Shown here in pieces: positions 1-32,745 of a stretch of DNA of 32,745 nucleotides. The first letter of the stretch is position 1. Each line of letters begins with the position of its first letter. Position numbers and translations under genes: made by a program. The notes under the pieces were generated by a model. The model saw only the letters and a program-made list of their open reading frames with translations. It ran no database searches and was not told where the DNA came from. This DNA is from a virus (taxonomy: Duplodnaviria; Heunggongvirae; Uroviricota; Caudoviricetes), in the IMG/VR virus record IMGVR_UViG_2531839479_000007, one strand, 5' to 3'.

Positions 1-852
1 CTAGGATATCTTTCCATGACATTCTTTGAAGCGTTTTCCACTCCCGCAATGACATAAGGCATTTCTTGACATAGATTGTGGTGGACTCAAGTCAATTTCG
101 CTAAGCATCGAAAGTAATTCCTCTGCTGCAATTGCTTCTCCAATCATAACTTGAGTTAGACTTCTCATATGAATCAATAATTCTGCTACAATTTGAGATT
201 CTACAAAACTTTTAGTTTCTCCAGCGTCATTAGTAGCGGTATAGGTGACGCCACTCATATTTTCAGACAAAGCTTCAATAGCTGATTGATGGTATTGACT
301 GATAGGAGCATGCTTACTCACTACAATACCTATTACTTTATTATCTGAAGCTTTTAAAAGAGCTCCACCAGAATTTCCTGAGTTAAATGCCCCATTTACC
401 ACTAGATGTTTTTTTTGTCCCTTGGCGGTTTGGTATGAGTTAAATCCTGCTAGATAACCAACGGATAGTAACGGTGCAGGACCGTTGTATCCTAATGGGT
501 ATCCCCAAGTTGTTACTGATTCACCAACTTTAAGATCATTATCCTTAACAATACTTAGCCCACCAGTCTGGGTAATGGCAGGTCTCAGCACAGCTAAATC
601 GCGATCAGAATCTATCCATTTTTGAGAAATTGGAATCTTCTGTCCATAAGCTGAAATTGCGAAAATCTGATTTGTAGAGCATCCAGTGATAACATGCTCG
701 TTCGTTACTATTAACCCATTATCTATTAAAAAACCAGATCCTTTCGAGCCTGTCGCAGGACATATAATCATATAAACAGAATTTACTGATGAGCGTCCAA
801 CTTCACCCGTAGCGTCTAAAGTCCATTGAGTAGATATGGGGATATTGTTCAA
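1..852 (-). CDS. Trypsin-like (S1 family) serine protease with C-terminal SEC-C metal-binding motif; flanking gene outside the prophage
   Basis: 283-aa ORF; His/Asp/Ser triad contexts TNEHV, DLAVL, GNSGGAL; C-terminal CHCGSGKRFKECHGK matches the SEC-C motif; TTG start at 850-852 with AAGGAG 8 nt upstream; TAG stop at 1-3; visibly AT-rich. Confidence 0.6.
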   Translation of the reverse strand: MNNIPISTQWTLDATGEVGRSSVNSVYMIICPATGSKGSGFLIDNGLIVTNEHVITGCSTNQIFAISAYGQKIPISQKWIDSDRDLAVLRPAITQTGGLSIVKDNDLKVGESVTTWGYPLGYNGPAPLLSVGYLAGFNSYQTAKGQKKHLVVNGAFNSGNSGGALLKASDNKVIGIVVSKHAPISQYHQSAIEALSENMSGVTYTATNDAGETKSFVESQIVAELLIHMRSLTQVMIGEAIAAEELLSMLSEIDLSPPQSMSRNALCHCGSGKRFKECHGKIS

Positions 853-1010
853 AACTGACTCCTTTATTTATAAACTTTTGTTAAATGGCTTGCAGTCTTA
901 TATTCGTTATTTATAAAAATTTAATTAGCTAGTTTATTTTTTGCCCCCCCAAAAATTTCTCAATTGATTCTCAGTTAATCCAATATGCAATTGCTGTCAT
1001 GGATATATAT

Positions 1011-1024
1011 CCTTCTTATTTTTA
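1011..1024. other. Putative left prophage junction (attL core-like CTTATTTTT); position approximate
   Basis: ccttCTTATTTTTa shares CTTATTTTT with the right-end core; composition turns GC-richer just to the right; a second weaker candidate TTTATTTTTT lies at 943-952. Confidence 0.25.
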
Positions 1025-1120
1025 AGGAATTTTACACATATAACTAACGTTAGTCACTCTCTAGAACCCGCTCCTGGCACTTTGCCGACGGAAATGTACT
1101 TAACATAACTGATCTAAAAG

Positions 1121-1148
1121 TTGCAAAAAGCCCCGCATTCGCGGGGCT
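1121..1148 (-). terminator. Intrinsic terminator downstream of ogr
   Basis: Stem AGCCCCGC / loop ATTC / GCGGGGCT at 1129-1148, followed on the minus strand by TTTT (plus 1125-1128); a T-rich run also follows on the plus strand, so possibly bidirectional. Confidence 0.55.
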
Positions 1149-1158
1149 TTCTCGTTTG

Positions 1159-1380
1159 TCACATCCAGTGAATTTGTTGCTGACCTGATGATGTCGGATG
1201 CGGCGGCGCGGGGACTACTTCCCCCGGCGACACGATAAAACGCTCGACTGTTTCAGTGGTCACAAACGTGCAGCTGCAGTTAATGTTTGTGCACTGGTGA
1301 TACCGCTCTTTTGTGGTATCAGTAAAATAGCGACTCGTGCGGGCGTGGGCGGCATGATGGCATTTCGGACAATGAAACAT
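1159..1380 (-). CDS. ogr: Ogr, zinc-finger late-gene transcription activator
   Basis: MFHCPKCHHAAHARTSRYFTDTTKERYHQC... closely matches P2 Ogr; CxxC...CxxC zinc finger; ATG at 1378-1380 with GGAG upstream; ORF-track start at 1404 is TTG. Confidence 0.9.
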   Translation of the reverse strand: MFHCPKCHHAAHARTSRYFTDTTKERYHQCTNINCSCTFVTTETVERFIVSPGEVVPAPPHPTSSGQQQIHWM

Positions 1381-1460
1381 GATGAGGGTCTCCGGCGTAT
1401 TCAATGTGTTAATTTTACTAATTTTTACTTATAAAACAAACACATAAACAACACACGCCG

Positions 1461-2624
1461 TTAAACTTCCTCGCTTTCATACTCCACATCAGAAACCTTA
1501 ACCTCAAGCTCTAAGCCCGTCGTGAAGCCGCTCCCGTTGAGGCTGTGTACCACACGACTGATTATCCACGCCTGCTCGTCTATAACGCGCTTAAAGCCTT
1601 TCACTGCCACCGGCGTTTCAGGAAATAAATCAGCGCGGCCAGTGGCGAGCGTGATCGAAAACTCCGCCACCCCACGCTGTATCCTGTCCCACTTTGCCTG
1701 AGCTGCGCGCATGGCCTGCGCCTTTGTCGCGTAGATGGTCGTGAGTTCCAGAACATTGTCGGACTCACCGGCCATATACTCACCTTCCCGCGCTTCCTGC
1801 ACCTTCTTCTTTTTAGCCTTTGCCGATGTTTTAGCAACCTTCGGGTGCTGCAGCGCACGCAGGTGCTGCTCTTTGGGTTTGCGCTTGAGCTTCACCTTTT
1901 GCTTTTGCGGTTTCGGGTCTCTGGTGTGCAGCCATTTAGCGGTTACGCCGGAGTATGCCTCGCGGTCGGCTATGGCAAACTGATGCCGGTCGCCGTCGCC
2001 GCGTTCGACGGTCATTTGCGGGATGGCCTTACCACTGGCCGTCATCGCGCTACCGGCTTTCAGGAATAACAATTTCCCGGCCTTGACCGAAACCGTTGCC
2101 CCGTTGCGATCCGCCAGTCGGGACAAAAACGCCGCGTCGGATTCCTGAGACTGGTCAATATGCGGCACAGCAACAGCTTTCAGGGTATCAGCCACGCTGG
2201 CCGTCAGTTTGTTACGCTGCGCGATAGTCTCGACAATCACCCCGAGCGTGGTGTCGTGCCATGACTGCTCGCGGCGCGAGTTCAGCGTCCCGCGAAAATC
2301 CGCACTGCGTCCCCGGATAGTCAGCCTGTCAGGCGCGCCCCGGTGCTCGATTTCGTCAACCGTAAAACTCCCTTTGTTAATCAGCGCCGAGCCCTGCCAG
2401 CCCAGCCACAGGGTCAGCGATGCCCCGCGCGGCGGCAACTCGACCAGTCCATCGGTATCATCGAGCTCGATATCAAGCTGGTCAGCCTCGAATCCGCGAT
2501 TGTCGGTCATGGTCAGCCCGATAAGCCGGTCGCTGAAATTCTGTGTGATATCTGCGCCACCGAGCGTGAGCATAAAATCAGGAGCAATGCGCGCCCCGGC
2601 CTGAATAGTCATTCCCGTTATCAT
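1461..2624 (-). CDS. D: Tail protein D (late control gene D)
   Basis: 387 aa, same length as P2 gpD; ATG overlaps U stop (ATGA at 2621-2624); synteny. Confidence 0.9.
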   Translation of the reverse strand: MITGMTIQAGARIAPDFMLTLGGADITQNFSDRLIGLTMTDNRGFEADQLDIELDDTDGLVELPPRGASLTLWLGWQGSALINKGSFTVDEIEHRGAPDRLTIRGRSADFRGTLNSRREQSWHDTTLGVIVETIAQRNKLTASVADTLKAVAVPHIDQSQESDAAFLSRLADRNGATVSVKAGKLLFLKAGSAMTASGKAIPQMTVERGDGDRHQFAIADREAYSGVTAKWLHTRDPKPQKQKVKLKRKPKEQHLRALQHPKVAKTSAKAKKKKVQEAREGEYMAGESDNVLELTTIYATKAQAMRAAQAKWDRIQRGVAEFSITLATGRADLFPETPVAVKGFKRVIDEQAWIISRVVHSLNGSGFTTGLELEVKVSDVEYESEEV

Positions 2625-3085
2625 CCCGCCAGCCCCCCGAGCCAGTTACCGGCAGACGTGACCAGATTATCAGCCTGCGTTTTCAGGTCGCCGTAGATGG
2701 CCGCGAGGGATTCATCCACCCGCTTAAGCGACAGGCTAAACTCGATTTTTTTAGCCGCGCCGTCGCTGAATAACTCGGTGTGGTTGTGAGTCACTTTATC
2801 GATGACATACATCCCGTGGATCATGCCGGTTCCGTCAATCAGCGGCCATGCGCGCCCCTCATCGGCCATCAGTTCGATGGCCATCAGTGACAGACGCCCG
2901 CCGGTGATTTCAGGGTAAAGCGTGCCCGACAGGGTACGCGAGGTTTCCCCCTCCCCGAGATACTGATAAGCCGGGGGTTTTCCGATACGGTCATTTGACA
3001 CCCAGCGGTAGTCCTTCGAATACTGCATTGACTGATGCGGCAGGGGGCGCCGTTCAAACACGAAAAAGCCCAGCCCCATTAACAT
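2621..3085 (-). CDS. U: Tail protein U
   Basis: 154 aa, gpU-like; GAGGGAGGG RBS upstream of ATG at 3083-3085; synteny. Confidence 0.9.
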   Translation of the reverse strand: MLMGLGFFVFERRPLPHQSMQYSKDYRWVSNDRIGKPPAYQYLGEGETSRTLSGTLYPEITGGRLSLMAIELMADEGRAWPLIDGTGMIHGMYVIDKVTHNHTELFSDGAAKKIEFSLSLKRVDESLAAIYGDLKTQADNLVTSAGNWLGGLAG

Positions 3086-3098
3086 TTTTATCCCTCCC

Positions 3099-5540
3099 TC
3101 AGTCGAGTCTCATACTGGATCGCTGACGCGCACGTTTCTCGCGGTCAAGTTTGTCGACCGCGTCACGGAGCTGGCGGTCAAGGTCACTGCCCGGTGCGAC
3201 TCCGCCCTGCAGGTTGATGTTGTATTCGCTTTTGCTCTGGTCGATATAAGACAGGCCTGCGGGCGCTGTGACCGGCTGATACGCCTGATACCCGCCATAA
3301 CCTGCGGTCGCAGGGATATACCCGCCATTCGGGGACGCCTTATTCGCTTTCGCTGCGGTCTGGTCGAGGTCGCTGGATTCTTTTTTGATAACGCCGAGTT
3401 TCTCCAGCAGCCAGCCGACCTTGCCGCTCAGGCTGTTAAACATCTTGAGCGGCATCATCAGCGCATCAGCCAGCGCCTGGCCAAAAGTAACGCCGACATT
3501 TTTGCAACTGGAGAGCGTGTCCTGCGTGGCTTTCACCGGCGCAAGCAGGTCTTTAAACCACTGGCAGACGACACCCAGCTTTTCAGCGATGGCGTCAAAC
3601 ACCGGCGCGAGCGGGGTAAACATGTCCCCCACCGGTGCAAAGGCGGCTTTCAGTCCCTCCACCACGCCCGAGAAGAATGCACCGAGCGGCTCCCAGTATT
3701 TGCGGATCAGCAATGCACCGGCCACCACTGCACCGGCTACCGCCAGCACCGGCAGGCTGATTGCGCCAATGGCCGTGACAATCGCGCCGCCGACCGTACT
3801 GAAAACCACACCGAGCACGCCAGCCGCCGCAATGATGGCATTAATCCCCATCACCACCGGCCATGCGACAAGGCCAATCCCGCCCATCACACCGATCAGC
3901 GCCAGCGCACCACCAACCACCACGCCGAGGGTGGTCGCCAGCCCTTTATTTTTCTGGATCCAGCCGTCGAGCCTGAGCACATATTGCGTGGCCGTCTGCG
4001 TCAGCTTACGCAGTGAGCCCTCCTGCTGATCAAACAGGTCAGTGCCGACCGCCTCATAGGCTGACTGAAACTCTTTAAAGTCGCCGCCGAGGTTATCCTG
4101 CATAACCTTAACCAGTTCCTCAGTCTTACCGTCTGAGGCTTTAAACGCGGCGGTGAGCTGGTCGAGCTTGCCGCTTGATGCGGCGGCCATCAGCACGGCG
4201 GCCGCCGAGCTGGCCTCTTCACCGAAAATGGTTTTCATGTATTCGGATTTCTGACCCGTTCCGAGATTGTTTTTCTCAAAACTGCGCTGCATTTCTTTCA
4301 GGATGGAAAATATCGGGCGCGTATTGCCTTTGCTATCTGACGTTTTAATACCGAGCTCTTTGATGGCGTCGTACGCTTTACCGGTTGGCGCCTGCAGGCG
4401 ACTCAGAACGGCACGACTCCCTGTACCCGCCATCGAGCCGGTGATTTTGGAATCGTGCAGCGCCCCCACCATTGCGGCGGTTTCTTCGATACTTACCCCG
4501 GCATTTTTCGCCACTGGCGCGGCATAGGTCAGCGCATCACTCATTCCATCAAAGTCGGCGGCGGTTTTGTTCATCGTCATCGAGAGAACATCACCAATAT
4601 GCGCGACTTTATCGTTAGAGAGCTGAAAAGCAGATTTCATGCCTGTCAGCAGCGCAGCGTTTTCTTCCATCGTGCGCTTGTTCGACAGCGCCATATTCAG
4701 TGTGACCGGCGTCGCCGCCTGAATGGCCGCCGCATCGCCGCCGCTTTTGGCAATGATAATCTGCGCACCCGCCGCATCATCGGCAGAGGCAGCGGTATTA
4801 TCACCGAGCTGGCGCGCCTGTTTACGCAGCGCCTGCATTTCAGGCGACTGTTTGTCGACACCGAGCACGGCCTGCAGCTCTGAGTTTTTCTGTGCAAATT
4901 CATAACCAAGCGTCAGCAGCTTAACCCCGGCGAGGGTTCCCGCCGTCGCAATACCAACACCGGCTGCGCCAGCCGCCGCCGCGTTTCCGGCCAGTGATTT
5001 ACCGGCCTGATACCGCGCTTTCACCCGGCTTAACTTCGCCTGCTGTGCGCTGACTTTCGCCAGTGCCTCACGCTGCCGATTAAGCTGCGCGGTAGTCTCA
5101 CTGATGCGCGATTTAAGCCCCCGCTCATCATTTGCCAGATTACGGGTATTAATACCGACTGCACCGAGTTCACGTTGCTGGCGCTTAACAGACTCAGTGA
5201 GGCTGTTGTATTTCGTCTGCAGCCCGTTGGCGGCACGCTTTGCCGATTCAAGCACCTGCGCCTGCGCGCGCGTCGGGCGCTCGGTGTTTTTAAATTGTGT
5301 GGCAAGGGCTTGCGCTTCCTGTTTCGCTTTCTCAAGCGAATGACCGGTCACGGCAAGCTGGGCGCTGGCTTTGCGGAATCCGTCAATACGGGACGCCTGC
5401 ACATTAAGTTCGCACAGGCTTTTTTGTGAATTGCGGATATCACCAGACAGGGATTTGCTGGCGTTCTGAATCGCTTTAAGCGGGCGGCTTGCCCGGTCAA
5501 CTGCGTTCAGCAGCACCTCGATTCTGACGTTATTGCTCAT
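3099..5540 (-). CDS. T: Tail tape measure protein T
   Basis: 813 aa; Ala/Gly-rich central hydrophobic segment and coiled-coil-like N-terminal part typical of tape measure proteins; position between E/E' and U. Confidence 0.9.
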   Translation of the reverse strand: MSNNVRIEVLLNAVDRASRPLKAIQNASKSLSGDIRNSQKSLCELNVQASRIDGFRKASAQLAVTGHSLEKAKQEAQALATQFKNTERPTRAQAQVLESAKRAANGLQTKYNSLTESVKRQQRELGAVGINTRNLANDERGLKSRISETTAQLNRQREALAKVSAQQAKLSRVKARYQAGKSLAGNAAAAGAAGVGIATAGTLAGVKLLTLGYEFAQKNSELQAVLGVDKQSPEMQALRKQARQLGDNTAASADDAAGAQIIIAKSGGDAAAIQAATPVTLNMALSNKRTMEENAALLTGMKSAFQLSNDKVAHIGDVLSMTMNKTAADFDGMSDALTYAAPVAKNAGVSIEETAAMVGALHDSKITGSMAGTGSRAVLSRLQAPTGKAYDAIKELGIKTSDSKGNTRPIFSILKEMQRSFEKNNLGTGQKSEYMKTIFGEEASSAAAVLMAAASSGKLDQLTAAFKASDGKTEELVKVMQDNLGGDFKEFQSAYEAVGTDLFDQQEGSLRKLTQTATQYVLRLDGWIQKNKGLATTLGVVVGGALALIGVMGGIGLVAWPVVMGINAIIAAAGVLGVVFSTVGGAIVTAIGAISLPVLAVAGAVVAGALLIRKYWEPLGAFFSGVVEGLKAAFAPVGDMFTPLAPVFDAIAEKLGVVCQWFKDLLAPVKATQDTLSSCKNVGVTFGQALADALMMPLKMFNSLSGKVGWLLEKLGVIKKESSDLDQTAAKANKASPNGGYIPATAGYGGYQAYQPVTAPAGLSYIDQSKSEYNINLQGGVAPGSDLDRQLRDAVDKLDREKRARQRSSMRLD

Positions 5541-5999
5541 GATGGCTTCCGCTTCGTTGCAGCGCCTTATCGCGCCATGTCAGGAGCTCGGTCACACTCA
5601 GGGAATTTAGCTCTGATGGCGGCCAGTGGAAGATCACCGCAATATCCGCCATCAGGTCATCGACCGACAGTTTTTCCGGGAAGGTCAGCGACCCGAAGCT
5701 GGTGACAAAAAACCGACCACCTTACCGGCCAGTGAAATCAGGTCTGACGCATCCAGACGCGCGAGCTCGTGCTCGGTCAGTGCCGGATATGTCATGCGCG
5801 GCAGCACCTTAATCAGCGCATCAACGTCGGAATTTGCCAGCGACGCCAGCGACACCCCGCGCAGGGTTCCCGCATTCGGTTTGGTTAAGGTGACCTGCTC
5901 AACTTTCTGCTCACCGCGCATCAGCGGGGTGTCAAAAATAACGACATTCGGATTGACGTTCTCAGTGTCAGCAACAGCAGTCTCATTGATATTTTTCAT
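5530..5999 (-). CDS. E: Tail assembly chaperone E+E' made by programmed -1 frameshift (slip at 5706-5712)
   Basis: Zero-frame reads GGT TTT TTG at the slippery heptamer; the -1 frame then stays open to TAA at 5530-5532, overlapping the T start, as in P2 E/E' (about 156 aa total by my count). Confidence 0.7.
5685..5999 (-). CDS. E: Tail assembly chaperone E (zero-frame product)
   Basis: 104-aa ORF, ATG at 5997-5999, TGA at 5685-5687; gpE-like sequence and position upstream of T. Confidence 0.85.
   Translation of the reverse strand: MKNINETAVADTENVNPNVVIFDTPLMRGEQKVEQVTLTKPNAGTLRGVSLASLANSDVDALIKVLPRMTYPALTEHELARLDASDLISLAGKVVGFLSPASGR
5706..5712 (-). other. Slippery heptamer T_TTT_TTG (minus strand) for the E/E' -1 frameshift
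   Basis: Plus-strand CAAAAAA at 5706-5712; in the E frame the codons are GGT-TTT-TTG, matching the X_XXY_YYZ pattern. Confidence 0.7.
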
Positions 6000-6053
6000 G
6001 CGAATTTCTCATCAGGGTAAATGACCGGCCAGCCTCACTGACCGGTTGAAGGA

Positions 6054-6572
6054 TTACAGGCCAATCGCCTTGCGGTGCTCTGCCATACGGTCGACACCGT
6101 CGACTTTCAGCACCATGTTGATCACGTCAATCTCGATGACTTCTTTGCCGTCGATCGTGAGCTGGTAATAGGCGCACTCGGTCGCCATTTTGGTTGTACC
6201 GCTTTCGCCCTGCTTGTTTTCACCGCCGTCGTATTCTTTATGACGGCCACGCATCACCACCTCGACGGCAGAAATCGCGCCGGTGTCGTCACGCTGATAA
6301 GAGCCGGTAAAACGCAGCGGCACGCTGTCAGCACCCGGTGAGGCGTACTGCGCCCACAATTCAATGTCAGGCAGACCGCCGAGCGTCCACTCAAGCGACA
6401 GCGCATCGTCATCGAGGCCAAGGTCAACCGACACCGCCCCCGGCATCCCGCCGCCGCGATATTTCTCCAGCTTGCGGGTCAGTTTTGGCAGGGTGACGGA
6501 TTCAACAACGCCCATATAGCTGAGGCCATCGTTGAACATATTCAGGTATTTCAGTTTGCGGGGTAACGCCAT
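6054..6572 (-). CDS. FII: Tail tube protein FII
   Basis: 172 aa, gpFII-like; ATG at 6570-6572; directly downstream of FI. Confidence 0.9.
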   Translation of the reverse strand: MALPRKLKYLNMFNDGLSYMGVVESVTLPKLTRKLEKYRGGGMPGAVSVDLGLDDDALSLEWTLGGLPDIELWAQYASPGADSVPLRFTGSYQRDDTGAISAVEVVMRGRHKEYDGGENKQGESGTTKMATECAYYQLTIDGKEVIEIDVINMVLKVDGVDRMAEHRKAIGL

Positions 6573-6584
6573 GCTCAGAGCTCC

Positions 6585-7778
6585 TTAGCTGTTGACCGAG
6601 TCCGACAGGTTCGCCAGATAGGTATCGGTGATGCGCTGGCGCAGGGTCAGGTTTTCCAGCGGCGGGACGGGGGTATAGTCGTAATCGATATACAGTTTCC
6701 CCACTTTCAGGGTCGCGGTGTCGTTCGACTCCGGGTCGTACCAGCAGAAGCCGTCAACGATATAACCACTGGTTTTCAGCTCGCGGAATTTGGCATTGAT
6801 ACCGGAAACGATGTCGCGAATGAGGGTCGGGGTAATGGGTTTATCCATCGCCCACGCGTGCGCCTCCGCCATCGTGTCGGCCAGTACCTGCGCGGTGCGG
6901 GTGTAGTTCTCAAACAGGAAAAGCGGATCATCCGAGCAGGTACGGTTTCCCCAAAACTTGAAACCATCATTGCGGATAAGCGTGGTGACACCGGCCTGAT
7001 TCAGCAGGTTGGCGTCGGTCGCCGGTTCCTGCAAATCCCACGATACTGAGGCACTGACGCCGGTCACACCGTTAACGCCAACGTTAGACAGGGTTTTATG
7101 CCAGCCGACCGTCTGGTCGATTTTGGCACGCAGGCCGAGCGCGCGCGCCGTCGCCCAAGCTGTCGCGGTCGCGTTCGCCGTGGTGTCCCATGCCAGAAAA
7201 TCAGGGAAGATGACCATCAGCTCACGCTGGCTGAAATTCTCGCGGTAGTCGATGGCCTCGGAAATGGTTTTACAGCCCCATGCGCTGACATAGCCAAAGG
7301 CGCGCAGGCTCTGACAGGTGGACGCGAGTGCGGTCGCCACCTCCTGTGAATCCAGCCCCGGCACGCCGAGAATCCGTGGCTTAACGCCGGTGACGGTTTT
7401 CGCCGTCAGCAGGGCTTTCAGCCCGGTATATTTGCCGTTTTCGTCGGTGGTGCCGATGATATTAGAAATGGTCTGTTTGTGCGCCGCCTCGGGGTTCTCC
7501 GGATCTTCAATACCTTCGGCCACACGCACGGCCACGATGACCGGCTTGCACTGGTCAGCGATAGCCTGCAGGGACGCCGACAGCGAGCCCTGTTTACCGG
7601 CCTTACCGATAGCGCTCTGCACGTTCGTAATGAGCACCGGCTCATTGAGGGGAAATGTTTTTTCGTCAGCATCGCTGGCCGTGCAGACCATGCCGATGAT
7701 GGCCGTCGAAACGGTGGAAATGGTGCGCACGCCATCGTTAATCTCGATGACCTGCACGCCGTGATGATAGTCACTCAT
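6585..7778 (-). CDS. FI: Contractile tail sheath protein FI
   Basis: 397 aa, gpFI-like; GGAG RBS upstream of ATG at 7776-7778. Confidence 0.9.
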   Translation of the reverse strand: MSDYHHGVQVIEINDGVRTISTVSTAIIGMVCTASDADEKTFPLNEPVLITNVQSAIGKAGKQGSLSASLQAIADQCKPVIVAVRVAEGIEDPENPEAAHKQTISNIIGTTDENGKYTGLKALLTAKTVTGVKPRILGVPGLDSQEVATALASTCQSLRAFGYVSAWGCKTISEAIDYRENFSQRELMVIFPDFLAWDTTANATATAWATARALGLRAKIDQTVGWHKTLSNVGVNGVTGVSASVSWDLQEPATDANLLNQAGVTTLIRNDGFKFWGNRTCSDDPLFLFENYTRTAQVLADTMAEAHAWAMDKPITPTLIRDIVSGINAKFRELKTSGYIVDGFCWYDPESNDTATLKVGKLYIDYDYTPVPPLENLTLRQRITDTYLANLSDSVNS

Positions 7779-7873
7779 CCGTTTAACTCCGTGGTTAAGG
7801 GGTGAGTGATATTTTCTGTTGTGTGGCGGGTGCGGGCTATTTGTCAGGGTTGGCTAAGGTCTGACACAACGAC

Positions 7874-7903
7874 GGGAAAGGAAAAGGCGGGCAACTGCCC
7901 GCC
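7874..7903 (-). terminator. Intrinsic terminator between G and FI (end of the V-G late operon)
   Basis: GGCGGGC / AACT / GCCCGCC hairpin at 7886-7903 followed on the minus strand by TTTTCCTTTC; lies 10 nt after the G stop. Confidence 0.55.
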
Positions 7904-7913
7904 AGATGTCGGA

Positions 7914-8492
7914 TCAGACTGGCAGCGGCGGCCATTCAATATCCGGAGCATCCTCCGGCTGGATGCGGCTCAGTAAAACACGGTATTTTTTCCATGCAAT
8001 GAGGTGCGTTTTTTCATCGTCGGTTGCCATCTCCAGATCAACGGAGTCCTGTAATGTCGCAACCGCAGTATTGGCCTGTTTAAGAAGCCTGTTTTTGTTG
8101 TTTTTCGCAGCCTCTGTCAATGCATTACGTGCAGCATCAGCATCATCAACCCATGTTTTACCATCCCATTTCTGCCACGGGTTTTCCGGCACAACCGGTG
8201 TTGTTCCTGCCGGATACTGACCCGGCTCGGTTATCTCCCTCTCATGACCTGTTTCGGTGTCATAGACAACCTCACCCCGGTGGTCTTCAGTGATAGCCCA
8301 GCAACCATTTTCAGTGTCATAAACCGGAATAAATCCGTCTCGGGTTTCCGGGGGCTTTTCACTGGTGCAGCAGGCGGGCAATCCGGTAAATGCCGGTATC
8401 AGGGCGTCACCTTTTCCAATAAATTCACAGGTGTCTGCACGAAAGTTATACACAGTGATAGTCCGGCTTTCTCCGGTCATTTTAAACGTCAT
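7914..8492 (-). CDS. G: Tail fiber assembly protein G (Tfa-like chaperone)
   Basis: 192 aa; C-terminal ...LIAWKKYRVLLSRIQPEDAPDIEWPPLPV is typical of tail fiber assembly proteins; ATG overlaps H stop (TAATG at 8490-8494). Confidence 0.85.
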   Translation of the reverse strand: MTFKMTGESRTITVYNFRADTCEFIGKGDALIPAFTGLPACCTSEKPPETRDGFIPVYDTENGCWAITEDHRGEVVYDTETGHEREITEPGQYPAGTTPVVPENPWQKWDGKTWVDDADAARNALTEAAKNNKNRLLKQANTAVATLQDSVDLEMATDDEKTHLIAWKKYRVLLSRIQPEDAPDIEWPPLPV

Positions 8493-10177
8493 TATGCGAG
8501 TCTCACGATATAGTTAAATGCGATGTTTTTGATGGTGTTTTCTGCATTACCCGACGCGGCGATCGTAATGGTGTGACCGTGTGCGCCAATAGCAACGGAG
8601 TGCGAGTGTGCGCCAATCCCGACATTATGATTGTGGGCACCAATCGCCACGGTATGCGCGTGATTACCTGCAGTTGATGTTGTTTTCGTTCCCGTCGCTA
8701 TTTCGTTACCGTCGGCGGCCTGTCCCCCGGCCTGATCTCCCCGGTGTACGGTAAAAGTGTGCGCATGGTTGCCGGTTGCATTAGTGGTTTTTGTCCCGTA
8801 GTCAAAGGTCGTGGTGGTTTTCGTTCCGTGGTCAAAAGCACTGGTGGTTTTCGTCCCTAAATCGGTGCTCGATGCGCTGGCACCGTGGGCGTGCGATTTA
8901 ATGCCGTCCTGCTCCTGAGACAAAATAGCGCGCCCACTTGCGGGTTTACCTTTGATTGTCCAGCCCCGCATATCAGGAATAACACCCGATGGGTACACCA
9001 CAGCAAGCAGCGGATACGCGGCTTTATCAAAAGTTTGTCCCTGCATGACGGCATAGCCAGCAGGAACACTGTCAGACGGCCACGCAACGGGAGCGCCTAC
9101 CGGAAAAACATCATCAGGCGTCCACGGTGTCCATGCGCCTGTTGAATACTGACTGCGCGAGTAGCTCCGGGAGCTGTTATAAACCCGGTATACCTGAGTC
9201 ACTCCGGCATTTTTATAAATGACCAGCGTCCCGGCGTTATTTTCAGGGTAATGTCTGGCGGCTGAGGTATTAGAATTCGCTGGCTGAAAGTAAATACCCG
9301 GCGTTTTAAGGGTGTCTAAATCCTCCGTTACCAGCCCAATAGCCTGACCGTCGAAAATATCCTTCGAGGTGACACTGGTGTCAGCATTCAGGGAATGTCC
9401 GTTAATTTTACGCGTGGAGGGAACGCGGCCATTAGCATTATCATTCGCCACTTTGACCGCTTTCGGTGTCGCAGCAAGCACCTCAGACACGCTGTCGGTG
9501 GCGCTACTGAGCTGGACAATCCCCTTCTGTGCCGTGGTCGCGTCCTGAGCCGTATATTTACCTTTCGCAAGGTCATACGCCACCTTGACCGCTTTCGGCG
9601 TTGCGGCGAGCGCCTCAGACGTGCTGTCGGTCGCACTGCTTAACTGCGTGAACCCTTTTTCTTTCAGCGTGGCGTCAGGATGGCGACGGGACTGCTCATG
9701 CTCTGCGAGTTTATCGTCGACATAATCCTGCGTCGCCATCACCAGTGTCGTATCGATGGACAGCTCGACGGTGTCGATATCGCTCACCATGATCACCATG
9801 CGCAGCGTCTGTGCGCGGCCTGACCCTTCCGCCAGTTCGGGCTTATAACTTTCGGCCATATTGCCGACCGCAATCAGCGTGCCGGTGTCATCGTAAAGCC
9901 CCATTTCACGCAGCCAGAAACCGCCGGTCTCCGGGGGGATCACCAGCTCCGCCACGACATAATTTTTATGTTTTTTGTCCAGGCTGATTTTGTTCAGCGC
10001 ATGGCGCCAGACCTCATTGACGAGTTTTGTCTGACTGGCGTCTGGTTCGGGCAGCTTACCGCCACCGTCCCCGACGGCCATCACCGCAAAATTGACTTTT
10101 TTCCCGTTCGGGAGCGTCGCCGCCGCCAGTTTTTCCGCACCGGCTCGGGTGATAACGGTTTTATATTTCACTGTCAT
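8492..10177 (-). CDS. H: Tail fiber protein H: conserved P2-like N-terminal shaft, divergent His-rich C-terminal tip
   Basis: 561 aa; N-terminus [20 protein letters not shown]... and repeated [23 protein letters not shown] motif as in P2 gpH; C-terminal HxH repeats (HAH, HNH, HSH, HGH). Confidence 0.9.
9448..9655 (-). repeat. Intragenic tandem direct repeat in H (two ~76-bp units 132 bp apart) encoding the tail-fibre repeat motif
   Basis: Units at 9448-9523 and 9580-9655 align with few mismatches and encode [25 protein letters not shown] / [25 protein letters not shown]. Confidence 0.6.
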
Positions 10178-10188
10178 TGTGTTCTCAC

Positions 10189-10719
10189 TTATCCGGGGTA
10201 AACCGTGATGATGTCGCCGTCGTAGGTCAGGGCTCCGGTGAAGAGATAACCCGGGATGTCCTGAATAATATTCAGGCCGATAAGATGGCGACTGGCTGGC
10301 TTTGCATCGGCAATCAGCCTTTCCATTTCGTAATACATTTCCTCGGTGATGCCGGTCTTCAGCACGCCGATATCAAGGCGAAACGTGCCCGGCGGGTCGT
10401 TCGTCTCCCACCACTCCGTCACGTTAATCAGATACCCGAGCGGCTCGACCACACGACGCACCGCGCCTATCGTCCCTTTATGCGCATGGATAAACCACGC
10501 GCTGCGGATAACCTCGCGTTTGGTTTCTTCCGGCCAGCTCTCATCCCAGCGATCAACCGAAAACGCCCAGGCCAGCCACGGCAGCAGATTTGCGGGGCAG
10601 TTGTCAGGGTTCCAGAGGTGACGCAGCGGGACAGGGGTATTTTCGATATCCGCGCAGGCGCGCGCCGCCGCCACCTCAAGCGGCGACGAGCCCACCGGCA
10701 GCAAACGGTTATCACTCAT
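10189..10719 (-). CDS. I: Baseplate assembly protein I
   Basis: 176 aa, same length as P2 gpI; overlaps the end of J. Confidence 0.9.
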
Positions 10720-11620
10720 CGTTGCCCCCGATATTTACGCTGTACGCAGTGCAATATGACGCCTGCGTCTCATTGAGTACGATGTCAGCGACCGGCGCGA
10801 CAAGTTCGACACGCTGCACGCCCTCGACGTGAAGCGCGGCATAGATGGCAGACTTGCGGATGTCACGCCCGAGCCGGTGCTGCGCGCTGATATAGGTCTG
10901 CAGCTTCGCTTTTGCCGCACTGAGCACCGGCTCGCTTTCGGGGCCGGGATAAAGATAAAGCGCGGCATCGATGGTGTAGTCGACAATGACCGCCGACTGC
11001 ACGGTCACGCGGTCAGCAACCGGCCTCACATCCTCATCGTTCAGCGCATTACGCACCACGGCGAGCAGCTCCCCGGATGCCGCGCCGTTATTCTCCCGGG
11101 ACAGTACCGACACGGTCACGCAGGCAGGTTCCGGGCTGATAACAGAAATATCGGCGACCCGCCCGTCAGCGCTGCGGCCATGAAACTGATACGCACCGGT
11201 CGACCCGGCCACGCTCATTCCTTCAAAGGCCTGTTGAATACGCAGACGGTAATCGGTGTCCGACTCCATCACAGCAGGTGTCGGCGGCAGCGTGGTTTCA
11301 TCAGCAGGCGTAATAACGAGACGTTCAACGTTGTAATTTGCGCCGATATTGTCGAGGTCGTTTGCGGCAGCACAGGCCAGCATCACCGCCCGTGCCGACT
11401 CATTCACCCGCTGACGCCAGATAACCTCCCGATACGCATTTTCCTGCAGCAGCTTAACAATCGGCTCAGATTCAAGCGTCAGCGTGCGCGCGACCGCGTC
11501 CTGTTGCTCTTCGGGATACAGCGAGACAAGCGTCGCTTTTCGCTCTGTCAGGATGGTTTCATAATCCAGCTCTTCCACAACATCAGGTGCGGCGAGCTGG
11601 CTCAGGTCAACAATAGCCAT
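10712..11620 (-). CDS. J: Baseplate assembly protein J
   Basis: 302 aa, same length as P2 gpJ; ATG at 11618-11620. Confidence 0.9.
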   Translation of the reverse strand: MAIVDLSQLAAPDVVEELDYETILTERKATLVSLYPEEQQDAVARTLTLESEPIVKLLQENAYREVIWRQRVNESARAVMLACAAANDLDNIGANYNVERLVITPADETTLPPTPAVMESDTDYRLRIQQAFEGMSVAGSTGAYQFHGRSADGRVADISVISPEPACVTVSVLSRENNGAASGELLAVVRNALNDEDVRPVADRVTVQSAVIVDYTIDAALYLYPGPESEPVLSAAKAKLQTYISAQHRLGRDIRKSAIYAALHVEGVQRVELVAPVADIVLNETQASYCTAYSVNIGGNDE

Positions 11621-11625
11621 AACGT

Positions 11626-11976
11626 TTAACTCAGTGGAAGGGTGATAGAAAAAGGCTGGCCTGATGCCGAACGCGTGCCGGTCATATCGACGTACATCGC
11701 GCCGTCATCCTCTCCGCGTTCAAAGGTGATGGTCGACAAACTGACGCGCGGTTCCCACTTCTGGATCGCGGAGTAGCACGCGGCCATAATCTGCAGACGC
11801 AGCGCCGGGGTCTGCGGCTGGTCAATCAGTGCAGACAACAGCGAGCCATATTCGCGGCGCATGACCCGCGATCCCACCGGCGTGACCAGAATGTCGCGCA
11901 CGCTTTGCCTGATGTGCTCAACCTCAGAAATACTGAGGCCGGTCTGGCTGTTCATTCCCAGATAACGCACCGTCAT
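11626..11976 (-). CDS. W: Baseplate wedge protein W (gp25-like)
   Basis: 116 aa, gpW-like; ATG overlaps V stop (ATGA at 11973-11976). Confidence 0.9.
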   Translation of the reverse strand: MTVRYLGMNSQTGLSISEVEHIRQSVRDILVTPVGSRVMRREYGSLLSALIDQPQTPALRLQIMAACYSAIQKWEPRVSLSTITFERGEDDGAMYVDMTGTRSASGQPFSITLPLS

Positions 11977-12614
11977 TTGACCCCCTTCGTCCAGTTTCCG
12001 CCTGGCTCCACGCCACCATGATCGTGGTCATCGACCTGCACGCCATTTGAGGTAAATTTCCCGCCGGTGTGCTCGATGTTCCCCGACATCGTCCCGCCTT
12101 TTTTCACTTCGAGCGTGCCGGTTGTCAGCTTGTTGGTACACACCACCTCGGGTGTATCGAGGGTGATGCGGGTGGATGCCTTAACCAGTACCAGCGGCAC
12201 GGTGGCAGTAATGGACTCTGATGCAATGACGTCGGCAGTTTTAATACCGGACACGGTGAGCGCCCCGTTTTCGGGTTCGTACTCAATAACCGCCCCGTCA
12301 GGAAACGAGACATGCAGGGCATCGGGTGAGGCAGACGGCGCGGGATGGTCATCAGAGAAAATACCAGGCAGCACAAAGGCAGTGTCGAGTTCGCCCCCAA
12401 TGGCAAGAATGAGCACCTGCTCGCCAACGGAAGGAGCCCACCACACCCGTGAGCGACCGGCGCGACAGGTCAGCCAGTTAAGCCACGTGGTTTGCATCCC
12501 TCCGGTCTGCACACGACAAAGCCCCTCAACGGGTTCAACGTCTGTCACAACGCCGGTGCGGATAAGGTTGCGGATCGCACGAGCGATTTCCTGCAGAGAA
12601 GTTAAATTGTTCAT
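11973..12614 (-). CDS. V: Baseplate spike protein V
   Basis: Start set at MNNLTSLQEIARAIRNL (ATG 12612-12614), matching the P2 gpV N-terminus; the ORF-track start at 12716 is a longer upstream extension. Confidence 0.85.
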   Translation of the reverse strand: MNNLTSLQEIARAIRNLIRTGVVTDVEPVEGLCRVQTGGMQTTWLNWLTCRAGRSRVWWAPSVGEQVLILAIGGELDTAFVLPGIFSDDHPAPSASPDALHVSFPDGAVIEYEPENGALTVSGIKTADVIASESITATVPLVLVKASTRITLDTPEVVCTNKLTTGTLEVKKGGTMSGNIEHTGGKFTSNGVQVDDHDHGGVEPGGNWTKGVK

Positions 12615-12697
12615 GGGGAAAGGATGCCGCCGGGGAGGGGCAGCAGCAATCGAGCGGGGTTTTATGAGGGATGAAACAACAAACGGCAACTCAGACT

Positions 12698-12715
12698 TGT
12701 CATTACAGACCAACA
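12698..12715 (-). promoter_or_regulatory. Candidate Ogr-dependent late promoter element upstream of V (TGT-N12-ACA dyad)
   Basis: TGTCATTACAGACCAACA: TGT at 12698-12700 and ACA at 12713-12715 separated by 12 nt, about 90 bp upstream of the V start. Confidence 0.4.
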
Positions 12716-13003
12716 CCTCCTTTGAGGGGCTGATTGAAACCTAGTCGAACATCCAGCGTTGTTCCTTAGCTGCGTGACAATGTTTTTGAACACAGTATTG
12801 GCCAAAGCTGAGCCGAAATTGGCATCCTACGAAAAATTCGATTTCTCTAGCCAGTAGTTCGATTTTAGATTTTGTATTACCTTACTCAATGAGTTTTTGG
12901 TCAGATTTTTAACACACTCAACGCCAAAAGCGGGCGCTCACGTAAACATATCCATTTTTGCTTGAGACATATTTACTATTACAGTGAGCAGTTTATCTGT
13001 TTT

Positions 13004-13032
13004 CCAAAAGAGGCAGAGGTATATTTCTGCCT
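13004..13032 (-). terminator. Candidate terminator downstream of the moron gene
   Basis: AGGCAGA / 8-nt loop / TCTGCCT hairpin at 13011-13032 followed on the minus strand by CTTTTGG; starts 14 nt below the moron stop. Confidence 0.35.
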
Positions 13033-13045
13033 AGCGCATGTTGCC

Positions 13046-14032
13046 TTATGGATTTGACTTCCCTGAAGTCTCTTTTTTTATTTCAAATTTCCCACCCTTG
13101 AACATGATATTCGAATCTTTGATTCCATACAAAAGCATTTCATAAGGATGGTTAATTTTTTGTTCTTTTGTAGCGATACTGGAATTCATCAATTGCAACA
13201 AAGCCACATGATGTTCACTCGCCCCTAACTCTACCATTTTGGTAGCCATGTTGCTTATCTGTTCTCGTTTTAAAAAATCTTCCCGGAGAGAAAGTAACGT
13301 TAAACTTCGTGCGTTACAAAACTTTATCATGTAAACAACAAACGCACCTAACCCAATATAGGAAAACGATAATGCTAAATAAATAGACGGTGTGGTTATT
13401 ATGTTTTGCCCAAATATAAGAAAACCCAGCAGGCCAAAAAAATAAAAAACATTCACCAAAATAAACATGTTACTCATCAGAGCCTTTGTACTTCGAGTTG
13501 CATCATATTCTTTCTCCAGATGCTCCAAAAATGATGATATTTTTATTAAATTTAACTTTTCAATTGTTTCCTTCTCTAAAATCTTGAATTGCTCACTCTC
13601 TCTAATTAATTTTTTGGTAGTGTCCTCCACTGTATCATGCAATGATTCAGTGATCGCCTCTTCAATTTTATTTTCAGAAAACACGCTTGTTAAAGCGTAA
13701 TTGGCTAATTCCTTTTGTCTTTTCTCGATTAAACTTTCGACATTTTCTCTGTACGCATCAAAATATTTTTGACCACTCTCGTTTAGCAATATTTTACGAA
13801 TATGAAATTTTATTTTCTCATCTGCCATTGGTTGGCTTTCAGTGTTACCATTCTTCTTTGTGTTATTATCTTTAGTTTCCGCATTATACCTGTCCTTGCC
13901 TGAATCAAGTAAGTTCCGTGAAATGAATTTCACCACAGGACCACGCAGAATAGCTATAGCTATTGCCATTGCAAGAATGAATGGTGAAGCATCAATAAAT
14001 GATCGCGCAAATACGAAAGAGATTTCACTCAT
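13046..14032 (-). CDS. AT-rich moron: predicted membrane protein of unknown function (N-terminal TM helix, charged central region, two further TM helices, soluble C-terminal domain)
   Basis: Start set at ATG 14030-14032 (AGGGA 8 nt upstream); hydrophobic stretches SPFILAMAIAIAIL, MFILVNVFYFFGLLGFLIFG, IYLALSFSYIGLGAFVVYMIKF; sharp drop in GC relative to V and S on either side. Confidence 0.6.
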   Translation of the reverse strand: MSEISFVFARSFIDASPFILAMAIAIAILRGPVVKFISRNLLDSGKDRYNAETKDNNTKKNGNTESQPMADEKIKFHIRKILLNESGQKYFDAYRENVESLIEKRQKELANYALTSVFSENKIEEAITESLHDTVEDTTKKLIRESEQFKILEKETIEKLNLIKISSFLEHLEKEYDATRSTKALMSNMFILVNVFYFFGLLGFLIFGQNIITTPSIYLALSFSYIGLGAFVVYMIKFCNARSLTLLSLREDFLKREQISNMATKMVELGASEHHVALLQLMNSSIATKEQKINHPYEMLLYGIKDSNIMFKGGKFEIKKETSGKSNP

Positions 14033-14075
14033 AAACATTTCCCTATCTAAAATCAAAGAGTTTACTTTTACCCAT

Positions 14076-14104
14076 ATTTTCTACTGACTGAACCAGTTTG
14101 ACAA
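14076..14104 (-). promoter_or_regulatory. Candidate sigma70-type promoter for the moron gene
   Basis: Minus strand TTGTCA (plus 14099-14104), 17-nt spacer, GAAAAT (plus 14076-14081), about 45 nt upstream of the ATG; weak -10, so tentative. Confidence 0.25.
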
Positions 14105-14345
14105 GAGAGATAAGCATCTTTAATATCGATTTTGCCCATTAGGCATGAAAATAAAAAATACCACATGAAATCAATATCATACAATGACCACGCGTTGACC
14201 TCATCCATAACCAATAAATTATCTGATCATGAAATTCTTGATATGCATTGCAGAATTCGATTTCCACCATTTCGCTTTTAGATGTTCATCAAATATCAAC
14301 ACCCCACTATCAGTAGTTGACAGATCAACTCGTAGCTAATTCAAA

Positions 14346-14786
14346 TCAGATGAGTAAAAAAAGATCCTCAATTAATTGTATATCGTTCCTGCTAAATCCG
14401 AGTAACTGGCGTTCTGGATATTGCACGTCCTGAGCATGAGGGTTTGGCCGGTCTTTGAGTCCGAACTGATGAATCTGCGCGATGCGTTGCACCTTGCCAG
14501 TGAATTCCACCACGGCAGTATCATTGCGGCCACTGGCTTTCATGTAGCGACTGGTTCGCAACTTCTGAAACATCGCCCGTTTAATGCGTCCTTTTTTTGC
14601 CCTCAGCGGCTGGCGTTTTCGTGCCTGATACGGCGTGCCATCAGGTGCTTTTTGCTGTTTGATTCGTTGCTGTTGCGATCTGCGCAGTTCCTTCGCAATC
14701 TCAGCGGCCAGCTTGCGCCGACCCACCGGTGATATTGCCGCAATCAGTCCCGCAAGTTTGTCATCAAAAGGTTTAAATTCATTCAT
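14346..14786 (-). CDS. S: Tail completion protein S
   Basis: 146 aa, gpS-like; ATG at 14784-14786 overlapping the R stop. Confidence 0.9.
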   Translation of the reverse strand: MNEFKPFDDKLAGLIAAISPVGRRKLAAEIAKELRRSQQQRIKQQKAPDGTPYQARKRQPLRAKKGRIKRAMFQKLRTSRYMKASGRNDTAVVEFTGKVQRIAQIHQFGLKDRPNPHAQDVQYPERQLLGFSRNDIQLIEDLFLLI

Positions 14787-15246
14787 CCCATTTGCTCACC
14801 AGTTCGCCATTGATATACAGCTCAGTCGGTCGCGTCACCGGCTCGGGTAATGGTGGCTCAGGTGCATAGCTGACATGCAGCGCCCCGTTTTCATCCCTGA
14901 CGAGGGTGCGCTCGGTAAGCTGCAGGCTGATACTGATATCAACATTATCCCCGTCATTTAAATCCATCTGGAATCGATAACCCTTTTTGCGCCCCTCATC
15001 CAGCGTGCAGATGTCCGGCTGGTTCTCACGCAGCCACGCGGCTACCGGCACGAAAATCAGGTCAGGGTCGCCGACAAAATCGCAGACAATCACATTCAGG
15101 GTGTAATTCTTTTCATGAGACAGCGAGGCCGCAAGACGCGCATCGATATTCCCCTCATCGGCAAAGATACGCATCATTTCGGGATTGTTTTTTAACTGCG
15201 GTACAGCGTCAGTAAGCGCCTGGCGCAGGCTTTTCATTTTCTGCAT
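14779..15246 (-). CDS. R: Tail completion protein R
   Basis: 155 aa, same length as P2 gpR; AGGA RBS upstream of ATG at 15244-15246. Confidence 0.9.
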   Translation of the reverse strand: MQKMKSLRQALTDAVPQLKNNPEMMRIFADEGNIDARLAASLSHEKNYTLNVIVCDFVGDPDLIFVPVAAWLRENQPDICTLDEGRKKGYRFQMDLNDGDNVDISISLQLTERTLVRDENGALHVSYAPEPPLPEPVTRPTELYINGELVSKWDE

Positions 15247-15499
15247 CGATTTTATCCTGACAGTCTTTGATGGTTTCGACCTTTATCGCGCAGGCGGTGA
15301 GCGCGTGCTCAAGCCTGCGAATATCGGCACTCAGGTCGCCGTTAGTTGTGGGCTCGCTTCCCGGCATCGGGCAGAGGCTCACCTTCTGGCAGGCGTTGTA
15401 AACAATGACCGGCGGAGGCGCAGCCGGTGCGGGTGTGCAACCGGCGCACAGCATCAGGCAAGTCAGCGCTATACCAGCGGCGCAAATCCTCGTTTTCAT
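15209..15499 (-). CDS. lysC: LysC, o-spanin (Rz1-like outer-membrane lipoprotein) nested out of frame in lysB and overlapping R
   Basis: 96 aa; signal peptide plus lipobox LCAGC; proline-rich mature part (TPAPAAPPPV); starts inside lysB in another frame and ends inside R. Confidence 0.75.
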   Translation of the reverse strand: MKTRICAAGIALTCLMLCAGCTPAPAAPPPVIVYNACQKVSLCPMPGSEPTTNGDLSADIRRLEHALTACAIKVETIKDCQDKIDAENEKPAPGAY

Positions 15500-15767
15500 T
15501 CAGCAGCCTCGTTATGGTTTGTTCACGTCTTACCGCCAGCTCTCCGGCGGCGTTCAGCTCGTCGCTGAGCCTGACCTGCGCGGCTTCATTCGTCCTGGCG
15601 ATGCGCTGCGATACGGCAAACTGATTTTTCAGCATACCAATCGTCGTCTTTTGCTCATTGGCGACCCGGTTCGCCTTTTCAAAGGAGCGGGATAAATTCG
15701 CGTTATCGTGGCGCAGCCACAGCACCACGGCGAGCAGCCCGGCCAGCAGAATAATCAGCACTTTCAT
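15342..15767 (-). CDS. lysB: LysB, i-spanin (Rz-like)
   Basis: Start set at MKVLIILLAGLLAVVLWL (ATG 15765-15767); 141 aa as P2 LysB; N-terminal TM helix plus coiled-coil-like periplasmic part; ATGA overlap with the endolysin stop. Confidence 0.85.
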   Translation of the reverse strand: MKVLIILLAGLLAVVLWLRHDNANLSRSFEKANRVANEQKTTIGMLKNQFAVSQRIARTNEAAQVRLSDELNAAGELAVRREQTITRLLNENEDLRRWYSADLPDAVRRLHTRTGCASAGHCLQRLPEGEPLPDAGKRAHN

Positions 15768-16273
15768 TGCATCCCCTTCACGCAGTAAGCCCACTCCCGA
15801 TCGCGTCGGTTTTCCAGCCCCCGGTTTCGGACACCATTCACGTACACCCAGCGGGTGAGCTGGTCGCACGCCTGCCACCACTGATGACGCTTTATATACG
15901 AGACCAGCGTCGAACGGCAGGCAGCGCCCGTTCCCACGTTAAAGGCAAAACTGACCAGCGTGTCATAGACGCGCGGTGGCATATCCACCGGCACACAGAC
16001 CGCGAGCCGTTGCTCGACGTTGAGCACATCGGCAATGAGATTCTCCGCCGCGCGCTGTTCGGTAATATCCCCTTTCAGGACCACCCCGGCAGTGTGGCCG
16101 ATGCCCGACGTCCACACTCCCGCGCTGCACTGGTAAGGTGTCAGGCGACATCCTTCGAGGTCGGCAATCAGTGCCAGCCCCTCGGGCGAGGTGTTAAGCA
16201 GACGAAAATCAGGCACCAGTGCCGCCAGCGCCAGCACGGCGGCCACACTGCAGCGTTTAATGATTGAGCTCAC
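15764..16273 (-). CDS. SAR (signal-anchor-release) endolysin, lysozyme family, from internal GTG start
   Basis: From GTG at 16271-16273 (AAGGGG 6 nt upstream): N-terminal SAR-like IIKRCSVAAVLALAALV then ...LEGCRLTPYQCSAGVWTSGIGHT..., resembling phage 21 R-type SAR endolysins. Confidence 0.65.
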   Translation of the reverse strand: MSSIIKRCSVAAVLALAALVPDFRLLNTSPEGLALIADLEGCRLTPYQCSAGVWTSGIGHTAGVVLKGDITEQRAAENLIADVLNVEQRLAVCVPVDMPPRVYDTLVSFAFNVGTGAACRSTLVSYIKRHQWWQACDQLTRWVYVNGVRNRGLENRRDREWAYCVKGMQ

Positions 16274-16477
16274 GGGCAGCCCCTTATCGGGTCCAAGTGA
16301 GGTCAGGTAGCGGTAGGTTTTACGCTTAAACCAGTAATTCGTCAGCGCGGTAAAAATGGCGCAGGCACTCCCCACATAGAGCGCCAGCTTTTCGGGGGAC
16401 ATAGCCCCGAAATACGCCAGCCCCACGGCCAGCCAGTAAGCGAAAAACGTCGTGATTTTTTCCACACTCAGTCCCAT
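15764..16477 (-). CDS. Full 237-aa reading frame: phage-21-type pinholin-like N-terminal domain continuing in frame into the SAR endolysin (no stop between them)
   Basis: ATG at 16475-16477 overlapping the end of X; two TM helices and ...FTALTNYWFKRKTYRY resembling S21 pinholin; the frame runs uninterrupted into the endolysin. Confidence 0.5.
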   Translation of the reverse strand: MGLSVEKITTFFAYWLAVGLAYFGAMSPEKLALYVGSACAIFTALTNYWFKRKTYRYLTSLGPDKGLPVSSIIKRCSVAAVLALAALVPDFRLLNTSPEGLALIADLEGCRLTPYQCSAGVWTSGIGHTAGVVLKGDITEQRAAENLIADVLNVEQRLAVCVPVDMPPRVYDTLVSFAFNVGTGAACRSTLVSYIKRHQWWQACDQLTRWVYVNGVRNRGLENRRDREWAYCVKGMQ

Positions 16478-16671
16478 AAATTCACCGTTTCAGTTTTCGG
16501 GGCGCTGTCGGTTTCGGGCAGTTCTATTGTCGTGCCGTGCGGCAGAATAACGCCCAGCTCCGACAGCCCCGGATTCGCCCACAGCACCGTTTCAACGACG
16601 CCCTCAGTGCGCCCGTAATACCGGGCGCAAATCACATCAAGGGTGTCACCCTGCATCGCATAAACCTTCAT
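16468..16671 (-). CDS. X: Tail protein X (LysM-like)
   Basis: Start set at MKVYAMQGDTLDVICARYYGRTEGVVETVL (ATG 16669-16671, ATGA overlap with L stop); 67 aa as P2 gpX. Confidence 0.85.
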   Translation of the reverse strand: MKVYAMQGDTLDVICARYYGRTEGVVETVLWANPGLSELGVILPHGTTIELPETDSAPKTETVNLWD

Positions 16672-17177
16672 CAGATTTGGCCGACAATACAGCGCGGCTT
16701 GTCCTGAATACGCGCCACCGACCAGCGCATATCCCGCCACAGTTCATCGATAACCGCCTCGGCGCTTTCCGCCTTGCGGTCACCTTTCGCCGTCGCATCG
16801 ATGCCGCGATAGCGTTCAAACAGGGTGGCACTGGTCATGGCGCAAACGGCGCGGAAATAGTGGAAACAGCGCACGCTTTCACCGTCGATATCATCGGCAG
16901 GCACATCCGCCAGCGTCTGATGACCTGCAGCCATCTGGTCAGCCCGCCACAGGGCAAGCTCCGCATTGGTTTCGGCCATACCGGCTTTAATCGCATCATT
17001 CAGGCGCAGCGGGGAAACGGTCTGCTCCAGACGCATCAACTCACGCACGCGCTTCGGATCAACATCAGGAAAAAAGAAGGTGTTTTTAATTACCGGCTCG
17101 CTCACGCCCGGTGGCGGTATCACCACGCCCGGCACGTCCTGCGGCTCTTTTTTTGGCTCAATAATCACTGTCGTCAT
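16671..17177 (-). CDS. L: Head completion/stabilization protein L
   Basis: 168 aa, gpL-like; ATG at 17175-17177. Confidence 0.9.
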   Translation of the reverse strand: MTTVIIEPKKEPQDVPGVVIPPPGVSEPVIKNTFFFPDVDPKRVRELMRLEQTVSPLRLNDAIKAGMAETNAELALWRADQMAAGHQTLADVPADDIDGESVRCFHYFRAVCAMTSATLFERYRGIDATAKGDRKAESAEAVIDELWRDMRWSVARIQDKPRCIVGQI

Positions 17178-17276
17178 GACAACCTCGGGTAATGGGTGGG
17201 CGGTGGACGCCGGTCGCAGTCAGGGCAATCAATACCCGCATTGACCGGCGTGCCGCCCGGCTCGGGGAGCGCTCGG

Positions 17277-18032
17277 TTAACCTGCGGCTTTTGCCGCTTT
17301 CGGGGGACGCCCGCGCCGTGCCGCCGGTTTAGCGACAGGTTTGCGCGTGCGCGGTTTATTCTGTTTTGGTGCGGGTTCTGGTTTGGGTTTCAGCGCGCGT
17401 TCAAGCTGCTCAATATCCTTTTTCACACCGATAGCCCGCTCTAACTGGATCGCACGCTGCAGGTGCGCCAGCGCGTCAGTCAGGTTGCCAGCATCACGCA
17501 GCACGTAGCCGGTGATTTTGTGCAGCTTCGCACGCACGATATCGGGCATGTCTGCGCGTTCGGTCAGAGTGATGGTGTCGAGCAGGAGCGACAGCCCGAC
17601 AGGCTGTTTTGCATCAAGCAGGCGCTGTGCTGACAGTGCGACCTCTTCGGCCAGTAAATACGGCGTTGTGCGGCGGTGGCCGCCGGTCGGCATGGTCAGG
17701 CCATACGTCATCGCGTAACGGGCGATCTCCAGCGCACCGGCGATATCATCAGCATCAAGACGCCAGAGCATGACGGTCATGACAATGTCATCCTGCGCCC
17801 CTTTGCCGGAGCTGAGAACACCACCCACCCACGGCAGATAAAACGGCAACAGCTCGCGCTTTTTGTCTGCCTTGCGCTCGTTGGAGCGGATTTGTTTTAA
17901 CGTGCGACAGTCTGCGGCCAGCTTGACGAGCATCTGCTCATAGGCAGTTGCATTACGCAGCGGAGCAGCAGCCCGCCGCGCAGTTTCAGAGGCCGAGACC
18001 CGCATCATGTGACGCGCTGCGGGACTCGTCAT
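17277..18032 (-). CDS. M: Terminase small (endonuclease) subunit M
   Basis: 251 aa, gpM-like with basic Lys/Pro/Ala-rich C-terminal tail; ATG at 18030-18032. Confidence 0.9.
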   Translation of the reverse strand: MTSPAARHMMRVSASETARRAAAPLRNATAYEQMLVKLAADCRTLKQIRSNERKADKKRELLPFYLPWVGGVLSSGKGAQDDIVMTVMLWRLDADDIAGALEIARYAMTYGLTMPTGGHRRTTPYLLAEEVALSAQRLLDAKQPVGLSLLLDTITLTERADMPDIVRAKLHKITGYVLRDAGNLTDALAHLQRAIQLERAIGVKKDIEQLERALKPKPEPAPKQNKPRTRKPVAKPAARRGRPPKAAKAAG

Positions 18033-18035
18033 GGC

Positions 18036-19103
18036 TTATTCCCCGCTTTCCGGTGCGGCAGGTGCGGTGAAGTCACCAAGGTTGATGTTTTCAATCAGGC
18101 AACCGGCTGCGTAAGCCTCGATCACATAGTCAATATTCATTGACTCGTAGTTTTCGATACGGTCTTTTTTCGGCTCTTCAATGATGGCGCGGCGGTGCGC
18201 ATCATCCATGAAGTAAATCGACAGGTTATCAAGACGCGTCACCATCAGGGCATTCGCCGGGAAGTACGGCACGCGCACGGCAGGCAGGTTGCCGATCCGC
18301 TTCTGGCTGATGATGATGTCAGCGGCCAGCGTTTCGCTGTTTTCCTGCGCCTTGTTGACCAGCGGGAAATATTTATCCGCCATAAGCTTACGGCCTGTGA
18401 TAACGACGAGCTCCGGGTCATCCTGATAAATCTCATCAATCAGGTTGGTGGTCGCATCCATGACCAGCGCATCGAGGTTTTCATAGTCACCGTTTTTCCC
18501 CACGCGGATCACATCGGAAATAACCTTGCCGTCTTCGTCGGTGATTTTTGACATCACGCGCGCTGCAGCTTCATTGCGGTACTTTTGCAGCCAGCCCACC
18601 GCGACATCCTGCAGCAGCGGGTTCTGCTTACGGTTGGAGGTCGCCGCACGGGTAATACCGTTGAAACCGGCCATGATGAAATCGAGCGACTGGCGCTTGA
18701 TAATTGCGTCACGGATACGGGTCTGAAAGTCCTGGAATCGCGCCCACAGGTCGAGCTGTTTGTAACGAATATGGAAATCGAAGTTGATTTGCGCGCATTC
18801 GTATTTGTTGGATTCGAGCGCGGTAAAATCAGCGGTCTTACGCTCATCATCAGCGGCGGTATCGGTGGTGCTCGCAATCGTACCGTTAACACCCACCCCG
18901 ACTTTTTCGCCTTTCAGCTCGTCGACCGGCACGATATTCACTTTGGTCAGAAACGCGGATGACGCCTGCAGGGTGGTCATCAGGGTTTGCGTCACCGACG
19001 GCTCGACGGTGAATTTCTTTGCCACATCGTCGGTGTCGACGCCGTTCAGCTCCGCCACGCGGGACAGGTAAGCATTAAATTTAAAGCGGGTATCTTTACG
19101 CAT
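18036..19103 (-). CDS. N: Major capsid protein N
   Basis: Start set at MRKDTRFKFNAYLSRVAELNG (ATG 19101-19103, AGGA 6 nt upstream), matching the P2 gpN N-terminus. Confidence 0.9.
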   Translation of the reverse strand: MRKDTRFKFNAYLSRVAELNGVDTDDVAKKFTVEPSVTQTLMTTLQASSAFLTKVNIVPVDELKGEKVGVGVNGTIASTTDTAADDERKTADFTALESNKYECAQINFDFHIRYKQLDLWARFQDFQTRIRDAIIKRQSLDFIMAGFNGITRAATSNRKQNPLLQDVAVGWLQKYRNEAAARVMSKITDEDGKVISDVIRVGKNGDYENLDALVMDATTNLIDEIYQDDPELVVITGRKLMADKYFPLVNKAQENSETLAADIIISQKRIGNLPAVRVPYFPANALMVTRLDNLSIYFMDDAHRRAIIEEPKKDRIENYESMNIDYVIEAYAAGCLIENINLGDFTAPAAPESGE

Positions 19104-19163
19104 TGTTATTCCTGTTTCTCTAAAAAGGGGCATCAGGCCGGGTGACGCGCACCCGGCGGGTTA

Positions 19164-20018
19164 TCAGCAGTTGGTCAGCAGCTCGTCGCCCGTTCCGCCT
19201 TTCGACTTCTCGCGGCGCGGCTGGCGATGGCTTTCGGTGTTATCGAGGGAACTTTTCAGCGTGGTAAACGCCTGCGCGTTTTCTTCGGTCTGGCGGGTCA
19301 CATCCTGCTTAAACTGCGCAAATGCGGTTTCGAGTTCGGTTAAACGTTTTTCGCTATTGCTCAGGCTGGTCTGCACCTGCTCAGTGACTGTAGTGACCGC
19401 CTCATGCACATCTGCCAGACGCCCGTCATCGCTCGCCTGCTTGCGGCTGAAAATGGCTTTGACCTTGTCGGTCAGGCTGTTGAGGACAGTATCGGGGACG
19501 TCCTCGAATTCCAGCTCAGCCAGCGTGGCAACGGAAAACAGGTCGTCAGGGTGAGCTTTTTTACCGGCCAACGGGTTCTGGGTCGCACGGCTGCAGAATT
19601 CGAGGTATTCGGTGCCGAGGCTTGCCGGGTCATCGGTCACCGCCAGGCCAACGAGATAACATTTGCCGCTGTTGGCGAAGTTAGGGCGGATCTCCATCGA
19701 GGTGTAAACTTTCTGACCGCTGCGCACCATGCTGACCAGTTCGTCCAGCGGTGCGATTTTGCCAAACAGCGCCTTTTTGCCATTCAGGGCAGAGTCATCG
19801 CTGATGATTTCCGCTTTCACTTCGGTCACGTCGCCATAACGTTTGAGCACACTGTCGGGCAGAATGCCGCGCAGGTGTTCGAGGTTGATGCGGCAACCGT
19901 AGACGCGCGGGTCGAAGGAATCCGCCATTTCCTGAATGTCATCACCGCTGATGACACGGCCATCGCAGGTGTCACCCTCGACGCCGATGCGAAACCATTT
20001 AGAAACTTTCTTTGCCAT
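19164..20018 (-). CDS. O: Capsid scaffolding protein O
   Basis: 284 aa, same length as P2 gpO; ATG at 20016-20018. Confidence 0.9.
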   Translation of the reverse strand: MAKKVSKWFRIGVEGDTCDGRVISGDDIQEMADSFDPRVYGCRINLEHLRGILPDSVLKRYGDVTEVKAEIISDDSALNGKKALFGKIAPLDELVSMVRSGQKVYTSMEIRPNFANSGKCYLVGLAVTDDPASLGTEYLEFCSRATQNPLAGKKAHPDDLFSVATLAELEFEDVPDTVLNSLTDKVKAIFSRKQASDDGRLADVHEAVTTVTEQVQTSLSNSEKRLTELETAFAQFKQDVTRQTEENAQAFTTLKSSLDNTESHRQPRREKSKGGTGDELLTNC

Positions 20019-20184
20019 TGTTCAGGTGTCCTGATATTGGGTTTTCGGTTCGGGGGTAGTTTCCCGACTCCGCCCCGCATCAGCCACCGCTTGCGGAAGT
20101 GCAACCCCTGACACAACAGGGGGTTAGCGATAATGCCCGGCTATTTCCTTAGCCTTGCCCCGTATTCACCAGTACGAGGCAACC

Positions 20185-21954
20185 ATGACCATTTCGACTG
20201 ACCTCTCCCTTTTGCATGACCCGCGACGACAGGCGCGGCTGTTGTTCTGGCAGGGATTTTCCGTACCACAAATCGCCGACACACTGCAGGTAAAGCGCCC
20301 GACCGTGCAGAGCTGGAAACAGCGCGACGGGTGGGAGGAAACCGCCCCGCTTAATCGCGTGGAAACGACGCTCGAGGCGCGCCTGATCCAGCTTTATGCA
20401 AAGCCTGACCTGACGCCGCATGACTTCAAGGTCGCTGATTTTCTGTCACGCCAGATGGAGCGATTCGCACGCATCAACCGCTACGGCCAGACCGGTAATG
20501 AAGTGGATTTAAACCCCAACATTGCGAGCCGCAATAAAGGGGATCGCAAAAAGCCGAAACGCAATTATTTCAGCGACGAGGCCATCGAAAAGCTGGAAGA
20601 GATTTTCTTCGATCAGTCCTTTGAGTATCAGCTCAACTGGCACAAGGCCGGTATCGCGCACCGTATTCGCCACATCCTCAAATCACGCCAGATTGGCGCG
20701 ACGTTCTACTTTGCGCGTGAGTCCCTCCTGCGTGCGCTTAAGACCGGGCAAAACCAGATATTTTTGTCAGCCAGTAAGACGCAGGCTTACGTGTTCCGAA
20801 AGTACATCATCGCCTTTGCGCGCATGGTCGACGTCGACCTGTCAGGAGACCCGATTGTCATCGGCAACAACGGCGCAGAGCTGATTTTTCTCGGGACAAA
20901 CTCAAACACTGCGCAGAGCCATAACGGCGACCTGTATGTCGATGAAATCTTCTGGATCCCCAACTTTCAGAAGCTGCGCAAAGTCGCCTCGGGGATGGCG
21001 TCGCAGTCCCACCTGCGCACCACCTACTTTTCAACACCCTCAACGCTGGCACATGGCGCGTATCCGTTCTGGTCAGGTGAACTGTTTAACCGGGGACGCA
21101 GCAACGCGAGCGAGCGCGTCGACATCGATATCAGCCACAAAGCGCTCGCCGGTGGCGTGCTGTGCCCGGACGGCCAGTGGCGGCAGATTGTCACCATCGA
21201 GGACGCACTCGCCGGGGGATGCACCCTGTTTAATCTGGATCAGCTGAAACAGGAAAACAGCGCCGACGATTTTCGCAACCTCTTCATGTGCGAGTTTGTT
21301 GACGATAAAGCGTCGGTATTCCCGTTCGAGGAGCTACAGCGCTGCATGGTCGATGCGATGGAAGAATGGGAGGACTTTGCGCCGTTCTCTGACCGTCCGT
21401 TTAACTGGCGCCCGGTCTGGATTGGCTATGACCCGTCGCACACCGGCGACAGCGCTGGCTGTGCGGTACTGGCTCCACCACTGGTTCCCGGTGGCAAGTT
21501 CCGCATCCTTGAGCGTCACCAGTGGAAAGGGATGGATTTTGCGACGCAGGCCGAGGCTATCCGCGAGCTGACCGGGAAATATTGCGTCGAGTACATCGGC
21601 ATCGATGCGACCGGCATCGGCCAGGGGGTTTACCAGCTCGTGCGCTCCTTCTTCCCGGCGGCGCGTGCCATTCGCTACACGCCGGAAATGAAAACTGCGA
21701 TGGTGCTGAAAGCGAAAGACACCATCCGTCGCGGATGTCTGGAATATGACGCCGGTGCGACCGACATCACACAGTCATTTATGGCTATCCGTAAAGCCAT
21801 GACCAGCAGCGGGCGCAGCTCCACCTATGAGGCCAGCCGCAGCGAAGAGGCCAGCCACGCGGATATTGCGTGGGCGACCATGCACGCCCTGTTAAACGAA
21901 CCGCTTTCCGCCGGTAGCGGCATGCAATCAACCTCAATTCTGGATATTAACTAA
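20185..21954 (+). CDS. P: Terminase large (ATPase) subunit P
   Basis: Start set at MTISTDLSLLHDPRR (ATG 20185, GAGG 6 nt upstream); 589 aa, gpP-like. Confidence 0.9.
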   Translation: MTISTDLSLLHDPRRQARLLFWQGFSVPQIADTLQVKRPTVQSWKQRDGWEETAPLNRVETTLEARLIQLYAKPDLTPHDFKVADFLSRQMERFARINRYGQTGNEVDLNPNIASRNKGDRKKPKRNYFSDEAIEKLEEIFFDQSFEYQLNWHKAGIAHRIRHILKSRQIGATFYFARESLLRALKTGQNQIFLSASKTQAYVFRKYIIAFARMVDVDLSGDPIVIGNNGAELIFLGTNSNTAQSHNGDLYVDEIFWIPNFQKLRKVASGMASQSHLRTTYFSTPSTLAHGAYPFWSGELFNRGRSNASERVDIDISHKALAGGVLCPDGQWRQIVTIEDALAGGCTLFNLDQLKQENSADDFRNLFMCEFVDDKASVFPFEELQRCMVDAMEEWEDFAPFSDRPFNWRPVWIGYDPSHTGDSAGCAVLAPPLVPGGKFRILERHQWKGMDFATQAEAIRELTGKYCVEYIGIDATGIGQGVYQLVRSFFPAARAIRYTPEMKTAMVLKAKDTIRRGCLEYDAGATDITQSFMAIRKAMTSSGRSSTYEASRSEEASHADIAWATMHALLNEPLSAGSGMQSTSILDIN

Positions 21955-21955
21955 G

Positions 21956-22963
21956 ATGAAAAAACGACAAAAGAAACCCGCCAACATGACCGCCAGCACA
22001 CCGCAAAAAATGGAGGCGTTCACCTTTGGTGTGCCTTCCCCGGTTCTGGATCGCCGCGACATTCTCGACTACGTAGAGTGTATCAATAACGGGAAATGGT
22101 ACGAGCCGCCGGTCAACTTCTCGGGGCTGGCAAAAAGCCTGCGCGCCTCCGTTCATCACAGCTCGCCGATTTACGTGAAACGTAACATTCTGGCGAGCAC
22201 CTACATTCCGCACCCGTTGCTGTCACGTCAGGACTTCAGCCGCCTGGTGCTCGATTATCTGGTCTTTGCCAACGGCTATCTTGAGAAGCGCATGAGCGTC
22301 ACCGGCCAGCTCTTAAAACTGGAAACCTCACCGGCTAAATACACCCGCCGGGGTGTCGAAGATGGCGTTTACTGGTACGTGTCGAACTACACCCAGCCGC
22401 ACCCGTTCGCACCCGATTCCGTTTTCCATCTGCTTGAGCCCGATATCAATCAGGAGTTGTACGGGATGCCGGAATACCTGAGCGCACTTAATTCTGCCTG
22501 GCTGAATGAGTCCGCTACGCTGTTTCGCCGCAAGTATTACCAGAACGGCGCGCACGCGGGGTACATCATGTACGTCACCGACGCCGCGCAAAGCAGTACC
22601 GACGTCGAGTCGCTCCGCAACGCGATGCGTGACTCGAAAGGACTCGGGAATTTCAAAAACTTGTTTTTCTACGCGCCCAACGGCAAACCGGATGGCATCA
22701 AGATTGTGCCGTTGAGTGAAGTCGCCACGAAAGATGATTTTTTCAATATCAAAAAGGTTAGTGCAGAAGATTTGTTGAGTGCTCATAGGGTACCACCACA
22801 AATGATGGGAATTATGCCTAACAATGTTGGCGGTTTTGGTGATGTTGTAAAAGCTGCACAAGTGTTTGTCCGAAATGAGTTAACTCCTTTACAGGAACGG
22901 TTCAAAGAACTAAACAACTGGTTAGAAATGGAAGTTATAAGATTTAAAAAATATTCACTTTGA
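21956..22963 (+). CDS. Q: Portal protein Q; last ~75 codons are AT-rich (mosaic 3' end)
   Basis: 335 aa, gpQ-like; ATG at 21956 one base after the P stop; composition drops from about 22735 onward. Confidence 0.9.
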   Translation: MKKRQKKPANMTASTPQKMEAFTFGVPSPVLDRRDILDYVECINNGKWYEPPVNFSGLAKSLRASVHHSSPIYVKRNILASTYIPHPLLSRQDFSRLVLDYLVFANGYLEKRMSVTGQLLKLETSPAKYTRRGVEDGVYWYVSNYTQPHPFAPDSVFHLLEPDINQELYGMPEYLSALNSAWLNESATLFRRKYYQNGAHAGYIMYVTDAAQSSTDVESLRNAMRDSKGLGNFKNLFFYAPNGKPDGIKIVPLSEVATKDDFFNIKKVSAEDLLSAHRVPPQMMGIMPNNVGGFGDVVKAAQVFVRNELTPLQERFKELNNWLEMEVIRFKKYSL

Positions 22964-23026
22964 TTTTCAAAATAAACATCTCAACATTATATTCAGCCCT
23001 GTAACTCAAGAACCACAGATAATAAC

Positions 23027-23055
23027 ATCACAGCCCACTTTATCGGGGCTGTGAT
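23027..23055. terminator. Perfect 10-bp inverted repeat between convergent Q and the cargo operon (candidate bidirectional terminator or structured element)
   Basis: ATCACAGCCC / 9-nt loop / GGGCTGTGAT; 64 nt after the Q stop and 4 nt before the cargo stop codon; no clear U-tract on either strand. Confidence 0.35.
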
Positions 23056-23058
23056 AAT

Positions 23059-24171
23059 TTAACCAACCCTTGCTTTTTTATATGGACCACAACTCCAACT
23101 AAAGAAATTCTTACCTAACTTATACCATTTATCAGAAAGCACTGGTGTTAGGTGAGGATTATATTTTTTTAAACTTCCCTTTTGTATATATTTCAATGTA
23201 TTGCTGAGCAAATTCTCTCCAAAACCATCATAACTTACACAAGCAGCGTTGCAGCTACAACGTTTTGATTCGATATACTCACAATCATATTTTATATCAA
23301 GCTTCTTTAATATCGGACGCCAATATGCACCATGTTTTCGATCGAGTTCAAGGGCTGTTTTAAAATCAAAACCTTTTTTATGGTCAATATAAAATTTTAC
23401 TGATTCATCTACGGAGCAAAGATGCTTAAAGAAAATGAGAGATTTTTCTTTTTGTTGCAATTGACTTTGACTTCTTAATACATCTTCAATTGTCGATAAA
23501 GGAACTAGAGATTCTATTTCATGTACATCTAAAATCTCCACGAAACCTGAGCGAGTAATTTGTGAGCCCAAAAAATGTGAGCAAGTACCTCCGAATGGGG
23601 CTCCAGGATGTTTTTTGTCATTATCCACAATACAAAAAACTATCTCATTATTTTGAATTGCACGCTCGAATATATCCTTAGTACTGCCCCCACCGCCATT
23701 TAGAGCGATAAAACCCATTTCGCAGCGAGATAAGTTAATACCTTCGGCATAATGAGCCGCTATAACCTTAAAAAAATCAGAATCCAAAGGATTTTCACAT
23801 ACTATTTTCGTTTTTTGCAATTGTGCCGAGTCATTAAAATACAATGGACCACAAACAAATTTAAAAGATTCACCGATCTGAACCCATTTAAATGATTTAT
23901 CACTAATATTAAAGTCGACAGATACATAAAATGAGACCTGATCCAAGATAGCATAGTACTCTGTTAGACCCGACAAAGCCTCTTGCGCGTAACTTTTTGA
24001 TGAAAGGCTATAAAGCCCGCTTTGATCATTGATAATAGTTTTAAAAAAAACCCTTGCCCCTATAACCAAGTGTTTTTGTTCAGCGAATGCCCGAAGTATA
24101 TTTTCAACCGCTATGGCAAATGAGTTATTTAGCACCTTCTCAGGTGTCGCATTTTCGATATTAATCAACAT
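23059..24171 (-). CDS. Cargo gene 2: 370-aa partner protein of the ATPase, unknown function (possible Toprim-like E...DxD core; Cys-rich C-terminus)
   Basis: ATG at 24169-24171 only 2 nt after the ATPase TAG stop; AT-rich; ...RCEMGFIALNGGGGS...IVFCIVDNDKK... could be Toprim-like; C-terminal CEYIESKRCSCNAAC cluster. Confidence 0.6.
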   Translation of the reverse strand: MLINIENATPEKVLNNSFAIAVENILRAFAEQKHLVIGARVFFKTIINDQSGLYSLSSKSYAQEALSGLTEYYAILDQVSFYVSVDFNISDKSFKWVQIGESFKFVCGPLYFNDSAQLQKTKIVCENPLDSDFFKVIAAHYAEGINLSRCEMGFIALNGGGGSTKDIFERAIQNNEIVFCIVDNDKKHPGAPFGGTCSHFLGSQITRSGFVEILDVHEIESLVPLSTIEDVLRSQSQLQQKEKSLIFFKHLCSVDESVKFYIDHKKGFDFKTALELDRKHGAYWRPILKKLDIKYDCEYIESKRCSCNAACVSYDGFGENLLSNTLKYIQKGSLKKYNPHLTPVLSDKWYKLGKNFFSWSCGPYKKARVG

Positions 24172-24173
24172 AA

Positions 24174-25730
24174 CTACTTACCCGAGAAAAAGCCAACCGG
24201 CCAATTTTTTAGGAAACCATTCTCGTCAAAATAAGATTTCTTAACTATAGTCTGCTGCTTATCATCTTTTTCAAATACCAGTATTGAAATATCATCCTGT
24301 GAAAGACTTTCATTTTCCTCAATATATTCACCAAGTGCTTCAATCATGGTCTGGCTATGTGTCTCAAAAATTATCTTCAAATCTACATTATTTTCTTTTG
24401 CTTTAGTTACTACTTTTGCAAAAATACTTGCTAAATTATGCTGATATGACGGATGTAAATGCAATTCTGGCTGCTCAATGATAAATGTTATAGGTTTTCT
24501 AACCGTGGTAGCACGACGTTCTGTCTCAAGCCAAATGGCTGTAACTATCGGCAAAACCTGAGAATAACCAAACCCCATATCACTAACATTATAGTTCTCA
24601 CTATTTTCACCGGTGTTTATTAAAATTGCAAAGTGAGAGCCACTTTGTTCAACCTTGATAATGAAATCAAAATTTAACTTTGTCCAATCTTCAAATTTTG
24701 ATTTATCAGCCGGTCTTAATGAATTCAAAAGCATTGCAAGATTGGAACCAGTATGATCTATCTCATTAACCTGTAAATCTTGAAAACGATAAAATCTTTC
24801 TGATGTAGCACGCAGTGGAGCTATGTACTTTACATTTCTGAATGAATCTGACAAGGATGTATTTATTATATCTATAAGATTATTAATATTCCATCCAATT
24901 ATAAATGGATATAACTCATTCATTATTTCATCATGTTGAAATTCAAAGTTTCTACTAAAAACTTTTTGTTCCTTAAATAGAAAAGCAACTAATTTACTAG
25001 CGTACGCTTTGGGTATAAAGCCAATTCTTTTGAATGCCTCTGTCACTTGATTTATATCAGATTTAGTATGGAAATATTTCTTTATATATTTCGCCGCTGA
25101 ATCAATAAATGACAATTCTAACGCCCTGTCATGCCTAGAATGTCTCAAATAGAATGATGTGCTTGGAGGAGGACTGTCTTCCTTACCCTTCAAAATTAGA
25201 TTTGGTATGAACTGCCCAAGATTTTTAGCTATTATCCCATCACGCTCTATTGTTTTATCATCTGATTCAATGAGTAATTTAACATTACTACTCTCATCCA
25301 TTGAAATAAATATTGTTAAATCAGCCAATATAAGCTTAATCGTTTTCGTTTTTGTTTTTTTATCTTTAGAGTAAACAGTTAACTCTGCTTCAATATCTGT
25401 TGGTTGCTTTGCTAAATCAGTAGAACGATAATATGTATATCTTTGTGAAACCTCTGGCGGAATTGAGAGTGAAAAACTAAACGTAATTTCTTTTTTTTCA
25501 GAGTTTCGGGAAAGTACATCTGTAAAATCGCCAAAATCCACATATCTCCCATACCATAGTATTGGGCCAGTAGTATTTTCTTCTACAGATTGACGAAGTA
25601 AAGGAAATGTGCGCAATAGGGAACTTTTACCACTGCTGTTCTTACCAACAAATACTGTAATTGGTTTTAAATCAATAAACGTTTTGTTGACAAAGCTCCT
25701 GAAGTTTTGAAGACCTATACCCTTAATCAT
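24174..25730 (-). CDS. Cargo gene 1: ABC/OLD-family (AAA_15/AAA_21-like) ATPase without a C-terminal Toprim domain
   Basis: Start set at MIKGIGLQNFRSF (ATG 25728-25730, GGAG 6 nt upstream); Walker A GKNSSGKSS, Walker B/D-loop ITFIIEQPELHLHP, H-loop IIFETHS; ORF-track start at 25802 is TTG inside the cos-like sequence. Confidence 0.75.
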   Translation of the reverse strand: MIKGIGLQNFRSFVNKTFIDLKPITVFVGKNSSGKSSLLRTFPLLRQSVEENTTGPILWYGRYVDFGDFTDVLSRNSEKKEITFSFSLSIPPEVSQRYTYYRSTDLAKQPTDIEAELTVYSKDKKTKTKTIKLILADLTIFISMDESSNVKLLIESDDKTIERDGIIAKNLGQFIPNLILKGKEDSPPPSTSFYLRHSRHDRALELSFIDSAAKYIKKYFHTKSDINQVTEAFKRIGFIPKAYASKLVAFLFKEQKVFSRNFEFQHDEIMNELYPFIIGWNINNLIDIINTSLSDSFRNVKYIAPLRATSERFYRFQDLQVNEIDHTGSNLAMLLNSLRPADKSKFEDWTKLNFDFIIKVEQSGSHFAILINTGENSENYNVSDMGFGYSQVLPIVTAIWLETERRATTVRKPITFIIEQPELHLHPSYQHNLASIFAKVVTKAKENNVDLKIIFETHSQTMIEALGEYIEENESLSQDDISILVFEKDDKQQTIVKKSYFDENGFLKNWPVGFFSGK

Positions 25731-25801
25731 TCCTAGCTCCATTAGTTCAATAAAATCAATCGATTTTGAGACAATCTTAATATCTTTGACAGGCGCGCGC
25801 A

Positions 25802-25820
25802 ATGCTTACCCCGCCTCGCC
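25802..25820. other. cos-like site (19-nt cohesive-end sequence)
   Basis: Minus strand reads GGCGAGGCGGGGTAAGCAT, 17/19 identical to the P2 cohesive end as I recall it (GGCGAGGCGGGGAAAGCAC). Confidence 0.55.
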
Positions 25821-26102
25821 TGCCCGCTTTATGGGTCGTTTTTAATGCAGTTGCATGACCACTCTGGATCCGCGCCTGCTCTGGCGGCGCGCGGCCAGAA
25901 CAGGCATCCCCAACGTATGCAAAAAAATGCACCTGTTGCATGCACGGCTAAAAAACCGGGAAATTGTGGGAAAATTGCATAATAAAACCGACTTTAATCG
26001 TGCCGGTTGGGGGTGGTCTCTACGGTGCAGGCTAACGTCTCGCGGGGCTCGTTGCTCAACACCGCTGGCACTGAAAACAAGTTTCAGCACCGGCGGCGTT
26101 TG

Positions 26103-26342
26103 CTATGGTCGACGCGGTGGTGGCTTTGCCATATTTGGTGGCCGAAACGCCTCAATTTTCGGATTGCTGATATCGCTGTATTTGCGGTGATTATCCCGGA
26201 CGACACCGGCACACCCGACCAGTTCGTCAGGGGTCAGATTCTCGTTAATCATAATTTGTTGCAGGCGATGTACGACGGCCATCAGCTTAATGTTTTGCGT
26301 TGAATGTATCGGCGGCACTGGCATCATTCGCATATGACTCAT
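26103..26342 (-). CDS. Small hypothetical protein (79 aa) coupled to the DUF3850-like gene
   Basis: ATG at 26340-26342 overlaps the upstream TGA (ATGA); MSHMRMMPVPPIHSTQNIKLMAVVHRLQQ...; no recognisable family; ORF-track start at 26351 is GTG. Confidence 0.35.
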   Translation of the reverse strand: MSHMRMMPVPPIHSTQNIKLMAVVHRLQQIMINENLTPDELVGCAGVVRDNHRKYSDISNPKIEAFRPPNMAKPPPRRP

Positions 26343-26803
26343 TTTAACCACCCATTTTTTTTAGCATCTGCGACCAACTTGTCGGAATATTGCCAGACAC
26401 CATCATCAGCGATGTAAGCCCTACCAGAAACGCTGTTAAGTGTTTCATATCTAATAGCCAGCCCTAACGGGTGTAGAATTTCGTGATTAACTCTGAAAAC
26501 AAGCCCCTTCTCGCTTAACTCTTTCCAGTTCATTAGGGACATACCGCACTGGACATCTGGCATCATTAACTGAAAACTCAGCATCACATAATTTTCCGCC
26601 CATTCAGATAAATCCGTAACGTTTGTCACCCTCACTGATACACGTTTCCCGGTATATCTGTTTACCGGTTCCCATTCATGCAACCCGAGAATATCACCGC
26701 TAGAATAATCGCGGTCATTGAGACGAAATTCAGCACGTTTTTCCTGAGATATCACAGAGTTAAAATACTCAGGTGCAATTTTTAACTCATGGATTTTGCT
26801 CAT
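26339..26803 (-). CDS. DUF3850-like (ASCH/PUA-like) domain protein with ~75-aa C-terminal extension; accessory gene coupled to A
   Basis: Start set at MSKIHELKIAPEYFNSVISQEKRAEFRLNDRDYSSGDILGLHEW (ATG 26801-26803 overlapping the A stop, TAATG); motif resembles DUF3850 as I recall it; lower GC than A. Confidence 0.55.
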   Translation of the reverse strand: MSKIHELKIAPEYFNSVISQEKRAEFRLNDRDYSSGDILGLHEWEPVNRYTGKRVSVRVTNVTDLSEWAENYVMLSFQLMMPDVQCGMSLMNWKELSEKGLVFRVNHEILHPLGLAIRYETLNSVSGRAYIADDGVWQYSDKLVADAKKNGWLK

Positions 26804-29094
26804 TAATTCTGCTCCTCTTGAATTGAGAATCCCGGCCACTCATCAGCAGCCGCGTATTTGATTTTTTTATCGCCATAAATCACCGTTGCCCCACGCGCCA
26901 GCGCTTCGAGCGCCCACCGTTCCGGGGTAATGCCCTCCTGAGCCAAATCGAAACGAATTTTCGCCACGCGATCCCTTTCTGGTTTTGTCATCCTGGCTGA
27001 TGGAGCTTGCTCGCTCGTTTTGAGTGGCGCATTGCTTCTTTGCTGGCGATTATTGCGAGGTGCGCCAGCTTTTAACGCGCCGTTAAGAACCTTCATGACG
27101 TCTGGCTCATTCCAGCCGATAACCCCGGCCTCAATCAGATTTAACACCGCTGCGGCTTGCTCAGACGGTGTAGGTGTCATAACTGGATCGCCACCGTCGG
27201 CAAGCTTTCCACAGTTATTGACAGGACTCCGAGGCGCGGCAGAGCCGCTTTTTAAGGTCAAAGGCTCAACGGCCAAAACCTTTGGAACTATGCGCCATTC
27301 CGCTGTACGGGTTACATGTACGCGGCTCACCCCAAGATGAGGGGCATAAATACCGACCACTTTCTCGATATCCTCCTCGTATTCGTTTACCTCATCCGTC
27401 ACCTTACGGGCGACCCTGACCGCCTGAGCATCACGCGGCATGTTTGCCCCACCCTGCGCGCTGATGTACAGGTCAAATTCCCCCTCATCTGCAGCAGCCC
27501 GGACGGCCTCGACACGGTCGTCAAACTCGCTGGCGATACTCACCCCGCGCGGCAGCTTACGCAGTTCGCGGTAAGCGCCCATTGTCGGGAGGCCAATCGG
27601 TTTAAACTGAGGGATACGCCATGTAGACGCCCATGCGGTTACGGCTGCGGCCGTATCTTTCAGAGATTTGCCGGTATCGTGATCGAGCTGACCGTCAAGC
27701 GCGTAGCCGTCGATATTTTTGGCAATGTATTTGGCGATATAACCCGCCGCGCCCCCCTGATTAAGGTGACGCGACTCAAAGCGCTGTTTTGCCGCGCCCT
27801 TTTCGTGTCCGTCCTCTTTGAGGGCATAACGACGCATAATTTCGTTGATAGCTTTACGCTGACTGAGTTTGCAAAAAAGCATCATATGCCAGTGTGGCGT
27901 GCCGTCGTGGTGCGGCTCGACAACGCGCATCCCATACACTTCCAAATCGTTATCTTTGAAAGCGGTACGCATCAGGCTCCAGATTCGGCACAGATAGCGC
28001 TGGCCGTTTTTAGGGGTGAATGCGGTTTCGTTCCAGCCGTGATTGAGCTGCACCGTTTTGCTGTCACCTTTGCCGACCTGTCGGGTCGGGTGATACTTCG
28101 ACGGCGTGGTCAGCGTGATAAACATTCCCACATCACCAACGCTGGCCGCATAGCGTTCAATTCCGGCAATGGTGTTCATCAGCTCCATACGGCGTATTTC
28201 AGGGTTTGAAATACTCCCCATGACTTTACTGATGAGGTCGATACGTTCGCCGGTAACTTTGTTTTCCAGCTCACAGGATTTCAGGTATTCGAGATTAGCC
28301 AGCCGGCGCGAGTGAACCTCGCGGATCGCCATTTTGCTGGCGTAAGGTGAACGGTCTTTGTTGACTTCACCGGCAGCGATAAGCAGCGCCTCGCGCCAGC
28401 GCATACGCTGCGCCTTGAGCTGGTTAACCCACCAATCATCTTTTATCAGACGGGAAATAGCGGAAAACGCCATGCGGATCGTCATCTGACCCTTACGGTA
28501 TTTTTTCCAGTAGAGCGGGGTTAAGTTGAACGCGCGTGCAACACCAGCCACCTGACCATATATGTGCACCTGCGCCTCATCGGTGAAAAGGGTCTCTTTA
28601 CCGCCGAATGCCTCAGCCCATTCGTCGCTGAGTTCCTCGTATTTACGCCAGAGCTGCGCGGCAATTCTGGCCGCAAATTTTTTCAGCTCTTTGTCATTCA
28701 TATCAGGCAAGCGCGCATATTCGTCACGCTCAGACAAGAAACCAATCGACGCAGATTCATTCATCCCGCACAGCTCGTTAACGCGCTCAAGACGCGGCAA
28801 CAGCTTCCGCTCAAAGGTGTTTTTCAGGAAATAGAGCGCCCCGGGCGGGCTCTTTGTGCGACGAATGAAGTTATAACGGGAAGTAAACAACGTCTTAAGA
28901 AAGAAAGGCAGGCGGTCAATCCGGTATAAAACACCTTGCACCTGACGGAATTCGGCACGTGTAAGGGGTCTGTCACGGCCAATGGCAGCGCGGGGAGCAT
29001 TCCAGGGATAAGCACCAACGAAAGTATCGCCGGTGCGCTTAGATATTGGCAGGGCTAGCGAGGGGGCAATACGCCCCCGAGTCTCAACGGCCAT
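26803..29094 (-). CDS. A: Replication initiation protein A (rolling-circle nickase)
   Basis: Start set at MAVETRGRIAPSL (ATG 29092-29094); 763 aa; extensive identity to P2 gpA as I recall it, including ...VVEPHHDGTPHWHMMLFC... Confidence 0.9.
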   Translation of the reverse strand: MAVETRGRIAPSLALPISKRTGDTFVGAYPWNAPRAAIGRDRPLTRAEFRQVQGVLYRIDRLPFFLKTLFTSRYNFIRRTKSPPGALYFLKNTFERKLLPRLERVNELCGMNESASIGFLSERDEYARLPDMNDKELKKFAARIAAQLWRKYEELSDEWAEAFGGKETLFTDEAQVHIYGQVAGVARAFNLTPLYWKKYRKGQMTIRMAFSAISRLIKDDWWVNQLKAQRMRWREALLIAAGEVNKDRSPYASKMAIREVHSRRLANLEYLKSCELENKVTGERIDLISKVMGSISNPEIRRMELMNTIAGIERYAASVGDVGMFITLTTPSKYHPTRQVGKGDSKTVQLNHGWNETAFTPKNGQRYLCRIWSLMRTAFKDNDLEVYGMRVVEPHHDGTPHWHMMLFCKLSQRKAINEIMRRYALKEDGHEKGAAKQRFESRHLNQGGAAGYIAKYIAKNIDGYALDGQLDHDTGKSLKDTAAAVTAWASTWRIPQFKPIGLPTMGAYRELRKLPRGVSIASEFDDRVEAVRAAADEGEFDLYISAQGGANMPRDAQAVRVARKVTDEVNEYEEDIEKVVGIYAPHLGVSRVHVTRTAEWRIVPKVLAVEPLTLKSGSAAPRSPVNNCGKLADGGDPVMTPTPSEQAAAVLNLIEAGVIGWNEPDVMKVLNGALKAGAPRNNRQQRSNAPLKTSEQAPSARMTKPERDRVAKIRFDLAQEGITPERWALEALARGATVIYGDKKIKYAAADEWPGFSIQEEQN

Positions 29095-29359
29095 CAGCAC
29101 AAAACGCGGTCTGACATTGCAGTCCCAACTGCTCGACCTGCTCACCCAACGCCGCAAAACTATCAGCACCGCCATTTAAAAGGTCATGTAGCACCAGACC
29201 AGAAATCAGTTTTTGAATCGTCGGGTAATCCCCGACAGTATCAAGCCATTCGCTACCTTTATTTTTTCCAGCAGTCGCCACTTTCTTTTCCTGCAAAATG
29301 AACTGGTAGCGATCGCTTGTAACTACATACTGATGATTTATCTCGATACGGATACTCAT
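29084..29359 (-). CDS. Hypothetical early protein (91 aa), P2 orf82/83-like position
   Basis: ATG at 29357-29359 with AAGGAG 6 nt upstream; TGA at 29084-29086 just before the A start. Confidence 0.6.
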   Translation of the reverse strand: MSIRIEINHQYVVTSDRYQFILQEKKVATAGKNKGSEWLDTVGDYPTIQKLISGLVLHDLLNGGADSFAALGEQVEQLGLQCQTAFCADGR

Positions 29360-29381
29360 TTTTGTCTCCTTCTAAAATTGA

Positions 29382-29600
29382 TTAGCAAGCACAATGAAAA
29401 ATTGAGTTGTGCAATTTTTCGGACTCTTGCCCCAATAGCTCGATGATCTCGGTGCGGTTGAGTTCTAACTTACTGATGTGCGCAATTAGGCGATCAAAAT
29501 GAGAGGATAAACGGGTCGCGGTATCGAGCTGCGCATCGCGCAACGCTTGCGCCAGATGTACCGAGAGCACACACGTCGGCACTTTATTTTGTTTATGCAT
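29382..29600 (-). CDS. Hypothetical early protein (72 aa)
   Basis: ATG at 29598-29600 with GGAG 8 nt upstream; ORF-track start at 29618 is TTG. Confidence 0.5.
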   Translation of the reverse strand: MHKQNKVPTCVLSVHLAQALRDAQLDTATRLSSHFDRLIAHISKLELNRTEIIELLGQESEKLHNSIFHCAC

Positions 29601-29666
29601 TTGCCTATCTCCAGACAAAAGGAATCCCCACGCAGTAAGGCGTGTAATAAAACGAATCCAGATTAA

Positions 29667-30167
29667 TTAATGTAAATACTGCTCAGGCTTTACCGAGGTT
29701 AATATCGTTGGCGCGTGTTCAAATAACCCAAAAAGCTCACGCAAAGCGCGGAATAGTTTCTCTCGCCAATAACAAACATCTTCGTCAATGCGCCAGTAAG
29801 GCTGATTGAACTCGACCTCACTCAATCCCGCGTGTAGAAATAAAGAGCGGCGCTGACCCACCGTTAGAAAACTAATATATGCAGATTCACTTGCGCCAAC
29901 CTGACGACGTTTTGAAAAAGCAGCGCGCAGCTCATCGATAGCACAAGCCAGACGTTCGCGGTCGACATCATTCATTTCTTCAAAGCGCATTACTGCGTGA
30001 CGCTGTTTTAACCGAGCATGAAAACAGACAGTCAAGCGGTCACGCTCCATCATCTGATTATAAAAATCACAGGTATCGTGCCAGCGAGGTTCCGCAAGAT
30101 GCTTTCCTATAACGACGCGTAGAGCTGCAGGTTGTTTTTGAACTAATGCAAGAGTCATAACCGTCAT
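29667..30167 (-). CDS. B: Replication protein B
   Basis: 166 aa, same length as P2 gpB; MTVMTLALVQKQPAAL...ILTSVKPEQYLH closely matches P2 B as I recall it. Confidence 0.9.
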   Translation of the reverse strand: MTVMTLALVQKQPAALRVVIGKHLAEPRWHDTCDFYNQMMERDRLTVCFHARLKQRHAVMRFEEMNDVDRERLACAIDELRAAFSKRRQVGASESAYISFLTVGQRRSLFLHAGLSEVEFNQPYWRIDEDVCYWREKLFRALRELFGLFEHAPTILTSVKPEQYLH

Positions 30168-30334
30168 AACGATATCCCTCGGGATTTCATAAAGCGTTTA
30201 GCCATAGCAATAAATCCAGGCTTGCGAGTGCGGATGATGATGCCTTTACGCCCTTTACCATGAGTGATGTTGAACTTCATCGGGCGTGGACTTTCGTTAC
30301 GCAGTAACTGAGCTATACAACGTGGCTCTTTCAT
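30164..30334 (-). CDS. Small basic hypothetical protein (56 aa), P2 orf78-like position between cox and B
   Basis: ATG at 30332-30334 with AAGGAG 6 nt upstream; stop overlaps the B start (ATGA); ORF-track start at 30358 is GTG. Confidence 0.5.
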   Translation of the reverse strand: MKEPRCIAQLLRNESPRPMKFNITHGKGRKGIIIRTRKPGFIAMAKRFMKSRGISL

Positions 30335-30344
30335 TTCTGGCTCC

Positions 30345-30620
30345 TTATGCTGGTTCACCTAATCCCAACCACATCAACCAACCATCCCGAATTTCTTTAG
30401 GGCGACTGTCATAGGCCATCTTCATGCCTTTGTTCCATGCTGGCAGATATACCCAGTATTCCCCTGCTCTCCCACTTGTAGACTGCGGATCAGTCATCTC
30501 AACTATCGGTAGTTTGCCTTTCTCAATCATCCCTTTGACAGCAGCAGGGGTTTTACCAATAAGACGCGCAAACTCCTGATACGGAACCGCGTCGCTCGCG
30601 CTCTCAATGACCCTATTCAT
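30345..30620 (-). CDS. cox: Cox (excisionase / lytic-lysogenic switch protein)
   Basis: 91 aa; ...PYQEFARLIGK...DPQSTSGRAGEYWVYLPAWN...SRPKEIRDGWLMWLGLGEP closely matches P2 Cox as I recall it. Confidence 0.9.
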   Translation of the reverse strand: MNRVIESASDAVPYQEFARLIGKTPAAVKGMIEKGKLPIVEMTDPQSTSGRAGEYWVYLPAWNKGMKMAYDSRPKEIRDGWLMWLGLGEPA

Positions 30621-30755
30621 TTGTGACTATTCCTCGTTAGTGTTTTAATTGCTCCTAATGGCTTTTAATTGCCATATTGGAGCCATAAATCTGCGGTAAC
30701 GAAGCGAAGACTACTCCGTTATCGTTTTTCTATCAATAGTGGAGTGTTAATTACG
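30621..30755. promoter_or_regulatory. Divergent early (Pe) / repressor (Pc) promoter region with direct-repeat operator half-sites
   Basis: Intergenic between divergent cox and C; direct repeats TTTTAATTGC at 30643-30652 and 30663-30672, 20 bp apart, consistent with a P2-type C operator. Confidence 0.5.
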
Positions 30756-31052
30756 ATGATACCCGTCAACGAGAAGCTGGCCATCATGCGTGAGTCGGAA
30801 CGTATGAATAGAAAAGAATTCAGTGACTTAACTGGAGTTCCGTATAGCTCTCTTTCTAGTTATGAGAAGGGAGTAAAAGATATGGGCATACAAGCAGTGA
30901 TGAAGATTTTGAATCATCCACAGTTCAAAAAATATACCATGTGGTTCATGACTGAGACGATATCACCAGAAGCTGGGCAGATTGCACCGGCTCTCGCGCA
31001 CTTTGGGCAGCAGACAACAACGTCACCCCACTCAGACCAGAAAACTGGCTAA
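30756..31052 (+). CDS. C: Immunity repressor C
   Basis: Start set at MIPVNEKLAIMRESER (ATG 30756); ...DLTGVPY...QIAPALAHFGQQTTTSPHSDQKTG closely matches P2 C as I recall it. Confidence 0.9.
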   Translation: MIPVNEKLAIMRESERMNRKEFSDLTGVPYSSLSSYEKGVKDMGIQAVMKILNHPQFKKYTMWFMTETISPEAGQIAPALAHFGQQTTTSPHSDQKTG

Positions 31053-31148
31053 CCATTTACGGTGCTTATCTGTGCAGTAAATGCACGGTGAGTTTTTGTT
31101 ATTTAAATCAGGAAATTGAAGTACGCAGTAACATCATCGGGAGGCTTT

Positions 31149-32162
31149 ATGTCTGTTAAAAAGCTCGATGATGGTCGTTATGAAGTGGACATTAGACCTG
31201 CAGGGCGCAACGGAAAGCGCATCCGCAGGAAATTTGACAAGAAAAGCGAAGCTATCGCTTTCGAGAAGCATACCCAGTACAACCATCACAACAAAGAATG
31301 GTTGGCGAAACCGACAGATAAGCGGCATCTGTCAGAGCTAACAAAAATCTGGTGGGAGCTGAAAGGCAAGTATGAAACTCACGGCCGAGATTACCTGGGC
31401 AAGTTAGAGTTGTTCACAAAGATAACCAGTGACCCTTGTGCCTTTCAGATTACTAAGTCATTGATAAGCCAATACAGCACTGTGCGGCGTTCTCAAGGCA
31501 TCAAGCCATCGAGTATAAATCGTGATTTAACGTGTCTTAGCGGGATGTTTACCGCGTTGATAGATGCGGAGCTATTTTTCGGGGAGCATCCTTTCCGAGG
31601 TCTTAAAAGACTCAAAGAGGATAAGCCAGAAACCGGCTACCTGACGCAAGAGGAGATCGCGCTTCTGCTGTCAAAAGTGGACGGTGATAATAAAAAAATT
31701 GCGATTCTTTGCCTTAGCACCGGCGCGAGATGGAGTGAGGCAGCAAAACTGAAAGCGGAAAATATCATTCAAAATCGCGTCACTTTCGTTAAGACAAAAA
31801 CCAACAAGCCGCGAACCGTTCCTATATCCGAGGAACTGGCAACAATGATCACAACGGGTAAGCGTGGCTATCTGTTCACTGATGCTAACTATCCCGCGTT
31901 CAGACGGCTAATGAAGGAGCTGAAACCCGACCTACCACCGGGTCAGGCTACGCACGCATTGCGGCACAGCTTCGCCACGCACTTTATGATAAACGGAGGC
32001 AACATTATCACGCTTCAGAGAATACTTGGGCATTCAAGAATTGAGCAGACAATGACATATGCGCACTTCGCCCCTGAGTACCTACAGGACGCGATAACGC
32101 TTAATCCTCTACGTGGTGGTGTTGGCTCTCAGAGTGTCCACACAGTGTCCACAGTAGGGTAG
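31149..32162 (+). CDS. int: Tyrosine integrase
   Basis: Start set at MSVKKLDDGRYEVDIRP (ATG 31149, GGGAGG 4 nt upstream); 337 aa as P2 Int; C-terminal ...HALRHSFATHFMINGGNIITLQRILGHSRIEQTMTYAHF catalytic region. Confidence 0.9.
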   Translation: MSVKKLDDGRYEVDIRPAGRNGKRIRRKFDKKSEAIAFEKHTQYNHHNKEWLAKPTDKRHLSELTKIWWELKGKYETHGRDYLGKLELFTKITSDPCAFQITKSLISQYSTVRRSQGIKPSSINRDLTCLSGMFTALIDAELFFGEHPFRGLKRLKEDKPETGYLTQEEIALLLSKVDGDNKKIAILCLSTGARWSEAAKLKAENIIQNRVTFVKTKTNKPRTVPISEELATMITTGKRGYLFTDANYPAFRRLMKELKPDLPPGQATHALRHSFATHFMINGGNIITLQRILGHSRIEQTMTYAHFAPEYLQDAITLNPLRGGVGSQSVHTVSTVG

Positions 32163-32246
32163 TTTATTATGGCTTTCAGTGGTCTTGCGTGCCGCGCAAA
32201 CCCGCATTGCACCGCTGAAAGCCCCTGTTGTAAGGGTATATAAACG

Positions 32247-32269
32247 CCCTTACACGGGCTTATTTTTTT
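32247..32269. other. att core (right prophage junction), P2-type
   Basis: CCCTTACACGGGCTTATTTTTTT; reverse complement AAAAAAATAAGCCCGTGTAAGGG matches about 22 positions of the P2 27-bp core as I recall it; 85 bp downstream of int. Confidence 0.55.
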
Positions 32270-32332
32270 ATGCATAAGCCCTATCTCTGGTAACCGTCTT
32301 CCATTGACCACATCGATAGAATCTCCCTTCAT

Positions 32333-32365
32333 AGCACGATGCCTTTCACGTAACGGCATCGTGCT
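32333..32365. other. Perfect 11-bp inverted repeat (stem-loop) in the right flank
   Basis: AGCACGATGCC / 11-nt loop / GGCATCGTGCT; no adjacent U-tract; about 60 nt downstream of the lipoprotein gene stop. Confidence 0.3.
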
Positions 32366-32427
32366 CGCACAGGTTCCGGCTAAGCACAACCAGAACGCGC
32401 ATGTTTGACGCTTACCAAAAAATATTC

Positions 32428-32745
32428 TCACTCTCCACATTTGAATGTCAGACGAGCGACGCCATGTAATCCTGCACCTTCTGTCTTCAGGTCAACTATC
32501 TGCATTTTTTTGCCCTGAGTAACACAGAAATGGGCTGCATCATTTTTTACTATATTTTCTGCACCAGATATTCTGCCCCTGGCTAAAGAAGCTTCGGCTT
32601 CGGTGTAGTATTGGTTATCGAGTTTACGCTGAATATTACTTTTATATGCAAGACCAAATTTACCGATACTTGTCTCATCATTATGCACAGCACAACCAGA
32701 CACAATAAAAATACTAATTAATGATATAGCAGCTATCTTTTTCAT
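32428..32745 (-). CDS. Small lipoprotein (flanking gene outside the prophage)
   Basis: 105 aa; ATG at 32743-32745 (window edge); signal peptide MKKIAAISLISIFIVSGC with lipobox; AT-rich. Confidence 0.6.
   Translation of the reverse strand: MKKIAAISLISIFIVSGCAVHNDETSIGKFGLAYKSNIQRKLDNQYYTEAEASLARGRISGAENIVKNDAAHFCVTQGKKMQIVDLKTEGAGLHGVARLTFKCGE

Follow-up and report, generated by a model that had tools for sequence, protein, structure and literature searches.

The best points of comparison for the junction described here are phage P2 and the prophages and prophage remnants that occupy the same chromosomal site. In the P2 reference record (AF063097), the attP core is annotated at 24356–24382, the Int P′ arm at 24470–24496 and the Cox-binding region at 24399–24472, and an IHF site and the P arm are also annotated, on the ogr side. 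The host gene concerned has been described as a phage target as well. The E. coli W genome paper (PMC3032704) gives 'cyaR RNA' as the place where P2-like elements are inserted in strains W, K-12 (ogr-D′) and B, and according to Bobay et al. (PMC3603311) it was already known that phages target ryeE in E. coli. Both P2 core recombination and the targeting of ryeE/cyaR are already published, and the finding presented here is ordinary, well-described biology.

Several related elements are useful for placing it. The P2 remnant of E. coli K-12 (ogrK to yegZ/D′, by yegR) lies at the same locus, with cyaR, the core, the P arm and ogr on one side and the yegR flank on the other; the record 'phage TP' (AY639599) is a K-12-type remnant of this locus. 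The K-12 remnant has lost everything from D to int, and its int-side core is shortened to TACACGGGCTTATTTTTTT, with homology to our sequence only from 32251, whereas the int-side junction studied here is complete. The prophages Wphi2 and P2*B of E. coli W and B are P2-like and sit at the same sRNA gene (PMC3032704), the likeness being judged here by insertion site. Integrases of the 186 and P4 types, which act at the 3′ ends of tRNA and tmRNA genes, provide a further parallel, as the core likewise duplicates the 3′ end of a structured RNA and the gene is regenerated (PMC3448106). However, the target here is the terminator of an Hfq-type sRNA instead of a tRNA-like fold, and the integrase falls in the P2 arm-site class, not in the 186 class.

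The window, that is, the whole stretch of DNA that was analysed, comprises 32,745 nucleotides of an IMG/VR Caudoviricetes record (IMGVR_UViG_2531839479_000007). We are highly confident that the window contains the int-proximal junction of a P2-like (Peduovirus) prophage, with its core at 32242–32268, and that this prophage is inserted at locI, the classical P2 site and the attB of P2 in E. coli C, at the 3′ end of cyaR (ryeE) between yegQ/trhP and yegR. Although this is the right end in window coordinates, the junction is attL (BOP′) in P2 nomenclature, because it includes both the P′ arm and the Cox region, and attL is described as the place of action of P2 Cox (PMC3936717). A previous, sequence-only reading had taken a P2-type att core downstream of int to mark the right prophage boundary. 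This was borne out by empty sites and by a direct repeat in E. coli GPEC1222; the reading was incomplete, not wrong, and it overlooked that the core coincides with the 3′ end of the gene for the CyaR sRNA.

Layout of the attachment site beside int

The string originally proposed as the core, the 23-mer CCCTTACACGGGCTTATTTTTTT, is present exactly at 32247–32269 on the + strand and has no other match in the window even when three mismatches are allowed (0 chance matches expected from shuffles). It starts 85 nt past the stop codon of int, and the distance from that stop codon to the 27-bp core as defined in P2 (32242–32268) is 79 nt. The proposed likeness to the P2 core holds against the annotated record: 25 of the 27 positions agree with AF063097 24356–24382, and 22 of the matched positions are contiguous. 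The two mismatches, at 32244 and 32246, give the core a left edge that reads AAACG instead of the AATCT of P2, which reduces the identity between phage and host from 27 bp to 22 bp.

The remainder of the attachment region has the same order as in P2, namely int, a P′ arm with two copies of TGTCCACA, the Cox region and the core, and it aligns with P2 without any indel. The P′ arm (32128–32154) is identical to P2 24470–24496 at 25 of 27 positions in gapless register. It contains two direct arm-type repeats, TGTCCACA, at 32135–32142 and 32146–32153, within the 3′ end of int, and both are a perfect fit, on the complementary strand, to the published arm-site consensus tgTGGaCa (PMC3448106). The P-arm copies of these sites are present at the far end of the GPEC1222 prophage, where the segment after the core aligns with the annotated IHF region of P2; this segment lies outside the window. 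The stretch at 32152–32225 is the homologue of the P2 Cox-binding region ('protein_bind Cox', 24399–24472), with 59 of 74 positions identical, and is followed by a spacer of 16 nt (32226–32241) that, unlike the rest of the layout, is unrelated to its P2 equivalent (3/16 identical).

An inverted repeat had been reported at 32171–32223. It is real, with 13-nt arms (32171–32183 and 32211–32223) that are 92% complementary and 27 nt apart, but it lies within the Cox-region homologue and not in an Int arm. Additional hairpin-forming pairs, 32219–32228 with 32252–32261 and 32229–32236 with 32247–32254, join the upstream DNA to the core. The arms of the inverted repeat hold words resembling the cox box in opposite orientation, at 32170–32178 (one mismatch) and 32216–32224 (two mismatches). 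Weak matches of this kind to the consensus TTAAA(G/C)NCA (1–2 mismatches) are no commoner than the window background, and they lend no independent support.

The genes of the recombination module are intact. The int gene (31149–32162, + strand) is transcribed towards the core and encodes a P2-type tyrosine integrase of 337 aa, with 84% amino acid identity to P2 Int over 336 aa without gaps and with the Pfam domains Int_N (PF24624, 86 bits) and Phage_integrase (PF00589, 77 bits). Just upstream of int lie genes for a Phage_Cox protein and an HTH repressor. The first of these, cox (30345–30620, − strand; Phage_Cox, PF10743, 141 bits), is the excision directionality factor of the same module; in GPEC1222 its annotation reads 'regulatory phage cox family protein'. 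The predicted repressor belongs to the HTH_3 family.

Empty sites, the direct repeat and the CyaR gene

The exact position of the boundary can be read from genomes with and without the prophage. When the right part of the window was searched against 5426 complete E. coli genomes, a match was found in 5418, and homology starts at 32241, at 32247 or, in K-12, at 32251. In the prophage-free strains E. coli HS and MB06234, yegQ/trhP, cyaR and yegR stand in a row: yegQ/trhP is followed by a sequence of 86 nt and then by the same DNA that lies beyond the core in the window, the right flank of MB06234 being 100% identical to the window over 110 nt. Comparison with a prophage-free relative had been set beforehand as the test that could refute the boundary, and in HS and MB06234 homology with the window begins at 32241–32247, where the boundary had been placed.

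The other side of the argument comes from GPEC1222 (L007), whose prophage lies between trhP and yegR and differs from the window by no more than 12 mismatches and 2 gaps (99.94% identity). The 22-mer CCCTTACACGGGCTTATTTTTT occurs exactly twice in this sequence, at 3351–3372 and 35852–35873, bracketing the prophage, with 0 occurrences expected by chance. It is important to note that the direct repeat is demonstrated in this close relative, not in the source genome. The junctions read AATCT-22mer-GCATG at the far end, AAACG-22mer-TATGC at the window end and AATCT-22mer-TATGC at the empty site; therefore, AAACG (32242–32246) is of phage origin and the sequence from 32269 onward is host. By the same comparison, strand exchange must have occurred somewhere inside the block of 22 bp shared by phage and host (32247–32268), and its precise positions are not deducible from sequence. 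Of the 23-mer first proposed, the 22 bp at 32247–32268 are thus the block itself, while the final T (32269) falls outside it, as the other end has a G.

The 86-nt sequence of the empty sites was identified by Rfam as CyaR/RyeE (RF00112, 100.7 bits), in which the terminator stem-loop and its tail run into the P2 core. Within the CyaR terminator, the 27-bp core of P2 reaches from the last two stem bases through the loop and the 3′ stem to the U-tail. The 22-bp block begins three bases into the loop and covers the final 3 loop bases together with the stem and tail that follow. Beside the GPEC1222 prophage, cyaR is intact (L007 3284–3369, 100.7 bits). Since the phage core duplicates the 3′ end of CyaR, recombination within the 22 bp left the gene intact at the ogr-proximal end. 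Integration therefore regenerates cyaR at the far prophage end, as tRNA-targeting integrases do with their target genes. Two further ideas about the origin of the junction sequence were rejected. The copy at the window junction is not a second cyaR, as a permissive Rfam search (E ≤ 10) of window positions 31900–32745 gave no match and the duplication covers no more than the final 22 nt of the sRNA. Nor was AAACGCCC... copied from the cyaR of another species, as the sequence is absent from all species-representative genomes.

The same target is seen outside E. coli. In Kluyvera and Enterobacter hormaechei, CyaR ends in the conserved 27-nt P2 core, and in K. intermedia and E. ruysiae this end of the gene harbours P2-like prophages. 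A record named 'E. coli ECDA1023' combines a Kluyvera-like cyaR sequence with a yegR that is 96% identical.

The ends of the window do not coincide with those of the prophage. The window starts about 240 nt inside the far prophage end and is therefore without the ogr-side core, the P arm and the second copy of the 22-mer. At the other side it runs ~480 nt past the prophage into the host chromosome and stops exactly at the start codon of yegR, the same base at which two IMG/VR prophage predictions (L009, L010) end. Such imprecise ends suggest that the window is the product of automated prophage calling.

Two sets of additional genes were observed elsewhere in the prophage. A gene for a trypsin-like peptidase (window ~1–850; L007 3611–4462, − strand) lies between the P arm/ogr terminator and the ogr-like regulator, and it is presumably cargo (a moron), because P2 has no gene at this position. 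A gene for a DUF3696-domain protein and an adjacent hypothetical gene (window ~23050–25730; L007 26664–29335, − strand) are non-structural cargo next to the portal gene, where P2-like genomes are variable, and this protein and its neighbour could be an anti-phage defence pair.

Spread of the junction and its likely capacity for recombination

The proposed mechanism of insertion follows that of P2. The sequence comparison shows recombination between the phage core and the 3′ end of cyaR, with the crossover inside the 22 bp, and its product at the int end is phage P′ DNA fused to the yegR flank of the host. By analogy with P2, a heterobivalent tyrosine integrase is expected to bind the two TGTCCACA arm sites (32135–32153) together with the core; integration would be catalysed by Int with IHF, the latter bending the P arm, and Cox bound across 32152–32225, between the core and the P′ arm, would switch the complex to excision. 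The attP predicted after excision is ...GTATATAAACG-CCCTTACACGGGCTTATTTTTT-GCATGTAACTT..., and the attB predicted to be restored has cyaR joined directly to ...TTTTTTTATGCATAAGCCC.

A P2-family int stands at the cyaR junction in 798 of the 5426 complete E. coli genomes. The int variant of the window (≥96% nucleotide identity) accounts for about 37 of these 798, and most of the others fall in a class that is ~80% identical. The same P′ side is found at the same position next to at least three host-flank alleles, which differ as T6/T7, as TCTCTGGTAACC vs TCCCTGGTCACC and as GAATCTCCC vs GAATCCTCC. The occurrence of one P′ side on several flank alleles in unrelated strains fits repeated site-specific integration.

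The most serious alternative is that the junction is a fossil, the prophage being defective and its core no longer a working recombination site. An exact search of viral and metagenome contigs for the excised P′-core-P junction found none, and no free-phage record carrying this int was found. The two IMG/VR matches to the phage side are prophage predictions running into yegR and not genomes of free phages. The core also shares only 22 bp with the host, against 27 bp in P2, with two differing positions at its left edge. However, the AAACG edge is found in other int classes at this site as well, including the commonest one, and it is therefore a normal variant and not a disabling mutation. Further points against decay are that both int and cox have their full length and intact domains, that the GPEC1222 prophage has a complete P2 gene set, that the same P′ side stands on several host-flank alleles in unrelated strains, and that the prophage is absent from a strain whose flank is identical. 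On balance we consider a fossil junction unlikely, and from the sequences the site described here, attL of a P2-like prophage at cyaR, is likely to be capable of recombination at present.

The host flank and the int 3′ UTR

Directly after the core lies the spacer between cyaR and yegR (32269–32427), which follows cyaR immediately in prophage-free genomes and is matched in 5418 of the 5426 complete genomes. It is followed by the host gene yegR (32428–32745, − strand), annotated in RefSeq both with and without the prophage and encoding a predicted lipoprotein of 105 aa, for which no Pfam family match was found. The lipoprotein gene that had been noticed beyond the core is this one, and some RefSeq records name its product 'lipoprotein YegR'. 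The AT-rich turn that had been seen in the same place applies to yegR (38.7% GC) and not to the spacer, where 32270–32427 has 48.1% GC. A hairpin with a 14-bp stem (AGCACGATGCCTTT / AACGGCATCGTGCT, 93% complementary) is present at 32333–32365, between the P-arm-like stretch described next and the yegR stop codon; it is kept in Escherichia sp. MOD1-EC7003 and has no U run on either strand.

Part of the spacer, 32282–32316, resembles a decayed P2-type P arm. Its alignment with the P arm of P2 scores 38, compared with a mean of 14 and a maximum of 27 for shuffles, and it contains the arm-type word TGACCACA at 32305–32312. Over 17 of 17 bases (CATTGACCACATCGATA) the relic, which HS and MB06234 carry as well, is identical to the P arm of the phage itself. 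In MOD1-EC7003, a full-length P-arm-like segment, including the region of the IHF site, comes directly after cyaR, and the E. coli flank is this segment minus 16 nt, a deletion. In Kluyvera and Enterobacter, the CyaR 3′ end is shared and the flank is not. By sequence, the 'empty' E. coli site itself looks like a very old, eroded P2-type junction. P2-like phages have cargo genes beside the P arm; yegR occupies the corresponding place in the same orientation, and it might be a leftover phage moron.

These features could also be taken to mean that the present prophage extends further right, with 32282–32316 and perhaps yegR belonging to it and the core being internal. The resemblance of the flank to the P2 P arm is indeed far beyond chance and includes the arm-type word TGACCACA, and yegR is low in GC (38.7%), lacks a Pfam match and is lacking or different downstream of cyaR in Kluyvera, Enterobacter and E. 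ruysiae. But nearly every complete E. coli genome (5418 of 5426) has both the flank and yegR, which adjoin cyaR in the prophage-free ones; they are therefore fixed host DNA today and at most the fossil of a much older insertion, which makes an extended element highly improbable.

On the phage side, the int 3′ UTR (121 nt) folds into two hairpins (−46.1 kcal/mol, z −3.6). The first is the inverted repeat at 32171–32223 (−27.7 kcal/mol, z −4.6), which has an equivalent in P2 (−24.8 kcal/mol, z −5.3). Among six att variants it shows few one-sided transitions only, all of which keep G-U or Watson-Crick pairs; these are too few for covariation to tell a structured RNA from conserved sites of protein binding. 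The second is a terminator-like hairpin with a U7 tail (CUUAUUUUUUU; 32219–32269, + strand), in which a 5′ half-stem of phage DNA (32219–32237) pairs with the core (32246–32261). It has a folding energy of −21.6 kcal/mol (z −4.4), and 0 of 200 shuffles were equally stable. It is more stable than the native CyaR terminator (−15.9 kcal/mol) and, owing to the unrelated pre-core spacer, far more so than the hairpin in P2 (−9.7 kcal/mol, z −1.0). A simple terminator scan did not call the hairpin at 32219–32269, probably because its stem is bulged. According to the folding model, the half-stem at the int end would mimic the CyaR terminator, and the hairpin that it forms with the core and U7 probably terminates int transcription.

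That this sequence is only an intrinsic terminator of int, with an incidental likeness to the P2 core and the true boundary elsewhere, is scarcely credible: a strong hairpin and U7 do follow int directly, but prophage-free genomes lose homology with the window exactly here, which refutes it as an exclusive explanation, the 22-mer is repeated at the other prophage end, and the roles of terminator and attachment site are compatible, not alternatives.

A broader reading concerns both sides of the core. In it, the host side may be a fossil P2 junction with a decayed P arm, in which TGACCACA, 37–44 bp from the core, could still bind Int, and yegR could be a domesticated moron; separately, the hairpin that mimics the CyaR terminator could act as a regulatory element of the int 3′ UTR or as an Hfq-binding element. 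Taken jointly, we regard these proposals as quite unlikely.

For the attachment of the prophage at the 3′ end of cyaR, the comparison has three consequences. The right prophage boundary is fixed to an interval of 22 bp; the last ~480 bp of the window, which consist of the cyaR–yegR spacer and yegR, are host DNA and not phage; and the insertion is identified as one at locI/cyaR, a site that is occupied in about 15% of complete E. coli genomes. What is mildly new is descriptive only, namely the common AAACG edge that cuts the phage–host identity to 22 bp, the strengthened hairpin mimicking the CyaR terminator, and the evidence that the host flank is an eroded P2-type arm. If the broader reading of the host side were true, the relic Int word could help to make locI a preferred site of P2.
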